Origin: a virus
Taxonomy: Duplodnaviria; Heunggongvirae; Uroviricota; Caudoviricetes
Virus record (IMG/VR): IMGVR_UViG_3300046694_000587
Length of the DNA stretch: 64,000 bases
Direction: 5' to 3' (one strand)
The notes beneath the pieces are model-generated. The model searched no databases and was not told the DNA's origin. It was given only the letters and a program-made list of their open reading frames with translations. Position numbers and translations under genes: made by a program. This document shows, one piece after another, positions 1-64,000 of the stretch (position 1 is its first letter; the number at the start of each line of letters is the position of its first letter).

Positions 1-8545: not shown

Positions 8546-8947
8546 CTACCCCGGAAGCACAAACACTTTCTTTCCGAACACGAGGACGCGCGGCGCCTCG
8601 TAAATGGGTGCGTGGTCGGGAAGGAGCACGAAGGTGGAGTGTTTGTAGGGGTCGTAGGTCACGACGGGAGCTTCCACCGCTAACGCAGACTGCCGCAATG
8701 CTTGCAGCTCGTCGTCGACTGGCTCACCAAGACGGGCGCATTTCGTAAGTTCGCCCACCAGGCCTGCATGCACATTCTTCGAGCGCTCCCGGACTACCCG
8801 TTGTCGGCCGGCCTCGCTTACCTTGAAGAGCACAGACTCGAGCAACAACGCGTTGGCGTGCGCGACCACCCGACCTCGCTCTGGGCCGGTCACCGCTCGG
8901 ACGGAAAGGCACTGCTTGTGCAAGTTGACATAAACGAAGCATCGCAT
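8546..8947 (-). CDS. hypothetical protein (133 aa)
   Basis: RBS GGGGGA; CTATAC motif on the minus strand (gtatag at 8953-8958) upstream. Confidence 0.4.
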   Translation of the reverse strand: MRCFVYVNLHKQCLSVRAVTGPERGRVVAHANALLLESVLFKVSEAGRQRVVRERSKNVHAGLVGELTKCARLGEPVDDELQALRQSALAVEAPVVTYDPYKHSTFVLLPDHAPIYEAPRVLVFGKKVFVLPG

Positions 8948-9088
8948 CCCCCGTATAGCGGTATGCGAGCATGGAAGCGCGGTGACGAAAACAAAAAAGC
9001 CGTTTTACAGTGAGACTATTTTTGTCAATCTTGATACGCGTGTTATCGGTGTTGATGAGCCGCAATTTCCGACGCCGACGCGGCTGCG

Positions 9089-9283
9089 TCACTCGTTCTC
9101 GTATCCGGTCTCAATCCGTTCAGCGATTTTTCCGAGTTCGAAGCCCATATTGAACATCGCGTTGTTGTCACGCCGAGTCACCACCCGCGAGCGTGCCACA
9201 TTGCGGCCGAGCACGATGGCTTTTGCCACGCGCAACAAGAACGCTTCGTAGCGCGCCTTCAGTCGGAGGCGCGTTGTCCTCAT
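9089..9283 (-). CDS. hypothetical protein (64 aa), coupled to the upstream lipoprotein gene
   Basis: ATGA overlap at 9280-9283. Confidence 0.3.
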   Translation of the reverse strand: MRTTRLRLKARYEAFLLRVAKAIVLGRNVARSRVVTRRDNNAMFNMGFELGKIAERIETGYENE

Positions 9284-9852
9284 GGCGTCACGCCCCAAGA
9301 CTTCTCGACGGGCACGTATCGCTGATGCAGCTTGACCGCCATCTGGATGGAGCGTGCAGCATTCTGCAGACGCTTTTTGATTGCGTCGTCAAACTGGTCG
9401 TGAATGACGATGGTCTTGCGTACCTGGCCCACCACACGACCGCCACGCAGCTCGAAGCGGTACGAGCCGCTCTCGACGAATCTTGAGAAAACCTCGTTGC
9501 TGTAGCTGCCAATGCACTCTAAATCGACGCCATTATTGCGGTCTCGTTGCGCCGGAGTGCTCTGGCTTTCCAGGTTGATGGACCCGTCATCCCTATTCAC
9601 CGAGAAGTGATACAGGAGTCCATCCTCGAACAACACGGTGGTGTACCACGTGTCGTTGTAGCTGCACACTGACACCGTGGAGACAGTTTCTTTGGTCGCG
9701 TCCGGAGCCACTGTCTGGAAGTAATCGGCCAGAACCGGTGACTCCACATAGCCCTCTGGCGCGCGCGAGCAGGCAGTCACGCTCAGGAGCACCGCGGCTG
9801 CGGCCAAAAACGATTTGAGACGTGTTCGCATGACGAGTTGGACCCTGTTCAT
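9280..9852 (-). CDS. putative lipoprotein
   Basis: signal peptide plus lipobox LSVTAC. Confidence 0.5.
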   Translation of the reverse strand: MNRVQLVMRTRLKSFLAAAAVLLSVTACSRAPEGYVESPVLADYFQTVAPDATKETVSTVSVCSYNDTWYTTVLFEDGLLYHFSVNRDDGSINLESQSTPAQRDRNNGVDLECIGSYSNEVFSRFVESGSYRFELRGGRVVGQVRKTIVIHDQFDDAIKKRLQNAARSIQMAVKLHQRYVPVEKSWGVTP

Positions 9853-9855
9853 CCG

Positions 9856-10347
9856 TTACCAGCCCTTGCGCGCAGACTGCACCGCGCTAACGCGGTCGAG
9901 CACGCGGGTGATGTCGTCGAGTTGCGAAACGATTTCAGCGCGAGTCAAGGCCGACTGACCGTTTTCGGCGTCGCGCTTGAGCTGCATGGCCAGTTCGTTG
10001 CGCTTCTGGATACACCGGACCTTGTATTCTGACAACGTCTCGCCGATAAGCCCGAACTCCGTCTTGCCCGTCGGGATACAACCCGTGACTTCCAGCGCGC
10101 CGACCAGGCCGTCGTAGAGCGCTTCCTTGCTGTTGTACGCGAGCTTCGCGACACCGGCAGTCACAGGGCGAACATAGGTCTTTTTGAAAGAAGCCAGGGC
10201 TGCGCCGAACGCAACGAGCCCGCGAGGGTACTCATACGTGCGGACCCAACCCCGGTTGGAGGCTGCGCTCAGCTCGGCCGGCGTCGCGAAAACACCTTGG
10301 CCTTGTTCAGCTTTTTGAAAATAGTCGATGGAGACGATTCGGGACAT
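9856..10347 (-). CDS. hypothetical protein (163 aa)
   Basis: RBS GGAGGGG upstream of the ATG. Confidence 0.45.
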   Translation of the reverse strand: MSRIVSIDYFQKAEQGQGVFATPAELSAASNRGWVRTYEYPRGLVAFGAALASFKKTYVRPVTAGVAKLAYNSKEALYDGLVGALEVTGCIPTGKTEFGLIGETLSEYKVRCIQKRNELAMQLKRDAENGQSALTRAEIVSQLDDITRVLDRVSAVQSARKGW

Positions 10348-10532
10348 GGCCCCTCCGTTCAGGATAGGTAATGGACTGCCGCCTGACCGCGCGACATTGA
10401 ATTCTCGTTAATATACTATGTAATAGCACATAAGGCAACTTTGCAGACTTGCAATTTGCTGGACCCGGCGCCGAACCTGTGATATATACCGTTTAATGAT
10501 TCGCCAACGGTTTCACCGACCTATACTGACGC

Positions 10533-10604
10533 ATGCTTAACCTGACCACCACAGCCACGACCACTACCACTTCGCGAAAGTGGCGGGCGTGCTTTGTCGG
10601 CTGA
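10533..10604 (+). CDS. Thr-rich leader peptide MLNLTTTATTTTTSRKWRACFVG (attenuator leader)
   Basis: 23 codons, 8 Thr codons including runs TTT and TTTTT; starts 7 nt after the CTATAC motif; followed by terminator 10625-10656 and then the ThrRS paralog. Confidence 0.55.
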   Translation: MLNLTTTATTTTTSRKWRACFVG

Positions 10605-10624
10605 ATCAGTTCAACCTCAATCAC

Positions 10625-10656
10625 AAACCCGCCCACCGAGGCGGGTTTTCTTTTTC
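10625..10656 (+). terminator. attenuator terminator upstream of the ThrRS paralog
   Basis: AAACCCGCC-caccga-GGCGGGTTT followed by TCTTTTT; GTGGCGGG (10580-10587, inside the leader ORF) can pair with the 5' half of the stem as an alternative structure. Confidence 0.55.
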
Positions 10657-10671
10657 TACGCGAGCCAAAAC

Positions 10672-11862
10672 ATGAAGCACTCATACATCGAAGCAGCCCA
10701 GAAGCTTGACCTGTTCCATATCGAAGACCATTCGCCGGGCTTTGCCTGGTGGCACCCGAACGGCCTGCGCCTCATCGAAGCCCTCAAGAGCCTTATCCGC
10801 GGCGTGCATGAGCGGTACGGCTACGAGGAAGTGAAGACGCCCAATATCACGGGTGTCGAGCTGTTCGAGCAGTCTGGCCACCTCGCCAAGTTCCGCCAGA
10901 ACATGTTCGTGATGGAAGGCGCCGACGGCGAGCGTACGTATGCGGTTCGCCCGATGAGCTGCCCGAATCACATCCGCGTGTTCGACGCGCGCCGTCGCAG
11001 CTACGCCGAGCTGCCGTTCAAGGCCTTTGAGTTCGGCGAGGTCGTGCGCAACGAGCCATCGGGTAGCCTGCAGGCGCTGTTCCGCATGCGCGGCTTCTGC
11101 CAGGACGACTCGCACGTCTTCGCGATGGAAGAGCAGGTCGTCGAGGTCGTGGCCGACTACATCTCGATGTCGCGCGAGCTCTACAAGGTGCTCGGCTTCG
11201 ATGAGGTCCGGTACCAGATTTCGCTCCGTCCGGAGCAGCGCTTTGGCGAGGACGCGCTCTGGGACAAAGCCGAAGACATGCTGCGCGCGGCGTGTCAGCG
11301 CAATGGGCTCGCCTGGGTTGAAGAGGAGGGCGGTGGTGCCTTCTACGGACCTAAGCTTGAGATGCACCTCACGGACAAGCTTGGCCGCAGCTGGCAGATG
11401 GGCACGATTCAGCTTGACTACGTGCTGCCACGCCGGTTCAAGCTGGACTACCTGAGCCGCGACAACCAGCTCGAGGTGCCGGTCATCCTGCATCACGCCG
11501 TTCTGGGGTCCCTGGAGCGCTTCATCGGCGTCCTGCTCGAGCAGTACGGCGTCGACCTGCCCGGACTGCTACGGCCCATCCAGGTGGCTCTGGTGGGCGT
11601 TCGCGAGAGTGAGAGCGCGTACGTGCGTGACCTGGCTGCCCAACTGAAGTTGAAAGGGATGCGGGTGAAGTGTTTTGTGGGTGACGCGCGTCTGGGCGAC
11701 AAGGTGAAGGCGGCCGAACTGGAGCACCCGGGAGTCATCGCCATTGTCGGAGGCCGGGAAGCTGACCAGGGAAAGGTCTCCATTCGCGAAGCCGGCGGCG
11801 CAACGCGCGTCGTCGACAAGCAAGCGTTCCTCGACGAATTGCTGATGCGCTGCCAGGCCTGA
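10672..11862 (+). CDS. threonyl-tRNA synthetase catalytic core plus anticodon-binding domain; N-terminal TGS/editing domains absent
   Basis: 396 aa; colinear with E. coli ThrRS residues ~243-642; class II motifs FRMRGFCQDDSHVF and GGGAFYGPKLEMH. Confidence 0.85.
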   Translation: MKHSYIEAAQKLDLFHIEDHSPGFAWWHPNGLRLIEALKSLIRGVHERYGYEEVKTPNITGVELFEQSGHLAKFRQNMFVMEGADGERTYAVRPMSCPNHIRVFDARRRSYAELPFKAFEFGEVVRNEPSGSLQALFRMRGFCQDDSHVFAMEEQVVEVVADYISMSRELYKVLGFDEVRYQISLRPEQRFGEDALWDKAEDMLRAACQRNGLAWVEEEGGGAFYGPKLEMHLTDKLGRSWQMGTIQLDYVLPRRFKLDYLSRDNQLEVPVILHHAVLGSLERFIGVLLEQYGVDLPGLLRPIQVALVGVRESESAYVRDLAAQLKLKGMRVKCFVGDARLGDKVKAAELEHPGVIAIVGGREADQGKVSIREAGGATRVVDKQAFLDELLMRCQA

Positions 11863-11872
11863 TGCGCGTATG

Positions 11873-11905
11873 AAAAAGGCCGCTTCGATGAAGCGGCCTT
11901 GAGTT
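11873..11905 (-). terminator. hairpin terminator (T-run on the minus strand; possibly bidirectional)
   Basis: AAGGCCGCTTC-gatg-GAAGCGGCCTT. Confidence 0.5.
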
Positions 11906-11915
11906 GCTGCGTTAG

Positions 11916-12578
11916 TTACAGGTCGAGCGCGGTACCGTGCTGAACATCCTTGACGGTGATGCCACGATAGCTCAGCTGGGCATGCAGTTCCTCGATGCGG
12001 TTTTGAACCGCGCGCATCTCGGCTTCCGAGGTTGTCGGGATACGTACGCGAACGGACCAGGTCTTGTCTTCTATGGGGCTCGGGAAACAGCGGATGCTGC
12101 ACAACAAGGGCTCTGCCAGGAAGGGTGTCCTGATTTTCGAACGAACGTCCAGCCACGAAAAGCAATTGCCTTGACTCACACGGGCAACCTTTGGCCGGGC
12201 CTTGGTAACGCGCGTTGCATCAAGAACCTCCATCGCGACGTCATGGATTCGGAGAATCTCCGCTTCAACTGACTCCTTCAGGTCCTGGAAACGGCTGGCA
12301 CCCATACCCAGCAGCATTTCGGCGCGCAGTGCATACGCGCGATAGCCCAGTTGGGGAGACTCGGCCAGCAACTGCAAAAGGTTCGGATAGTGAGCGATGG
12401 CCGCTACCCAAGCCTCATACTCGGTGTCGAATTCCACATAGCTACCGCGGCCGTAGAAAAGCTTCTTCTTGCCTTGCCCGGTGTCCGTCCAGGTAATCTG
12501 GTGGTCAGCCTTGAAATCGTGGAAGCTGAAATATTTGACGTTCAGCAATGCCACCAACGTTTCAGTTATAGCGCTCAT
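11916..12578 (-). CDS. hypothetical protein (220 aa)
   Basis: long ORF; CTATAC motif (gtatag at 12612) upstream on the minus strand. Confidence 0.45.
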   Translation of the reverse strand: MSAITETLVALLNVKYFSFHDFKADHQITWTDTGQGKKKLFYGRGSYVEFDTEYEAWVAAIAHYPNLLQLLAESPQLGYRAYALRAEMLLGMGASRFQDLKESVEAEILRIHDVAMEVLDATRVTKARPKVARVSQGNCFSWLDVRSKIRTPFLAEPLLCSIRCFPSPIEDKTWSVRVRIPTTSEAEMRAVQNRIEELHAQLSYRGITVKDVQHGTALDL

Positions 12579-12671
12579 GAGATATGTCCTCTCGGGGTTG
12601 TAGACAACTCCGTATAGGAAAAAAGAAGAGCGCCCCGTAGGAGCGCTCGTGAGAGGATTACTTCGCTGACA

Positions 12672-12911
12672 TCAGGCCAGCAGCGGTTTAATGAACCAGT
12701 TGTAGATACCCGTGATAGAGGTAAAGGTGAAGCCGACTTGCATGGTCACCATCCCCCAGGCACGCGTGCGCACACCGTACCCCAGCCAGAACACGTTGGA
12801 CGTCAGGAACGCGACGAACCCGTAGCCTGAAACCGGAACTTTTAGCGCCAGCAGCAACGAACCCAGAATGCCAAGAATGGCACCGGTCCACTCGACGACT
12901 TTGATGTTCAT
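12672..12911 (-). CDS. half-size PnuC-like (3-TM) membrane transporter
   Basis: 79 aa; WTGAILGILGSLLLALKV...NVFWLGYG matches the PnuC repeat-unit motif W..G......K.....N..W.Y. Confidence 0.45.
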   Translation of the reverse strand: MNIKVVEWTGAILGILGSLLLALKVPVSGYGFVAFLTSNVFWLGYGVRTRAWGMVTMQVGFTFTSITGIYNWFIKPLLA

Positions 12912-13405
12912 ACCGCCTCGCGAACAGGAACCACGCTGATGATTTTCTGCTCCATCAGCTTCAGGTTTTCCAACAACAGGTCGCCTTGCTTAATCGGGTC
13001 TAGCGAAGGCAATTTCTGGTGGTCACCGATGTAGCCAGGATTCACGCCCGGGAGCAGGTGAATCTTGCGAATGCCTGCCGCACGCAGCACGCGAACAGCG
13101 TACTCAGCGAAATCACGTGCCGAACCGTTCTCACTACGCTCTTTCTCCAATGCGCGCGCGATGGCACGCATCGTCCAGTAGCCTTTCTTCAGCGAGTCCA
13201 GGCCAATGACCGAATAGTCGTTGGACAGGCCGTGGTCCCAGGCATAGGTTTCCCCATGTGAGCCGCCACCCGCCTGACAGCTGATTTTCAGCGTGACGCC
13301 GCGACCGAACATCTCGTAGACGTAGATGTAGATGTGCGCGTAGCCATTCTGGCTCGTTGCGGTTGCTGTTGCGTATACCGGATTGACCTTGCGAATACGA
13401 GTTGC
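12908..13405 (-). CDS. hypothetical protein (165 aa)
   Basis: strong RBS AGGAGAG before ATG 13405; ATGA-coupled to the PnuC-like gene; gtatag at 13466 upstream. Confidence 0.4.
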   Translation of the reverse strand, partial: ATRIRKVNPVYATATATSQNGYAHIYIYVYEMFGRGVTLKISCQAGGGSHGETYAWDHGLSNDYSVIGLDSLKKGYWTMRAIARALEKERSENGSARDFAEYAVRVLRAAGIRKIHLLPGVNPGYIGDHQKLPSLDPIKQGDLLLENLKLMEQKIISVVPVREAV

Positions 13406-13490
13406 CATTACTGCTCTCCTTTTTCCTTGATGAACCGTTTCCGGCTCGGTTAGTCCCACAAACTCGTATAGCTTTGGGTTCACCAAGAAA

Positions 13491-14393
13491 TCAGCCATGC
13501 GCGAGAGTGCCGGCGAATAGGGCCGCACAGCGCGCTGTGACCGCCACCGTGTAGCCGCCTTCGAGCGAGGCAACGACCGGGGCATCCAGGCTGAGCAGTC
13601 CCTTCGCGAGCCACTCATAGTCGGCGTCGACCAGGCCCAAACGACCGAGCGGGTCCGCGCGGTGAGCATCGAAGCCGGCCGAGACGACGACTAGCTCCGG
13701 CTGCCAGGCCTTGAGTGTTTCGAAGAACCCCCTCCAGGCTCGAAGAACCTCATCTCGGCTCTCGCATTTTTTGCGAAGAATGTGATTCGGCCGAGTTACT
13801 TTCTGCATGAACGCGCCCGGGTATCCTGGTTGGTACGTCTCAGCGAACAGGAAATCAGATTCCGGCTTACCCAGCAGGCCCATGACCGTTCCATTGCCCG
13901 AGTGGGTGTCAAAATCCAGCACAGCAATACGCCGTACGCCGCGCGCCTTCGCGTGAAAAGCCGCCACCAGCGCAGTGTTGACGAAGCAGAACCCGTCTCC
14001 GCCTTGATAGTCCGCGTGGTGGCCTGCGTACACGGGATTGAATGCGTGCTGGATGCGGCCGGCGAGGATGGCGTCTACCGCCTGGCAGGCAGCGCCTGCT
14101 GAGAGCCGCATGGCGCGCCAGGTGTGACGGTTCATCGAGGTATCGGGCGCCAGTTCGATGCTTTCACCCTCCCGCAGCGATTCCGAGCGTGCCAGATAGG
14201 CCAGGTATTCGGGGTGGTGTGCGCGCTCAAGCTGCTCTGCCGTCGCAAGTTCAGCGAGCTCGGGGCGCACATTGTCGAGCGCGAGAACAGCGCGTGCTAC
14301 GGTCGCGATTCGCTCTCGGTCCATCGCCGCGTGATTGGCGTGGAGGTCATGCAGGAAGATGTCGGGGTGCCAGAAAACGGCGGTCGTTGTCAT
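13491..14393 (-). CDS. histone deacetylase-family (HDAC/acetoin utilisation-like) Zn-dependent deacetylase
   Basis: 300 aa; PVYAGHHADYQGGDGFCFVN, VLDFDTHSGNG, SAGFDAHRADPLG, EGGY. Confidence 0.75.
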   Translation of the reverse strand: MTTTAVFWHPDIFLHDLHANHAAMDRERIATVARAVLALDNVRPELAELATAEQLERAHHPEYLAYLARSESLREGESIELAPDTSMNRHTWRAMRLSAGAACQAVDAILAGRIQHAFNPVYAGHHADYQGGDGFCFVNTALVAAFHAKARGVRRIAVLDFDTHSGNGTVMGLLGKPESDFLFAETYQPGYPGAFMQKVTRPNHILRKKCESRDEVLRAWRGFFETLKAWQPELVVVSAGFDAHRADPLGRLGLVDADYEWLAKGLLSLDAPVVASLEGGYTVAVTARCAALFAGTLAHG

Positions 14394-14442
14394 CAGTTAT
14401 CTCGATAGGAAGCGACCTCCAGAGGAGGCCGCGGGGAGAGTG

Positions 14443-14799
14443 TTAGAAGAGGGTGACCTTGTCCGGGTGGACCTCACACTCCAAGGCTTTGCCAGGAGTG
14501 CGCAGGGCAATCAGATGCTCCAGCGTGACGCATTCGTCCGGCTCGCACCCTTCGTGCACGAGATACAGCACATCGCCCGTATCCGGATGAAAGAAACAGT
14601 CCTCGTCACCGGAAAATTTCGCGCACTTGATGAGTACGGCGGGGTCAATGTTTGTTGCGAGCGGCAGGCTCACTTCGAGCTTCAGCGCATCAACCGTGAT
14701 GAGCGTGACGTCGAACATGACGTCCGGAAGAAACGAATGCTGGAGCTGAGCCTTGAAATATCGCGTTTCGCCTTTGTCGTCCGTGAAATACGCTTGCAT
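14443..14799 (-). CDS. hypothetical protein (118 aa)
   Basis: gtatag at 14840 upstream on the minus strand. Confidence 0.4.
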   Translation of the reverse strand: MQAYFTDDKGETRYFKAQLQHSFLPDVMFDVTLITVDALKLEVSLPLATNIDPAVLIKCAKFSGDEDCFFHPDTGDVLYLVHEGCEPDECVTLEHLIALRTPGKALECEVHPDKVTLF

Positions 14800-15139
14800 G
14801 GTCTGGTCCTCGAAATAAAAAAGATGTACCTACGCAGGCGTATAGCTCGACTTTCAGCCGACAGACCTCTGACGCGCTCGAAGACGAAAAAGGCCGCAAG
14901 AGGCGGCCTTTGCATCGGAGTCTGCGGCTTGGCTTATCAACGCCGCGGGGTTGCCGCGGAATATTCGGGGCCGGGCCCAAACCACTGGAACGAAACTCGC
15001 TGCCAGGGCCGATGCCACCAGTTCCCCCATCGACCACCCCGAAGGTGCACCAGACGAACACCCAGGCGACCCCATTGAAGCTCGTAAGCAGTGGCGCCGC
15101 GCATGGGAAGGAGAAGCTTCAGCATGACGGCGCCTTGCA

Positions 15140-16606
15140 TCACGCTGCTTCTGCTGCGGACTGGCCGATGATGGCGCCAGCTGCTGCGTTGCCCGAAGCC
15201 GCGCCCACCACCGCACCTGCAGCCGCGCCGTTCTTCAGCAGCGGCGCGAAGCCTTCAATGAGCTTCTGGCCTTCCGGCGTCTGGCCGAGTGCTGCCAGCA
15301 TGCCCGTCAGCTTCGTGCCGCCCGCCGGCGTGAAGATGTCGCCGAGACGGGCCACGCCTTGCTGCATGTCGCCCGAGTTTGCGATGACCTTCAGGTCGGC
15401 GGTCTGCATGGCACGGGCCATTTCGATACCGACTTCGCGACCGGCCTTGACCTGTTCGATGGTCACCAGATACTGCTGGTAACCCGGGTTCGAGCCGATT
15501 TCTTCCGCCAGCTTGATTTGCGTGACAACCGGCGCCATCAGCATCGCCTGTTCGGCGGCGGCCGATGCTTCACCGCGCGCCTTGATACCTTCGGCATCCT
15601 TCAGCGCGGCGGCCAGCTGACCTTCAGCCTGCGTCGTCGTCGCCTGACGTTGCGCTTCTGCGCTCACGACTTGCACTTCCTTCGCGGCTTCGGCATTCAC
15701 CACTGCCACGCGCTTGTCCTGCTCGGCGCGCACGGTCGCCACATCGCGCTGAATTTCAGCGCTCCGCACTTCGTTAACACTGCGCAGGTCCATGTCGCGT
15801 TCGGCGGTGGTCTTCGCCGCCGTCTTGATGTCCTGTTGCGCCAGTTCGTTGGCGATGCCCACGGCCTTTTCCTTCTCGGCCGTACGCTGCCCGACCTGCT
15901 GCGCTGCGTCCTGGCGTTGAACGTCGACCGTACGCTGAGCGTCGATTTCGGCCAGTTCAGCGAGGCGCTTGTTTTCCGCCACGGCGACGCGCGATTCTTT
16001 GTCGATGCGCGACTTTTCCTTGGCCATCACGTTGGCGATAACCGTGCTGCCTTTGGCATCGAGTAAATTCATGAACTCGATAGTTTTCACGGTGACCACG
16101 CCCCATTGCGTGACCTGCTCCTGCACTTCAGCGGTGAACTGGTTTCCCAGCTCCGAGCGCGACTGCATGATGTGCTCGAGCGTATTCGTCGCCAGTACAC
16201 GACGCACCGCACCTTGCAGTACGGCATGCAGGTCGGTCTTCAGCGCTTCGAAAGTTGCCACGCGTTGAGCCGCAGTTTCTGCATTGTCTACCCGAAAAAA
16301 TGCAACGGCCGTGACCTCAAATGGAAGCCGTGCCATGTCATATGCTTCGTAGTCCGAAAGAGATACTTGGAAGATGCTTTCCGGGAAGCTAGAAATCGTC
16401 ACGCCTAGCTTCGGCACCCAGGTCGGGAACGCGTAGTAGGTATTGCCGGCCGGCTTGCCGCGGCCGTACGGCGTGCTCGAGCGCGTCGTTTGAACGATGT
16501 GAACCATGTTGGTCGGAACAACGCGACGCAACATGATTGCGGTCAGCAGGGCTACGAAGCCCGCGAAGACCAAAATGCCAATCAGGGCGGTCAGAATGAC
16601 GCTCAC
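15140..16606 (-). CDS. SPFH/band-7 flotillin-like membrane protein
   Basis: 488 aa; N-terminal TM helix, SPFH core, long A/E/Q-rich coiled coil, Gly/Ala-rich C-terminus. Confidence 0.7.
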   Translation of the reverse strand: MSVILTALIGILVFAGFVALLTAIMLRRVVPTNMVHIVQTTRSSTPYGRGKPAGNTYYAFPTWVPKLGVTISSFPESIFQVSLSDYEAYDMARLPFEVTAVAFFRVDNAETAAQRVATFEALKTDLHAVLQGAVRRVLATNTLEHIMQSRSELGNQFTAEVQEQVTQWGVVTVKTIEFMNLLDAKGSTVIANVMAKEKSRIDKESRVAVAENKRLAELAEIDAQRTVDVQRQDAAQQVGQRTAEKEKAVGIANELAQQDIKTAAKTTAERDMDLRSVNEVRSAEIQRDVATVRAEQDKRVAVVNAEAAKEVQVVSAEAQRQATTTQAEGQLAAALKDAEGIKARGEASAAAEQAMLMAPVVTQIKLAEEIGSNPGYQQYLVTIEQVKAGREVGIEMARAMQTADLKVIANSGDMQQGVARLGDIFTPAGGTKLTGMLAALGQTPEGQKLIEGFAPLLKNGAAAGAVVGAASGNAAAGAIIGQSAAEAA

Positions 16607-16769
16607 TAATATCTCCTCGATAATGCGGTTGGTGAACTTCCCAGATGGAAAGTTGAAATTACTATATCGTCTAATGCGCTTTTTGTCAACAACGCGGCTG
16701 AACAGGACGCTATAAAACCGGCGTCCATTGCTGGAGCCGGTTGTGAGAGTTGGCAGCTTGACCTGGTTG

Positions 16770-17279
16770 TTAAATCCAGGGATGTGTCGGAATGCCTCGT
16801 GCTTGCGTCAAGTAAAAAAGGAACTCGCGACTGTCGGTGAAGGCCGGGTAGGTGTCCTCCAGCGAGGTGCCGCGGGTTTTCTGTCTCCAGGCGTCACCCA
16901 GGTACTGCGCGTCGACAGACGCCAGATGGTGGTTCACCAGCGCCGCCCAGAGGTCCTGCGGCGTCGTGCGCACGAGAAGTTTTGCGACGCCGGAATCGAG
17001 GCGTTCGCGTCGCTGGCCAACGTCGGCCGGCGCTCCGGCCTGTTCACCGAACCCTTTCGTACGAAAGTTCTTGGACGAGTCGAGTGACACCAGCAGGTGA
17101 TTCTCCGAGCCGTCAATTTTACGCCACCAATCGAGCTTGACCGCGCTGAACACTTCCTGCGCGAAGAGTTCCAGCGCCATATCAATCCACGCCAGACCCG
17201 CCTCGCGAAGCCGCGGCTCGGCAATGCTCCTAGGCACAACCAGAAGCGCGGGGTTCAATGCCAACTTTGTTTTCACCAT
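16770..17279 (-). CDS. hypothetical protein (169 aa)
   Basis: start at MVKTK; gtatag at 17322 upstream. Confidence 0.4.
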   Translation of the reverse strand: MVKTKLALNPALLVVPRSIAEPRLREAGLAWIDMALELFAQEVFSAVKLDWWRKIDGSENHLLVSLDSSKNFRTKGFGEQAGAPADVGQRRERLDSGVAKLLVRTTPQDLWAALVNHHLASVDAQYLGDAWRQKTRGTSLEDTYPAFTDSREFLFYLTQARGIPTHPWI

Positions 17280-17454
17280 GATTTCTGTCCTCAAAATAGA
17301 AAGGCAAGCCGCCTCATCGGTGTATAGCGTTCCCGCGCCTTCCGAACCGGCTTGCAGAAACATGACATGTCTTTTGAGCTATACCGTGCGCTGCGAATAT
17401 CAGCAGGCAACCAGTGAGGCGCGTCCCGCGCCGCCGTTTCATTCAAGGATTCTC

Positions 17455-18192
17455 ATGGCCTACGCTTCTCAACCGCGCCCGCTCCAGTTCTGGACTCGCC
17501 TTCACGCTCGTATGGAGAGCGATTACCAGGCTCAGCGCAGCCGGCTGGCGGAGGCATTGAAGCCGACGTCGGTCACCATCGACACGGCTGACATGATGCT
17601 CAAGCGCTCCGTGCAGACTCGCCTGGAAGTGTTTTCCTTGCTCAAGGAACTCGAGAACATGCAGCTCGTTTTCATGATTCTGTCGAGTCAGGTGCGCGCG
17701 GCGACGAACCGGGCGGGGATTCCCGACGTTGAATCGCACATCAACTGCTTGCGCAACATGGCCACGCTGTTTGAGTCAGCGCTGACAGGTGCGCCGCGCC
17801 GCGGGCCCCTCGAGCAGGAGCTGTCTAACGCTGTGACCCAGTACGCAGGGCTTCGTACGGCGGGCTCCGGTGACCTGGTGCACTCCGAGCGTCAGCGTCT
17901 GCGAGCGTTCACCGTGCAGTTGCCGGTTGTAGGCGCCGAAGACACCGTCGAGCACGAGCGCGCGCTGCGGTCGCTGCACGCAAACATCGACCAGCTGGAG
18001 GCCGAACTGCAGAACCTGCAGGTTGCTACAATGCTGAGCCTGCGCCTGCCCGACGACCTGGCACCGCTCGTCGCGAACTTTGGTGTCTCGATGGACCCCG
18101 AACCCGAATCGGCCGCGCTGCCACCGGCCGACGCTTCAGCGGCAGCCCTGGAAGCGCCGCAAGCACCCGACGCGACGTCTGAAACTGCGTGA
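17455..18192 (+). CDS. hypothetical protein (245 aa)
   Basis: RBS AAGGA; CTATAC at 17379 in a divergent promoter region. Confidence 0.4.
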   Translation: MAYASQPRPLQFWTRLHARMESDYQAQRSRLAEALKPTSVTIDTADMMLKRSVQTRLEVFSLLKELENMQLVFMILSSQVRAATNRAGIPDVESHINCLRNMATLFESALTGAPRRGPLEQELSNAVTQYAGLRTAGSGDLVHSERQRLRAFTVQLPVVGAEDTVEHERALRSLHANIDQLEAELQNLQVATMLSLRLPDDLAPLVANFGVSMDPEPESAALPPADASAAALEAPQAPDATSETA

Positions 18193-18235
18193 CCATATAC
18201 CTGTTTCTCGCTATAATACGAGTACAGGAGCCGCA

Positions 18236-18742
18236 GTGAAGAAGAACGTATCTTTCGAACAAGCCGTCAAACTCGGCTGGATGAAGGCTGAAGATGTGCC
18301 TAAAACGGCACGGCCTTCGCGCGCCCGGAAGAACGAGATTGAAGGCGAAGAACAGGCGCAACTCATTGAACGGTTTCGCGCCGAGCGTCCTGATGTCGGC
18401 GAGCTCCTCATTCATATCCCCAACGGCGGCTCACGCAAGAATGCCTTTGAAGGCTGGCGCCTTAAAAATCAGGGCGTCCGTGCGGGGGTAAGCGACCTGC
18501 TGCTGCCCGTCGCGCGCGGCGGCTTCTTCGGCCTCTGGATTGAATTCAAGGCCGCGCCGCCCAACGACGCGGCCGTCTCCGACTCCCAGGAGAAGTGGAT
18601 TGTCCTGATGCGCGCGCAGGGCTATTCAGCCCACATTTGCCTGGGTGTTGAGGCCGCCATGCAGGTGCTTATCGCTTACCTCGCGTTGCCGCCGACGCGA
18701 GTGGTCCGTTCTCGCAAAAAGCCCGCAGAAGCAGTCGCTTGA
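18236..18742 (+). CDS. VRR-NUC domain nuclease (PD-(D/E)xK)
   Basis: GVSDLLLPVARGGFFGLWIEFKA D..E.K core; GTG start after RBS AGGAG; GCTATAAT -10-like element upstream. Confidence 0.55.
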   Translation: MKKNVSFEQAVKLGWMKAEDVPKTARPSRARKNEIEGEEQAQLIERFRAERPDVGELLIHIPNGGSRKNAFEGWRLKNQGVRAGVSDLLLPVARGGFFGLWIEFKAAPPNDAAVSDSQEKWIVLMRAQGYSAHICLGVEAAMQVLIAYLALPPTRVVRSRKKPAEAVA

Positions 18743-18811
18743 CGCTGTCGACGGTATCGCTGTGTTGCATTGTGTGCTATAATGTAAGCTATATTTCAGC
18801 GAGAGCAGACG

Positions 18812-19024
18812 ATGAAGTCACCGCGAATTCCTGCCGAAATCGAAAGCAGATTGATTGATGTAGGCATTGACCCTCGGACGGCGGACACGGCCCGCGTGGT
18901 TGAGGAGTGCCGGTATGTCGCGAGCATGCTCCGCGAAGGCGGGAGCAACTACGACGATAGTCCGGCCGCCGAACGTCGCGCATTGCTTCGCGCCTGCGAG
19001 AAATACACCAAGGCCAACACCTGA
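18812..19024 (+). CDS. hypothetical protein (70 aa)
   Basis: extended -10 TGTGCTATAAT upstream. Confidence 0.35.
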   Translation: MKSPRIPAEIESRLIDVGIDPRTADTARVVEECRYVASMLREGGSNYDDSPAAERRALLRACEKYTKANT

Positions 19025-19046
19025 CACCACGGGTACGCACGCTCCC

Positions 19047-19967
19047 ATGATTGACTCCCTGACTTACAAGCAGCTCGACGATAACCTGATGCCGTGGGCG
19101 TCCGAACTCGAATATTTTAAGACTACGCCGGTGACCCAGTTCAAACCTGGGCTCAACATCCTGTTCGGGGGCAACGGCTCGGGTAAAAGCACCTTGCTGC
19201 AACTGCTGGCGACGTCGCTCGCTGCGGCGCAGGGCGGCACGTCGGTTGTGACATCAAGCTGGCTGCACGACCTCTTTGGCTTCGGCAACAAAGGGGCGTC
19301 GAAGCTGCCCTGTGACGTTGTGCACGACGGCCAGCCCGTCATGTTCTTCGACGCACGCGCAAAGGAAGGGCTTATCGGCGGCGGGTTCGACGACGATTTC
19401 TTCAACCTGGGCATCGCAAACACCATGGCCCGCGGCTCGACGGGCCAGCTCGGCCTGCAGCGAATCGACCGCATGCTCAAGGTGCTGACGTCGAAAGAGG
19501 ACGCCGCGCCGCCGCCAGCCGCAGAGCCTCAGGCCAATAGACGCAGTGGACGCTCGCTTAAGGACCTCGCGCGTCCCGGCGGCACCCAGGAGCTCGTGTC
19601 AACGGGATTCCCGACAAAGGTCGAGTGGCGTGTCAACCATGACTTTCTGGCAAAACACGAATCGGAACGTATCGCAGCGGTCGATGCTCTCCTGGCTGCC
19701 CGCTGTCCGGAAGGCCCGAAGACACTCATCTTCGACGAGCCAGAGTCCGGCTTCTCGATGCCGTGGCAGGTTGGGCTATGGCACAACGTCTTCAGCAAGG
19801 TCGACCCCGCCCGATTCCAGGTTATCGTGGCGACGCATAGCCCGTTTGCTATCGGGATTCCCGGGACGAACTACATCGAGATGAAACCCGGGTATCTGCG
19901 AGAATGTCTTAACGCAGCTCAGCGATTCGTTGACCGTCTTGTTCCCGGCCAGAAGGATATTGTCTGA
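19047..19967 (+). CDS. ABC-type/AAA_21-like ATPase
   Basis: Walker A GGNGSGKST, signature-like STGQLGL, Walker B/D-loop LIFDEPESGFS, H-loop ATHSP. Confidence 0.65.
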   Translation: MIDSLTYKQLDDNLMPWASELEYFKTTPVTQFKPGLNILFGGNGSGKSTLLQLLATSLAAAQGGTSVVTSSWLHDLFGFGNKGASKLPCDVVHDGQPVMFFDARAKEGLIGGGFDDDFFNLGIANTMARGSTGQLGLQRIDRMLKVLTSKEDAAPPPAAEPQANRRSGRSLKDLARPGGTQELVSTGFPTKVEWRVNHDFLAKHESERIAAVDALLAARCPEGPKTLIFDEPESGFSMPWQVGLWHNVFSKVDPARFQVIVATHSPFAIGIPGTNYIEMKPGYLRECLNAAQRFVDRLVPGQKDIV

Positions 19968-20812
19968 TGACAACGATTGCCCGTTTGCCTCACGACGCCG
20001 CCTCTGAAGCGGAGGTTCGCCAGTATTACGACACGCGCCATCGCCAGCTGCTTCACGAAGGCTACCATTGGAACGGTGAGCTCGATTGGGTGCCGGGCCT
20101 TGAAGGTGATGTCTACATGGTGGAGTTCGTAAAAAACGACACCGAAACCCAGGTGTCGTACTTTGCGTTGCCGCACGCCCGCGGTAAGGGGCATCTTCGC
20201 ACGCTTGCCGCGCGGGGCCGCCCCATCTTCACGCTCGAGGACTGCAATATCGAGAAAGCGCTTCAGCACGTCCAGGCCGATTATCAGCTGGTCGGCCGGA
20301 TAACCGAGACGGTCGAGTACCGGCTGATTCAGGAGGAATACGGCGACAAGCGCGCACAGCGCAGTCAGGTGTTCCTCATGAACCACATCGACGAGGGCCT
20401 CGCTGTTATGGCCGCCGTGGGCGCTTCCAAGCGGGCCATGCGCGCATTCTGCCTTCATCCGTTGCTGCAGAACGACGAAGACCTCGAGCGGAACTTCGGC
20501 TGGGTATCGACCACAATGCACGACCAACCCGGCGGCGCCGCGGTGATGGCGCTCGCCATGGAGTACCGCTCGGTCGCAAACGAGTACCTGTCTCATTGCA
20601 CGATGCGGGCGGGCAGCATCCGGCTCAGTCCGCTGAAAGATGTCAATGACATGCTCATCGGCGACAAGGTACAGAACCGCAAGGACTTCGAGCGGTATCA
20701 CGCCGAGGCCCACGACAATCGCGCTCGCCTGGCCGAATATTTCAGCCAGTGGTGCGAAGCGCTGGGCGTCGCGGAACGATACGAACAACTCAAAGCAATC
20801 CTGCCTGCCTAA
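19967..20812 (+). CDS. hypothetical partner protein of the ATPase (281 aa)
   Basis: ATGA overlap with the ATPase stop at 19964-19970. Confidence 0.45.
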   Translation: MTTIARLPHDAASEAEVRQYYDTRHRQLLHEGYHWNGELDWVPGLEGDVYMVEFVKNDTETQVSYFALPHARGKGHLRTLAARGRPIFTLEDCNIEKALQHVQADYQLVGRITETVEYRLIQEEYGDKRAQRSQVFLMNHIDEGLAVMAAVGASKRAMRAFCLHPLLQNDEDLERNFGWVSTTMHDQPGGAAVMALAMEYRSVANEYLSHCTMRAGSIRLSPLKDVNDMLIGDKVQNRKDFERYHAEAHDNRARLAEYFSQWCEALGVAERYEQLKAILPA

Positions 20813-20832
20813 GCCATACGCGCGAGACCCGA

Positions 20833-21228
20833 ATGACGCATCCGTATCAGAACCTCGAGCAGTTCGCAAAAGACCATCCGCCGCACGATTTCGGCGAAGG
20901 AAGCTGGCGCGAACGTGCATCGCACGAGTTGTTCATACGCCCGGGCACGCGTGTGCGCCTTACCATCGACGAGCCGGCCGAACTTGGGTTTGGCCTTGCT
21001 CGGCACGAGGTGTTGGCGGAGGCGGGTATTTATTCTGCGGAGGTCGATTCCAGGGCTTTCGCGGAACGGTTGAACGCGACGCTCGGCCAACAGCTTTCCA
21101 TCCGCAACCTCGACCACCTCATTGAGGTGTTCACGCGCGCACGGGACGAAGCGGAAGCATTGCGCCAGGACTCCATTCGTCGGAGCCAGCCGGCGCCCGG
21201 CCCGGATGAATCCCGACCTGCTCAGTAA
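20833..21228 (+). CDS. hypothetical protein (131 aa)
   Basis: internal start MTHPYQ after the preceding stop. Confidence 0.35.
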   Translation: MTHPYQNLEQFAKDHPPHDFGEGSWRERASHELFIRPGTRVRLTIDEPAELGFGLARHEVLAEAGIYSAEVDSRAFAERLNATLGQQLSIRNLDHLIEVFTRARDEAEALRQDSIRRSQPAPGPDESRPAQ

Positions 21229-21315
21229 CGTCTAAGTTCACCTGAAGGCTTTCGCCAGTGTGTTGCAGCTATACGGAAGCGCAATATCCGTTCAACTACG
21301 TAGAGGACACACATC

Positions 21316-21798
21316 ATGGCAAAAACCGTAAACGTTACTTATCTGGGCATGGAGGGTGAGGGCCCGAGCGTTGCGATGGCGAAGAAAAACGCCAAGGAGC
21401 GCATCGAGACCGCACTTGCTGGCGAGTGGGACCCGTACGTCATCGTGCACCAGGGTCTCGTTGCGTTCATCGCGCGCAAGCCAGTCGCGACCGAATGGCA
21501 GTGGGGCTTCAAGGTGGTCAACGCTGCCGGGAAAGAGCCGCTCTATAACCAGGGGTTCGACCTGAACTACACGGACCGGCCGGCGGCCATCCGTGCGGCG
21601 GCGTATTCGCTGGCGCAACAGTCGGGCACCTACGAAGGGCTCAAGCCGTTCCTGCTGGACACACAGTTCTACGAGCTTGACTGGTACTTTGACTGGCAGG
21701 CGGCCTATCGCCTGGCGAAAGTGTCCGGCAAGCCCGACCACGACGCCCGGCGCGAAGCCGACGAGCTCATGAACAAACGCTCGAAGGTGGCAGCATGA
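21316..21798 (+). CDS. hypothetical protein (160 aa)
   Basis: CTATAC at 21269 upstream. Confidence 0.45.
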   Translation: MAKTVNVTYLGMEGEGPSVAMAKKNAKERIETALAGEWDPYVIVHQGLVAFIARKPVATEWQWGFKVVNAAGKEPLYNQGFDLNYTDRPAAIRAAAYSLAQQSGTYEGLKPFLLDTQFYELDWYFDWQAAYRLAKVSGKPDHDARREADELMNKRSKVAA

Positions 21799-22058
21799 GC
21801 ACGGCCGTCAGAAAGGAAGAGGCACTGCCCGTCCTGTCGTATCACACCGGCTCGGGTTGGTCGACGCTGGGCTTCGCAACTTCACCGGAGGGTGCTCGCA
21901 CGGTCGCAAGTCGATTCATTGGCGACGCAGCGCAAAGCCTGGTGAAAATGTATGGCTTCAATGTCACGGTTGCGCGTCGCACCGCTCTGCAGCGCGAGCT
22001 GAATGGCGGCCCCGACGGCTACATCTTCAGTGTGGGCAAGGTGGTTCGCCATGGGTGA
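21795..22058 (+). CDS. hypothetical protein (87 aa)
   Basis: ATGA-coupled. Confidence 0.35.
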   Translation: MSTAVRKEEALPVLSYHTGSGWSTLGFATSPEGARTVASRFIGDAAQSLVKMYGFNVTVARRTALQRELNGGPDGYIFSVGKVVRHG

Positions 22059-22305
22059 GCCGCTCAACCTTCTGGAGGTCGACCTGAGCCAGTACACGCG
22101 CAAGCGCGTGATGGTTACCACACGGCTGCCCAAGGACAACGCGCCAGGTTCGCCGACGTGGCCGTGGGTCGTACTCGAAGCTGAGGACGGCTCTGGCGTG
22201 GCAATCGCGCTCATGGGCCCAGACACTCCGGCCACCCGAGCAGACGCGGCGCGGATGATGCAACTCTGGAACGATTCGTTACCCGCGGCCGAAACGAACG
22301 ATTGA
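22051..22305 (+). CDS. hypothetical protein (84 aa)
   Basis: overlaps the previous stop; terminator 22330-22363 downstream. Confidence 0.35.
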   Translation: MGEPLNLLEVDLSQYTRKRVMVTTRLPKDNAPGSPTWPWVVLEAEDGSGVAIALMGPDTPATRADAARMMQLWNDSLPAAETND

Positions 22306-22329
22306 CCGTTGGCCAAGCATTACCTTCTC

Positions 22330-22363
22330 AAAGCAGCCCTGCATCCGGGGGCTGCTTTTTTTG
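22330..22363 (+). terminator. rho-independent terminator
   Basis: AAGCAGCCC-tgcatcc-GGGGGCTGCTTTTTTT; a second, minus-oriented hairpin (AACGCCCCT...AGGGGCGT) follows at ~22420-22450. Confidence 0.55.
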
Positions 22364-22459
22364 CGCCCGCAGCCGGGGGGAGCTCCCGAGCTGGAGTGTC
22401 TCATCGCCCCGTTAAAAAAAGAACGCCCCTACTCGAAAGCAGGGGCGTGAGGTTGACGG

Positions 22460-22687
22460 TTAAACCGATGTGGCTTGCGGCCAGCAGGGAAGATTGTCCA
22501 GGCGGCGAAGGTCGGAGTCACCCGGCCCGAAGTCGTAGAACAGTGGCGCGCGCGCAACTGCTCCGGCGTTCACTCGCGTCTGCATCTCGTCGCAGGCCGC
22601 GGCAAGCGTTCGACGATACGACGTCCAGCAGAGATGCGTATGCGTTCCGCGCGGTGCGTCATTGTGGATGGCGAAAAAGCGAATCAT
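22460..22687 (-). CDS. hypothetical protein (75 aa)
   Basis: ATGA-coupled to 22684..22968. Confidence 0.3.
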   Translation of the reverse strand: MIRFFAIHNDAPRGTHTHLCWTSYRRTLAAACDEMQTRVNAGAVARAPLFYDFGPGDSDLRRLDNLPCWPQATSV

Positions 22688-22968
22688 GCCTGCACCTGAT
22701 ACGGGTTGATGTAGCTGGCGTATTTGGTTCGACGCAGTGACTCGCGCGGGAAGAAATCCAATCCCCAGCCGGTCAACTTGTAGCCTTTCTTGAAGGCCCC
22801 GGTGTCTTTCGTCACGGTCGCGCAGACATTCTGGTTGCTGCTCGGGCGCAGATTCGTCGGATGCTCGCTCGAAATCGAGTCGATTTTGCAGGGAATCGCG
22901 CCCACGATTGAATCGTAGTAGGCAGTCGAACCTTGCTTGAGCACAGGCAAAATATTCATGGTCGTCAT
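22684..22968 (-). CDS. hypothetical protein (94 aa)
   Basis: gtatag at 23015 upstream. Confidence 0.35.
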   Translation of the reverse strand: MTTMNILPVLKQGSTAYYDSIVGAIPCKIDSISSEHPTNLRPSSNQNVCATVTKDTGAFKKGYKLTGWGLDFFPRESLRRTKYASYINPYQVQA

Positions 22969-23098
22969 GGTGTCCTCCTAACAGATATGTCCAATGAACG
23001 AAGTGTTCATTGACGTATAGCCCGGACGACGGTATGCACGCGGGCGCGAAAAAGCCCCGAACGAATCGGGGCGGAGTATTGCTGCTGAGCGACCTGGT

Positions 23099-23554
23099 CT
23101 ATTCCGGCCAGATACCGGCCATCACGTCGCCTACGACAAACTGAGGGGTCTGCGATTCGAACCAGCGCCAGATGTCTTCGCGCGGCGTTCCCGCCGCGAA
23201 ATCGAAGAACTGCACACCAATCGAGTCGGATTCACCGGAGACAGGGATGTCTCCGAGCGCTTCCCACAGGACCTTAAGCTCGAGCATCGTTCGTGCGCGC
23301 GTCGCGGGCTGGTCCTTGCGACGCACGACAACGTACTTGCTGCCGTTGGCCACTTCGAAGAACCCGTCTGCATTCCCAGGCGCGGCGTCGATAAACTCCA
23401 ACGGAATACCGAGTGTCTTTCCGTAGAGGCGTCCATCAGATGCCGTGCTCGTGATTGCGCGCGATACTGCGTCTCGCGGGTCCACGGCCTGCACTTCGCC
23501 CGTTACGCGAACGCCGAAGCCAATGAGCGTCCAAAACCATGTTGCCTTTGCCAT
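23099..23554 (-). CDS. hypothetical protein (151 aa)
   Basis: gtatag at 23592 upstream; minus-strand terminator at ~23040-23075. Confidence 0.45.
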   Translation of the reverse strand: MAKATWFWTLIGFGVRVTGEVQAVDPRDAVSRAITSTASDGRLYGKTLGIPLEFIDAAPGNADGFFEVANGSKYVVVRRKDQPATRARTMLELKVLWEALGDIPVSGESDSIGVQFFDFAAGTPREDIWRWFESQTPQFVVGDVMAGIWPE

Positions 23555-23699
23555 TTTTCTCTCCTCGAGTATTGAATCGACCTGCTTGTCCGTATAGCCA
23601 ACCGGTCGGTGGGCTCAGCGGTCCTGCGCCACATACAAAAACACCCCGCGCATAGGCAGGGTGTTTCTTCGAGGGGAAGGCGCCAGGCCGCGCCCGCGC

Positions 23700-24239
23700 T
23701 TACTTCGCCTGAACGACCGACGTGCTCTGGTTGACCATGAAGCCCAGCGGCGTCTTGTCCTTCACGAACTTGACGAGCGCGCCCTGGCCCGAGCTTTGGG
23801 TTTCAGCCTCGATGGTGGTGTTCTTTTCGACCTTGAGCCCCGTCACGAGGCTCGATGCGACGTCCATGTCGATGGTCGCCTTGCCCGACTCGCTCTTGAG
23901 CGACATGCGCGACACCGCGCCCTTCGCGGTCACTTGCGTGACCTTCCACTTCGGGTGGGCCTGTGCTGCGTCGAACAGTTGCTGGAAGCTCGGGTCAATG
24001 GCCTTTTCCCCATTGAGCGACAGCAGGAGCGGGGCGCCCGCAACCGTCGACGCTCCCGAGACGTTCACAGTCGGGCTTGCGGTCACAGCAGCCGGAGCTG
24101 CGGCCGCGGCCGGCGCCGACGCCACCACCGCGTGCGCGGCCGACGCATTGATAGCTGCCACCGGTTTTGCGGGTTGTTCAGCCGCGTGTGCGCCGATAAC
24201 GGCAGTCATGAGCGCGAGCGTGAGGATGGTTTTCTTCAT
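23700..24239 (-). CDS. secreted hypothetical protein
   Basis: signal peptide MKKTILTLALMTAVIGAHA; Ala-rich linker. Confidence 0.45.
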   Translation of the reverse strand: MKKTILTLALMTAVIGAHAAEQPAKPVAAINASAAHAVVASAPAAAAAPAAVTASPTVNVSGASTVAGAPLLLSLNGEKAIDPSFQQLFDAAQAHPKWKVTQVTAKGAVSRMSLKSESGKATIDMDVASSLVTGLKVEKNTTIEAETQSSGQGALVKFVKDKTPLGFMVNQSTSVVQAK

Positions 24240-24288
24240 GGTTCTGGTTTCTTCTTTCAGGGTGGAGAGATGCTGGAGCCAAGTCGGC

Positions 24289-25083
24289 TTAGACTTCGAC
24301 CACGAGCGTCGGCTTGAACTGTTGGTTCTCGAACTTCGTGTTCGCGTTCCAGCGCTGATGCGGATACCCACGCGGATTGGCGATGACACGGCAACGGCCC
24401 AGCGTGAAGTCCGACCCGTTATGCATGTGCCCATGGCTCCAAACGTCGACGTGCTTCGCTGCGAACGCTTCGAGATTCGAGGCAAAACCTGCGGTCACCG
24501 GGTCATCCTTGTAGATGGGCAGCGAGCTGTGCAGGCTGGGCGCATGGTGCGAGACGACCACGACCTTCTCGCCAGCTGCATTTGCCTTTGCGCACTCCGC
24601 GCGCAGCCACTCAATAGCCTGTTCGTGGATGGCTTTCGTATCCTGCCAGCGCAGCAGCTTGCCGTTCTTTCGGATATGACCGTAGTCGCTGAGCGCTTGC
24701 TGCGTGGCTTTCCCACAGTGCTCAATGCGAGCTTCGCCGAAAACGGCGAAATCCGTCCATAGCGTCACCGCCAGAATGCGCACCGGTTGTTCGCCGTCCT
24801 TGGTCAGGAGCAGGGAAGCGAAGTCCCCGAATATCAAACCCTTTTCAGCAGCCAGGGCTGATGCCTTCGCGGGCCACTCGGCCATGTCCTGGCCATAGAA
24901 CTCGTGATTGCCGGGCACGTACACGACCGGCACGCCCGCGTCGCCGAAATGGGTCGCGGCCCATTCGATGCCCCTCATGCCGGTGCCGATGTCGCCGGCC
25001 AGAAGAATCGCGTCGGCGTCCGCGACGGGCGGCGTGAAGTCGAAATGCTCGATATGCAGGTCCGAAAGAATGCGTAGTTTCAT
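24289..25083 (-). CDS. calcineurin-like metallophosphoesterase
   Basis: LSDLHIE, GDIG, GNHE, SHHAP, GHMH motifs. Confidence 0.75.
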   Translation of the reverse strand: MKLRILSDLHIEHFDFTPPVADADAILLAGDIGTGMRGIEWAATHFGDAGVPVVYVPGNHEFYGQDMAEWPAKASALAAEKGLIFGDFASLLLTKDGEQPVRILAVTLWTDFAVFGEARIEHCGKATQQALSDYGHIRKNGKLLRWQDTKAIHEQAIEWLRAECAKANAAGEKVVVVSHHAPSLHSSLPIYKDDPVTAGFASNLEAFAAKHVDVWSHGHMHNGSDFTLGRCRVIANPRGYPHQRWNANTKFENQQFKPTLVVEV

Positions 25084-25085
25084 GG

Positions 25086-25592
25086 TTATTGGTCGTGCTT
25101 TGAGGTTAATCCGTTGGTCAGGGGCTCAACTGCATTGCCTAGCTGGTCGACTGCCGAGCTCATGCCAGAGGGCAGAACAATCAGCTTGTCGTGTGCCGGC
25201 AGGCACAGACCGACACCTCTCTCGCCCTTGTAAATCTGAGCGGTCCAAACGCTCGAGCTGGCATTGAGCACCGTCGCAAGCGCCGAACGCTGTGGCTCCG
25301 GCAGCGAGAGCACGAGGGCTTCAACTTTTGTCGGCGCCACCATGCTGTCACTGCAACCTTCCGAGGGTAGCGATTCCAGGCCGAAACCCGTCGCTTTACT
25401 CGCGGCTGCAGCAGCAAGCTGCTTCGCACCATCAACCAGACCCGTCGACGCGGCGTCCTGCACCTGCTGGGTAACTTGCCCAGTTGCCTGTTTGGCCACC
25501 TGTTCCTGGCTGCCCTGTCCGGTGAACGAGGTCAGCAGGCTATACGCGCCGTACAGCGCAAGCGCAAAGATGATGAAGACGAATCGAAACAT
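25086..25592 (-). CDS. membrane-anchored hypothetical protein
   Basis: N-terminal TM FVFIIFALALYGAYSLL. Confidence 0.4.
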   Translation of the reverse strand: MFRFVFIIFALALYGAYSLLTSFTGQGSQEQVAKQATGQVTQQVQDAASTGLVDGAKQLAAAAASKATGFGLESLPSEGCSDSMVAPTKVEALVLSLPEPQRSALATVLNASSSVWTAQIYKGERGVGLCLPAHDKLIVLPSGMSSAVDQLGNAVEPLTNGLTSKHDQ

Positions 25593-25612
25593 GGCGCGCG
25601 GGTTCGAGAGTG

Positions 25613-26053
25613 TCAGTTACCCTTCGCCACATAGCGAAGGGCTCGAACGCTCGTGAGCAATTGAGTACGTTCAGCCAGTATAGATTTGGCTTCCCGAATC
25701 AATGTCGCTGTCGCACGGTAATGCTCTGTCTTGCGCTTGAGCGCCAGAATCGGGTCGCGGTCCTGCGCGTCCAGGTTCGTACCCATGAGCACGCCCGGCT
25801 TGTCTGTCGTGCCCGCTGTCCAGTTGTATTGCATCCAGCGGGGGTGCGGGCACCCCGTGCAGCGTGGGCCGCAGGGATACAGCTCCAGGCACACGGAGCC
25901 CGATGCCACCGGCTGGACCGCCTTGATTTCATTGTGAAGCTCGGAGAGCCTCGAGTTGAGCGCGTGCAGCCGGTCAAGAACCCGGTTGAACATGCTCTCC
26001 ACTCGCGTTTCCGCCGCAATAGCCGCTTCGCGGGCCTGGACAATATCCGTCAT
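25613..26053 (-). CDS. Cys-cluster hypothetical protein (putative Zn-binding)
   Basis: CLELYPCGPRCTGCPHPRW. Confidence 0.4.
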   Translation of the reverse strand: MTDIVQAREAAIAAETRVESMFNRVLDRLHALNSRLSELHNEIKAVQPVASGSVCLELYPCGPRCTGCPHPRWMQYNWTAGTTDKPGVLMGTNLDAQDRDPILALKRKTEHYRATATLIREAKSILAERTQLLTSVRALRYVAKGN

Positions 26054-26388
26054 TGATACACCGCGCTCGCGCGGTTGCCTTCCTGGTCGATGATTACATG
26101 GCTATAGTATACCATGTATTACGCCTTTTGTCGTTACCGCAGACGTGTTCGACCAATGTGCCTGACGGCGCGCTGACGATTTGGGTAAAGGCTCGCAGCG
26201 AGGAAGTGGCTGCTCTGACCGCATGGCGTGGATTTGATACTGGAATGGGCCGACTGGCCACATTTTACGCGCCCGGAGGACTCAGCCGTCTCGGGCGCCG
26301 GGTGAAGCTTGCAACAGGTCTGAACCGGCCGGGAGTGTACGCCGTGGGCCGCCCGAGTGCCTGAGCCTCGGGCAATTCTCGGGGCGCA

Positions 26389-27549
26389 TCAGTGCACGTG
26401 GTCGGTCTGTTGTGCCAGGCCTTTGAAGGCGACTTCCGGGCTCGGCAGCGCGAACTGGAAGTTACCGCAGTGCTGGCACGCAATCGTCTCGATGGGACGC
26501 TGGAAGTCCTGAATGCACTCCATGCCCATGTCCTTGAGGATGTGCGTGGCGAGCGCGACCTCCTCCTGACCATCCTCGCTTTCGAGCGGCAGCGAGAGCG
26601 TTCCCACGACATTCTTCGTCAGACGCGATACGAGCGACACGCCCACCATGAAAGTGCCATCGGTTTGGCGCATTGCATACGGCGCGACGAGTGCGGCCAG
26701 GCCGTTCGGCTCGATGCCCGAGTCGTTCGACACGCGCAGCATCACTTCACGCAGACGCACATCCATGCGCAGACGTGCACCGACGCGCAGCGAAAGCGAG
26801 AAAGGTTGCGGATATTGAGCAGCGTGAACTTCGAAATTGTCGTTCAGAACCGGCTTGAGCGTTTCGCTCACCCATTGCGTCAGGCGGTGAACCGTCTTGT
26901 TCGAACCCATCGGCAGCGTGGGCGGCAGGCCTTCCGGCGAGAATGCGACGAACGGCAGGAAGAACACGTTCACGCCCGGCTCGACCAACCCTGCAATTTC
27001 GGCGCCGTTGAAACTGACATGTTGGCGTTCGCCACGAACCACTTCGCGGGCTTCGTGCGGCAAACGGATGAGTTCGCCAAGGTCCGTATTGCGGACGGCT
27101 TCTTCGGAATAGAGCATGGGCAGAACATACGTCCAGCCGGTGCGCGCGTTGCCCGTTTGCTTCGAGGTCAGGCCCAGTTGTTGAAGCAGGGTGCCCGACA
27201 TTTTCATCGCGTTCAACGTTTGCGTCTCGAGTGCAAAAGCGTGCGCCAGTTGCTTATCGGTGCTCACCACGACCGGCAACATCCACAGGCCGAGCGTGCC
27301 ACCGTCTTGCAGCAGATGAAAGTTAACTGCACGGTCCATCACATTGCCAAGCTGACCTGCCAGGCCTTCCGGACAGGCGTTCAGTGCAGTCTGGAATTCT
27401 TCAGCAGACTGACCCGACAGAATCGCCTCTTGAATCGTAGCAGCTGCGGCCACGAGCGCGCTGGCGCAGTCCTGCTCGTTCTGTGCAGAAGCGAGTTGCT
27501 CCAGCGAAACAACCAAAGAGGAGGGGGTCAGTTCAACGTTCATCATCAT
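26389..27549 (-). CDS. hypothetical protein (386 aa)
   Basis: gtatag at 27614 upstream. Confidence 0.45.
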   Translation of the reverse strand: MMMNVELTPSSLVVSLEQLASAQNEQDCASALVAAAATIQEAILSGQSAEEFQTALNACPEGLAGQLGNVMDRAVNFHLLQDGGTLGLWMLPVVVSTDKQLAHAFALETQTLNAMKMSGTLLQQLGLTSKQTGNARTGWTYVLPMLYSEEAVRNTDLGELIRLPHEAREVVRGERQHVSFNGAEIAGLVEPGVNVFFLPFVAFSPEGLPPTLPMGSNKTVHRLTQWVSETLKPVLNDNFEVHAAQYPQPFSLSLRVGARLRMDVRLREVMLRVSNDSGIEPNGLAALVAPYAMRQTDGTFMVGVSLVSRLTKNVVGTLSLPLESEDGQEEVALATHILKDMGMECIQDFQRPIETIACQHCGNFQFALPSPEVAFKGLAQQTDHVH

Positions 27550-27629
27550 GGAATTCCTGTTATGTTAGCTGGTCTCGTCGCGGTATGTCTGTTGCACCAC
27601 CGATGAGAAGAAAGTATAGCGTGTGACGC

Positions 27630-27900
27630 CACTTTTGTCAACTGACGAATCGGAATTGATGGCTTAAACCACTCAGATTTTACAGTTCGTAGGTAAAAAG
27701 TTACGCGTTTCGTCATTTTTGCACCGAATTGGTGCGAAAAATCACAAACCGGTCACGTTTCGCCTTGGTTTATGTAACTTTTCTTGGTATCCATGTAACG
27801 TTAACGTTACAGGCTTGTACTGTTAACTAGCACATCCATGTCAGGCCAGCGTGACGTCCATGTAATGTCCATGCTGATTTCCTCGAAAATTCCCCCTCCG
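27630..27900. repeat. AT-rich region with iteron-like direct repeats and palindromes (candidate origin or regulatory hub)
   Basis: perfect 16-bp palindrome GTAACGTTAACGTTAC; TCCATGT(A/C)A four times; hairpin GCACCGAATTGGTGC; inverted repeat GAAAAGTTAC...GTAACTTTTC. Confidence 0.4.
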
Positions 27901-27911
27901 CGAACGGCACA

Positions 27912-28190
27912 TTAGCCGTCCAGGCTGTCCCAGGCTCCCTGGTTCCAGGTGGGCCGCGCCGTCTGTTTCTCCCGGCGCTCCTTGAGGCCCTGGCAGTGCA
28001 CGCAGCGAATCTTCTTGAGCGCGAGGCGCTCCTTCGGAATGTCGTCGCCGCAGTCAATGCAGGTCTCGCCGTCGAAGTCCGGATGGGTTTCCGGGAGATT
28101 GGCGGCCCTGACCGCCGCGATGGCGCCGTCCGTGAGACTGGCAGCAAGCGCCGCTGCCTCGTCAATCGGGTCAGCGTGTCGTTCAAACAT
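27912..28190 (-). CDS. TraR/DksA-family C4 zinc-finger protein
   Basis: CIDCGDDIP...CVHCQ; RBS AAGAGGA. Confidence 0.55.
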   Translation of the reverse strand: MFERHADPIDEAAALAASLTDGAIAAVRAANLPETHPDFDGETCIDCGDDIPKERLALKKIRCVHCQGLKERREKQTARPTWNQGAWDSLDG

Positions 28191-28414
28191 GAGAAATCCT
28201 CTTCGCCTGCTCAATCCCAGCTCGCATGGCAAACAGCACCCCGCCGGAAGGCGGGGCTTGGGTTACGGGTACTCGCCCCCTCTGGGCAGCAGGCGATGAG
28301 CAGTATAGGAACGGCACCCACCGGCCAGACTCGCCAATTACGCTATTTGATGATATACTATAGATTCCCACTTTTGTGGCAAGCAGTTGCCCGGCCTCTC
28401 CGGCCAAAGGACCC

Positions 28415-30688
28415 ATGACCTCTATCCTTCTCATCGCTGAGAAGCCGTCCGTCGCGAAATCCGTGGCGGCCTGGCTCGCCAAAACGTACGGCCATCCCGC
28501 GCGCTCCGCGGGTTCATACATTCAGGTAGGCCCGTATCAGGTGTCGTGGCTTTACGGCCACGTGCTCGAAAACTTCGACCCGCACGAGTACGACGCCCGC
28601 TATAAGAAATGGACGCCGTCCGACCTGCCTATCATTCCGACGCCTGTTTGGCAGTTAAAACCGCGCGAGGAAGTGGACAAGAAGACCGGCAAGAAGACTG
28701 GCCGCCCCGACCCCGGCACCCTCGAGCAAATCAAGGCGCTCAAGGGGCTGCTCAAAACCGCTACCGAAGTCATCGGCCTCGGTGACCCGGACCAGGAAGG
28801 TCAGCTGCTGCAGGACGAATTCCTGCTCTGGGCGGGCAACAAGGCCCCCGTCAAGCGCCTGTGGCTCTCTGCTACCGACGATGCCTCCGTTGCGAAAGCG
28901 TGGAAGGACATGAAGCCCAACAGCGCCTACGAAGGCTACTACTGGTCGGCGCTGGCCCGCTCGCACGCCGATTGGCTGGCGGGTATCAACCTCTCCCGCG
29001 CGTGTACGCTGGCCTCGCAGGCGAACGGTGGCAACGCCATTCTGTCCATCGGTCGCGTGCAGACCCCGACGCTCGCGCTGATTGTGCTGCGCGAGTGGGA
29101 AATCCGCCGCTTCAAGTCGGTCGACTACTTCACACCGTTCATTCAGCTCGCCACCGCGCCAGTGTTCAAGGCGTCGTGGTCGCCGGACAAAGACAAGGAC
29201 GCGCGCCTGGACCCTGAAGGGCGGCTGCTGGACAAGAAGATTGCCCAGTCCATTGCCGACGCCTGCAAGAAGGCTGCGACGGCTACCGTGACCGCGGTGA
29301 AGGCGACCAAGGGTAAGGAAGCTGCGCCGCTGCCGTTCTCCCTGTCCTCGTTGCAGGAACATATGTCCCGGCGCTTCGGGATGGGCGTGCAGGACGTACT
29401 CAAGCACGCGCAGTCTCTATATGAGAAGAAGATTGCCTCCTACCCGCGTACCGACAGTGAATACCTGCCGGAATCGCAGCACGCGGAAGCCATCGACACG
29501 TTCAAGGGACTGCGCGCGGGGATTCGCGAGCTGGGCGCTGCACCCGACAAGGCGGACCTCTCCATCAAATCGCGCGCGTTCAACGACAAGAACGTGTCCG
29601 CCCACCACGCCATCGTGCCGCGGCCGGCGACGCTCGCGCAACTGGCGGACCTGAGCACTGTCGAGCGCCAGGTCTGGATTGAAATCGCGAAACGCTACCT
29701 GCTCCAGTTTTTCCCGGTAGCTGAATTCCTGTCGACCGAAATCGAGCTGCTGTGTGCGGGCGAATCTTTCCGCGTCTCCGGTAAGGTTTTCACCCTGCGC
29801 GGCTGGAAGGATGCATTCGCGGCGGATTCGGCTGACGATGAGGACGCTGGCGGCGCGGCGCTGCCCAAGGTCAGCAAGGGCGACGTGCTCAAGCTGAAGG
29901 ACGCGGGCTTCGATTCGACGACCACCAAGCCGCCCAAGCGCTTCACGGAAGGCACGCTGGTGGCCGCCATGAAAGCGGTGCACAAGTTCGTGACCGACCC
30001 GAAGCTCAAGGCCATCCTGCGCGAGAACATCGGTATCGGCACGGAAGCCACGCGAGCGAACGTCATCGGCGAACTGTTCGGCCGCAAGTTCATCGAGTTG
30101 GCCAAGAAAGAAATCAAGCCGACAGAGCTTGGCGAGCAGCTCATCGAAGCGCTGCCGCGCCAGATTTCAGCCCCCGATATGACCGCGCTGTGGCAGCAGG
30201 CCATGGACGACATCCGCAAGACCGGCAAGAAGGGCTACGAGGCCTTTATCGCCGGCCAGTCCAAATGGCTCAACGACATCGTCCATGAAGTACCGGGCTG
30301 GTTCGCAGGCAAGTCGCTAACGCGCAAAGACCTGAAGTCGTCCGTCGAAGTCAAGGAAACCGCGCATAAGTGCCTGAAGTGCGCCGGTGAGCTCAAGCAC
30401 GTCAAGGGTAAGTTCGGCTGGTTCTTCGGCTGCCAGAACACGGACTGCAAGGCTATCTTCAAGGACGTCGACGGCAAGCCGGTCGAAAAGGTCGCAGCGC
30501 CCACGGGCAAGGTGACCATCGGCGGCGTGGAATCTGGCTCGAAATGCACGAAGTGCAAGAAGGGTGAGATGCAGGTGCGCGTGTGCGGGCCGTCGAGCAA
30601 GACGCCGGGCAAGAACTTCCTGTCGTGCTCAAACTACTTCGCCAAGACTGCAAAAACCAAATGCGACAACAGCGTGTGGCCAACATGA
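28415..30688 (+). CDS. type IA DNA topoisomerase, topoisomerase III-like, with C-terminal zinc ribbons
   Basis: TOPRIM IAEKPS...GDPDQEGQ; RVQTPTLALIVLRE; active-site SYPRTDS; two C-terminal CxxC...CxxC ribbons. Confidence 0.85.
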   Translation: MTSILLIAEKPSVAKSVAAWLAKTYGHPARSAGSYIQVGPYQVSWLYGHVLENFDPHEYDARYKKWTPSDLPIIPTPVWQLKPREEVDKKTGKKTGRPDPGTLEQIKALKGLLKTATEVIGLGDPDQEGQLLQDEFLLWAGNKAPVKRLWLSATDDASVAKAWKDMKPNSAYEGYYWSALARSHADWLAGINLSRACTLASQANGGNAILSIGRVQTPTLALIVLREWEIRRFKSVDYFTPFIQLATAPVFKASWSPDKDKDARLDPEGRLLDKKIAQSIADACKKAATATVTAVKATKGKEAAPLPFSLSSLQEHMSRRFGMGVQDVLKHAQSLYEKKIASYPRTDSEYLPESQHAEAIDTFKGLRAGIRELGAAPDKADLSIKSRAFNDKNVSAHHAIVPRPATLAQLADLSTVERQVWIEIAKRYLLQFFPVAEFLSTEIELLCAGESFRVSGKVFTLRGWKDAFAADSADDEDAGGAALPKVSKGDVLKLKDAGFDSTTTKPPKRFTEGTLVAAMKAVHKFVTDPKLKAILRENIGIGTEATRANVIGELFGRKFIELAKKEIKPTELGEQLIEALPRQISAPDMTALWQQAMDDIRKTGKKGYEAFIAGQSKWLNDIVHEVPGWFAGKSLTRKDLKSSVEVKETAHKCLKCAGELKHVKGKFGWFFGCQNTDCKAIFKDVDGKPVEKVAAPTGKVTIGGVESGSKCTKCKKGEMQVRVCGPSSKTPGKNFLSCSNYFAKTAKTKCDNSVWPT

Positions 30689-30723
30689 GGCTCTGACTGG
30701 CCACCGCGCCGGTCTGCGTAACC

Positions 30724-30765
30724 AAAAGCCGTATCGGTCCAAAGTTGACCGATACGGCTTTCTAC
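30724..30765 (+). terminator. rho-independent terminator
   Basis: AAAAGCCGTATCGGTC-caaagtt-GACCGATACGGCTTT. Confidence 0.6.
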
Positions 30766-30803
30766 ATTATATTAACCGCAATCCTTACTACTATTTTCGC
30801 AAG

Positions 30804-31364
30804 ATGAAAAACCTCGTCCAGAGCGTATTGCTGCTGCTCGTCATTGCTGTTGCCATTATCTGGGGCAGTATCTCCAAGGACAAGAACGAGAAGGACCACC
30901 TTCAGTTCATCCAGCAGTTCAAGGTCGCGCCGGAGTTCATCAAAACCCGTGACCTTCAGGTCCCCACTGACTATCAGTCGGTGACCGGCTACAAATACCC
31001 GACCGTCAATAACTACTGGGTTACCGCGCAGACGGCGGAGTGGGCCCTGCTGAACGGCCCGCGCGGAACTGCGCTCTGTCAGTCAGTCCTGGGCAACTTT
31101 GCCGAGGTCAACGCCAATAGCGAAGTCATGAGCTCCGCCAGCCTCCAGCTTATTGCTTCGGGCTTCAAGGACAAAACCATCGAACTGGAAGTACATATTC
31201 CTCGTTTCAAGACTGAGCCGTTCGGCATCGAAAAGTGCGTTGGGTTCAGTTACGACGCGGTGACCGGCACGCTGATGGTCGGCGACAAGCACGTCGCGTA
31301 TCTGGACGCGACACAACCGCGGCTGGCTCAAGCGCAACCCGGCAACAGCCAAACCACCAAATAA
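30804..31364 (+). CDS. membrane-anchored hypothetical protein
   Basis: N-terminal TM LLLLVIAVAIIWG. Confidence 0.45.
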   Translation: MKNLVQSVLLLLVIAVAIIWGSISKDKNEKDHLQFIQQFKVAPEFIKTRDLQVPTDYQSVTGYKYPTVNNYWVTAQTAEWALLNGPRGTALCQSVLGNFAEVNANSEVMSSASLQLIASGFKDKTIELEVHIPRFKTEPFGIEKCVGFSYDAVTGTLMVGDKHVAYLDATQPRLAQAQPGNSQTTK

Positions 31365-31372
31365 GAGCCGTC

Positions 31373-32395
31373 ATGTCCGAATCGAAATTCAATTTCCCGC
31401 GCGAGGTCGCTACAGGGCTCTTCGCGTTGTGCCTCTTTGGCGCGCTCTTTCTGAATACGGTGCCGGCGCTCCTCGCCGGACTGCTCGCCTTCGTTCTCAC
31501 GAGCGGCCTGTTGCAGGCACTCCACCGGTTTGATGTCGAACGCAAGCTGCTCGCGCATGAGCTTCTCGCGGGCCTCATCGTCGGCGTGGGCTCGCTCGCA
31601 GTGCTCACCGGCATCAGTGTCCTGGTTGCCCGGCTTCTCGGTGGCGAGTCCGTGCGCGACTTCATGCTGACGCTGGCGGAAACCCTCACCCAGGCCAAGC
31701 AGTATCTCCCGAGCGCAATTGCCGACGCCATCCCCGCGACATGGCTCGATATGCGCACGCTCGCCGCCAGCGCGCTTAAGGAACACGCCAACGCCGTTGC
31801 GGGCTTTGGTTCGCATGTGCTGCAAAGCACGCTTTTGACACTCATCGGCTGGATTACTGGTGTACTCGCGGCCGTCAGCCTGGTGCGCACGCCGAACATC
31901 GCCGAGCAACCCGCATTCTTCGCGACGTGGAGCCGGCTGTGGACGCAGCTCGCCGCCTCATTCAAACATGTCGCATGGGCGCAGGCGAAAATTGCCGGCA
32001 TCAATGCACTCATGACGGGTCTCTTCGTCATGGTGGTCATGCCAATCTTCGGCTGGAAACTGCCCTACGCAAAGACGCTCATTCTCGCGACCTTTTTCTG
32101 CGGGCTGTTGCCGGTTGTCGGAAACCTGGTTTCCAATTCGTTCATCTGCATCCTGGCGCTGAGCGTGTCGTTTCCCGCGGCAATCGTGGCGTTCGTGTTC
32201 CTCGTCCTCGTTCACAAGATGGAGTATTTCCTGAGCGCGCGCATTCAGGGACACGAAATCGGTGCCAAGGCGTGGGAACTGCTCATCGTGCTGTTTGTAT
32301 TCGAGCGGCTGTTTGGTCCGGCAGGAATGGTTGCCGCGCCCGTTATCTACGCCTTTGTGAAGGCAGATTTGAAGCGCATGCACTGGCTGGCTTGA
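31373..32395 (+). CDS. AI-2E family (UPF0118/PerM-like) integral membrane transporter
   Basis: 341 aa; multiple TM helices; the family's conserved C-terminal segment (LLPVVGNLVSN...). Confidence 0.6.
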   Translation: MSESKFNFPREVATGLFALCLFGALFLNTVPALLAGLLAFVLTSGLLQALHRFDVERKLLAHELLAGLIVGVGSLAVLTGISVLVARLLGGESVRDFMLTLAETLTQAKQYLPSAIADAIPATWLDMRTLAASALKEHANAVAGFGSHVLQSTLLTLIGWITGVLAAVSLVRTPNIAEQPAFFATWSRLWTQLAASFKHVAWAQAKIAGINALMTGLFVMVVMPIFGWKLPYAKTLILATFFCGLLPVVGNLVSNSFICILALSVSFPAAIVAFVFLVLVHKMEYFLSARIQGHEIGAKAWELLIVLFVFERLFGPAGMVAAPVIYAFVKADLKRMHWLA

Positions 32396-32472
32396 CGCGG
32401 CTGTAACGCCGCGGGTTTTCGCTCTATACGGCCTTAAGAGGAAACAATTTAATCAACATTCAAGAGGCTAGT

Positions 32473-33456
32473 ATGACTACGACTATCAAGCTCATCACGC
32501 ACGACCGCGTGTGCCATGCGGACGAAACGTTCGCTTCGGCCATCCTGCGCATCGCTTTTGGCCAGGTGACGGTTCTTCGCACGCGGGACCCCGAAATCCT
32601 TCAACGGGAAGCAGGGGCTCCGGACACTTTCATGCTCGATGTGGGCGGCCGCTACGACCCTGAAAAGCGGCTGTTCGACCACCATCAGCCGGAAGGTGCT
32701 GGATTGCGCCCGCAACCGCCAGATAAAGGCGCGGGAGGCGGTCACCGGCCGGTTATGGAGTGGCCTTATGCCACAGCAGGTCTGGTGTGGAAGTTCTATG
32801 GCGCGCAGGCGGTACGCAAGCTGCATCCATCGCTGGATGACGCTTGCGTTGAAGAGATTGTGCAGTACATCGACGACACCGTGTTGAAGTACATCGACGC
32901 CGTCGACTGTGGTGTGCATCTCAAGTCGTCCGGGCCATCCCTGTCGGCAATCATCGCAAGCTTCAACACGACCTGGTATGACCGTGAAGAAGATGTATTC
33001 CCGCTCGTGATGGACTTGGCTCAGGTGCTGCTGACCAACTTCGTGAAACGCTACGCCGGAAAGGTGATGGCGCGTAACAAGGTGCGGGACTCGCAATCAC
33101 GTCTCGACGGCCGGGTACTCGTACTCGAAGCCTGCATCCCCTGGGTAACGATTGTTGCCGAAGAGATGCCCGAGGTGCTGTTTGTCGTGTATCCGGTCGG
33201 TGACGCTGACAAAGGTACGGGACAGTGGCAGTTGCGCCAGGCGGTCCAGCCGGACATGACTCCGCGCATCAGGCTGCCGCAAAGCTGGGGCGGACTGGAG
33301 CGTCAGGCTCTGGCTCGCGTGTGTGGTGAACACGAAGCAGTGTTCTGCCATCGCTCACGTCACCTCGCCGGGGCTTTGTCCCTGGAAGGTGCGCTGAACA
33401 TGGCCGGCGCTGCTATTCGTGAACACAATCAGTGCGCGGAGCTTCAAGCCGCGTAG
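32473..33456 (+). CDS. MYG1/UPF0160-family metal-dependent exonuclease-like hydrolase
   Basis: ITHDRVCHADETFASAIL matches the TH.G.FH.DE signature. Confidence 0.55.
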   Translation: MTTTIKLITHDRVCHADETFASAILRIAFGQVTVLRTRDPEILQREAGAPDTFMLDVGGRYDPEKRLFDHHQPEGAGLRPQPPDKGAGGGHRPVMEWPYATAGLVWKFYGAQAVRKLHPSLDDACVEEIVQYIDDTVLKYIDAVDCGVHLKSSGPSLSAIIASFNTTWYDREEDVFPLVMDLAQVLLTNFVKRYAGKVMARNKVRDSQSRLDGRVLVLEACIPWVTIVAEEMPEVLFVVYPVGDADKGTGQWQLRQAVQPDMTPRIRLPQSWGGLERQALARVCGEHEAVFCHRSRHLAGALSLEGALNMAGAAIREHNQCAELQAA

Positions 33457-33577
33457 GTCAATTCTGACTTACTTCTCCCCCGGGTTTTATACCTGGGGGT
33501 TTTTCATTCCCTCGCGCGGGGTTAAAGCGTCTGGCAGGGCTCTCCCTATACTGAGTACCTACCATTTCGGAGTATCC

Positions 33578-34984
33578 ATGCAGTCGTCGGAATCCCTGGT
33601 TCAAACCTCCGCTGTCGCCACCAGCCATCGCTTCAACTACGTGCTGGACACCAATGTCCTGCTGCATGACCCCGACGCGCTGTTCCGCTTCGAGGAGCAC
33701 GACATCAACCTGCCGCTCGTCGTGCTTGAGGAGCTGGACCGGCACAAGAAGGGCGTGGCGGACATTTCGCGCAATGCCCGCCAAATCACCCGCACGCTGG
33801 ACTCACTGCTCAAGGCAGGCTCCATGGCGGACGGCTTCGAGCTCGCCTATGCGTCCGAAGGCCGCGCGACCGGCAAGCTGTATTTCCGCAACTCCAGCGA
33901 CCTGAGCGCGAAAGAAGGAGTCGGTATTGGGCTAGAACAAGGCAAAGCTGACAATCAGATTCTGAACTGCGCGCTGAAGCTCCTGAAATCGGTCGGCAAC
34001 GCGGTACTGGTCACGAAAGACATCAATCTACGCGTGAAGGCGTTGGCGCTCGACATCCCTGCGCAAGACTACCGCAGCGACCGCGTACTCTCCGACGAAG
34101 ATGTGCTGCCCACGGGCTTTCAGACCATCGACGAATCCTTCTGGGCGGAGCACATCGACGGAGACAAAGGATTCCATCGCCGTGGCGGCAAGCAGTTCGC
34201 CAATGTCACTGTGCACCTGCCCATCAACTCGTTCCTCGCTGAACAGGTGTCACGCAATCGCACCCGCTTGTGGCGTGTCGAAAGCAATTCGGCCTCGGGT
34301 TCGGTCCTTTATGCGTTGCAGAACCAGAGTCCGGTCGACGGCAAACCGCTGCTCGACGCACGCAATGAAGAACAGCAGATGGCCGTGAATCTGCTCCACG
34401 ATGAAGACGTCGACTTCGTGGCACTGCTGGGCAAGGCCGGCTCAGGCAAGACCTTGCTTGCACTGGCCGCTGGCCTCGAGCAGGTCAAGAAGGGCCGCTT
34501 CTCGGGCGTGATTATCACCCGCGCGACGGTGCCCCTCGGCGAAGAAATCGGCTTCCTGCCTGGCTCCGAAGAAGAAAAGATGAACGCGTGGCTCGGCGGT
34601 ACGCTGAACGACTGCTACGCCGCACTCGGAATCGAAGACGAAAAGAATCCGTTGCGCCAGAAAGTCTCCATCGCGTCGATGGCGTTCATGCGCGGCCGCA
34701 GCTTCCAGGGTAAGTACATCATCCTGGACGAAGCCCAGAACCTGACCGTCAAGCAGGTCAAGGCGTTGCTCACGCGCGCTGGCGACGGGTCCAAGGTGGT
34801 GCTTACCGGAAATTTGAGCCAAATCGATACGCCATACCTGGACGAAGGCACGTCGGGCCTCGCATGGGCAGCCAAGAACATGGAGGATTGGGCCCACGCA
34901 GGTCACATCATCCTGCCGCGCGGCGTGCGCAGTCGCCTTGCAACCTACGTCGAAGAACTCGACGAATCGGAGAACCAAGGCTAA
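33578..34984 (+). CDS. PhoH2: PIN-domain RNase fused to PhoH-like ATPase
   Basis: PIN YVLDTNVLLHDP...VLEELD; Walker A GKAGSGKT; PhoH core. Confidence 0.8.
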   Translation: MQSSESLVQTSAVATSHRFNYVLDTNVLLHDPDALFRFEEHDINLPLVVLEELDRHKKGVADISRNARQITRTLDSLLKAGSMADGFELAYASEGRATGKLYFRNSSDLSAKEGVGIGLEQGKADNQILNCALKLLKSVGNAVLVTKDINLRVKALALDIPAQDYRSDRVLSDEDVLPTGFQTIDESFWAEHIDGDKGFHRRGGKQFANVTVHLPINSFLAEQVSRNRTRLWRVESNSASGSVLYALQNQSPVDGKPLLDARNEEQQMAVNLLHDEDVDFVALLGKAGSGKTLLALAAGLEQVKKGRFSGVIITRATVPLGEEIGFLPGSEEEKMNAWLGGTLNDCYAALGIEDEKNPLRQKVSIASMAFMRGRSFQGKYIILDEAQNLTVKQVKALLTRAGDGSKVVLTGNLSQIDTPYLDEGTSGLAWAAKNMEDWAHAGHIILPRGVRSRLATYVEELDESENQG

Positions 34985-34988
34985 CGAG

Positions 34989-35567
34989 ATGATGGACCGA
35001 CGCGACTTCCTCAAACAGGGGTTGCGTCTGGGTACAGCAGCCGCGGGGAGCCTGGTGCTCCCCGCTTGTTTGTCGACTCAGGCGCACGCCGCAGAAAACG
35101 GGTTTGACATCACACGCGGCTCGCGCGTGCTGAATCTGTACCGCCCTGAGTCTGGCGAGAAACTCGTCATCGAATACATGCGCGACGGCCAGTGGCTCGA
35201 TAACGCATACAACTACATCTGCTGGCACCTGCGCGACATCCACGTGAACAAGCACGTGGCCATGGATTACAACCTCGTGGCCATCCTCGACTGGACGCAG
35301 TGGTTTGTGCGGCAGTACGGCTACACGCAGCCACTTCAGATTCTCTCCGGGTATCGTTCACCGTGGACCAACGAGCATACGGAGGGGGCCGTGAAGGACT
35401 CCCAGCACACGCACGGCAAAGCCATTGACTTGCGGATTCCTGGTCTGTCGGCAGAGTACCTGGGCAAGCTGTTCCTCTGGCTATCGCGCGGCGGCGTGGG
35501 CATCTACACCGGCCGCAACTTCGTGCACATCGACACTGGCCGCGTTCGCACGTGGCGCGGCCGATAG
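34989..35567 (+). CDS. Tat-secreted DUF882/M15-like peptidase (YcbK/MepK-like)
   Basis: Tat motif RRDFLKQGLRLGTAAAG; SGYRSPWTNE...SQHTHGKAID. Confidence 0.65.
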   Translation: MMDRRDFLKQGLRLGTAAAGSLVLPACLSTQAHAAENGFDITRGSRVLNLYRPESGEKLVIEYMRDGQWLDNAYNYICWHLRDIHVNKHVAMDYNLVAILDWTQWFVRQYGYTQPLQILSGYRSPWTNEHTEGAVKDSQHTHGKAIDLRIPGLSAEYLGKLFLWLSRGGVGIYTGRNFVHIDTGRVRTWRGR

Positions 35568-35598
35568 CGTCCGACGCATCATCACTCAAAAACAGACA

Positions 35599-36027
35599 AT
35601 GATTAGAGCCCGCTTTTACACCATTATCATCCGCAAAGATGCCTTGGCCGCAAAATGGCCGGGCGGCGTGGATGGGTACAAGGCTGATATTGCTTTCGCA
35701 GAAGACGACGATTGGAGCCAGGAGGATGAGCACCTCATCACCTACGCCGTGTCCATGGGCTCGGACCTCGACATCATGCTGAAGTCGCTTGACCCGTTGA
35801 CCGTGTACGAAAAGCGTCATGTGACCGAGAAGCCTTCATGGACCGCCAGGCTTGTCGGCCGCGTATTCGGAGACCGAGTCGCTGAACGACTCTTTGGGTC
35901 ACCCACGTCGTACGAAGCTATGTTCTTCGTCGACGTCGCTGTCGCTTCGTGCGGGTCCCCGACCCGGCAATGCGATTGGCTGAGGGCTCACAGCGACATA
36001 GGCTCGGTCGAGTTCGTGCAAGCCTAG
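35599..36027 (+). CDS. hypothetical protein (142 aa)
   Basis: ORF after the MepK-like gene. Confidence 0.35.
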   Translation: MIRARFYTIIIRKDALAAKWPGGVDGYKADIAFAEDDDWSQEDEHLITYAVSMGSDLDIMLKSLDPLTVYEKRHVTEKPSWTARLVGRVFGDRVAERLFGSPTSYEAMFFVDVAVASCGSPTRQCDWLRAHSDIGSVEFVQA

Positions 36028-36070
36028 CGTCACCAAATTCCGTTCGCATCGTATTGCCCGTCAGTTGCGC

Positions 36071-37195
36071 TCAATTTTCGCCGGCGACTGCAGCGCCTGG
36101 CCGAGCGAAGCGCGCCCGGATGGCTTTGACACCATTGATGAGCGAGTCTTTTCCACGTGCAATGGTGAATTCGGTCCAGACATGTAACAACCGATGCCTC
36201 TCGTACCGGCGCACCAGCCGGGCAAGCCTGTCCGGGGCCAACCCGCGATTACTTGCCATGAGCATCGCCAGACGTGAGCCGAGCATCATGCCGCTGTTGA
36301 GCGCCCGGAAATACGGGACACCCATAGCCGCATCGCCGACCAGGAACCACGTCTTGTTCTCGCGCCTGAAACCAAACTGTCGCGCTGCATACAGCGACAA
36401 TCCGAGCTTGGAGAGCTTTCCGGAGCCCTCGATGTATCGCGTACCCAACGTTCGCGCTCGAGCCCGCAGGTACGCGGCAATGTCAGCCTGAACCATCGTC
36501 GGCAACGTCGGAGAGTCAATCTCGCACGGCGCCTTGAACGACATGTCCGGCAATTGCGCATACGCTTCTTCGTCGAGAAACAGGCGCGCGGTCACCGGCG
36601 TCACTTCGCCGCGCTGGCGGCCGACGTACTCGCTGAGCGTAAAATTCAGGCGCCGGTTGCAGTCCCAAAGCTGCATCGAATCAAACCTGCGCGGGCCCCC
36701 TGTTTCCTCGAACTTCAGCTCGAGGACATGCTGCAGGTTTTGCAGCTCGAGCCCGTGCTCGCCGAGCAACTCGCGGCGACACCGGCTGTGCGCGCCGTCG
36801 CTGGCGATGAATACGGCGCATTCCGGATGCAACGACTCGACGCCCGCCAACGACTCAATCGTGCGATGCTCGATGGAGATGCCTTCGCGGACCGCGTACG
36901 CGCGCAGAGCGGCCTCAAAATCGTTGGTGCGAATGTACAGGGACTTCGCGAACTCGAGATGCACACCGACCACGCGCTTGCCGGTGACTTCGCGGTAGAA
37001 GGCTTGCTCGGATGCGTTGAGGTTCTTCCGGCTGTAGAGCAGGAGGCTCCAGTGGTCGACCCGGAGAACGTGCGACCGCTGATAGCTCGCATGCCGTTCG
37101 TACATCGTGACGCTCACCGACGGCATCCGCTTTTGTATCTGGAGTGCCGTCCAGAGGCCTACGGGACCCGCGCCGACTACAACGACATCTGCCAT
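36071..37195 (-). CDS. FAD-dependent monooxygenase
   Basis: VVVVGAGPVGLWTA Rossmann fold; DGAHSRCRR; GDAAMGVPYF. Confidence 0.7.
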   Translation of the reverse strand: MADVVVVGAGPVGLWTALQIQKRMPSVSVTMYERHASYQRSHVLRVDHWSLLLYSRKNLNASEQAFYREVTGKRVVGVHLEFAKSLYIRTNDFEAALRAYAVREGISIEHRTIESLAGVESLHPECAVFIASDGAHSRCRRELLGEHGLELQNLQHVLELKFEETGGPRRFDSMQLWDCNRRLNFTLSEYVGRQRGEVTPVTARLFLDEEAYAQLPDMSFKAPCEIDSPTLPTMVQADIAAYLRARARTLGTRYIEGSGKLSKLGLSLYAARQFGFRRENKTWFLVGDAAMGVPYFRALNSGMMLGSRLAMLMASNRGLAPDRLARLVRRYERHRLLHVWTEFTIARGKDSLINGVKAIRARFARPGAAVAGEN

Positions 37196-37260
37196 ATTTT
37201 CTTGGTTATAAATGAAAAACGGCCCTCGAGGGACCGTCCGGTTCTTTCACAGTTGAAGCA

Positions 37261-37635
37261 TCACATCTGCATCAACGCGGGAAGCACGAAAGCGAAGAAG
37301 ACGCCGACCATGTACGCGAGTACCGATAGCGCGTACACCCAGCGCGAAATGCGTTTGTATCGAGTGCAAGCCGCCGCGAGCTTCGGGTCAAGCGGACAGG
37401 CGGCCGGCCGCGCCTGAAGCGCGCCGCCAATCACGAGCATCAGTCCTGCGGTCGCGAACACAAGCGCGTGGTGCTTTGAAATCCAGATGAGTGCGGGAAT
37501 AGCGCTCACCAATGAGGCAAGCACGGCGCCGGCACCGAGGCTGACCAGCAGGGCCGGCAGTGCGCAGCACACCAGTGTGGAGCCGCTGGTGGCAAGAGCC
37601 AACCACATGAATCGTGTTTCGCCCTTCATCAGCAA
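37261..37635 (-). CDS. MerT-like membrane protein (CC pair in first TM)
   Basis: STLVCCALPALLVSLG; second Cys pair AACPLD...AACT. Confidence 0.4.
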   Translation of the reverse strand: MLMKGETRFMWLALATSGSTLVCCALPALLVSLGAGAVLASLVSAIPALIWISKHHALVFATAGLMLVIGGALQARPAACPLDPKLAAACTRYKRISRWVYALSVLAYMVGVFFAFVLPALMQM

Positions 37636-37976
37636 TCGTCCTCTGCGGTCTTGCGCACGTCAGCCATAGACTTGTTTGCGGGCTTCACGCCGTCGAAAGT
37701 GAAGCCGCTCTTCTTTAATGTGGAAGACATGAGGCTCTCGTTGAGCTGGGAACCCGTCGGCATATCCAGATAAACCTTGCCGCACACCAGTCGCGGCTCA
37801 ATGTCCGTCGCGCCTGCAATGGTTTTGAGCTTCGCTTTCATCTCCGCGCTGCACAGCGAACAATTGAGGCCGGTAACGGCCATCTCCATCGTGGTCGACG
37901 GCGTCGGCGAAGCTGTGGCGGCTGTGATGAGCGAGGCGCCAGCGACAAGCGCCAGCGCGAGGTATGTCTTCTTCAT
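37629..37976 (-). CDS. periplasmic heavy-metal-associated (MerP-like) protein
   Basis: signal peptide; HMA-like GLNCSLC. Confidence 0.4.
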   Translation of the reverse strand: MKKTYLALALVAGASLITAATASPTPSTTMEMAVTGLNCSLCSAEMKAKLKTIAGATDIEPRLVCGKVYLDMPTGSQLNESLMSSTLKKSGFTFDGVKPANKSMADVRKTAEDDC

Positions 37977-38039
37977 GGTATTGCGCAAAAAGTAGCGGCC
38001 AGACCGCTGGAAATCAGTATAGGCAGAATGGCGGTTGCA

Positions 38040-38756
38040 TCACCCCTGGATGACGGCATCCGGGTCTAGGCGTTCAGTCTGCGCGAGGACCTTGTTGAAG
38101 TTCGCGCTCGACGCTTCGACAAACTCCGCCTCGGCACCCAGCTGACCACGCAGATGATGATAGCGATTGAGGAAAAGCCCCTTGGCCTGCTCCGGGGTGA
38201 GTCGATATGGGCGCGGCATCACTGCACGCATGGCGGCCGTCACCGGCGCGAGGCACGGCCAGTCTTCATCGTCCGGCGGCATGATGACTTCCGATTCAAC
38301 CGCGAGTGCCGTCAGGTCGCCAAGCTTCACGCGCGGGTCTTCCATCAGCTCCATCGTGAGACCGAAAGCTTCACCGACCACTGCCTGGATACGGTCTTCG
38401 ACGTCCGCGAGCAGCTGAAGCACGACGCCGAATTCCTGCGACACCATGGCCTGGATGTCGCGGGCCTTGATGCCGAGCTTGAAAAATGCCTTCAACGGCG
38501 CCGAAATGTCACCGAAATAGGCTTCGTGCGCGTCGTGCATCAGCCCGCCAAACTGGATGATGGGCGGCTCGCCCGTCAACTCGAGATACCGGGACACCGC
38601 TACGCTATGCTGCGCGACCGAGTAACCGTATTCGGCGTGACCCGTGTAACGATTGAGGTGGGCGAGCGCGTGCGCGACGTCGTCGAGCACGACCATATGG
38701 GGCTGCGGATTGGAGAAATCGAACTTACGACCGCTGTGCGTCAGAATGTAAGACAT
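38040..38756 (-). CDS. HD-domain phosphohydrolase (YfbR-like 5'-deoxynucleotidase)
   Basis: VAQHS...LMHDAHEAYFGDISAP. Confidence 0.65.
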   Translation of the reverse strand: MSYILTHSGRKFDFSNPQPHMVVLDDVAHALAHLNRYTGHAEYGYSVAQHSVAVSRYLELTGEPPIIQFGGLMHDAHEAYFGDISAPLKAFFKLGIKARDIQAMVSQEFGVVLQLLADVEDRIQAVVGEAFGLTMELMEDPRVKLGDLTALAVESEVIMPPDDEDWPCLAPVTAAMRAVMPRPYRLTPEQAKGLFLNRYHHLRGQLGAEAEFVEASSANFNKVLAQTERLDPDAVIQG

Positions 38757-38780
38757 GAATACGTCCTTCTCGTTATATCG

Positions 38781-39263
38781 TTAATTCGTGGATTCGGACT
38801 CGAAGCGTCCGTAGGTCCGCCGAGTGCGCCTGACCGCTTCGTGCAGGGTATCGTGCAAACTATCGAAGACCGGAATGTTGTAGCGCGCGGCGAGAGCTTT
38901 CAGATAGCCCATCTTCTTCGCCGAGGGTGGCGCGCCGAGAACCAGCTTGCCGCTCGTAGCCAGAAGGCCAAATTCAACGTTGGTTGTAAATGCGGGCATG
39001 TCCACCAGGTCGCGCGGAACCCAGAACACGACTATGGTCGCGCGGTTGAGCGCCTCCCATTCCCACGAAACCTGATGGTCGTATTCGTTGTGGGGCTTAC
39101 CATCCTCCGACTCAGGAACGTACACCGTCCCATCAAAATGGAGCACATCCCGAAGCAACCTGACCGCGGCCGGGCGCCAGCTCTCCACCGTCATAGACCG
39201 CGGCGTCGGCCCGGCAAGGAAAAGCGCCTTCGGCAGCGGTTGCAGCGCGTAAGTAACGTTCAC
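38781..39263 (-). CDS. nucleoside 2-deoxyribosyltransferase/Rcl(DNPH1)-like dNMP N-glycosidase family
   Basis: FLAGP motif near the N-terminus; ~160 aa. Confidence 0.45.
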   Translation of the reverse strand: MNVTYALQPLPKALFLAGPTPRSMTVESWRPAAVRLLRDVLHFDGTVYVPESEDGKPHNEYDHQVSWEWEALNRATIVVFWVPRDLVDMPAFTTNVEFGLLATSGKLVLGAPPSAKKMGYLKALAARYNIPVFDSLHDTLHEAVRRTRRTYGRFESESTN

Positions 39264-39339
39264 AATGTAAGTCCTCGAGGGTCACAATAGACCAATGCAC
39301 CTTTCTACACTATACGCATGATACCTTTTTTCGTGAAAC

Positions 39340-39855
39340 TTGGCAATGCACGCTTTTCTTGGTGAACTATTCGACAGCGTTCCGGCCGGCGCGTACTGGA
39401 CGTACGGGCTCCTGTTTTTACTCACCTTCGTGCTTGTGCGCAGCGCGTTGCATCCAACCGTCTTCGCGCTCATCGCCTGGCCGGGCACGCTGGCGCATGA
39501 GCTCAGCCACGCCACTGTCGGTTTTGTGCTGGGCGCGCGGCCGGCCTCGATGTCGCTCTGGCCGAAATCGCTTGGCGGAGGCCGCTGGCAGCTGGGATAC
39601 GTTGAGTTCACCAATCTCAAATGGTGGAGCGCTCCGTGGACCGCGCTCGCACCCATGCTGCTGGCGCCGCTCTCACTGGGGCTTACGCTGTTCTGGGCAT
39701 ACCCAGCATGGGTCTCTGGCAACCTGGCTTCCGCCGCGCTTGCGCTCTACGTTTGCTCAACCCTTTTGCAGGCGTCCTGGCCCAGCACCAAGGATTTCGA
39801 GGTCGCGTTCCCGGGGCTTGTTGTAATTGGGCTGGTAATTGCCTGGCTGTGGTAG
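39340..39855 (+). CDS. small membrane protein with HExxH motif (putative zincin-like)
   Basis: LAHELSHATVG; 4-5 TM segments. Confidence 0.45.
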   Translation: MAMHAFLGELFDSVPAGAYWTYGLLFLLTFVLVRSALHPTVFALIAWPGTLAHELSHATVGFVLGARPASMSLWPKSLGGGRWQLGYVEFTNLKWWSAPWTALAPMLLAPLSLGLTLFWAYPAWVSGNLASAALALYVCSTLLQASWPSTKDFEVAFPGLVVIGLVIAWLW

Positions 39856-39913
39856 TCCCGTCCCTATACTGTGGAATGCCTATCGGGCCCTTGTGGCCCG
39901 CCTGAGAGATAAC

Positions 39914-40306
39914 ATGAACCTCGTCGACTACACCCATCCCGGCCGCGTGCCGCGGCTTTACCTGCCTGACGACCGCCGCTCGCCGAACTACTACGTTCGG
40001 CTGGATGAGCTGCCAGTGGGGCATCCTTACTACTCGATTCACTGGCCGCTGTTTCGCCACCCGGAGTGGCTTGAGGGCGGCTCCGCGTGGCTCCAGTCGA
40101 GAGCCATCTACGAAGACTTGCAGCGCGTTGCGAACTCCAAGGGCATCGACGTAACGCTGCTGCGCCCGGTAGTCGGCAGTGACGACCCGGGCTTTGACGA
40201 AGCCCTGGCGCAGGCGCTGCGCACCTTTGACCTGCGGCCGATGGTGGCCGAAGTCGTGCCGCGCTCGGTAACCACGCAGTCCGCCAAACATTCCGCAGGA
40301 GCCTGA
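39914..40306 (+). CDS. hypothetical protein (130 aa)
   Basis: CTATAC at 39864 upstream. Confidence 0.4.
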   Translation: MNLVDYTHPGRVPRLYLPDDRRSPNYYVRLDELPVGHPYYSIHWPLFRHPEWLEGGSAWLQSRAIYEDLQRVANSKGIDVTLLRPVVGSDDPGFDEALAQALRTFDLRPMVAEVVPRSVTTQSAKHSAGA

Positions 40307-40307
40307 C

Positions 40308-41648
40308 ATGTTCATTTCTCAAACGGCATCCGCCAGCGAAATCATGGAGCAGTTCCGGGAAAGCCGCCTTCACGCGCTGTCCGACCGTGAGCATGACCAG
40401 GAGCTCATGCGCGAAAAACTGCGGGACTCGGCCGTCCAGCTTCGCGAGCCAAGCCATCGCCCCAGCACGTCGCCCGCAAGCACGTCGCAGCCCTCGTTCA
40501 AGGTCGGCGATGCGCCCGGTTTCGTTTATGTTGCCGAAGCCGGGGAGCGGCCGGGACTGGGGAACCTGTCGGAAAAGGATGCCGAGACCTTCTTTCAGCA
40601 CATGAAGGAAGCTGCCTCAAAGCCCGATGTGGCATCCCGCGACGTCAGCATTGGCAAGGCAGCCAAGGCTGTGGCCGTTGACTGGCTCACCAAGCACGGA
40701 CTGATGCATAAGCACCACGGGCTCGTGGACAACGCCTTGCACGAGACCCGCGCGCAGGTCGCGTTCGCCTCGCGCGAAATCGGACAGAAGCTCGGACTCA
40801 ATCCGGTGGAATCGCAGCTGATGGGCTATTCCCTTGAGCGCGCGTTCGAAAAGGAAGGGTTCAAGGTCCTGGCCAATCACGCCATCGACAAGTCGGTCGA
40901 CATCTTCAGGGCAACGGCTTCCTCGATTGCTACGGCCGCGGGCATGCGCCACTCTGCGGAGTCAACACTCAGCAAGTCCCTGAACTGGATGGCGTCGCAC
41001 GGCGTGACCCGCGAAGCGCTCAAGGACGTGATGGCCAAGCATTCCGGCAAGTTTTCCGTCATTGCAGAAGCCGCTGAGCGCCCCGAGATTCTCCACCGAG
41101 TCGTGTACGCGCTCACCAAGTCCGACAAGCTCATGGACGGCGTGATGGCGATAACCAAGGACAGCGAGCTGCGCAAATCAGTCGGCACGCTTGCCCTGGC
41201 TGCCGGCGAGGACATCGCCAGCGTCAACAAGACGACCGGGTCTATCGCCATTCTGGCCGGCTCGGCGCTGCGCGGTGACTCTGCCGAGGAAATGGGGCGA
41301 CACGCCTTCCGGGCCGGCATGGCGGTACTCGGAGGCATGGTGGGCGGCGCAATGGGTGGTGGCTTTCTCAGCGTAGTGGGGGGTATCGCCGGCGCAGAGC
41401 TTGGCAGCCGGGTCGCAGACAAGGTGCTCGACCTCTACGACCAGCATATGGGCAAGGGGCCGCACGCACAGGAACACACCGTGTCACGAGACGACCTCCG
41501 GCAAAGCACCGGCCTCGTCGCCGAACGGGTGGTCGACAAGCTGCACGAGGCCGAGACTCACGGCAAGCTTCCGGGTATGGCCGCAACCCGCGAGCGCGAG
41601 ATGGAGCGCGACTACTCCATGGTCAAACCGATGCTCGGCAAAACTTGA
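40308..41648 (+). CDS. hypothetical protein with Gly-rich hydrophobic C-terminal segment
   Basis: 446 aa; terminator ~41698-41720. Confidence 0.45.
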   Translation: MFISQTASASEIMEQFRESRLHALSDREHDQELMREKLRDSAVQLREPSHRPSTSPASTSQPSFKVGDAPGFVYVAEAGERPGLGNLSEKDAETFFQHMKEAASKPDVASRDVSIGKAAKAVAVDWLTKHGLMHKHHGLVDNALHETRAQVAFASREIGQKLGLNPVESQLMGYSLERAFEKEGFKVLANHAIDKSVDIFRATASSIATAAGMRHSAESTLSKSLNWMASHGVTREALKDVMAKHSGKFSVIAEAAERPEILHRVVYALTKSDKLMDGVMAITKDSELRKSVGTLALAAGEDIASVNKTTGSIAILAGSALRGDSAEEMGRHAFRAGMAVLGGMVGGAMGGGFLSVVGGIAGAELGSRVADKVLDLYDQHMGKGPHAQEHTVSRDDLRQSTGLVAERVVDKLHEAETHGKLPGMAATREREMERDYSMVKPMLGKT

Positions 41649-41844
41649 CGGCCTCCCGGCCGGTATGCCGGACTTCACGCGCAATCAGGTAACGCAAAAG
41701 CCCCACGAAGGGCTTTTGTACTTCTGGCGCGGGCGCCCCTTCCCGAATCAAGGACTTGACCGAATAAGCATTTCACGAGATACTATCGGCACTGAAACCA
41801 GTTTTTACCATATCGTGAACTCCATCTACGAGCCGCATGCGTGC

Positions 41845-42501
41845 TCAACGCACCCCGTACGTGCGCAGAAAACTCAAATCGAGCGTCCAGGTCTTCTGCG
41901 ACAGCTCTTCCTGGCGACGCTCCACCTTAACCAGTTCGCTCGCCAGCGTGTCCTCATCCCAGTCGTTCAGCCACATCAGGCGCTCGAGCACCTGCGGCAG
42001 CCGGCCGATACGGTTGGCATAGCCCAGATGCTTCGCCTTATGGCAGGTCGGACAGAGGCACATCAAACCCCTGAGCGTCTGCACCCCGGTCTTTTCATCA
42101 AACTTCCAGGACTCGTGCGCTTCGACATGCGGCTCGCCGCGTGAGCCGCAGGCCATGCAGGTGTTACCCGCGGCCTGGTAGCAGAACTTGCGCAATCGGT
42201 CCCATTCCGCTTCGGTAAGCACCGTGCGCAGGTTGGCTTCCCAGCTCGTGGTAGGAAGCATGTCGGGCAGCAGGACGGGCAGTGGCGGCTCGCCACGATA
42301 TTGCCATTTTCGTGGCAGCCATTCCTCGAAGTCGGTCAGATAGGCGGTCGACGGCAAATGATAGCCGCGGAACTCCGTGTAGCGCCCGCCAGCCTTCAGG
42401 AAGCGCTGGGCATCCCAGTACGGAACGCAGCACGGAATGAACTCTTCGCCGCGAGGCGGGGCTGTCATTGGGGTGTATCGCGTCGGTCGAGTGTTTCGCA
42501 T
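41845..42501 (-). CDS. HNH-like/zinc-ribbon nuclease family protein
   Basis: CMACGSRGEPHVEAHESW...LMCLCPTCHKAKH. Confidence 0.4.
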   Translation of the reverse strand: MRNTRPTRYTPMTAPPRGEEFIPCCVPYWDAQRFLKAGGRYTEFRGYHLPSTAYLTDFEEWLPRKWQYRGEPPLPVLLPDMLPTTSWEANLRTVLTEAEWDRLRKFCYQAAGNTCMACGSRGEPHVEAHESWKFDEKTGVQTLRGLMCLCPTCHKAKHLGYANRIGRLPQVLERLMWLNDWDEDTLASELVKVERRQEELSQKTWTLDLSFLRTYGVR

Positions 42502-42707
42502 GGCGTATTCCGAAAAAGAATCCTGGCAAAGCCAGGATTTGGGGACAGTGCTCAGCTTTCTTGCAACGAACACCGAGCTTCTACGTATAGCTCGAAACGG
42601 ACTGCGCGGTGGTTCTTCAATTTGCACTATACGTTCCTGTAGGCACATACAGCGAGTCGCGCCTCCGCGCGCTCGAGTTCAAAGTTAACTAAAGTGAAGG
42701 AAATATC

Positions 42708-44207
42708 ATGACGCTCAAATGGTTCGATAACACGGCTGAACTGATGGCATTGGCTGGCGAAACGCCGGGTACGAATGTGTTCCCGCTGTATTCCGGTCCT
42801 TTTCCGCTCGTGCACGACACGTTGAATCCGGATAACACCCCGGGTCCGCGCCAGGATGTCGAACTGGTCAATGCACGCATCTACCAGGTGAAGGTCGGCG
42901 ACGACGAATACGCTGCGGTGGCTCTTTGCCGAATGGTCGACGAGCTCGCAGCTGATGGCGTTACTGTCACCGGCACCAAGCCTCAATGGACGATGTACTG
43001 CGGTGACAAGCAGGTGTCCGGCGAATACACCGGTGATGGTAAGACCTTGGCCGCCAAGCTTCGCAAGGAAGGCAAGGTCAACATGTCGGTGGCGAATGCA
43101 GTCGAAGCTTCCGAATGGGTCGGCAAGATTAAGACTCTGTCGAACTGCGGATTTTTCCGCATTCTCAAGCGGGGTCTGGAGCAAACTCCTCCGGTCGTCA
43201 AATTCTGCGGGCACACGAAAGCAGCTCTGGCGAACACCCCCGTCGCTGATTTGGACGGGATGGTCGACGAGCTGAAGGACTGGCTCTCAGGTGCGGCAGG
43301 CAGTGTATCGGCAGTAACGGGTCCGCTGTCGCCGGAAGAGGAGCAGTTCTACGACGCAGCATTCATCCAGCACGTGTTGCTTGCTGGTGAACGTGGTGCC
43401 GGCAAGTCCTATCTGGCCCGTCAGGCAGCGGACAAGTTCGACGCCGTGTATCTGGAAATGCAGATGCACCCGTCGATGGAAGCGTGGGAATTTCGTGCAC
43501 ACGACCGGGTTTGGAACGGGAAGGTGTACACGGTGATGGGCAAGCTGGCGGAAGCCGTTTACTGGATTAAGAAGGGACATAAGGTCGTGCTCTGCATGGA
43601 CGAGTTCCTGAACATGAATCCGGTTCACCAGACTGCTATCAACACACCGCTCACGCTGACGGCGAACGATACCTATCTCATTCAAACAGGCGCAATCATC
43701 GACCTGGGCGACGGAATTGGTCAGCTCGAGACGGAAGAAGTGCCGGCCGACATGTTGTGGGTTGTGGCGACGTCGAACATTGGCGCACGTTACGGTCTGG
43801 ACAAGATTGCACCGTCGGTGCGGGCTCGTTTCCAAATCATCCTGATGAATACCAACCCGGCGCGTACGAAGACGATTCTCGAAAAGAATCTGGCTAACTA
43901 CGAAATGCCGATGGATTTGGCAGAGATGTTCAAGAAGTTCATCGAAGCGGCCAACCAGGCCGTTGCGCAGAACGAATTGGACGAGGAAGCGACAACCCGT
44001 CTGGCGTGTAACGTCATCCGTGCATGTCACCTTCGCAAGAAGCGTGACAAGAAGAAGATTGAGACGCTGAAGCAGTGGCTGCCGGAAATCAAGAAGCAGC
44101 TGCTCAACGAAATTGCCCAGGTGGTGAACTTCGAGTTGGGTCCGTTGGACACCGACCAGGAAGAACGCTACAAGGCACTCGTCGAGACCAGCTTCCGCGT
44201 CCGGTAA
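42708..44207 (+). CDS. MoxR/CobS-like AAA+ ATPase with N-terminal extension
   Basis: Walker A LLAGERGAGKS, Walker B VVLCMDEF, sensor ATSN. Confidence 0.75.
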   Translation: MTLKWFDNTAELMALAGETPGTNVFPLYSGPFPLVHDTLNPDNTPGPRQDVELVNARIYQVKVGDDEYAAVALCRMVDELAADGVTVTGTKPQWTMYCGDKQVSGEYTGDGKTLAAKLRKEGKVNMSVANAVEASEWVGKIKTLSNCGFFRILKRGLEQTPPVVKFCGHTKAALANTPVADLDGMVDELKDWLSGAAGSVSAVTGPLSPEEEQFYDAAFIQHVLLAGERGAGKSYLARQAADKFDAVYLEMQMHPSMEAWEFRAHDRVWNGKVYTVMGKLAEAVYWIKKGHKVVLCMDEFLNMNPVHQTAINTPLTLTANDTYLIQTGAIIDLGDGIGQLETEEVPADMLWVVATSNIGARYGLDKIAPSVRARFQIILMNTNPARTKTILEKNLANYEMPMDLAEMFKKFIEAANQAVAQNELDEEATTRLACNVIRACHLRKKRDKKKIETLKQWLPEIKKQLLNEIAQVVNFELGPLDTDQEERYKALVETSFRVR

Positions 44208-44323
44208 GCAGTACTGCAACTCCTATCTCCCGGGCACCTGCCTGGGAGATTTTCCCAAGAACTGGCTGTTAAGCGGCCTCGTTCGAGGATTGCTTGCGGT
44301 ATTGATTACGAACGGAGACTGAT

Positions 44324-46375
44324 ATGTCGAGTGGATTTTTGTTGGCTGAAGCACTGTCTGAAGTGCTGCGTAAGCCGTATCACAAGGGTGATGTCAACAT
44401 CTCGGTTAACTACCTGGTGGAAGGCGTCAAGATTGGCGAGTATCGGGTCATGCTCAAGCGCGACTTCGATACCGCATGCTGGGTGCCGCCGGTTGGCAAA
44501 CGGGCTTCACACTCCATTTACTACGGTGACCGCATGGTTGCCCGCGTGATGGAGCGCTTTGTCAGGCTGAATGAAATCAAGATGCCGGAGAAGTCGGAAT
44601 TTGTCTCCGAAGTCAAGACCAAAGTCGCCGAAGAGAAAGCAGCTCGCAAGCTTGCCGCGGAAGCAGCCGAAGCTGAAGCCGCGACGGCCGCCGTGCCCGG
44701 AAAGAAGAAGAAGCGTGTCAAGCTTCCTCCCGTCAATCCGATGCATGGGGCCACGCGTGTCCTGGATGCGCAGCTGAAGTGGCTGCGTGATAACTGCCCG
44801 CAAGAGACCTGGGAACTGTTCCTCGAATGGCTGCAGAAGGCTGTGATTTCCTATGGACGTCACGAACGCGGTCACGCCCGGAACACACCTCAGGACATGA
44901 AGCAGGTCAATCGCGACCTGCGGACCCTGGGTATCCCGTTCACGTACTGGAATCTGTTTGAAGACGCGCGCATGGAACACATCGAGCGGAACGTTACCGG
45001 TCCGTTCGACTGGATGATGTTTGAGGACCTGGCTCCGGCCGATGGTCCTTTCAACATGTTCCTGCGATGCATCCAGCTCGAAGCTGCCGCCGACGTTGGC
45101 GCACTGGAGAGCGAGGAGCCTTACGCGAAAGACCCCACGCGCACGATTGGGCACATTGCCGAATCGGTGGAGTCCTACTACAAACGGGCACTGGCGTGCA
45201 CCACAGCTGACCACCTGTATCCCGTTATTACCGAGTTCCTGGAGGAATTCAAGGACGACCTCCCGCCGCCGGAACCTCCTAGCGGAGAAGAAGGCGAGGA
45301 AGGTGGTAGTGGCGGCAGCGGTGGTTCTTCGAGCTCTGGGAAGGGCAAGAAGGGTGGCAGCAAAGGCAAGCCGGGCAGCGGTGAAGACGAAGAGGATGAC
45401 GACGACTATAACGGTGCCGGCGAACGTGCTGGTGACCTGTCAACGGCTGCTGAAGCTGCGGACAAAGGCGACGAATTCTTCGAAGACTTCGACAAGGATG
45501 CGGACATCGTCGGCGGCACTGACGCTGAAGGCAAGGCTGCTGAAGAAGGTGCGAAGGAAAAGCTCAAGGGCGACGGCAAGGCTCCCCCGCCGAAAGGCAA
45601 TGGTGGCGCTGGGCTCGGTACTGCGGGCTCTATCGCTCCGACGGCATCAGGCGGCGCAGCATCCGAGCGTTACTTTCTGACCAACGAGGCCGGAGAGATG
45701 GATGAGGCCTACCGCAACCGTGTCGAACACCTCACGGGGATGCTGATGCGCATGTTCAAGGCTCACACGCTACCCATGGCCGTCGAATCAGAAGGCGAGC
45801 GCATGTCGGGTCGCCACCTTGCGCGCGGCGAATATCGCTGGATAAAGAAGCGGGTGTTCGGAGGCAAGGGAAAACGCAAGTATTCCATTGTGTTCGATTG
45901 CTCGGGTTCTATGAGCATGTTCGGCGGACGGCCTCAACGTGAAGGGAAGCTGCTGTTGCTGGCCCTGAACGAACTGGCAAAGCGTGGCTACCTCGAAGGC
46001 ACGCTTGTGTTGTCAGGCTGGGTAGGCCATTCCCCTGGCTGGTTGACCTACGATTTCCCGGTGAAGGACGAGATAATCCTGCGGATTCATCCTCATCATT
46101 CGTCGGAAGGTCTCCAGGCTGCGCTGAAGGATAATCTGGCCCGCATCAAGGGCATGGATGACGTGTTCGTGATGACAGACGCGAACATCTGCGATAGTCC
46201 TATCGACCGCGAATTTTTTGCCAAGCAGCGCATCTGGCCGGTTGGCCTGTATGTGGGGCCGCAAGAAGTCGCCGGTGAATTGATGGCGGAGCACTTCCCG
46301 CAGAACATCATTCGCGACACCATCGAACAGGTGGTCGAAGCAATGCTGACGCGGAACCGTCGCACGGTAGGCTAA
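44324..46375 (+). CDS. CobT-like vWA protein with acidic/Gly-Ser low-complexity region
   Basis: acidic stretch EEGEEGGSGGSGG...EDEEDDDDY; C-terminal vWA with MIDAS IVFDCSGSMS. Confidence 0.7.
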   Translation: MSSGFLLAEALSEVLRKPYHKGDVNISVNYLVEGVKIGEYRVMLKRDFDTACWVPPVGKRASHSIYYGDRMVARVMERFVRLNEIKMPEKSEFVSEVKTKVAEEKAARKLAAEAAEAEAATAAVPGKKKKRVKLPPVNPMHGATRVLDAQLKWLRDNCPQETWELFLEWLQKAVISYGRHERGHARNTPQDMKQVNRDLRTLGIPFTYWNLFEDARMEHIERNVTGPFDWMMFEDLAPADGPFNMFLRCIQLEAAADVGALESEEPYAKDPTRTIGHIAESVESYYKRALACTTADHLYPVITEFLEEFKDDLPPPEPPSGEEGEEGGSGGSGGSSSSGKGKKGGSKGKPGSGEDEEDDDDYNGAGERAGDLSTAAEAADKGDEFFEDFDKDADIVGGTDAEGKAAEEGAKEKLKGDGKAPPPKGNGGAGLGTAGSIAPTASGGAASERYFLTNEAGEMDEAYRNRVEHLTGMLMRMFKAHTLPMAVESEGERMSGRHLARGEYRWIKKRVFGGKGKRKYSIVFDCSGSMSMFGGRPQREGKLLLLALNELAKRGYLEGTLVLSGWVGHSPGWLTYDFPVKDEIILRIHPHHSSEGLQAALKDNLARIKGMDDVFVMTDANICDSPIDREFFAKQRIWPVGLYVGPQEVAGELMAEHFPQNIIRDTIEQVVEAMLTRNRRTVG

Positions 46376-46474
46376 TCCGAAAGGGACCGGAGCAATCCGG
46401 TCCCCGCAGGACGCACTGAGGCAAAGCATGTGGCCTACGCTCGAATCATGAGCAACGGCAAAAGACTCAACCTC

Positions 46475-46508
46475 GAGCCACCCTTGTAAGGGTGGCTTTT
46501 CTTTTGGC
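46475..46508 (+). terminator. rho-independent terminator
   Basis: AGCCACCC-ttgtaa-GGGTGGCTTTTCTTTT. Confidence 0.6.
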
Positions 46509-46523
46509 TGTTCGCACATCAGG

Positions 46524-46745
46524 CTACGCGGTCGCCAGGCGATAGGTTCGGCTTTCGCTGACCAGCCAGCCGGGCAATCCTCCCGCGCGCGCAACCAGTA
46601 CCTCCGCCGTACCATCGAAATCAACCAGACCAAGATGCCCGCGCCAGCTGAGCACGCGTGCGCCCGCCGCTTCCACCCGGCGTCGCACCTCGGCGTGTTC
46701 GACCTGGCCCGCCTGCCGTTCCACCAATACATATTGCATCGCCAT
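46524..46745 (-). CDS. possible small protein (73 aa)
   Basis: ORF only; no clear promoter motif. Confidence 0.2.
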   Translation of the reverse strand: MAMQYVLVERQAGQVEHAEVRRRVEAAGARVLSWRGHLGLVDFDGTAEVLVARAGGLPGWLVSESRTYRLATA

Positions 46746-46868
46746 CTCTCTGTGTTTCGGGAGCCCACAACGGGCATCCCCTATTTATGGAAATGGCAGC
46801 GACATCGAAAAACCGGCAAATGATTTTCAAAATATTTGTCATCGAGCTATACCGTGACTTCCTAACTC

Positions 46869-47360
46869 ATGAAATTCGATACAGGTATGCGCGCGCTCGG
46901 CGAACTTAAACAGGTGGTTCGGTTCGCCCTTACGGCCGGCCTGGCAACTGCAGTGCATCTCACCATCGCAGAAGCACTCACACTTGCGCGAATCGCGCCA
47001 TCCTCATTTGTCGCAAACGCAGTTGCATTTGGGCCCGCAGTCATCGTGTCCTATCTGGCGCAGCGTCGATTTACGTTTCGCAGCCAGGGCAGCGCAGCTC
47101 GCTTCCTCGCGCTCGCGCTTGCCGGTTTCGCGCTGAACAACGTTGTGCTGCTGGGGGTAACCCATCAAGGCGTTCCTGCTGCGCTCGGGCTGCTTTTATC
47201 AGGAGTCGCGAGCCCCGCGCTCTCCTACATCGGAAGTCGGCAACTGGTGTTCGCACAAAAGAAAAGGCTCGCCGAATGCAGCGAGCCTTTGAGTCAATCT
47301 AAGTCGAAAGACAAGCCCACCGAAGCGGGCTTGAGACGGATGCTGACGTTGCGGGGTTAG
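46869..47360 (+). CDS. GtrA-like small membrane protein
   Basis: four TM helices; VVRFALTAGLATAVHL. Confidence 0.5.
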   Translation: MKFDTGMRALGELKQVVRFALTAGLATAVHLTIAEALTLARIAPSSFVANAVAFGPAVIVSYLAQRRFTFRSQGSAARFLALALAGFALNNVVLLGVTHQGVPAALGLLLSGVASPALSYIGSRQLVFAQKKRLAECSEPLSQSKSKDKPTEAGLRRMLTLRG

Positions 47361-48166
47361 CGCAACGACACAGCGGTTCCGGTGATGCGGTTGATGATGC
47401 GAGCCTCAGCCCCGGAGTCCTGGATGTCCTTTGCGTTGCGTCGAGCGGCCTTCAGGCTATCGAAGGACAAGTCCTCCAGCCAGCCATCATGTGTGCCTTC
47501 CTCGCACCGATAAGTCTGATTGAAGCCAAGAACGGCCGGCTGCTCCAGAATATCGGTCGCTTCGGATTCGTTCGTGACTTGCGCCAGCACGAGCCCGTTT
47601 AGCGGATGAAGCGTGCCGTCCGCCCGCACGGAAACATCGTGATAGCTCACCAGAAAAGGCACGTCGCCCGCACTGGTTTCGGTCACGATGTCGCCCATTC
47701 GAGCTTCCTTCGGCAAGCCAACACGCAACAGGAGCGACGGCTGCAATCCCCGCAGCTTTTTATCCTGCAGATGGATGGCGATTTTGCCGACGTGGGCCGC
47801 CTGCGCAGCAGCGCCGAGCTTGTCCGCGAACTGCAGCAGATGCAGCGGAGAACCTCCCGCCGCCTGCATGCGACTGAGCAACGGCAACCAGTGTTCACGA
47901 CTCAGGAACTTGTCGTTCAGACAGAGGGTATCCCCTTCGTCCTTGAAAACAAGCCCGAATCGTTCACACCAGTCGACCACTGCCTTGAGCGGATTCAGCA
48001 CCAGGTCCTGCAGCTGAAGCCACTTTTGCTCGGCCGGCAGCGTTCCTCGCATAATCGCCAGCCCCGTCGCGAAGACCGGAGCACCGCGCTGAATACGCAC
48101 AGACTGGTTTTTCGGTCCAACGACCGTCATCCCGGTGTGCGTCTCGATGCATGACAGGTGTAGCAT
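47357..48166 (-). CDS. hypothetical protein (269 aa)
   Basis: convergent with the GtrA-like gene. Confidence 0.45.
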   Translation of the reverse strand: MLHLSCIETHTGMTVVGPKNQSVRIQRGAPVFATGLAIMRGTLPAEQKWLQLQDLVLNPLKAVVDWCERFGLVFKDEGDTLCLNDKFLSREHWLPLLSRMQAAGGSPLHLLQFADKLGAAAQAAHVGKIAIHLQDKKLRGLQPSLLLRVGLPKEARMGDIVTETSAGDVPFLVSYHDVSVRADGTLHPLNGLVLAQVTNESEATDILEQPAVLGFNQTYRCEEGTHDGWLEDLSFDSLKAARRNAKDIQDSGAEARIINRITGTAVSLR

Positions 48167-48206
48167 GCGTTCCTCCTTTTAATTCAGTCATGCCCAAGAG
48201 GGCGGG

Positions 48207-50627
48207 TTAGCGATAGATGGCGGCCAAAGCACGGCACATGTCGTCGACAGTTTGAGCAGGAACGGCGTTCAGCTTACCCAGCGCAAGCAGCAATGGATAT
48301 TTGCCCTTCAAGTCCTCATACACCACACCGTAGTCGACCATGCCCAGCTCATTGACGCGATTCAGTGTTGCAATCATCTCCTTGCGGGAGTCCGAATCTG
48401 TTGGCTGCTCTTCGAGATTCTTTCCGACCAGCCCCAAGGCGCTACACAGCTTCTGAAATTCGCCCGACAGCGAAGCGGCCGAATGAATCTTCAGCTCACC
48501 CGATAGCAGGTCGACGTACTGAGCCATAGCCTTGTCAAAGGTCGTACCCGTCAGCTCCATGCGCGGTCGACGCGACAGTGCCTCACAGAACTGGTTAAAT
48601 TCCCAATTCTCCTTGACCGCACGGACCCGCTTGCCGGCCAACAGCGCCTGAACATCGGACCGTTCCAGCAATTCAGAGAGCGCTTCTTCAAAGGTCTTCC
48701 AGGATTTGAGCGCCTTGATAGCACGCAAAGTCTCCTGGCCGTCCTCATCGTCAGCGAACTCGTCGTCGGCCATGTCCCACAGCCCGTCTTCCTGAACCGA
48801 GACTTGCGCCTTGGTCAGGTCGGCTTGCTGCTTGGGAGTCAACAAATACAGCCTGTCGACCCTCAACGCGCCCAGAATTGAAGCGAGATTGCCTTCACCC
48901 CAACGTTCGGAAAGGTCAGCCAGAAACACGCCGGCCTTGAAGCCGTCGATTGCGCCGCCATCCTTGCCGAGCCAGACGCGAACAGGTTCCGCCGAACTAT
49001 AGGTCGCAAAACCCATGGTCGCAGTATCCTGTTTCGATTCGGACCGGCTATAGAACGTAAGCTGACTCGCACGCGAACGGGACGCGACCACTGTCTTCCC
49101 GACGACTACACGCGCCACCGTCGGCATTGCCGAAGTCCGGAAGACTTCAAGCGCGCCGCCGAATGCCGCATTGAGTGCGTCAGATGCCTTCAGGGCATCG
49201 GCCGGGTCGTCTGCGGTCAAGTACACAAACTGCTGTTTACCGTCAAAGGCACGAAGCCAGCCACGAAAGCGCACCGTACCTCCCGTCTTCATGTCGTTGA
49301 CCACGAGGGCCACCGGATGATTCGGCAGGAACGTCACTCGGGGATATTCCTTCCCGTCCTTCAAAGCCAGGAAGCGATTCATCGAATAGCCTTCCCGCAA
49401 AGTCGGGTCGCTCGTCGACGTGCTCTTGACCGTGATGGTGGACATCTCGGGAACGTATGGAATCTTCATGAGCCCACGCCAGATGTCGTTGCCGGTCGCT
49501 TCTTTCAGCGGTTCCTGCAGGACGCCCTCCGCGCGAGTGCCACGAGCAAACCAGTGCCACGTTTCCGTGTTGCCGAGCAACCGCGACAGCTGACCCTTGG
49601 TGCGAAATACGGGGGACATGAAAAGCTCCCTCGCTTTCACAACAATTGCCTTCGCCGCAGCAGCGTCGATACGCTTCAGAAGTTCGGTCACCTCGTCGGT
49701 GTACTTGAGTTCTTCGCGCGACGGCATGAACGGCACCCCAAAAGACAAGGGGATTTCAACAATCATGCCGTCCTTGAACACCGACTCATCGCCGGCCGGC
49801 GACTGAACGTGGAACGGCAAACCGCCCACGCCAGCCTCCTTGTTGGTCAACACCACGAGGGAACCCTGTTGCACGCCCTGACGGCCGTACTTGAGGTTGT
49901 TTCCCATCATCGGATAGACCAACACGCCCTTGAGCCCTTCGTCGACAGTTTCGAGGTCAATCACGGTGCCGTTGAACTCCGGCAGCATGCAAGGAAGTGC
50001 AGGAGGTGTGTCCACGGAGAACGAGTCCCCCATGGTCAACTGCATTACTTCCTTGAGCCACGCCACCGCCCGCAGTGCTTCGACGATGTCGGTCTCCTTG
50101 ACGGGGAAGTTCACTTTCGTGCCTGCCACCGTACCTGGAGTCGTTCCCGCCGGCTGCACCTTTGCCTTTGCATCCGGCCCCTGGTACTGGAAGTACGTGT
50201 GTTCGACCATTTCGCTGGCATGGCAGGTGGTGATGTAACACTCACGGATATAACCGTAAGCCGCCCACCGACCCACACCCAGGCCACCCGCTGAACCGTT
50301 GTCGCCCGCCTTGGTAGACGAGCCCATCGACAGGTAGGTGGTGTTCATGAACTCCTGGGTCATACCCTCGCCCTTGTCGATGATGGTAATCATCGGGTTG
50401 GACGGCGTCGGCAGTTGCACCAGCACCCCTTCAGAAAAGGAGAGCCCTGAGCGTCTGGCCGCATCGCAGGCATTCTGGATAGCTTCACGGATAGCCGACA
50501 TCAGGATGTAGACATAGACCGTGGACAACATATCAATGAGCGTGCCATTGAAGTTCACCGTCACGTCCATTGCCTCGCCCACCGCCTCAACCTGCGCCGT
50601 GCGCGTATTTGTCGTGATAACTGCCAT
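48207..50627 (-). CDS. GHKL-superfamily ATPase, Hsp90-like N-terminal Bergerat fold
   Basis: N-box IREAIQNACDA, G1 IIDKGEGMT, G2 GGLGVGRWAAYGY; 806 aa. Confidence 0.55.
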   Translation of the reverse strand: MAVITTNTRTAQVEAVGEAMDVTVNFNGTLIDMLSTVYVYILMSAIREAIQNACDAARRSGLSFSEGVLVQLPTPSNPMITIIDKGEGMTQEFMNTTYLSMGSSTKAGDNGSAGGLGVGRWAAYGYIRECYITTCHASEMVEHTYFQYQGPDAKAKVQPAGTTPGTVAGTKVNFPVKETDIVEALRAVAWLKEVMQLTMGDSFSVDTPPALPCMLPEFNGTVIDLETVDEGLKGVLVYPMMGNNLKYGRQGVQQGSLVVLTNKEAGVGGLPFHVQSPAGDESVFKDGMIVEIPLSFGVPFMPSREELKYTDEVTELLKRIDAAAAKAIVVKARELFMSPVFRTKGQLSRLLGNTETWHWFARGTRAEGVLQEPLKEATGNDIWRGLMKIPYVPEMSTITVKSTSTSDPTLREGYSMNRFLALKDGKEYPRVTFLPNHPVALVVNDMKTGGTVRFRGWLRAFDGKQQFVYLTADDPADALKASDALNAAFGGALEVFRTSAMPTVARVVVGKTVVASRSRASQLTFYSRSESKQDTATMGFATYSSAEPVRVWLGKDGGAIDGFKAGVFLADLSERWGEGNLASILGALRVDRLYLLTPKQQADLTKAQVSVQEDGLWDMADDEFADDEDGQETLRAIKALKSWKTFEEALSELLERSDVQALLAGKRVRAVKENWEFNQFCEALSRRPRMELTGTTFDKAMAQYVDLLSGELKIHSAASLSGEFQKLCSALGLVGKNLEEQPTDSDSRKEMIATLNRVNELGMVDYGVVYEDLKGKYPLLLALGKLNAVPAQTVDDMCRALAAIYR

Positions 50628-50969
50628 ATTTTCCTCCAGATTTAATTAACAAAACTCAATCAGCGCGAAATCTCGCGCCATGTGTGCCTACGCGTCCGTA
50701 TAGCGCTTAGCGCATCATTTCCAGTGGCCTGAGACCCGCTTTCTCGCGTTGGGTGATGGCACGGCATGGCACTTCTGAATGGGGCTCGGGCAGACGCAAT
50801 AGGTCTGCGGACGGACCGGGCAACTGTCAGTCCGTCAATCGTCGTAACGCATTGTGTACAAAGGCATTTTATCTTATAATGCTATTTTACGCTATACCAT
50901 TTTGGACATATCGTCCGCGTCAATCCGTCCGGGTTGCGCGCGAGTCAATTTTTACGAAAGGAAAGAAAC

Positions 50970-52184
50970 ATGGCCCTTATCTGTTTGAGCCAGGTAGCTC
51001 TGGAAATGCGCACTGGCGGCAGCGACAAGGTGTACGTCATTCAGGTGCAGGAAGACGATTCTTCGGGCACCAAAGAGTACATCGCAATGTGCTACTACGG
51101 CCGCCGCGGAAGCCCGACGTCTCTCGCGGCAAAGTATAACGGCCCGAGCCTGGCGTCAGCTCAGGCAGCGGCCGGTCGCATCGAGAAAGAAAAGCGCGGC
51201 AAGGGCTACAAAGATATGTCGGTGGCAGCGGGGACTCGTGTGTCCGGTATGCCTTCGTCGTCTCCGATTCCAGGAGGCGCGGCGATACCGGGAGCGGCAC
51301 CCGTTTCGGGCGCAGCTCCGGCAACGCCGACCATCACCGGCATCATTCCGATGCGCGCGGAAGTGCTCGCGGAAGACGACCTCGAGAAGTACCTGACGGA
51401 CCCGAACTGGGTTTGCCAGAAAAAGTACGACGGGGAGCGCTCGCCGGCCTCGATGCGCCGCAGCGGCATCACTGCGACCAACCTGAAAGGGATGGTGCGT
51501 ACGTTGGCCGCTACGTCTGAAGGCGAATTGAAGCGGCTTTTGGCGATGCCTGACTTCGGTAACGAGCGCGAAACGGTGGTGGACGGCGAAGAAATGCCTG
51601 GCGGTATCTACGTTGCTTATGACGTGACGACGTTGCGTGATAACGACATGCGCAAGCTTCCTTTCGAGGAGCGCTACGCGATGCTCGAGGAGCTGTTCGC
51701 CGACCATCTGGGCCTACTCGCACCGACGGCTTTCTCGGAAGCCGAAAAGCGCGAAATGGTGGCACAGGCCCGACGCGAGAACTGGGAAGGTTTGATGTTC
51801 CGTGAGGTGTCGGGAGAGTACATCCACGGCCGCACGAACGTCATCCTCAAGTTCAAGCTCTGGGCCAGTGCGACCTGTCGAGTGCTGACGACCAACGCCA
51901 AGCGCTCGGTTCAACTCGCAGTCCTCGATGAAAAGGGCGACGAGGTGTTCATCGGCAATGTGACTGTGCCTCCCAGCATGGACATCCCGGAAGTCGATTC
52001 TCTGGTGGAAGTGCGATACCTCTACGCGCATGAAGGCGGCAGTCTGTATCAGCCGGTATTGCTCGGTGTTCGCACCGACAAGGATGAGGCAGACCTCCGT
52101 TCGAGCTTGCGTCCGGCTCCGCCTGAAAAGGGTGGCAGCGCCATCGCTATCGACCCGTCTGGTTCGATGCTCGCAGCAGCTTAA
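50970..52184 (+). CDS. WGR-domain/ATP-dependent DNA ligase fusion
   Basis: N-terminal WGR-like (KVYVIQVQ...YGRRGS); ligase motif I KKYDGER, motif IV EGLMFR, motif V ILKFK. Confidence 0.7.
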   Translation: MALICLSQVALEMRTGGSDKVYVIQVQEDDSSGTKEYIAMCYYGRRGSPTSLAAKYNGPSLASAQAAAGRIEKEKRGKGYKDMSVAAGTRVSGMPSSSPIPGGAAIPGAAPVSGAAPATPTITGIIPMRAEVLAEDDLEKYLTDPNWVCQKKYDGERSPASMRRSGITATNLKGMVRTLAATSEGELKRLLAMPDFGNERETVVDGEEMPGGIYVAYDVTTLRDNDMRKLPFEERYAMLEELFADHLGLLAPTAFSEAEKREMVAQARRENWEGLMFREVSGEYIHGRTNVILKFKLWASATCRVLTTNAKRSVQLAVLDEKGDEVFIGNVTVPPSMDIPEVDSLVEVRYLYAHEGGSLYQPVLLGVRTDKDEADLRSSLRPAPPEKGGSAIAIDPSGSMLAAA

Positions 52185-52266
52185 GTAGCAGAAGTAGCTC
52201 AACTCAAGCCCGGTCACTTCGAGTGACTGGGCTTTTTTCTATACTCATTCCCGGCGCACATGCGCC

Positions 52267-53262
52267 ATGTTCACTGGATTTTCTGCAATGCACGAAGGCG
52301 ATAGCGCCAAAATAGAACAAATCGACCAGGCCACCCTGGTAGCGGAGCTTCTCAAGGAGCGAAAACGTGACCGGCGCGCCGGCGTGCTGAAGTCAGCGTT
52401 CTTCGTGGCGGCGACGCTCGCCTACATCTGGTACTGGTCGAGCCTTATCAATCCGGGCGCACAAGGTGACTTCGACGCTAGCAAGCCGTACGCGTCCGTA
52501 GTGAAGATTTCGGGCGTCATCGGTCCCGACAGCGACGCGAGCTATGAGTCCATCGCACCGTTGCTCAAGAAGGCGTTCGAAGACCCCATCTCGAAGGGTG
52601 TCGTGCTCGACATCAACAGCCCAGGCGGCACGCCGGTCCAGGCGAGCCTGATTCACGACTACATCCTCGACCTGAAGGCGCGGACGCACAAGCCGGTCAT
52701 TGCGGTGGGTGAAGACATGATGACGTCCGGCGCGTACATGATTGCGGTCGCCGCCGACCAGCTCACCGTGAACCGTTCGACGGTTACGGGTTCGGTTGGC
52801 GTCATCTCCTCTGGGTTCGGCTTCACCGGCATTATGGACAAGCTCGGCATCGAGCGACGCGTCGCAACCGCAGGCAAGTCGAAGAATCTGCTTGACCCAT
52901 TCAGCCCGCAGACGGACGACGGACGCGCGAAGCAACGTGAAATCCTCACGGCCATCCACGGCCACTTCATCGACATGGTGAAGGCCGGCCGCGGCGCGCG
53001 ACTCAAGCTCGACACGCCGGGCCTCTTCGAAGGCACCGTGTGGACGGGCGAGGACGCGGTGAAGCTTGGCGTGGTCGACGAGCTGGGTGACATCCGTCAT
53101 GCCGCCCAGAAGTACATCGGCGCGGAACAGACCGTGACGGTGGCCTCGCGCAAACCGATGCTGCAATCGCTGCTGTCCAAGGTTGGAGTGAAGGTGCTGA
53201 GCTCGGCCATCGACAGCGCAGTGCAAACCCCCGCTGAAACGCCGATGGCGACGTACCAGTAA
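52267..53262 (+). CDS. signal peptide peptidase SppA (S49)
   Basis: N-terminal TM; VVLDINSPGG...SGAYMIAVAAD...GSVGVI. Confidence 0.75.
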   Translation: MFTGFSAMHEGDSAKIEQIDQATLVAELLKERKRDRRAGVLKSAFFVAATLAYIWYWSSLINPGAQGDFDASKPYASVVKISGVIGPDSDASYESIAPLLKKAFEDPISKGVVLDINSPGGTPVQASLIHDYILDLKARTHKPVIAVGEDMMTSGAYMIAVAADQLTVNRSTVTGSVGVISSGFGFTGIMDKLGIERRVATAGKSKNLLDPFSPQTDDGRAKQREILTAIHGHFIDMVKAGRGARLKLDTPGLFEGTVWTGEDAVKLGVVDELGDIRHAAQKYIGAEQTVTVASRKPMLQSLLSKVGVKVLSSAIDSAVQTPAETPMATYQ

Positions 53263-53280
53263 GCGAGCCGTAGTATTGCT

Positions 53281-53317
53281 CGCCCCTGTCAGGAGCATCC
53301 GGCAGGGGCTTTTTTAT
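53281..53317 (+). terminator. rho-independent terminator
   Basis: GCCCCTG...CAGGGGCTTTTTTATTT. Confidence 0.6.
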
Positions 53318-53329
53318 TTCTCCGGCGCA

Positions 53330-53362
53330 AAGAAAAACGCCGAGTACGAAACTCGGCGTTTG
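53330..53362 (-). terminator. rho-independent terminator for the minus gene 53387-53821
   Basis: AACGCCGAGT-acgaaa-CTCGGCGTT with T-run on the minus strand. Confidence 0.55.
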
Positions 53363-53386
53363 AGTTAAACCAGCTGCTGTCGAGCG

Positions 53387-53821
53387 TTACGCGGCGAGCA
53401 CGTTGCCGTCCATGCGTTCATACAGCACAGCATCCGCCGGCGACAGACCGCGGTTGTAGTAGATGCGGTAGGCTTCACCATCGACATCGTCGGACCCGAT
53501 TTCCTGTTCCACGCGCGCAACCCACGTATCGAAGGCCATGGTTTGCACGACACCCGGAAACGGTCCGCCAGGAGTTCCTACGTTAACACCTCGCGCATCC
53601 TCCGCGTAGGCGTCCACGATGCTGTCGTCCGCATCGAAACACACACGCAGCATGTGCACTTCACGCGTGACGCTATCGGCCACGAAGACCGCGCGCGTGG
53701 CGATGGAGAAATTCTCCTTGAAGTTCCACGGCAACTTATTCAGCACCTTCCCCTCGAACTGGAAGCTACGGAAAAGCTCCTCTGCCAGCTGACGGCGCAA
53801 TTCGACATTGATACGGGACAT
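53387..53821 (-). CDS. hypothetical protein (144 aa)
   Basis: gtatag at 53865 upstream. Confidence 0.4.
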   Translation of the reverse strand: MSRINVELRRQLAEELFRSFQFEGKVLNKLPWNFKENFSIATRAVFVADSVTREVHMLRVCFDADDSIVDAYAEDARGVNVGTPGGPFPGVVQTMAFDTWVARVEQEIGSDDVDGEAYRIYYNRGLSPADAVLYERMDGNVLAA

Positions 53822-53933
53822 GATTGTTCCTCCAGTGATTGCCTTTCGGCACGTTGAGCAGTGACCTACGACCTGTATAGGTGCGGGGGCAGAGCCTGGA
53901 GAATTGCGAAAACGCGATGCAGCCCGGTGCGAG

Positions 53934-54155
53934 CTATGTCTTGTCGAAGAACGCAGCCAGGAAAGTGCTGACCATCACACTGCCCAGCACCAGCGAAAAC
54001 GCCGCGTCGACGATATTGATGGGTTGTCCATCGAGGAGGGACCGGCTCACGCAAAAGCCGGCGAGCACGAAGATGGCAAGAAGCACTCCCGCTGGCAGCC
54101 GACCGCCTCGAACATGCCAGCAGGCCACTGATGCGCGGCAGACGCGCCGAGCCAT
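53934..54155 (-). CDS. small membrane protein (73 aa)
   Basis: ATG 5 nt after the upstream stop; C-terminal hydrophobic helices. Confidence 0.3.
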   Translation of the reverse strand: MARRVCRASVACWHVRGGRLPAGVLLAIFVLAGFCVSRSLLDGQPINIVDAAFSLVLGSVMVSTFLAAFFDKT

Positions 54156-54160
54156 CCTGC

Positions 54161-54598
54161 TCAAAACATCTCCGCCTTGGGAGTGCGGATGTATGCAAGA
54201 ACCAGCTTTACCAGTGCGAACATGCACCAGCCCCACCAGACGAAGCCCGCGACTTCGGCCAGCATCCGCACGCCCGTCAGCGACGCGGCCGTCACGACCA
54301 CAAGGCTGCCAATCGCCTGACCGATATACAGCCCGCCAATCGCACCGGCCAGCCGGCTGGGCACAAACCAGAACAGAAGCAGCGTGAGCAATGACGACAC
54401 AATCGTCATCATGGTCGGCGCCCCAGCCACGAACTGCACCGCCAGGTCGGTCGTTACCGCGCCAGCCAGCCACAGGCGAGCCTGCGAAGGGGAAATCCCC
54501 CAGTACATGTCCCGGAAGTCGGTCCGAAGGGTGAGCGGCTCGAAGATGCGCTTGAAAAGATTCTGCATGGGGTTAGACACGAATAGAATTGGGAGCAT
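54161..54598 (-). CDS. Yip1-like multi-TM membrane protein
   Basis: start at MLPILF; multiple hydrophobic helices. Confidence 0.4.
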   Translation of the reverse strand: MLPILFVSNPMQNLFKRIFEPLTLRTDFRDMYWGISPSQARLWLAGAVTTDLAVQFVAGAPTMMTIVSSLLTLLLFWFVPSRLAGAIGGLYIGQAIGSLVVVTAASLTGVRMLAEVAGFVWWGWCMFALVKLVLAYIRTPKAEMF

Positions 54599-54781
54599 CG
54601 CTATCCTCGTCATCCGGGGACTGCTGCTGCTCGTCCAGGCCCAACGGGACGCATGAATCATCGTCGTCCTCGGAGGGTGCACACACTACAACGCGGGTAT
54701 CGGGCGCCGGCACCAGCCACTCGGCAATGCGCAATCCGAACCCGAAAAGTACACCTGCCGCCAACACGGCGGCAGACATCT
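54573..54781 (-). CDS. small protein with acidic C-terminus
   Basis: overlaps the downstream gene by 26 nt. Confidence 0.25.
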
Positions 54782-54820
54782 TGAAGGCAACCCCAAGCCT
54801 CACCTGGATACCCTGATTTC

Positions 54821-55186
54821 TTAGAGTCCGGAAGTCGCAGCAGCAAAAGCGTGAAGCACCTTGCGTCCGACGAGATAGCGCCACGCGAGGACCGCGACGA
54901 TGGCAACGACGACCCACGTCACGCCTGGCAACGTTCCTGCCGCACGAAGAACCGGCTGGAGTGTATTCAGAATCGGGCCGGCCAGAAGCAGGAGCAGCAC
55001 CAGAATCACGCCGCCGCCCGCCACGGCGCCAAGGCTGGCGGACTTCCGCTTGCCGAGGTCCGGGCGAATCATGAAGAAGGAGAGCCAGCCTGCGGCCAGA
55101 TAGGCGCAGTGTCGTGAAATGGCGCCTCGCTGCGCATCGCGCAGCAATTGGGCATAGAGGCGATTTTGCCAGGAAAGTGTGCTCAT
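54821..55186 (-). CDS. membrane protein (121 aa)
   Basis: TM helices; rc motif TATATCG upstream. Confidence 0.4.
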   Translation of the reverse strand: MSTLSWQNRLYAQLLRDAQRGAISRHCAYLAAGWLSFFMIRPDLGKRKSASLGAVAGGGVILVLLLLLAGPILNTLQPVLRAAGTLPGVTWVVVAIVAVLAWRYLVGRKVLHAFAAATSGL

Positions 55187-55268
55187 GGACTTAGTATATC
55201 GTTTTTAACGTATTTCGCAAGCTCTATACTAGACATCGGCGCAACGGCGCCACTTCTTTTATACAACG

Positions 55269-55775
55269 ATGACTGGACGTGGACACCGGTGGACCGGCCT
55301 GGGTGCCGCCTTCATGGCGGCGGCTGTGGTGCGCCTGAGCGGCATGAGTGAATTCTCCGAGCTCGCGACCGCGCTCGTGGCGGCGTCGTCGACCACAATG
55401 CCTGATTGGATTGAAATTCCCTACTATCGCGGGGGCACGACCGCCGGCCGTCTGATTCCGCACCGCACGATTACCCACTGGCCGCCGCTGTGGCTGATGC
55501 TTATAGCATGGGGCATCCACGATGCCTCCATCATCGGCGCGGTCGTCATCGGCGCCGCGGTAGGGTCGCTCGTACACATCCTGGGCGATGCACCGAACCC
55601 CATGGGCATCCCCTGGCTGCTGCCACACAAACGCCTGCGGTTTGGTAAGAAGGGGTGGTGGCGCTCCGGGCAGCACGAATTTCTGATGATTCTCTCCTTC
55701 GCCACTGTGGGCTTTCTCGCGTGGTGCCTGGCGGGTGGTGCAGCTGCCTTTGGCTTGACAAATATGTTTATTTAA
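55269..55775 (+). CDS. DUF457/YdjM-like membrane-bound metal-dependent hydrolase
   Basis: HRTITHW...HILGDAPNPMGIPWLLP. Confidence 0.5.
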   Translation: MTGRGHRWTGLGAAFMAAAVVRLSGMSEFSELATALVAASSTTMPDWIEIPYYRGGTTAGRLIPHRTITHWPPLWLMLIAWGIHDASIIGAVVIGAAVGSLVHILGDAPNPMGIPWLLPHKRLRFGKKGWWRSGQHEFLMILSFATVGFLAWCLAGGAAAFGLTNMFI

Positions 55776-55827
55776 GGTAAATTTATTGCCACACTAGAGG
55801 CATCGCCTCCGACGCTTTTCTGGCAAA

Positions 55828-56193
55828 ATGAATACCTTGAATATTGCAATTCAGCACGACAAACGACCCTTTTGCGGGTCGGATGTGCTGTTCTACTACG
55901 ACGGCCCGCTACTGTTCTGGCTGCCCTGCGAAGGGCGCCGGCTGCTCGCGGTCGCGCTGCCGGTTGAAGCCGGAAAATGGCCGTTTCTCGTTGTCGAGCT
56001 ATCCGAGGAGCAGGCGCAGGACCTCGAAGGCAACCGCGTCACCTTGCGCGCAGTCTGCCTGGCCTGTAAGGCGAAGTGGCTTATGCGTGACTACGGCGCT
56101 GACTCGCTGGCGCTCGAGCCGCTGGAAGGTGTACTTCCTGAAGAATGGTTGCCCGGAGACGTGTTGCTTCGGCGAGAAGGAGAGGCTCAATGA
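55828..56193 (+). CDS. hypothetical protein (121 aa)
   Basis: ATGA-coupled to the next gene. Confidence 0.4.
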   Translation: MNTLNIAIQHDKRPFCGSDVLFYYDGPLLFWLPCEGRRLLAVALPVEAGKWPFLVVELSEEQAQDLEGNRVTLRAVCLACKAKWLMRDYGADSLALEPLEGVLPEEWLPGDVLLRREGEAQ

Positions 56194-56549
56194 CAGTCGC
56201 GCTTTACGGGTCGCTGTCCGACCCCGATGTTCGTCTTGAAGTAGAGAAGGCCAAGCTCCAGCCTGAGAAGTGGGCGGTATACCTCGTACAGGGTAACTCG
56301 GGCCAGCGGACCCCCGCACAGAACCGGCTGTACCGCACAGTGCTGCGTAAGCTTGCCCAGCAACAGGGGCGCTGTGTCCAGTACTGGAACGACTTTCTGG
56401 TCGAACGGTTCCTGGGTTTCGATGAAGTGACGACCGAAGACGGTTATCTCAAGCGGGTGCTCCCATCGACGTCCGAGCTGACCGTTGTGGAATTCACCTC
56501 GTTTCTCAACGCCTGCCTGTCTTTCGCGTCAGACAACCAGGTTCACTGA
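56190..56549 (+). CDS. NinB/Orf-family recombination mediator-like protein
   Basis: AQNRLYRTVLRKLAQQ resembles the lambda NinB QNRKLWACLGDVSRQ region. Confidence 0.45.
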   Translation: MTVALYGSLSDPDVRLEVEKAKLQPEKWAVYLVQGNSGQRTPAQNRLYRTVLRKLAQQQGRCVQYWNDFLVERFLGFDEVTTEDGYLKRVLPSTSELTVVEFTSFLNACLSFASDNQVH

Positions 56550-56562
56550 AGCAACATTTGCC

Positions 56563-56892
56563 ATGACCAGCCACACCGACTACATCAAGGACCAGACCGA
56601 AGACCAGCTCGTGCACCTGATTGAGGTCGCGACCAAGCGCCTCGAGGTTCTGCGGCAGGGCGGCTGGACCAAGCTGTGGGTCGTTGCAGACTACTGCAAC
56701 AAGGGCTGGTTTCCGCACGACCAGTACACACAGGCGGTGGAATTCCTGAGCCTGCTTGCGCGCACGCATGCGAAGACTGGCCAGCGCTTCGAGCTAAGCG
56801 TCGAGGAGGGCAAGTGCCGACCCGCCGAGGCGGAAGGCCTCTTTGCCGACACACGCACCGAAACGGCCAAGCTGACCAAGCTCCTTGGCTGA
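56563..56892 (+). CDS. hypothetical protein (109 aa)
   Basis: terminator 56899-56922. Confidence 0.35.
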   Translation: MTSHTDYIKDQTEDQLVHLIEVATKRLEVLRQGGWTKLWVVADYCNKGWFPHDQYTQAVEFLSLLARTHAKTGQRFELSVEEGKCRPAEAEGLFADTRTETAKLTKLLG

Positions 56893-57075
56893 AATCACCA
56901 AGGGCCGTTGTGGCCCTTTCTCCGAGCTATACAGTCTGATTGGATGAGTCACGAGCTGCTGGTCTGACACGTACAGGCCAGCTGTCGAGGCGCAATCGCG
57001 CGCGCTCGACATATTTCGCTTTTTTCGTTATACTATCCGACAATTCCCCTCATGTTCCAACTCAAGGACTGACTG

Positions 57076-57942
57076 ATGTTGAAGAAATCCCTGGTGGCTC
57101 TGGCCGCCGTTATTGGCGGCGCCGCCGCTATGCCCGCCTTTGCGGCCAACGCACTCAAGTGCGAGCCGCCGGTGATTCAGGTCACCGCCGACGACAATGC
57201 TTCGGCGCAATACACCGTGCAATGCGTCGGAGCAGCGGCGCTTACCGTGACTCCGACGGTATCGTTCTCGGGCGAAGTGTACGCGAACGCCACGCCCCCT
57301 TACGAAGTGAAAGCGTCGTACCACATTGACGTGCGCGATGTCATCGCGCGTAAGGTTGGCCAGGATGCCCGCGACGACCAGGTCGCGCAGGGTACGCTCC
57401 AGGCGAGCACGGTCTCGGTGGCTGCATTGCCGTCGCAGTTTGCCGCGCAGACCGAGTGGGACGGCAAGTCCAACACGCTCTCCATCGAAGAAAAGCCGGG
57501 TGTCTGGCGCGCGTTCGTCATCACGCCTGTGGCAGATGCAGGTCAGGCCTTGTCCGACGCGGGCGTGGCTTCTGCTCCGGTGAAGGACGGCCGTTCGGTC
57601 TCGAAGGTCGTGCTCGGTAAGGCAATCTCGCGTTTCGCTGGCAAGGGCGCCGACCAGCCGGTCGTGACGGCTCAACTGGGCCTGCGTGACGGCAAGTTTG
57701 AGGTGCTGGTGGGCGAATCGCGCGCGGCCTCCCAGCAAGCGGTGCAGGACGCACTGCTCAAACTGGACAAGAAGCCGTCGGACGTCGCCCGCGCGTGGGC
57801 ATTGGCGTCGGTCGCCCAGTTCCTCGGACTGGATGACGAAGTGCGTTATGCGGAGCAGCGCGTCGCCGCGCACAGCCCACAGCTGCTGGAAGAATTCCGG
57901 CAGAACGTAGAGCGCATCAAGCCCTACACGCTGACCCAATAA
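57076..57942 (+). CDS. secreted hypothetical protein
   Basis: signal peptide MLKKSLVALAAVIGGAAAMPAFA. Confidence 0.5.
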   Translation: MLKKSLVALAAVIGGAAAMPAFAANALKCEPPVIQVTADDNASAQYTVQCVGAAALTVTPTVSFSGEVYANATPPYEVKASYHIDVRDVIARKVGQDARDDQVAQGTLQASTVSVAALPSQFAAQTEWDGKSNTLSIEEKPGVWRAFVITPVADAGQALSDAGVASAPVKDGRSVSKVVLGKAISRFAGKGADQPVVTAQLGLRDGKFEVLVGESRAASQQAVQDALLKLDKKPSDVARAWALASVAQFLGLDDEVRYAEQRVAAHSPQLLEEFRQNVERIKPYTLTQ

Positions 57943-57997
57943 GCCTCGTCATCGCGCCGGAGAGCATCCGGCGCGTCTCCTTTTCTCTGGACCATCC

Positions 57998-60178
57998 ATG
58001 AAACTCAAGACCATTGCGCTCGCAATGCTGCTCTCGGCTACCGGCGGCGCGTACGCCTCGCCGACCATGCAGAGCTGCTCCCCGATGGAAGTCGCGCATA
58101 ACGGCTCGGCAGGCATCTCGTATAACCTGAAATGCGAAGCTGGCAGCTGGGCGCTCAGCTATAAGGGCTCGGTGCCGGCGGGTACCGACTCGGTGCTCGC
58201 GAATTACCGGCTCGACGTGAGCAATCCCGACGGCAGCAGCTTCACCCAGAACCGTTCGGTTCGTCTGCCGTCGCCGGCGATGCTCGGCCAGGCCTTGCTG
58301 CGCGAAGCCGTCGTGCTCGACGGCGGCGACCTCGCGCTGCGCGACTGCGCAGAATTCAGCTGCACGCTGTACCGCCCGCTGGGCAGCGGCGACAAGCTCG
58401 CAAAGGCGACCATCACGGTCACTCCGGAGCAAAAGCGGCTTTCGGACGAAGCAACCCGGCTCAGCGGTGACCTCAAGCAGCGCCAGGCGGACCTCGCGGC
58501 CCAAACCGCCAAGGTTGCCGCGCTCGAGCAGCAGGTGAAAGACCTGTCCGTCAAGCTGGACGGCTCCGGCAAGTCGCTTAGCGAGGCGAAAGCCGCGCTC
58601 GAGGCAGCCAAGGAACAGTCGAACGCCGACATTACGGGTCTGATGGCTTCCAGCAAGGCTGACGCGGCGAAGGCCGCAGCGGCGGACGGCGCCAAGACCG
58701 GCGCGCAGGTCGCGCTTCTGACGGCACAGATTATCAGCTCCAACAACGCCCTCGAGCAGGTCAAGAAGGATTTCGCAGCCTGTGAAGCGGCTCACAAGGC
58801 TGCCGAAGCTGCGAAATCCAAAGCTGACGCTGAAGTCGAAGCGCGCGGAAAGCAGGTAGCCGAGCTGCAGGCCCAACTGACGGCCGTGACCGCGAAGCTC
58901 AATGCCGCGGTATCGAGTGCCGACGCCCAAGCTGCCGAGCTCGCAAACACTCAGGTACAGGCCGGTAAAGGGCAGTTCGCCAATCTCGCTCTGTCGCGCC
59001 TCAAGGCCGATGCAGCTAGCGGTGAGGTGCAGACGCTCACGTCGAAGGTCGACGAGCTCGAATCAAAGCTGGCCGCCGCGAATGCAAAGCTGCAAGATGC
59101 TCAGGCCAGCCAGGTCTCGAGCGAAACCATCCGCGCCGCCGCGGCCGCCGGCCGGGAGAAGCAGCACGGGGAATTCGAAGCAGCGCTTGCCGCCGCCAAT
59201 ACTACCAACGCGGAACTGACCAACGCACACGCGGCGCAGGTCTCCGCGCTTCAATCCGCGCTCACAGAGGCTAACAACAAGCTTTCCGCCTCCCAGGCGC
59301 AGTTCGACGCTTACGTGGCGCAGCAGGCCGGCGCGCAGGCAGAGCAGAAGCTCTCGAGCGCCGCACAAGGTGCAGAGCTGGACGACCTCCGGGCCAAGCT
59401 GGCAGCCGCCGTGTCACAAGTCGCCGAGCAGGCCAAGCAACTGACCGAAGCGCAGTCCGCGCTGACGAAAACCCAGCAAGCTGGCGCCACTGCAGCCCAA
59501 TCAGTCACCGGGGAATCCGGTCTCGCCGACCAGCTGGCAACTGCGAAGGCAGAGCGCGATGCCGCAAAGGCAGACGTGGCCACGCTCACGGACAAGCTGG
59601 CCGCCGTGCAACCGCAGCTGGAAAAGATGTCGCTCGAGCGCGACGACATGGCCAAGCGCGCCAAGCAGGTAGCGAAGGACATGCTGACGGCGCTGGACAA
59701 GCTTCAGGAAGCCCAGGAAGCCAAGGCCGAAGAAGACAAGGTCCTGCAGGACACGACCATCAAGGTGATGGACCTGTCCACCAAGCTGCAAGCGGCCAAC
59801 ATGACGCGCGAACTGGCGATGCAGGCAGCGACCGCCGCAAACGCCGACACCGACAACCAGCACCTGCAGAACAAACAGCTCGCATTGCAGCTGAGCCGCA
59901 CGCAGGAGCAGGTCAAGTCCCTCAGCGCCGAACGTGACGACCTGGCCGCCAAGCTGCAAACGGGCACGCCGGCACAGCCGTCGACGACCAGCGCTCCGAA
60001 AACCAACGGCGAGGCAGCAACGCTCACGCCGGACGTCGAGAGCAAGCGCCGCATCGACGCGCTCGAACAGTCGAATTCGACGTTGGGCAAGGTCGTAGAC
60101 GCCCTGCGCGCAGAGCTCGCGAACCAGAAAAATTCGGCAAATTCGACCACATCGGTTGCTACGAAACATGTAAAATAG
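57998..60178 (+). CDS. secreted long coiled-coil protein
   Basis: signal peptide; ~550 aa A/Q/K/E-rich heptad-like sequence; N-terminal domain paralogous to the 57076 protein. Confidence 0.55.
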   Translation: MKLKTIALAMLLSATGGAYASPTMQSCSPMEVAHNGSAGISYNLKCEAGSWALSYKGSVPAGTDSVLANYRLDVSNPDGSSFTQNRSVRLPSPAMLGQALLREAVVLDGGDLALRDCAEFSCTLYRPLGSGDKLAKATITVTPEQKRLSDEATRLSGDLKQRQADLAAQTAKVAALEQQVKDLSVKLDGSGKSLSEAKAALEAAKEQSNADITGLMASSKADAAKAAAADGAKTGAQVALLTAQIISSNNALEQVKKDFAACEAAHKAAEAAKSKADAEVEARGKQVAELQAQLTAVTAKLNAAVSSADAQAAELANTQVQAGKGQFANLALSRLKADAASGEVQTLTSKVDELESKLAAANAKLQDAQASQVSSETIRAAAAAGREKQHGEFEAALAAANTTNAELTNAHAAQVSALQSALTEANNKLSASQAQFDAYVAQQAGAQAEQKLSSAAQGAELDDLRAKLAAAVSQVAEQAKQLTEAQSALTKTQQAGATAAQSVTGESGLADQLATAKAERDAAKADVATLTDKLAAVQPQLEKMSLERDDMAKRAKQVAKDMLTALDKLQEAQEAKAEEDKVLQDTTIKVMDLSTKLQAANMTRELAMQAATAANADTDNQHLQNKQLALQLSRTQEQVKSLSAERDDLAAKLQTGTPAQPSTTSAPKTNGEAATLTPDVESKRRIDALEQSNSTLGKVVDALRAELANQKNSANSTTSVATKHVK

Positions 60179-60224
60179 TGCTATAGGAACTTGACAAATT
60201 CCGCATAGGACAGCAGGACATCGC

Positions 60225-60254
60225 AAAAAAGCCCGCCAAAAGCGGGCTTTTTTG
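60225..60254 (+). terminator. rho-independent terminator
   Basis: AAAAAAGCCCGC-caaaa-GCGGGCTTTTTT. Confidence 0.65.
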
Positions 60255-60426
60255 CGTCTGAATTCAAACATTTGCGGTATACGCTACGATTTACACGGTG
60301 TATCACGCTATACATAGTGCAATCGAGGACATACCGAAAATTGCACAATCTGTGAGGAAACACAGGGAGGAAGAGCCCCAGTACCAAAAATCTGCTACCG
60401 TTTAAAGGGATATTTGCACATGGCGC

Positions 60427-60454
60427 TTGACAAATTGGGGATTCGTTGTAGAAT
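60427..60454 (+). promoter_or_regulatory. sigma70-like promoter TTGACA-16-TAGAAT
   Basis: TTGACA at 60427-60432, TAGAAT at 60449-60454. Confidence 0.45.
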
Positions 60455-60509
60455 GAATCCAACAGTAATATATACCCGTTACCACTGGGTACCTACATGA
60501 GAGGTTAGC

Positions 60510-61439
60510 ATGAGCCAGTTCGACCGTTATACCGTGACCGAAGAAGTCGAGGCTTACCGGGCATTCCTGGACATCAGCAAGCGCGGTTTCTTGCGCGACT
60601 ACGGCTTCGTCGAAGACGCAGACGAACAACGCAAGGGCCGTTTGCCGAAGTATCCGGAAGCGCCTGTCAAGGCACTCCAGGAGATGGTGAACCAGAAGTC
60701 GGCACGTTGCGAAGCCCCCGATACCACGGTGGGTGAACGCTACAAGTTGGCACGGGACTACATGGGCCTGAACGACGCGCAAGTGTCGCGAGAGCTCGGT
60801 GTAAGCCGGGAGTTGGTGCGCAAATGGGGATTGGACGTTCATCGTCCGTCCAACATGGAAGCACTGGCAACCCTGCTGAATGTTCCGCAGCCATGGCTGG
60901 AAGAAGGTGGGGAGCAAAACCTGCCGGCAAACAGCCACCTGGGCGTCCGTGTGGGAGAAGAGGCCCTCAAATGGCGCGAAGAGCTGTACGGTTTGACCGA
61001 AGTTGTTATTTCGGAACTCCCCGACGGTGCGGACCAGGCTTACGCTCAAGCCGCAATCGAGTGGGCCGTGTTCCAGAACTTCGAGCTCGCGCGAGCAGCA
61101 CGTCGAGCCGGTGGACGTTGGCAAATCGTTATTCAGAACCAGCAAAGCACGCTGCTCTTTTCGCCGTGGGTTCCGATTCCGGAGCATGGTCTGTCCAAGC
61201 GTTTCTGGAGTGATGAAGTTGAAGCCATCATCCAGGAAGAGCTGGCAGACAAGACTGTCTACGGCGCGTGGGAAGCCATGCGTCAGCGCTGTGAAGCAAT
61301 GGGTTTGGGCCCGGACCAATATCCGAAGCGTATTTCCCTGCATAAACGTGCAGAGAAGGACCGCATTCGTGCGGAACGTTTCGGCGTTGACCTGAACGAA
61401 ATGGTCGCTGCTTCGGTTGAGAAGTATTCGAAACAGTGA
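60510..61439 (+). CDS. HTH-containing putative regulator
   Basis: HTH LNDAQVSRELGVSRELVRKWG. Confidence 0.45.
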   Translation: MSQFDRYTVTEEVEAYRAFLDISKRGFLRDYGFVEDADEQRKGRLPKYPEAPVKALQEMVNQKSARCEAPDTTVGERYKLARDYMGLNDAQVSRELGVSRELVRKWGLDVHRPSNMEALATLLNVPQPWLEEGGEQNLPANSHLGVRVGEEALKWREELYGLTEVVISELPDGADQAYAQAAIEWAVFQNFELARAARRAGGRWQIVIQNQQSTLLFSPWVPIPEHGLSKRFWSDEVEAIIQEELADKTVYGAWEAMRQRCEAMGLGPDQYPKRISLHKRAEKDRIRAERFGVDLNEMVAASVEKYSKQ

Positions 61440-61521
61440 AGCGTTTAACCAGTCTGCGAAAGCACCGCTGTAGTTCGGAAGCAGATACCGCTATACAGGT
61501 AATATTCGTTATGGATTTATC

Positions 61522-63216
61522 ATGACAGGTAACTGCATTCTCAGAAGGCGCCCGGTATCTCACGACCGGGCCCTTATTCTGCAATCTTCGCGGGCTGGGC
61601 TGACCGAACTGGAAGCCTTGGTGCTTGCTTCGCGCGGCGCCGGGCCCGATACGCACACGCTGCCCGGGTTGTTGGGTATCTACCTGACAGACATCGAGCG
61701 CGGAGCGCTCCGCCTGCAGCAAGCCATCCTCAAGCGTGAACAAATTGTCGTCATCGCAGATTATGACTGCGATGGCGCGACCTCGTGCGCCGTCGCAGTC
61801 TCTGGACTGCACGCACTCGGGGCCGACATCGGCTACGTCGTGCCCGACCGCATGGTTCACGGCTACGGCATCTCCCCGTCCGTCGTTGACCTCGCGCGCG
61901 AGCGCTACCCGCACGCGCGCGTGCTGATGACGGTCGACAACGGCATCCTCGGACACGCAGGCATTACGCACGCTGCCAATCTCGGCATGGACGTCGTAGT
62001 GACCGACCACCACCTTCCCGGCGACAGCATTCCGATGGACGCCGTTGCAGTCATCGACCCTTCACGAGATGACGACATCAGCGGGCTCACCAAACTCGCC
62101 GGCTGCGGCGTTGCGTTGTGGCTCGTCGTCGCAGTAAAGAAGCTGCTCGCACAAGGCGGCGTAGACACTCCGCCACTGAATTTCCTGCTGCCCTATGTTG
62201 CCATCGGCACAGTCGCGGACATGGTGTCGCTCGACGTTACCAACCGCGCGCTCATCACCGTCGGTCTCGACCGCATGCGTGCAGGTGACGCACCGATTGG
62301 CATCGCCGCGCTCATCAAGGAATCCGGCAAGGCCCAGCCTTACCTGACCACCCAGGACATCGGCTTCGCCATTGGCCCGCGCATCAATGCCGCCGGCCGC
62401 CTCGACACAATGGACGCGGGTATCGACCTTCTGCTGGCGACGGACCCGAAGGAAGCGCGGCGCCTGGCCAAGCTGCTCACAGAAACGAACGAAGCACGCA
62501 AGCATCTGCAGAAGGAAGCAACAGACGACGTCTCCGCCATGATGGACTTCGGCTTCACCGAAGACATGCGCGCCATCGTGCGCGGAAGTGCTGACTGGCA
62601 CCCAGGAATTGTCGGCCTCGTCGCATCCCGTCTCAAGGAAGACTTCCATCGTCCGAGCTTCGTGTTCTCATTGGCCGATGGCTATGCAAAGGGTTCGGGC
62701 CGCTCGATTCCCGGATTTCACCTGAAAGACGCTTTGGAAAGCGTAGCTCGACGTTGTCCGGGCGTACTCGCCAAATTTGGCGGCCACGCGATGGCGGCCG
62801 GTGCAACGCTCACCAGCGCCGGAGCCCTTGAACAGTTCGAACGGGCATTCCACGACGTCGCGCGCGAGCTCATCACGGAGGAGATGCTCTCGAGCGTCAT
62901 TCTCAGTGACGGTCCGGCGCCCAATTTGAACCTGGACGCCGCGGCCCGCCTGCTGCGACACCCGTGGGGCCAAGGCTTTGATGCGCCCGCGTTCGACGAC
63001 ACGGTCATCATCGACTCGGTCAAGCCGATGGGCAAAGACGGCATTCACTGGAAGGTTGAAGCGCGAATCGGTGGTCGCCGCAGCAAGACAGAGGTCGTAC
63101 TTTTCAAGCATGCCGAGCCGGTCATCGGGCAGGAAGTCCATATGTACCTGCAACCCAGCCTGAATACCTGGCAAGGTCGCACGGTCGTGCAGTGGAGTGG
63201 GCGAGTGCTGCATTGA
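61522..63216 (+). CDS. recJ: single-stranded-DNA-specific exonuclease RecJ
   Basis: DHH motifs IADYDCDGATS...VTDHH; DHHA1 GGHAMAAG. Confidence 0.85.
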   Translation: MTGNCILRRRPVSHDRALILQSSRAGLTELEALVLASRGAGPDTHTLPGLLGIYLTDIERGALRLQQAILKREQIVVIADYDCDGATSCAVAVSGLHALGADIGYVVPDRMVHGYGISPSVVDLARERYPHARVLMTVDNGILGHAGITHAANLGMDVVVTDHHLPGDSIPMDAVAVIDPSRDDDISGLTKLAGCGVALWLVVAVKKLLAQGGVDTPPLNFLLPYVAIGTVADMVSLDVTNRALITVGLDRMRAGDAPIGIAALIKESGKAQPYLTTQDIGFAIGPRINAAGRLDTMDAGIDLLLATDPKEARRLAKLLTETNEARKHLQKEATDDVSAMMDFGFTEDMRAIVRGSADWHPGIVGLVASRLKEDFHRPSFVFSLADGYAKGSGRSIPGFHLKDALESVARRCPGVLAKFGGHAMAAGATLTSAGALEQFERAFHDVARELITEEMLSSVILSDGPAPNLNLDAAARLLRHPWGQGFDAPAFDDTVIIDSVKPMGKDGIHWKVEARIGGRRSKTEVVLFKHAEPVIGQEVHMYLQPSLNTWQGRTVVQWSGRVLH

Positions 63217-63275
63217 ATGGCGTTTTCCGTTATACGGTGGTAGGCAATACCGCCGTATTCGACGAGGAACCGGAG

Positions 63276-63505
63276 TGAGCAAGATAACTGCAGACCAGTC
63301 GGACTGGCAAGCTGATTACCTGAAGGAGCTTCAGCGGACCGCTGGCACTACACGAGGTGCAGCCTTTGAAGTCCTGGCTCCAAACGGACGATATGTCCTG
63401 AAATTCGACGACGGAATGGGCCGCACGGTGACCCGGAAGGAAGTCATTGCGATGACCGAACGACTGCGTGCAAGGCCGGACCACAAAGCCAAGTCAAAAA
63501 ATTGA
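63276..63505 (+). CDS. hypothetical protein (76 aa)
   Basis: GTG start after RBS GGAG; terminator 63514-63550. Confidence 0.3.
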
Positions 63506-63554
63506 CCAAACTCGACGACCCCTATTGCAGGGGTCGTTCTATTTTTCGGGTGCG

Positions 63555-63836
63555 TCAGAAAGGCTTCGATTCTCGCCAACTCAGCCACGTTGCGAGCCCC
63601 AACACGTAGAGCAACAGCACGCCCTCGAAAGTCGCGCGCCATGCGAAATGACACAGGGCGATTCCAGTGCTGACGCCCAGCCAGCCGATTGCCGGAACAC
63701 CAATCGCCAGCGCGGCCACGCCGAGCGCGCGATACATCCAGGGGTCCCGGCCCAGCTTGCGTGCAGTCTTGTAAAGAACGAGCTCGCTGATAACAGCGCC
63801 AAGTACGACAGCTTGAAGAAGGGTCAGTTCAGGCAT
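63555..63836 (-). CDS. small membrane protein
   Basis: hydrophobic helices; another membrane ORF continues to the window edge. Confidence 0.3.
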   Translation of the reverse strand: MPELTLLQAVVLGAVISELVLYKTARKLGRDPWMYRALGVAALAIGVPAIGWLGVSTGIALCHFAWRATFEGVLLLYVLGLATWLSWRESKPF

Positions 63837-64000
63837 GGCGCAGAGTTCGTTCTCGCAACGCGAAGTGAGCCATTTCGCACAGGCGGCCAAGCTGCGATAC
63901 AGGCCAAATCACAAGGCCGGCAGCTACATTGATGGCCAAACCAGACAGGAGCAGGCCGGCGAATACGAGCCAGCACGGCACGCGGAGCGGTATCAGTAAG

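Follow-up and report, generated by a model that had tools for sequence, protein, structure and literature searches.

A threonine-rich leader peptide, a terminator and a co-varying antiterminator form a probable transcription attenuator before a truncated threonyl-tRNA synthetase gene of a phage

Large phages often carry tRNA synthetase genes, and the occasions and reasons for their use are mostly a matter of guesswork. The gene examined here, thrS', poses the question in a sharp form: what governs the expression of a phage threonyl-tRNA synthetase (ThrRS) that can be reached by RNA polymerase only through an intrinsic terminator? It lies in a stretch of viral DNA of 64,000 nucleotides (the window), which the first-pass annotation took for part of a phage genome and in which we found genes for a head protease, an rIIA-like protein and PhoH, which identify it as phage DNA. 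The gene and the elements directly before it are as follows.

10672–11862, plus strand: thrS', encoding a 396-aa ThrRS (Pfam PF00587 and PF03129; TIGR00418)
10625–10648, plus strand: intrinsic terminator hairpin of nine pairs, six of them G-C (terminator scan)
10625–10633, plus strand: 5' arm of the terminator, AAACCCGCC
10634–10639, plus strand: terminator loop, CACCGA
10640–10648, plus strand: 3' arm of the terminator, GGCGGGTTT
10646–10657, plus strand: T-rich tract of the terminator, TTTTCTTTTTCT (sequence and terminator scan)
10660–10664, plus strand: putative weak Shine-Dalgarno-like GCGAG, 7 nt before the thrS' start (read from the sequence)

The thrS' product scores 384 bits against the TIGR00418 thrS model (cut-off 383.65) and matches the Pfam families tRNA-synt_2b (PF00587) and HGTP_anticodon (PF03129). 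Because the TIGR00418 match covers positions 175–547 of 565, the protein is without the N-terminal TGS/editing part. Its first residue is equivalent to approximately residue 242 of E. coli ThrRS, the canonical thrS loci encode a median of 250 extra N-terminal residues, and in an alignment to solved ThrRS structures residues 9–377 are the counterpart of 1evk, the delta-N fragment of the E. coli enzyme that was crystallised. At the conserved blocks MNCPGH, QDDGHVF, LHRA, RGFTQDD and GSMERF, which we take to be the Zn ligands and class II motifs, the aligned residues are kept, and since the active-site-block residues of the solved structures are thus retained, the enzyme looks active. In ThrRS of the ObaO/BorO type the glycine next to the catalytic tyrosine is replaced (E. 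coli Y462-G463 to Y-S), a change that leads to obafluorin and borrelidin resistance (PMC11252418). An antibiotic-immunity enzyme of the ObaO type could be ruled out for thrS', which retains AFYGPK, i.e. Tyr-Gly. Two further reading frames, a TTG-extended 422-aa ORF from 10594 and a 63-aa minus-strand ORF at 10493–10684, are artefacts of the ORF listing, as the gene calls and the homologues start at 10672.

A strong rho-independent terminator had been placed at 10625–10656, with the start of the ThrRS core just past it. The terminator stands, with its stem at 10625–10648, followed in the terminator scan by TCTTTTTCT, and its T-run extending to 10657; the closeness of the gene stands too, although the start codon lies at 10672 and not at 10673. 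The thrS' ATG is 23 nt past the stem and 13 nt past the last tail base shown in the scan, and relatives have GCGAG or GGAG at the place of the ribosome-binding sequence. There is no space for a separate promoter between the terminator and thrS', and therefore all thrS' transcription must cross the terminator.

Upstream of the terminator lies a short open reading frame preceded by a promoter-like box.

10521–10527, plus strand: CTATACT, a -10-like promoter element (recurrent motif, 5 nt before the leader ATG)
10533–10604, plus strand: leader-peptide ORF MLNLTTTATTTTTSRKWRACFVG, 23 codons and TGA (ATG at 10533, TGA at 10602–10604)
10545–10571, plus strand: regulatory codon run, codons 5–13, comprising eight Thr codons and one Ala codon

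The ORF is the Thr-rich 23-codon frame of the first-pass annotation, with the ATG, the TGA and the two Thr runs all in place: eight of its 23 codons specify Thr, in runs of three and five, and all four ACN codons are used. Among some 105,000 stop-free 9-residue windows in the six frames of the 64-kb window, only five, overlapping each other at 10539–10551, have at least six Thr per nine residues; the Thr run of the leader exceeds chance. Close relatives show synonymous changes among the Thr codons, and in one of them (L090) the tail of the peptide is altered with AAGUGGCGG retained. One could nevertheless regard the ORF as a micro-gene, or as meaningless, with its own terminator, thrS' being expressed constitutively by leak-through and the Thr run sensing nothing. 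The strength of the terminator, whose probability is 0.95 in the free RNA of the window, would suit such an arrangement, and low-complexity runs of other residues do occur elsewhere in the six-frame translations.

The relatives bear directly on that reading. We inspected 13 lineages of truncated thrS, with protein identities of 49–100% and GC contents of roughly 29–60%. The first-pass annotation had suggested a search for homologous leaders, and 12 of the 13 lineages indeed have a Thr-run ORF and an intrinsic terminator before the truncated thrS, with a copy of the terminator 3' arm between the two. The carriers of this module are, besides the window, L187 (92% protein identity), L086 (Burkholderia ubonensis, 89%), L087 (83%), L089 (81%), L090 (76%), L219 (74%), L094 (63%), L220 (61%), L095 (52%), L221 (52%) and L224, an IMG/VR viral contig of 437 kb (49%). 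The remaining member of the family, L092/L093 (67% identity), has no leader at all. The Thr runs comprise five to nine Thr codons, the terminator is found in all 12 leader-bearing lineages, and its loop varies (CACCGA, CTTGA, CTCC, CATTCC and others). Distant leader peptides have nothing in common except the Thr run, and this sole conserved peptide feature, kept in 12 lineages of diverse base composition down to 49% identity, argues against a run that senses nothing, as does the spacer between stop codon and stem, which is exactly 20 nt in seven of the 11 leaders measured. The same conclusion is favoured by the canonical full-length thrS loci, none of which (0/72) has an upstream small ORF with at least five Thr per seven residues. 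As the negative control for leaders we used canonical thrS loci, dominated by Gaiellales, from a protein-based scan of representative genomes, which were recovered through the generic SWQMGTIQ pattern; that scan returned no close relative.

Truncated ThrRS genes are common in IMG/VR contigs of 290–580 kb, and the truncated thrS genes of huge phages at 43% identity or less are mostly without a clear leader. The family comprises roughly 6,300 members, and variant leaders are seen in L265, L268/L275 and L271. Cultured Burkholderia ubonensis assemblies carry a near-identical copy of the module, located in GCA_001528095.1 on contig LPBK01000018.1 at around 543.7–545.1 kb. A megablast search of positions 9000–13000 against the INPHARED phages and the PLSDB plasmids gave no matches, nor did a single-protein scan of IMG/VR. 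The DNA pattern ACCACTTCNNNNAAGTGGCGG had at least 120 matches in metagenomes, all of them chance hits in coding regions except L131, L185 and L187, of which L187 was the only new variant; three viral matches to this pattern were rejected as chance.

The transcript appears to begin almost at the leader itself. A CTATAC promoter motif had been noted just before the leader ATG, and the full CTATACT at 10521–10527 is found there at a spacing of 5 nt. This heptamer occurs nine times in the window where 0.8 copies are expected, a count reached in none of 100 shuffles, and its copies are mostly intergenic, 16–63 nt upstream of ORF starts. One copy lies directly 3' of a terminator. In an alignment of six relatives, conservation begins at the CTATACT box and is absent upstream of it, and all six have the 5-nt spacing between box and leader ATG; the box has no recognisable -35 partner. 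We infer that transcription starts at or adjoining A10533. As the box ends 5 nt before the leader ATG, this suggests a leaderless leader mRNA. A start 7 nt past the box instead of 6 would remove the AUG from the transcript.

Three further elements concern the pairing of the leader RNA.

10547–10603, plus strand: putative protector (1:2) helix, in which the Thr-codon region 10547–10572 pairs with 10578–10603 (RNAalifold)
10567–10572 (CCACUU) and 10578–10583 (AAGUGG), plus strand: apex hairpin of the protector, with the loop CGCGA
10582–10587, plus strand: segment 2, the antiterminator strand GGCGGG (ribosome-position modelling and cross-lineage swap test)

The segment GTGGCGGG, proposed at first reading as the antiterminator, is present at 10580–10587. 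Segment 2 is identical to the core of the terminator 3' arm, and its GGCGGG pairs with CCCGCC at 10628–10633 in a manner that depends on the position of the modelled ribosome: in the window the antiterminator has a probability of 0.87–0.95 with the ribosome on the Thr codons, 0.06–0.16 with the ribosome on codons 15–23 and 0.29 with the ribosome at the stop. Both the terminator and the protector helix are part of the RNAalifold consensus of the six relatives, in which the apex stem does not change and its loop does (CGCGA, CGCGC, CUGUA). In the minimum free energy fold of the free RNA of the window, the Thr-codon region pairs with 10580–10591, a related arrangement in a shifted register. Thus, the mutually exclusive structures that the first-pass annotation had suggested looking for, protector and terminator on one side and antiterminator on the other, were obtained in silico.

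Because the terminator is thermodynamically dominant, folding the full leader at equilibrium has little discriminating power, and we replaced it with a co-transcriptional snapshot. At equilibrium, the probability of the terminator dips with the ribosome within the Thr run or immediately 5' of it and shows no dip at the codons directly after it. In the window it drops only to 0.42–0.59, a partial effect that is due to the terminator being much more stable than the antiterminator and that a supporter of constitutive leak-through could also cite. According to the modelling, the switch relies on kinetic co-transcriptional capture, like the classical systems. When the ribosome was moved along the leader in the co-transcriptional scan, the terminator 5' arm was sequestered with a probability of 0.67–1.0 while the A site was on the Thr codons, and of 0.01–0.34 in nine of 11 leaders when the ribosome stood at the stop codon. 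In L221 and L224 sequestration is low on the codons directly past the Thr run, and segment 2 is unmasked again when the ribosome stands on the stop codon itself; L224 resembles the other leaders in that its 5' arm is sequestered on the Thr codons.

What happens without a ribosome differs between lineages. The arm-sequestered state in free RNA ranges from 0.09 to 1.0 between relatives, and therefore the outcome in the absence of translation is not uniform; free RNA prefers the antiterminator in L089, L094, L095, L220, L221 and L224 (P 0.84–1.0). This variation is relevant to the idea that the leader is a general sensor of stalling or translation stress, or a device for coupling to translation, with no specificity for Thr-tRNA charging. 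The untranslated RNAs of L089, L094, L095, L221 and L224 already favour the antiterminated state, so that termination there needs a ribosome moving over segment 2, and any slowing of elongation ahead of that segment would yield read-through. The stall-prone stretch, however, always consists of Thr codons, cognate to the enzyme encoded downstream and drawn from several ACN codons, and Thr alone is enriched, a specificity that is the hallmark of an amino-acid attenuator; we therefore regard a sensor of this general kind as unlikely.

Dinucleotide shuffle tests of the antiterminator, carried out locus by locus, were individually weak (fractions 0.008–0.35), and we used a cross-lineage swap test in their place. 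The cognate pairings had a mean of -14.4 kcal/mol versus -11.9 (sd 0.69) for the permuted ones, and the cognate value was reached by 0.04% of 5040 permutations and by none of 1854 derangements. The antiterminator co-varies with the terminator between lineages: GGCGGG:CCCGCC in the window has its counterparts in AGGUGG:CCACCU (L094), GGUGGG:CCCACC (L220), GCGGGC:GCCCGC (L095) and GCUGGG:CCCAGC (L221). A segment past the Thr run that co-varies with a terminator arm is hard to reconcile with a micro-gene and constitutive leak-through, an explanation that we consider very unlikely.

One could also suppose that the peptide is incidental and the 5' region an operator bound by the synthetase through mimicry of the tRNA-Thr anticodon arm, or else a T-box-like element. 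The truncated enzyme does retain its anticodon-binding domain, and E. coli ThrRS regulates its own mRNA (cited in PMC2965389). In positions 9800–11200, however, neither the Rfam T-box model nor the Rfam Thr_leader model (RF00506) gave a match even at E up to 10, and no other structured-RNA match in Rfam supported such an element. Moreover, the loops of the terminator and of the apex hairpin are not conserved, the conserved parts being the codons, the terminator and its competitor, and the ribosome-binding site of thrS' is left uncovered by the structure, which is located upstream of it. An operator or T-box thus seems extremely unlikely. The Leu_leader model of Rfam (RF00512) matched over its full length with 24 bits (E = 0.027), below its gathering score of 50 bits. 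Membership of that family was rejected on account of the sub-threshold score and the regulatory codons, which are Thr instead of Leu; the match reflects the common architecture of stem, spacer and terminator.

We conclude that the element is very probably a ribosome-mediated leader-peptide transcription attenuator that ties the expression of the truncated phage ThrRS to the supply of charged tRNA-Thr. The Thr attenuator proposed at first reading has thus been borne out in silico by the conservation, the exclusive folds, the covariation, the phage setting and the box alike, and the element would be a new, genuine representative of the classical attenuator class. The CTATACT box would set the start of transcription, probably on the A of the leader AUG, and a ribosome would translate the 23-codon leader. 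Were Thr-tRNA-Thr scarce, the ribosome would stall among the eight ACN codons and cover the 5' strand of the protector; GGCGGG at 10582–10587 would be left free and could capture the CCCGCC of the emerging terminator 5' arm (10628–10633), so that the terminator could not form and RNA polymerase would enter thrS'. With Thr-tRNA-Thr plentiful, the ribosome would continue across segment 2 as far as the UGA at 10602, and this segment would either be masked or, in the wake of the ribosome, pair again with the Thr-codon region. The terminator would then form and transcription would end at approximately 10650–10658. By such feedback, the editing-less phage ThrRS would be made only if tRNA-Thr charging were insufficient in the infected cell. 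We infer the actual termination, the read-through and their physiological trigger. Attenuation would fail if transcription of the region were due to a phage RNA polymerase insensitive to intrinsic terminators.

A wider reading, to which we would give somewhat less than an even chance, is that the attenuator and the editing-less thrS' form a self-contained, horizontally mobile, charge-sensing cassette for a backup synthetase, co-inherited by huge phages and bacteria that differ widely in base composition. It would act as a sensor of host charging collapse, the phage synthetase being switched on only when charging of the host tRNA-Thr breaks down through starvation, a defence system, shut-off of the host thrS or antibiotics directed at ThrRS; in this phage clade the mRNA would be leaderless, starting at the AUG directly behind the phage-specific CTATACT promoter. 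To our knowledge, no amino-acid leader-peptide attenuator has been shown in a phage genome before. If true, the cassette would open a direct experimental route to the reasons for which large phages have synthetases. Because the element seems built for expression only during stalling at Thr codons, the phage ThrRS would be a conditional backup and no constitutive replacement. Found at GC contents from about 29% to 60%, with arms that co-vary, the module provides a clean natural dataset on the maintenance of attenuators, and the near-identical copy in cultured B. ubonensis makes the prediction testable at the bench. The element would extend leader-peptide attenuation to a new pair of amino acid and synthetase, to phage genomes and, probably, to a leaderless mRNA of the leader peptide in a proteobacterial phage.

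A close parallel is thrL, the leader of thrABC, which likewise has about 20 codons with some eight Thr codons, a terminator and competing upstream structures. Its targets are threonine biosynthesis genes, whereas the target here is a synthetase, and since the Rfam Thr_leader model does not match, the leader of the window is an analogue of thrL and no homologue. Enterobacterial thrL includes Ile codons too; in leaders of the present type Ile occurs only sporadically, in L089 and L090.

Attenuation of synthetase genes itself has precedents, pheM being the leader peptide of the E. coli pheST attenuator. Classical attenuators have been described for pheST in gamma-proteobacteria and predicted for trpS and leuS in Streptomyces (PMC1262725). 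In these, as in the window, the synthetase gene is preceded by an intrinsic terminator, an antiterminator and a short ORF in which cognate codons abound, and the logic is one of feedback from how far the cognate tRNA is charged. Here, by contrast, Thr is the amino acid concerned, a phage-borne paralogue truncated at its N-terminus takes the place of the housekeeping enzyme, the leader is probably leaderless, 5 nt past a -10-like box, and the sequences are unrelated. Leaderless leader peptides before synthetase genes are known from Streptomyces, with a weak thrS case among them (PMC8079986). The 'thrL' of Streptomyces lividans resembles our leader as a leaderless short ORF before thrS that has been proposed to encode a Thr-dependent leader peptide. 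That peptide (MKRVRPFLETTPGFVPAR) has two Thr only, lacks a clear rho-independent terminator and precedes a canonical actinobacterial thrS (PMC8079986), whereas in the window a run of eight Thr is combined with a strong terminator and an antiterminator that co-varies with it. In view of the pheST, trpS, leuS and weak thrS precedents, a leader-peptide attenuator on a synthetase gene, which the first-pass annotation had called unusual, is less so than implied.

The T-box of the thrS and thrZ genes of Firmicutes and the thrS operator of E. coli serve the same purpose, namely a synthetase level that follows the need for charged tRNA-Thr, with different sensors: the T-box senses uncharged tRNA directly, the operator binds the enzyme and the leader of the window would rely on the translating ribosome. 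Finally, tRNA synthetase genes have been catalogued in huge phages, and the portion of that catalogue considered here contains nothing on their regulation (PMC7162821). The gene described here is, like those, a phage-encoded synthetase in a large phage genome, and it differs from the entries in that portion in having a specific cis-regulatory sensor attached.

Upstream of the truncated threonyl-tRNA synthetase gene (thrS') lie a short ORF with a run of Thr codons and an intrinsic terminator, arranged as follows:

Leader elements and thrS' in the window
ATG 10533 to TGA 10602–10604, plus strand: leader ORF of 23 codons, MLNLTTTATTTTTSRKWRACFVG (sequence reading and ORF listing)
10625–10648, plus strand: terminator hairpin, AAACCCGCC, loop CACCGA, GGCGGGTTT, then TCTTTTTCT (matched by the terminator scan)
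ATG 10672 to 11862, plus strand: thrS', 396 aa, with Pfam domains tRNA-synt_2b and HGTP_anticodon

Reading 10200–10900 and listing its ORFs showed that the first-pass annotation had described the leader ORF and terminator correctly almost to the base; its thrS' start at 10673 is corrected by the gene calls to 10672. Among ~105,000 stop-free 9-residue windows in the six frames of the 64 kb, only five, overlapping at 10539–10551, contain at least six Thr. The leader stop codon lies 20 nt from the hairpin. Only 23 nt separate the terminator stem from the thrS' start codon, which leaves no room for a promoter, so that transcription of thrS' must cross the terminator.

The product matches the NCBIfam model TIGR00418 (thrS) with 384 bits (cut-off 383.65) over positions 175–547 of 565, and its residues 9–377 align exactly over 1evk, the crystal fragment of Escherichia coli delta-N ThrRS. 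Alignment with solved ThrRS structures showed that the aligned residues of the MNCPGH, QDDGHVF, LHRA, RGFTQDD and GSMERF blocks, which we take to be the Zn ligands and class II motifs 2 and 3, are retained. Given these domain matches, the delta-N alignment and the retained blocks, ThrS' is plausible as a catalytically active ThrRS without TGS and editing domains. Truncated ThrRS form a large family of proteins of ~390–400 aa. In the ObaO type, a Gly-to-Ser change in the Tyr-Gly pair of ThrRS leads to resistance (PMC11252418); ThrS' retains this pair and is therefore ruled out as an immunity enzyme of that type.

Comparison of the upstream DNA in 13 distinct lineages of truncated thrS bore out the expectation that homologous leaders precede related ThrRS-core genes: in 12 of them, a short ORF containing a Thr run precedes an intrinsic terminator.

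Leader peptides upstream of truncated thrS (L-numbers, loci; per cent, protein identity to ThrS' of the window)
Window, 100%: MLNLTTTATTTTTSRKWRACFVG
L187, 92%: MFKLTTTTTTTTTSRKWRACFVG
L086 (Burkholderia ubonensis), 89%: MLKLATTTTTTTTSRKWRACFVG
L087, 83%: MFKQTTTTTTTTTSRKWRACFVG
L089, 81%: MLKLTITTTTTTTTSRKWRACFVS
L090, 76%: MFMLTTTTTTITTSVKWRSRIVG
L219, 74%: MMNRIRTTTTASTTTPPA
L094, 63%: MNFPQVINTTTTTTTTPQEVVG
L220, 61%: MQRLSLTLAVRPAPAGDTTTTTTTPSCRGGVPTPG
L095, 52%: MPRHLFATTTTTPTSGPEGRLGNGPLRNHQTNG
L221, 52%: MNKFVFNTTTTTTLLKAGLVGYCLE
L224 (437-kb IMG/VR contig, 29% GC), 49%: MHIVKNTTTTTTTQIEAGLVRYCR

No upstream small ORF with at least five Thr in 7 residues was found at any of 72 control loci of canonical full-length thrS (median N-terminal extension, 250 residues). 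L092/L093 (67%; thrS' at 6001–7206) have neither leader nor terminator, and thrS' begins 34 nt after an FKBP gene; this natural attenuator-less variant is useful for comparison. Its neighbours are NAD-salvage-type genes (PRPP synthetase-like, NUDIX/NrtR) and a radical SAM gene. Of 11 leaders measured, seven have a stop-to-stem spacer of exactly 20 nt, and three of the four most divergent leaders are among them; in L224 the spacer is 21 nt. The Thr run is the sole feature common to the distant peptides. Among close relatives the Thr codons vary synonymously, with all four ACN codons in use, and in L090 the tail peptide SRKWRACF has become SVKWRSRI, yet the nucleotides AAGTGGCGG are unchanged; both observations point to selection on codons and RNA rather than on the peptide product. 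In L219, the Thr leader is preceded at ~70 nt by a tRNA-Met(CAU) gene (2551–2624), so that the predicted attenuator there follows a tRNA gene.

RNAalifold analysis of six close relatives revealed two elements, the terminator and a long imperfect helix that pairs the Thr-codon region 10547–10572 with 10578–10603 and has the apex hairpin CCACUU/AAGUGG. At equilibrium, the terminator was favoured in the whole leader (P = 0.95), and its probability dipped with the modelled ribosome inside the Thr run or immediately ahead of it, and not on the codons directly after the run. The lowest values with a Thr codon in the A site were 0.53 in the window and 0.01–0.17 in L086, L089, L090, L220 and L221. Because attenuation is decided co-transcriptionally, we also folded the RNA as present before the terminator 3' arm is made. 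In these snapshots, the core of the terminator 5' arm was paired upstream in all 11 leaders with the A site on Thr codons (P = 0.67–1.0); this pairing dropped to 0.01–0.3 with the ribosome on codons after the run and was 0.01–0.34 at the stop codon in 9 of 11 leaders. L224 behaved like the others. With the modelled ribosome on the Thr codons of the window, GGCGGG (10582–10587) paired with CCCGCC (10628–10633), the very antiterminator proposed in the first-pass annotation, and the predicted structures are mutually exclusive in that capture of the 5' arm and the terminator switch with ribosome position.

The capturing segment varies jointly with the terminator arm across lineages:

Antiterminator pairs
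Window group: GGCGGG:CCCGCC
L094: AGGUGG:CCACCU
L220: GGUGGG:CCCACC
L095: GCGGGC:GCCCGC
L221: GCUGGG:CCCAGC

Dinucleotide shuffles of the antiterminator at individual loci gave only moderate significance (fractions 0.008–0.35). Decisive for the covariation was a cross-lineage swap, in which the 36-nt post-Thr segments of seven lineages were combined with one another's terminator arms: the mean was −14.4 kcal/mol with the own arm vs −11.9 (sd 0.69) with permuted arms, and the cognate value was reached in 0.04% of 5040 permutations and in none of 1854 derangements.

Thr-run conservation, competing folds and covariation, all in silico, support the threonine attenuator interpretation, and the leader is very probably a transcription attenuator of the classical class acting on thrS'. 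When Thr-tRNA-Thr is limiting, the ribosome would stall in codons 5–13 and hold open the protector helix between the Thr-codon region and the following segment; the freed segment 2 (GGCGGG) would then capture the terminator 5' arm, and polymerase would read through into thrS'. With adequate charging, the ribosome would pass segment 2 and reach the UGA, the terminator would form and an RNA of ~120 nt would be released. Under this logic the phage would therefore make its editing-less ThrRS on demand only. The element appears to be a bona fide attenuator that is joined to a phage synthetase gene and persists as a module in genomes far apart. The mechanism is textbook; the setting would show under what conditions a phage calls on a synthetase of its own. 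The prediction is directly testable.

Alignment of the leaders of six relatives showed conservation from a CTATACT box onward and not upstream of it. The window contains nine copies of this heptamer where 0.8 would be expected, a count that none of 100 shuffles reached:

CTATACT copies in the window
10521 (10521–10527), 33546, 39864, 52239 and 55224, plus strand
25677, 27613, 28302 and 38016, minus strand

Most copies are intergenic, at distances of 16–63 nt from a downstream ORF start, and no −35 partner is apparent; CTATACT is probably the phage's own −10-type promoter motif. All six relatives keep 5 nt between the box and the leader ATG, and the base just before the A is a pyrimidine. A leaderless leader mRNA is the simplest reading of the conserved box, fixed spacing and pyrimidine, and we consider it an even call that the transcript starts at the A of the AUG. 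Leaderless leader-peptide mRNAs have been reported for Streptomyces (PMC8079986). Ordinary 5' UTRs precede the leaders of the more distant L094, L219, L221 and L224, and two of these members also show sigma-70-like promoters and Shine–Dalgarno sequences; leaderless initiation would thus be a clade feature that the mechanism does not need.

Two other copies bear on gene boundaries. That at 33546 is inside the listed ORF 33419–34984, 25 nt before the ATG of a 468-aa PIN-PhoH frame, so that this gene may start at about 33578. At 52190–52270, a strong hairpin and T-run (AGCCCGGTCACTTCGAGTGACTGGGCTTTTTT) are immediately followed by CTATACT, and the head-maturation-protease gene begins 21 nt past it, an apparent terminator-promoter junction at the edge of a structural module. 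The divergent gene 9856–10347 (minus) has a sigma-70-like promoter, TTGCCT-17-TATATT (region 10380–10440, minus), overlapped by an ATATACT(G/A)T motif whose position is shared by L086, L087 and L187 within otherwise unrelated intergenic DNA.

The window (~60% GC) is a phage genome, as the first-pass annotation had surmised and as its head-maturation protease, rIIA-like and PIN-PhoH genes confirm; a tRNA scan of the 64 kb found no tRNA genes.

Other genes in the window
48210–50627, minus strand: rIIA-like protein
52267–53259: head-maturation protease (PHROG 53, E = 3.5e-42)
Further proteins: PIN-PhoH, topoisomerase, RecJ, ATP-dependent ligase, 5'-3' exonuclease
DUF2828 protein: PHROG 850, annotated RNA-binding protein
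Within 12672–14393, minus strand: 79-aa membrane protein (L089 counterpart with a weak match to the NMN transporter PnuC)
Within 12672–14393, minus strand: 300-aa histone-deacetylase-family enzyme (PF00850, E = 4.5e-52)
15140–16606, next after the deacetylase-family gene: Band_7 protein

The genes at 12672–14393, downstream of thrS', are kept with it in most relatives; the membrane, deacetylase-family and Band_7 proteins are unusual auxiliary genes for a phage. Megablast of 9000–13000 found no match among INPHARED phages or PLSDB plasmids, and a single-protein scan found no close-range match in IMG/VR. Metagenome contigs of up to 78 kb carry identical ThrS' proteins in unchanged gene order. 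Burkholderia ubonensis assemblies carry an 89%-identical thrS' in a syntenic block adjoining chemoreceptor and MFS genes. In L086 (GCA_001528095.1, LPBK01000018.1:537909–551099, located on a 640-kb contig from a cultured Burkholderia) this block comprises 5'-3' exonuclease, DUF2828, FKBP, leader plus thrS' and deacetylase genes, and at its end runs up to the chemoreceptor and MFS-transporter genes. The block may represent a prophage, a remnant or a large episome, and it hints at a host.

Truncated ThrRS genes are common in IMG/VR viral contigs, 13 of them 289–578 kb long (alignment-based scan), and only the clade nearest the window (L224) has a clear Thr-run attenuator; the others have no leader or possible variants. 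In L271 (2749–4330 of a 289-kb IMG/VR contig, 28% GC), truncated thrS lies inside a tRNA cluster, with tRNA-Thr(GGU) (2908–2979) between the upstream terminator and thrS and tRNA-Thr(UGU) (4240–4327) just after it. Thr residues are scattered through the ORF upstream (MTTIIRNMNNNINRTRTTLGLSDKVLSFMKR), whose internal GGGCUUUC complements the base of the terminator; tRNA-Thr and thrS here may form one unit under a degenerate attenuator or one of a different kind. Possible variant leaders of huge-phage truncated thrS are seen in L265 (~2830–3000; strong Shine–Dalgarno sequence, 6-codon ORF MTRTTS and a long hairpin starting at its stop codon) and in L268 and L275 (~2840–3000), where the upstream gene ends in PITTETTTTTASA and PITTETSTTTAKD, respectively, and a hairpin, followed by a T-run in L275 and not in L268, overlaps the stop codon. 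A ribosome stalled on the Thr codons of such leaders would mask the hairpin directly. L221–L223, on AT-rich contigs (Ga0247725_1000001, Ga0310131_000001; 1.54 Mb), encode a 376-aa truncated ThrRS behind a Thr leader very like that of L224, among mostly unannotated genes plus NAD-dependent ligase and DsbA; these contigs may represent a small bacterial genome or a prophage within such a genome, or else something exceeding known phages in size.

Searches of the leader region with Rfam Thr_leader and T-box models gave no match even at E up to 10, and the element is thus an analogue, not a homologue, of thrL. The best Rfam match, full-length and sub-threshold, was to Leu_leader (24 bits vs a gathering score of 50) and reflects shared architecture. 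Synthetase genes are known in huge phages (PMC7162821); no attenuator of a phage synthetase gene or of thrS in proteobacteria was found in our literature searches. The sole thrS case found was the leader of Streptomyces lividans, a weak proposal in which the peptide has two Thr and a clear terminator is lacking (PMC8079986), whereas the window element has a Thr run and a terminator. Functionally closest are the attenuators of pheST in gamma-proteobacteria and those predicted for trpS and leuS in Streptomyces, which likewise act on synthetase genes (PMC1262725).

Follow-up and report, generated by a model that had tools for sequence, protein, structure and literature searches.

The window, that is, the whole 64 kb stretch of DNA analysed here, carries on its plus strand a gene for a threonyl-tRNA synthetase (ThrRS) made up of a class II catalytic domain and an anticodon-binding domain. 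It is preceded by a putative promoter and by a leader with the layout of a threonine attenuator. The features are as follows.

10499..10527, + strand: putative sigma-70-type promoter, with a TATACT -10 element at 10522-10527 and a weak -35-like TTCGCC at about 10500-10505
10533..10604, + strand: leader peptide ORF MLNLTTTATTTTTSRKWRACFVG, 23 codons plus stop, read from the sequence and by the leader scan, at -139 from the gene start
10545..10571, + strand: regulatory Thr-codon run, 8 Thr in 9 codons (ACC, ACA, ACG, ACT)
10581..10588, + strand: antiterminator segment TGGCGGGC, complementary to the 5' arm of the terminator
10625..10658, + strand: intrinsic terminator (attenuator), stem-loop AAACCCGCC-CACCGA-GGCGGGTTT at 10625-10648, then the T-tract TCTTTTTCTA
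10660..10664, + strand: Shine-Dalgarno-like GCGAG, 7 nt 5' of the ATG
10672..11862, + strand: core-only ThrRS gene, 396 aa plus stop, with ATG at 10672 and TGA at 11860-11862
10672..11562, + strand: class II catalytic domain, aa 1-297, from Pfam PF00587 and the E. coli ThrRS alignment
11563..11859, + strand: HGTP-type anticodon-binding domain, aa 298-396, from Pfam PF03129
11876..11900, no strand assigned: GC-rich hairpin between the convergent ThrRS gene and the minus-strand ORF 11916-12578, read from the sequence, with a T-run on the minus strand only

Judged by its genes, the window is part of a large phage. A head maturation protease (phrog_53, 3.5e-42) and rIIA-like, PhoH, RecJ-like and L5 gp82-like genes share it with the ThrRS gene, and the protease and rIIA-like genes bear out the phage-like carrier proposed in an initial annotation of this DNA. 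There are no tRNA genes in the 64 kb. A high threonine demand of the phage proteome was considered as a rationale for the gene and rejected, since threonine makes up an ordinary 5.7% of the window proteome. Comparison of the locus DNA with phage and plasmid records gave weak thrS matches only and no closely related known phage, and a viral-contig scan with the ThrRS protein gave no match. The genome-contig search was dominated by Gaiellales ThrRS at ~43% identity, and close relatives were not among the matches listed. The thrS genes in INPHARED were rejected as precedents for the truncated form because they are full-length or belong to host operons. The thrS-infC-rpmI-rplT of a Vibrio "prophage" and the thrS-infC of Acinetobacter are host DNA, and the thrS of the cultured phage Phosso is full-length at 640 aa.

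The 396-aa protein matches a ThrRS core in sequence and in predicted fold. Pfam places tRNA-synt_2b (PF00587) at residues 84-292 (E 4e-41) and HGTP_anticodon (PF03129) at residues 304-376 (34.3 bits against a cutoff of 21). E. coli ThrRS (1qf6) is colinear with the protein over its residues 244-614 (E 1.5e-97), Burkholderia thailandensis ThrRS aligns over residues 240-633 of 635 with 40% identity, and the engineered truncated constructs 1evk and 4hwo align along the entire length, which upholds the colinearity with the catalytic and anticodon-binding domains proposed in the initial annotation. An alignment-based AF2 model (pLDDT 92.8; a single-sequence model with pLDDT 43 was discarded) superposes on 1EVK, the "truncated form of ThrRS", with a TM of 0.94 and an rmsd of 1.8 A, and on ThrRS structures with a TM of 0.93-0.95.

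The N-terminal module, bacterial-type TGS (N1) and tRNA_SAD (N2), is missing. The match to TIGR00418 (thrS), borderline at 384.0 bits against a cutoff of 383.65, covers only profile positions 175-547 of 565. The 5' boundary of the protein is the one chosen for the engineered deltaN-ThrRS, and so the proposal that the protein starts at the end of the N1/N2 module stands. Residues 1-245 of B. thailandensis ThrRS, searched by tblastn against the window, gave a best match of only E = 0.5. An N-terminal profile of 46 regions found no N1/N2 match in six frames of the window and of the relatives' loci, with two full-length ThrRS as positive controls (1e-104 and 1e-76). In place of an upstream frame for these domains, which the earlier reader had likewise failed to see, there are the leader ORF and the intrinsic terminator. 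An N-terminal extension is therefore excluded by the lack of N1/N2 coding capacity, by the leader ORF and terminator directly upstream and by the conserved Shine-Dalgarno sequence. A GAG or GGAG is kept 7-9 nt upstream of the start codon in relatives, and this shared spacing supports 10672 as the true start.

Although an N1/N2 module is the usual state in bacterial ThrRS, some ThrRS do without it, among them yeast mitochondrial MST1 and the crenarchaeal ThrRS-cat. A cyanobacterial ThrRS with N1/N2 removed (T2deltaN) is null for editing (PMC4787780), and deltaN constructs of ThrRS are able to fold and to activate threonine (PMC11252418). From the missing N2 and these published constructs we infer that post-transfer editing in cis is absent in the core-only enzyme, in agreement with the lack of proofreading that had been predicted for it. 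The Ser-tRNAThr that it makes could be tolerated, or could be removed in trans by the full-length ThrRS of the host. Trans-editing of this kind is performed by apo-T1 subunits in Anabaena (PMC4787780).

In a neighbor-joining tree the window protein falls inside a clade of 48 sampled leaves, 47 of which are truncated (~400 aa) and none full-length. All of the best 120 database relatives are 332-488 aa long and keep the anticodon-binding domain. The suggestion that relatives be checked for the same truncated form is thereby answered in the affirmative. The ~400-aa length is kept across 47 clade members, and the dN/dS of the window gene against relatives is 0.06-0.14. On these comparisons, we regard the core-only ThrRS clade as large, selectively maintained and present far outside this phage lineage. 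Close relatives lie on contigs of 0.2-0.7 Mb, Burkholderia ubonensis assemblies among them, and synteny with the window is seen on contigs of 117-640 kb. The B. ubonensis contigs, of ~640 kb, carry WP_060060113.1 and WP_059925518.1. The initial annotation had missed that this ThrRS is not a one-off truncation but one member of a large core-only clade with a Thr leader. These comparative data effectively refute a decaying remnant or annotation artefact, that is, a 5'-truncated thrS pseudogene, the chance of which we put close to nil. Though the TIGR00418 score (384 against 383.65 bits) and its restriction to the C-terminal two-thirds of the profile would fit such a remnant, the protein length and the low dN/dS are maintained, the start codon, the Shine-Dalgarno sequence and a dedicated regulatory leader are conserved, and the AF2 model is complete and confident.

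In the alignment, the core-only ThrRS keeps every known threonine-, ATP- and zinc-binding residue. The zinc ligands C97, H148 and H274 (E. coli C334, H385 and H511) are present, as are D146, Y225, K228, Q242 and Q247 (E. coli D383, Y462, K465, Q479 and Q484), and all eight are 100% conserved in the clade. Motif 2 contains R126/E128 and continues to QDDSHVF, and the FYGPK loop lies at residues 224-228. The sequence GPKLEMH, labelled motif 3 in the initial annotation, belongs to this active-site loop (E. coli Y462/K465) and had been mislabelled. Motif 3 of class II is GSLERFIGVLLE at residues 279-290, where R283 is the equivalent of E. coli R520. R126/E128 and R283 are invariant, and conservation of the catalytic and zinc residues reaches 100% in the truncated clade as well as in full-length ThrRS. 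This conservation leads us to expect that the 396-aa enzyme aminoacylates tRNAThr.

The anticodon-binding domain is less conserved in the clade than in housekeeping ThrRS. E363 (E. coli E600) and G360 are invariant, whereas other positions that we take to be anticodon contacts are relaxed; the equivalent of R609 is kept in just 42% of the clade and that of T482 is Val in 56%. Since the domain is relaxed, tRNA recognition could differ. The relaxation would also suit a ThrRS-like protein with a non-canonical role, one that threonylates a carrier protein or small molecule, or acts as an RNA decoy competing with host ThrRS for a regulatory RNA without repressing translation, and new roles are frequent in truncated aaRS paralogs (PMC4787780, PMC9437257). 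However, all threonine-, ATP- and zinc-binding residues are kept, the anticodon-binding domain is present in all members, carrier-protein or biosynthetic neighbours are not seen in the flanks, and a Thr-codon attenuator links expression to tRNAThr charging. We consider a non-canonical role very unlikely. The 636-kb phage LR756504.1 has a 386-aa ThrRS that was truncated independently and adjoins tRNA-Thr genes, which supports tRNAThr charging by core-only enzymes of large phages.

Some active-site positions are peculiar to the clade and near-invariant. These are the equivalents of N333S and R512H, which are S96 and H275 in the window protein and each flank a zinc ligand, and of W303F and K329R. 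Judged from position, the N333S and R512H equivalents may improve the intrinsic discrimination against serine. An unlikely though possible elaboration is that the attenuator-linked clade is a horizontally mobile cassette for the rescue of tRNAThr charging, with an active site re-tuned to do without the editing domain or to be insensitive to natural ThrRS poisons. Such re-tuning through the four changes could bring better Thr/Ser discrimination or pre-transfer editing.

The same changes beside the zinc ligands bear on inhibitor bypass, in which the gene would be a mobile, inducible spare ThrRS against obafluorin, borrelidin or toxins that poison the housekeeping enzyme. There are parallels in ObaO and BorO, second ThrRS copies in Pseudomonas and Burkholderia-type bacteria, and in the attenuator-controlled, indolmycin-resistant TrpRS1 of Streptomyces. 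In the account of Vecchione and Sello 2010 given in PMC4787780, auxiliary resistant synthetases are likewise induced by a shortage of charged tRNA. The sole named carrier of the cassette is the soil bacterium Burkholderia ubonensis, and obafluorin producers include Burkholderia and Pseudomonas strains (PMC11252418). Extra dosage alone could titrate a covalent inhibitor. However, ObaO is full-length, sits in a biosynthetic cluster and carries G463S/L489M, and it owes its resistance to G463S (PMC11252418). In the clade the equivalent residues, G226 and L252, are Gly and Leu in 100% of members, so that G463S and L489M are absent; no biosynthetic cluster genes occur in any flank examined, and the cassette is found in very different genomic backgrounds. 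We therefore regard resistance as the main function as unlikely. An ObaO-like identity was rejected outright, the enzyme here being core-only and without G463S/L489M.

Turning to the upstream region, CTATACT is invariant among five aligned sequences, in intergenic DNA that otherwise diverges, and in L088, a relative with 63% identity, a near-consensus TTGACA-17-TATACT stands at the equivalent place. Since a simple scan made no plus-strand call, the promoter at 10499..10527 is proposed from its likeness to the consensus. The terminator at 10625-10648 was called by the terminator scan and is present in both the MFE and centroid folds. A mini-ORF with a run of 5-9 Thr codons and an intrinsic terminator lie upstream of the gene in all 12 clade loci examined for leaders (46-91% identity, GC 0.30-0.63). 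Mixed synonymous Thr codons, also present in other loci, suggest that the run reads all tRNAThr isoacceptors. In close relatives the terminator stem is kept and the loops vary; distant relatives have different stems.

The antiterminator duplex in the window has a computed energy of -12.7 kcal/mol, whereas shuffled sequences average -7.0 and 3 of 300 of them reach the value of the window; in 3-4 loci the duplex is not clearly above shuffled sequence. With the Thr run masked, 10581-10588 pairs with 10628-10633 in the equilibrium fold of the window and the terminator is broken. The same switch to the antiterminator is found in two relatives (L082 and L086). Nine loci were folded, and in five of them the terminator persists, so that the switch there is a matter of kinetic reasoning, and the fold of one further locus (L084) is uninformative because its terminator was mis-picked. 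Because equilibrium folding showed no switch in those five, we rely on arm complementarity and covariation. The position of the antiterminator is constant, and it co-varies with the terminator arm (GGCGGG/CCCGCC, GAGGTGG/CCACCTC, GGCTGGG/CCCAGCC and GCGGGC/GCCCGC). Rfam Thr_leader (RF00506) gave no match to the leader at the gathering threshold or at E <= 10; the best relaxed match, Leu_leader, scored 24 bits where the cutoff is 50, and no curated family was found. On its layout and covariation, the upstream region is predicted to be a classical ribosome-mediated Thr attenuator. The conditional expression through an attenuator that had been suggested earlier thus gains support from conservation and covariation in 12 of 12 relatives.

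We suggest that this is a functional ThrRS without an editing domain, from a distinct, horizontally mobile clade, which is run by a ribosome-mediated Thr attenuator and recharges tRNAThr, and we put the probability of this at roughly 70%. The ordinary threonine content of the window proteome, the lack of tRNA genes in the window and the relaxed anticodon-binding domain weigh against it. It builds on the architecture, catalytic-site conservation, purifying selection, phage context and conserved, co-varying attenuator demonstrated above. A host-type promoter would drive transcription of the short leader ORF with its Thr-codon run. When Thr-tRNAThr is plentiful, the ribosome would reach the leader stop codon, the terminator at 10625-10648 would form and transcription would stop. 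When Thr-tRNAThr is scarce, through threonine limitation, an insufficient or inhibited host ThrRS or the demand of infection, the ribosome would stall in the Thr run, 10581-10588 would pair with the 5' arm of the terminator and RNA polymerase would enter the ThrRS gene. The added ThrRS would recharge tRNAThr and close a negative-feedback loop. The phage would benefit from a supply of Thr-tRNAThr buffered independently of host thrS regulation. The leader codons point to a shortage of Thr-tRNAThr as the probable physiological trigger.

The initial annotation had also raised a deliberate lowering of fidelity, for which we find no evidence; induction at low Thr-tRNAThr points instead to charging rescue. 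Under programmed mistranslation, the editing-less enzyme would be induced so that Ser replaces Thr more often in the proteins of the phage or the host. N2 is indeed absent, N1/N2 removal kills editing in the cyanobacterial enzyme (PMC4787780), and threonine scarcity, the inducing state, coincides with a high Ser/Thr ratio. However, the feedback logic suits the restoration of charging, the host full-length ThrRS is still available for trans-editing, and an active site that is precise and under strong purifying selection speaks against selected sloppiness. Programmed mistranslation is, in our view, highly improbable.

A close structural counterpart of the phage ThrRS is the engineered E. coli deltaN-ThrRS (residues 242-642; 1EVK/1EVL, 4HWO), which has the same domain content, boundaries and catalytic and zinc residues. 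The phage enzyme differs in being natural, in its about 37-45% identity, in its own attenuator, in the N333S/R512H changes and in an N-terminal motif KHSYIEAAQ where E. coli has RDHRKIGK. The engineered enzyme reportedly charges tRNAThr and mischarges it with serine. Yeast mitochondrial MST1 (3UGQ, 4EO4, 4YYE) is likewise natural and without N2, with the core and the anticodon-binding domain; it is, however, of an organellar eukaryotic lineage, about 30% identical (TM 0.88-0.91) and has an N-terminal extension. No second ThrRS works in the compartment of MST1, which also lacks a leader attenuator, whereas the phage enzyme is predicted to be an inducible auxiliary copy. In the crenarchaeal ThrRS-cat/ThrRS-ed system (Aeropyrum pernix ThrRS-1, 3A31), a catalytic-only polypeptide has its editing done by another protein (PMC4787780). 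3A31 is of archaeal type and the weakest ThrRS match (E 3e-59, TM 0.81), whereas the phage ThrRS is closest to bacterial enzymes. A partner editing protein of the bacterial N2 type is absent from the 64 kb window, and the partner of the phage enzyme would be the full-length ThrRS of the host.

With regard to regulation, the ThrRS controls that we know of are a translational operator in E. coli and the T-box in Firmicutes. E. coli pheST is an example of synthetase genes under leader-peptide attenuation, and the thr operon leader has a mix of Thr and Ile codons, unlike the pure Thr run of the phage leader. The thr operon (RF00506), pheST and Streptomyces trpRS1 leaders all combine a short ORF of cognate codons with alternative antiterminator and terminator hairpins and respond to charged tRNA, a layout that the phage leader shares. 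The trpRS1 leader places a synthetase gene under attenuation, as relayed from Vecchione and Sello 2010 in PMC4787780. Bacillus subtilis thrZ and Anabaena T2 are auxiliary ThrRS expressed when main charging falters, like the role proposed for the phage enzyme, but both are full-length and chromosomal, under T-box or zinc control rather than a leader-peptide attenuator. T2, a second ThrRS induced by zinc limitation, is editing-impaired and depends on trans-editing by T1 (PMC4787780). Phage-borne synthetases in very large genomes, as here, are known from huge phages, where they are treated generically and a truncated ThrRS or Thr attenuator is not described (Al-Shayeb et al. 2020, PMC7162821). 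No account of a truncated ThrRS, bacterial or phage, that has a Thr leader came to light in the literature that could be searched.

ThrRS is the textbook example of a class II synthetase dependent on a separate editing domain, because serine is not rejected at its zinc site. In the present case, a bacterial-type clade in giant phages and other uncultured genomes has discarded that domain and is yet under strong purifying selection. This raises the questions of how fidelity is kept up or relaxed without cis-editing, why phages invest in the homeostasis of one aminoacyl-tRNA pool, and whether leader-peptide attenuation of synthetases is broader than pheST and under-annotated. If the re-tuned reading were true, the clade would offer a new answer to the double-discrimination problem of ThrRS, or an inducible resistance determinant spread by giant phages. 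The locus may also be of use in synthetic biology as a compact, self-regulating sensor-effector module for Thr-tRNAThr. Annotation pipelines label such genes plain "threonine--tRNA ligase" or "hypothetical protein".

A minor observation concerns the 3' side of the gene. The hairpin at 11876..11900 was not called by the terminator scan, so we list it as a weak or bidirectional terminator candidate only.

We suggest that the 396-aa threonyl-tRNA synthetase (ThrRS) of the window is a self-regulated, editing-less auxiliary enzyme on a mobile, phage-borne cassette, and we give this predicted function a probability of about 0.7. The gene is located as follows.

10672-11862, + strand: ThrRS core gene, ATG at 10672 and TGA at 11860-11862, encoding 396 aa

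The initial annotation held that the product starts where the N1 (TGS) and N2 (editing) domains of bacterial ThrRS would end, and domain searches, alignments and a structural model bear this out. Pfam identifies the class II core tRNA-synt_2b at residues 84-292 (E 4e-41) and the HGTP anticodon-binding domain at 304-376. The NCBIfam profile TIGR00418 (thrS) gives 384.0 bits (cutoff 383.65), and the match is confined to profile positions 175-547 of 565. In a search of solved structures, residues 244-614 of E. coli ThrRS (1qf6) are colinear with the protein, which matches the engineered 'catalytic domain' constructs 1evk, 4hwo and 8wia over their whole length (E ~1e-98). It likewise covers residues 240-633 of the 635-aa ThrRS of Burkholderia thailandensis with 40% identity. 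An AlphaFold model, for which 38 members of the core-only clade served as alignment input, has a pLDDT of 92.8 and a pTM of 0.90, and its superposition on 1EVK, which was deposited under the description 'a truncated form of threonyl-tRNA synthetase', gives TM scores of 0.94/0.93 and an rmsd of 1.8 Å. The heptapeptide GPKLEMH was mislabelled as motif 3. Because of the alignment to solved ThrRS structures and the established class II motif definitions, we reassign it to the FYGPK active-site loop (E. coli Y462/K465); GSLERFIGVLLE (residues 279-290) is the class II motif 3, and R283 within it is the equivalent of E. coli R520.

The claim that the N-terminal domains are missing also held within the window. 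A tblastn search with residues 1-245 of Burkholderia ThrRS against the window and eight related loci gave a best E value of 0.5, and an HMM of the N-terminal region, built from 46 sequences, had no match in six frames of the window and the relatives' loci. The same HMM recovered two full-length ThrRS, used as positive controls, at 1e-104 and 1e-76. Immediately 5' of the ThrRS start there are an intrinsic terminator (10625-10648) with its T-tract and an SD-like GCGAG, the spacing of which is the same in relatives; an in-frame N-terminal extension is therefore excluded. Judged from its sequence, the window ThrRS has no editing domain in cis.

The truncation is the property of a clade of ~400-aa proteins, not a one-off. 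None of the best 120 database relatives (332-488 aa, down to 46% identity) is full-length. In an exhaustive representative search, the five top clusters with full-length coverage are 400-416 aa long, one 292-aa cluster ranks fourth, and full-length ThrRS of ~640 aa first appears below 42% identity. A neighbour-joining tree of 178 ThrRS core sequences places the protein in a clade of 48 leaves, 47 of them N-truncated and none full-length. The active site is intact: the equivalents of all known zinc-, threonine- and ATP-binding residues (C334, H385, H511, D383, R363, E365, Y462, K465, Q479, Q484 and R520) are 100% conserved in the clade, and the truncated and full-length sets have the same residue, with at least 90% conservation, at 53 positions. 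Pairwise dN/dS values of 0.06-0.14 for the window gene and four relatives indicate strong purifying selection on the core. A pseudogene is ruled out by this selection and conservation.

At a few positions with ~90% conservation in full-length ThrRS, the clade deviates systematically: H243Y and G247A, which lie in the former linker motif, W303F and K329R (F65 and R93 of the window protein), and two changes next to zinc ligands, which in Burkholderia numbering are N332S and R511H (E. coli N333 and R512; S96 and H275 in the window). The anticodon-binding domain is laxer, with the E600 equivalent invariant and the R609 equivalent kept in only 42% of the clade. At the position of E. coli T482, 56% of the clade carry Val, and the window protein carries Thr. 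We consider it unlikely, though conceivable, that the active site was re-tuned, either to keep fidelity independently of editing or to become insensitive to inhibitors.

Upstream of the gene lies a candidate threonine attenuator, in which the leader ORF is followed by the terminator.

10522-10527, + strand: TATACT box, conserved in relatives
10533-10604, + strand: leader ORF MLNLTTTATTTTTSRKWRACFVG, 23 codons, starting 5 nt after the TATACT box

The gap between the TATACT box and the leader ATG is ~6 nt in close relatives as against the 5 nt of the window, and longer in L088 and L095. The leader peptide mRNA in the window may be entirely or almost leaderless, an unusual arrangement in a classical attenuator.

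The comparison covered 12 loci of the clade (the window, L001, L082, L084, L086, L088, L092, L094, L095, L098, L099 and L100), spanning 46-91% protein identity and a locus GC of 0.30-0.63. In all 12, a mini-ORF upstream of the gene contains an almost unbroken run of 5-9 Thr codons, with synonymous codons mixed, and a hairpin and T-tract come after it. The terminator stems vary among lineages. Nine loci were folded, and in these the terminator 5' arm has a complementary segment, located 42-62 nt into the leader, that co-varies with it (GGCGGG/CCCGCC, GAGGTGG/CCACCTC, GGCTGGG/CCCAGCC, GCGGGC/GCCCGC) and provides alternative pairings. When a stalled ribosome was mimicked by masking the Thr run in an equilibrium fold, the window, L082 and L086 flipped from terminator to antiterminator; with the ribosome set at the leader stop codon, the terminator stayed intact wherever it was correctly located. 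Five other loci retained the terminator at equilibrium with the run masked, so the switch there would depend on co-transcriptional kinetics. The antiterminator duplex is not clearly above shuffled controls in three or four loci. Because of these fold and shuffle results, the case for the attenuator does not rely on energetics alone but on the consistent position of its elements and their covariation. An Rfam scan of the leader found no match at gathering thresholds and, at relaxed thresholds, only a sub-threshold Leu_leader (24 bits vs 50) and no Thr_leader. The candidate attenuator travels with the ThrRS core gene.

From this arrangement we infer a regulatory cycle. When Thr-tRNAThr is abundant, the ribosome would complete the leader and the terminator would form. 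When it is scarce, the ribosome would stall in the Thr run, the antiterminator would form and the ThrRS core would be made; by recharging tRNAThr, the enzyme would close a negative feedback loop. A non-translational role for the protein is hard to reconcile with a completely conserved aminoacylation site, a retained anticodon-binding domain and a gene carrying a sensor for charged tRNAThr. An inducible ThrRS that bypasses an inhibitor is an attractive alternative, as resistant auxiliary synthetases are reported to be under the same style of regulation (Vecchione and Sello 2010, as cited in PMC4787780). However, the resistance substitutions of ObaO (G463S/L489M) are absent across the whole clade, ObaO is full-length unlike the clade, and biosynthetic genes flank none of the loci.

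Among synthetase genes, leader-peptide attenuation is known for pheST and for Streptomyces trpRS1, and we propose it here for the auxiliary ThrRS core. Inducible second ThrRS enzymes include B. subtilis thrZ, controlled by a T-box, and Anabaena T2, induced when zinc is limiting, but both are full-length. MST1 of yeast mitochondria and ThrRS-cat of Crenarchaeota are natural ThrRS without an editing domain, but they are housekeeping enzymes and more distant in sequence and fold. The window protein looks like engineered deltaN-ThrRS, which lacks N1 and N2, and is predicted to work like it. Dock-Bregeon et al. (2000) reportedly found that the E. coli deltaN form charges tRNAThr and mischarges it with serine. 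N1/N2-less constructs fold and activate threonine (PMC11252418), and in T2deltaN the deletion abolishes post-transfer editing (PMC4787780). Because deltaN constructs lose editing and mischarge serine, the window product is expected to lack proofreading in cis. Any Ser-tRNAThr it made could be cleared in trans by the full-length ThrRS of the host, as apo-T1 of Anabaena trans-edits for the editing-impaired T2 (PMC4787780). The initial annotation had read the gene as a core-only, conditionally expressed phage ThrRS, and its architecture, phage carrier and Thr leader stand; for its further suggestion of deliberately lowered fidelity, that is, mistranslation by an editing-less enzyme, we found no positive evidence. 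Synthetases are known on huge phages (PMC7162821). A literature search, with most subscription journals outside its reach, found no described bacterial-type core-only ThrRS clade and no described Thr-leader attenuator on a ThrRS.

The window is phage DNA, and its products include a head maturation protease, rIIA-like and mycobacteriophage L5 gp82-like proteins, a PhoH-like ATPase, a DNA ligase-like protein, a RecJ-like exonuclease and a topoisomerase III-like protein; a DNA-level comparison of the window found no closely related cultured phage. Unusual threonine demand is ruled out as the reason for carriage (5.7% Thr in the window proteome).

52267-53262: head maturation protease (phrog_53, 3.5e-42)
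3145-4524, + strand: TROVE/Ro-like protein (DUF2828 + DUF7788/vWA; phrog_850 'RNA-binding protein', 1e-115)
13491-14393, - strand: histone-deacetylase-family (acetylpolyamine/acetoin-type) enzyme, syntenic neighbour downstream of ThrRS
15140-16606, - strand: SPFH/Band_7 protein, 488 aa, syntenic neighbour downstream of ThrRS

Relatives of the ThrRS core with 76-91% identity share a syntenic block (5'-nucleotidase, 5'-3' exonuclease, DUF2828, FKBP, ThrRS, deacetylase-family, Band_7, VRR_NUC) on contigs of 117-571 kb, and four protein records from Burkholderia ubonensis, whose contigs measure ~640 kb, have the block as well. Thus, the carrier is associated with Burkholderia and is a phage, or a phage-like replicon, of very large size. 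It may be a giant phage or phage-plasmid of 0.6-0.7 Mb without a cultured relative. Close relatives of the region also occur on JGI contigs of 571 kb and 699 kb and ENA contigs of 211-324 kb. The B. ubonensis copy has insertions between the deacetylase and Band_7 genes, namely genes for an MCP chemoreceptor, an MFS transporter and a D-Ala-D-Ala ligase-like protein. Every close relative keeps the TROVE/Ro-like gene a few kb upstream of ThrRS, and this suggests an RNA-quality-control module near the core. Distant members of the cassette (~50% identity) lie on contigs rich in hypothetical proteins, with NAD-dependent DNA ligase neighbours: L092/L093 (JGI, 1.54 Mb, GC 0.30), L099 (323 kb, GC 0.32) and L098 (846 kb). 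Their carriers may be giant phages, giant mobile elements of another kind or bacteria with small genomes.

A second core-only ThrRS, derived independently, is found in the uncultured phage LR756504.1 (636,363 bp). This 386-aa protein, encoded at 2480-3640, shares 40% identity with that of the window and has retained PMNCP and IHRAILGS, residues of the full-length type; no Thr-run leader was found upstream of it. A tRNA-Thr(GGT) at 2408-2479 directly abuts its ATG, and tRNA-Asn(GTT) and tRNA-Thr(TGT) follow the gene (region 2408-3827, within a 9-tRNA array). The adjacency of tRNA-Thr supports the view that core-only ThrRS in giant phages charges tRNAThr. Two records from phage collections, MK672802.1 and CAKLQH020000014.1, hold a full-length thrS with infC (the former record also has rpmI and rplT), and the flanks contain integrases or ordinary host genes. 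Rather than phage-encoded synthetases, these look like host chromosomal DNA caught in prophage predictions or bins.
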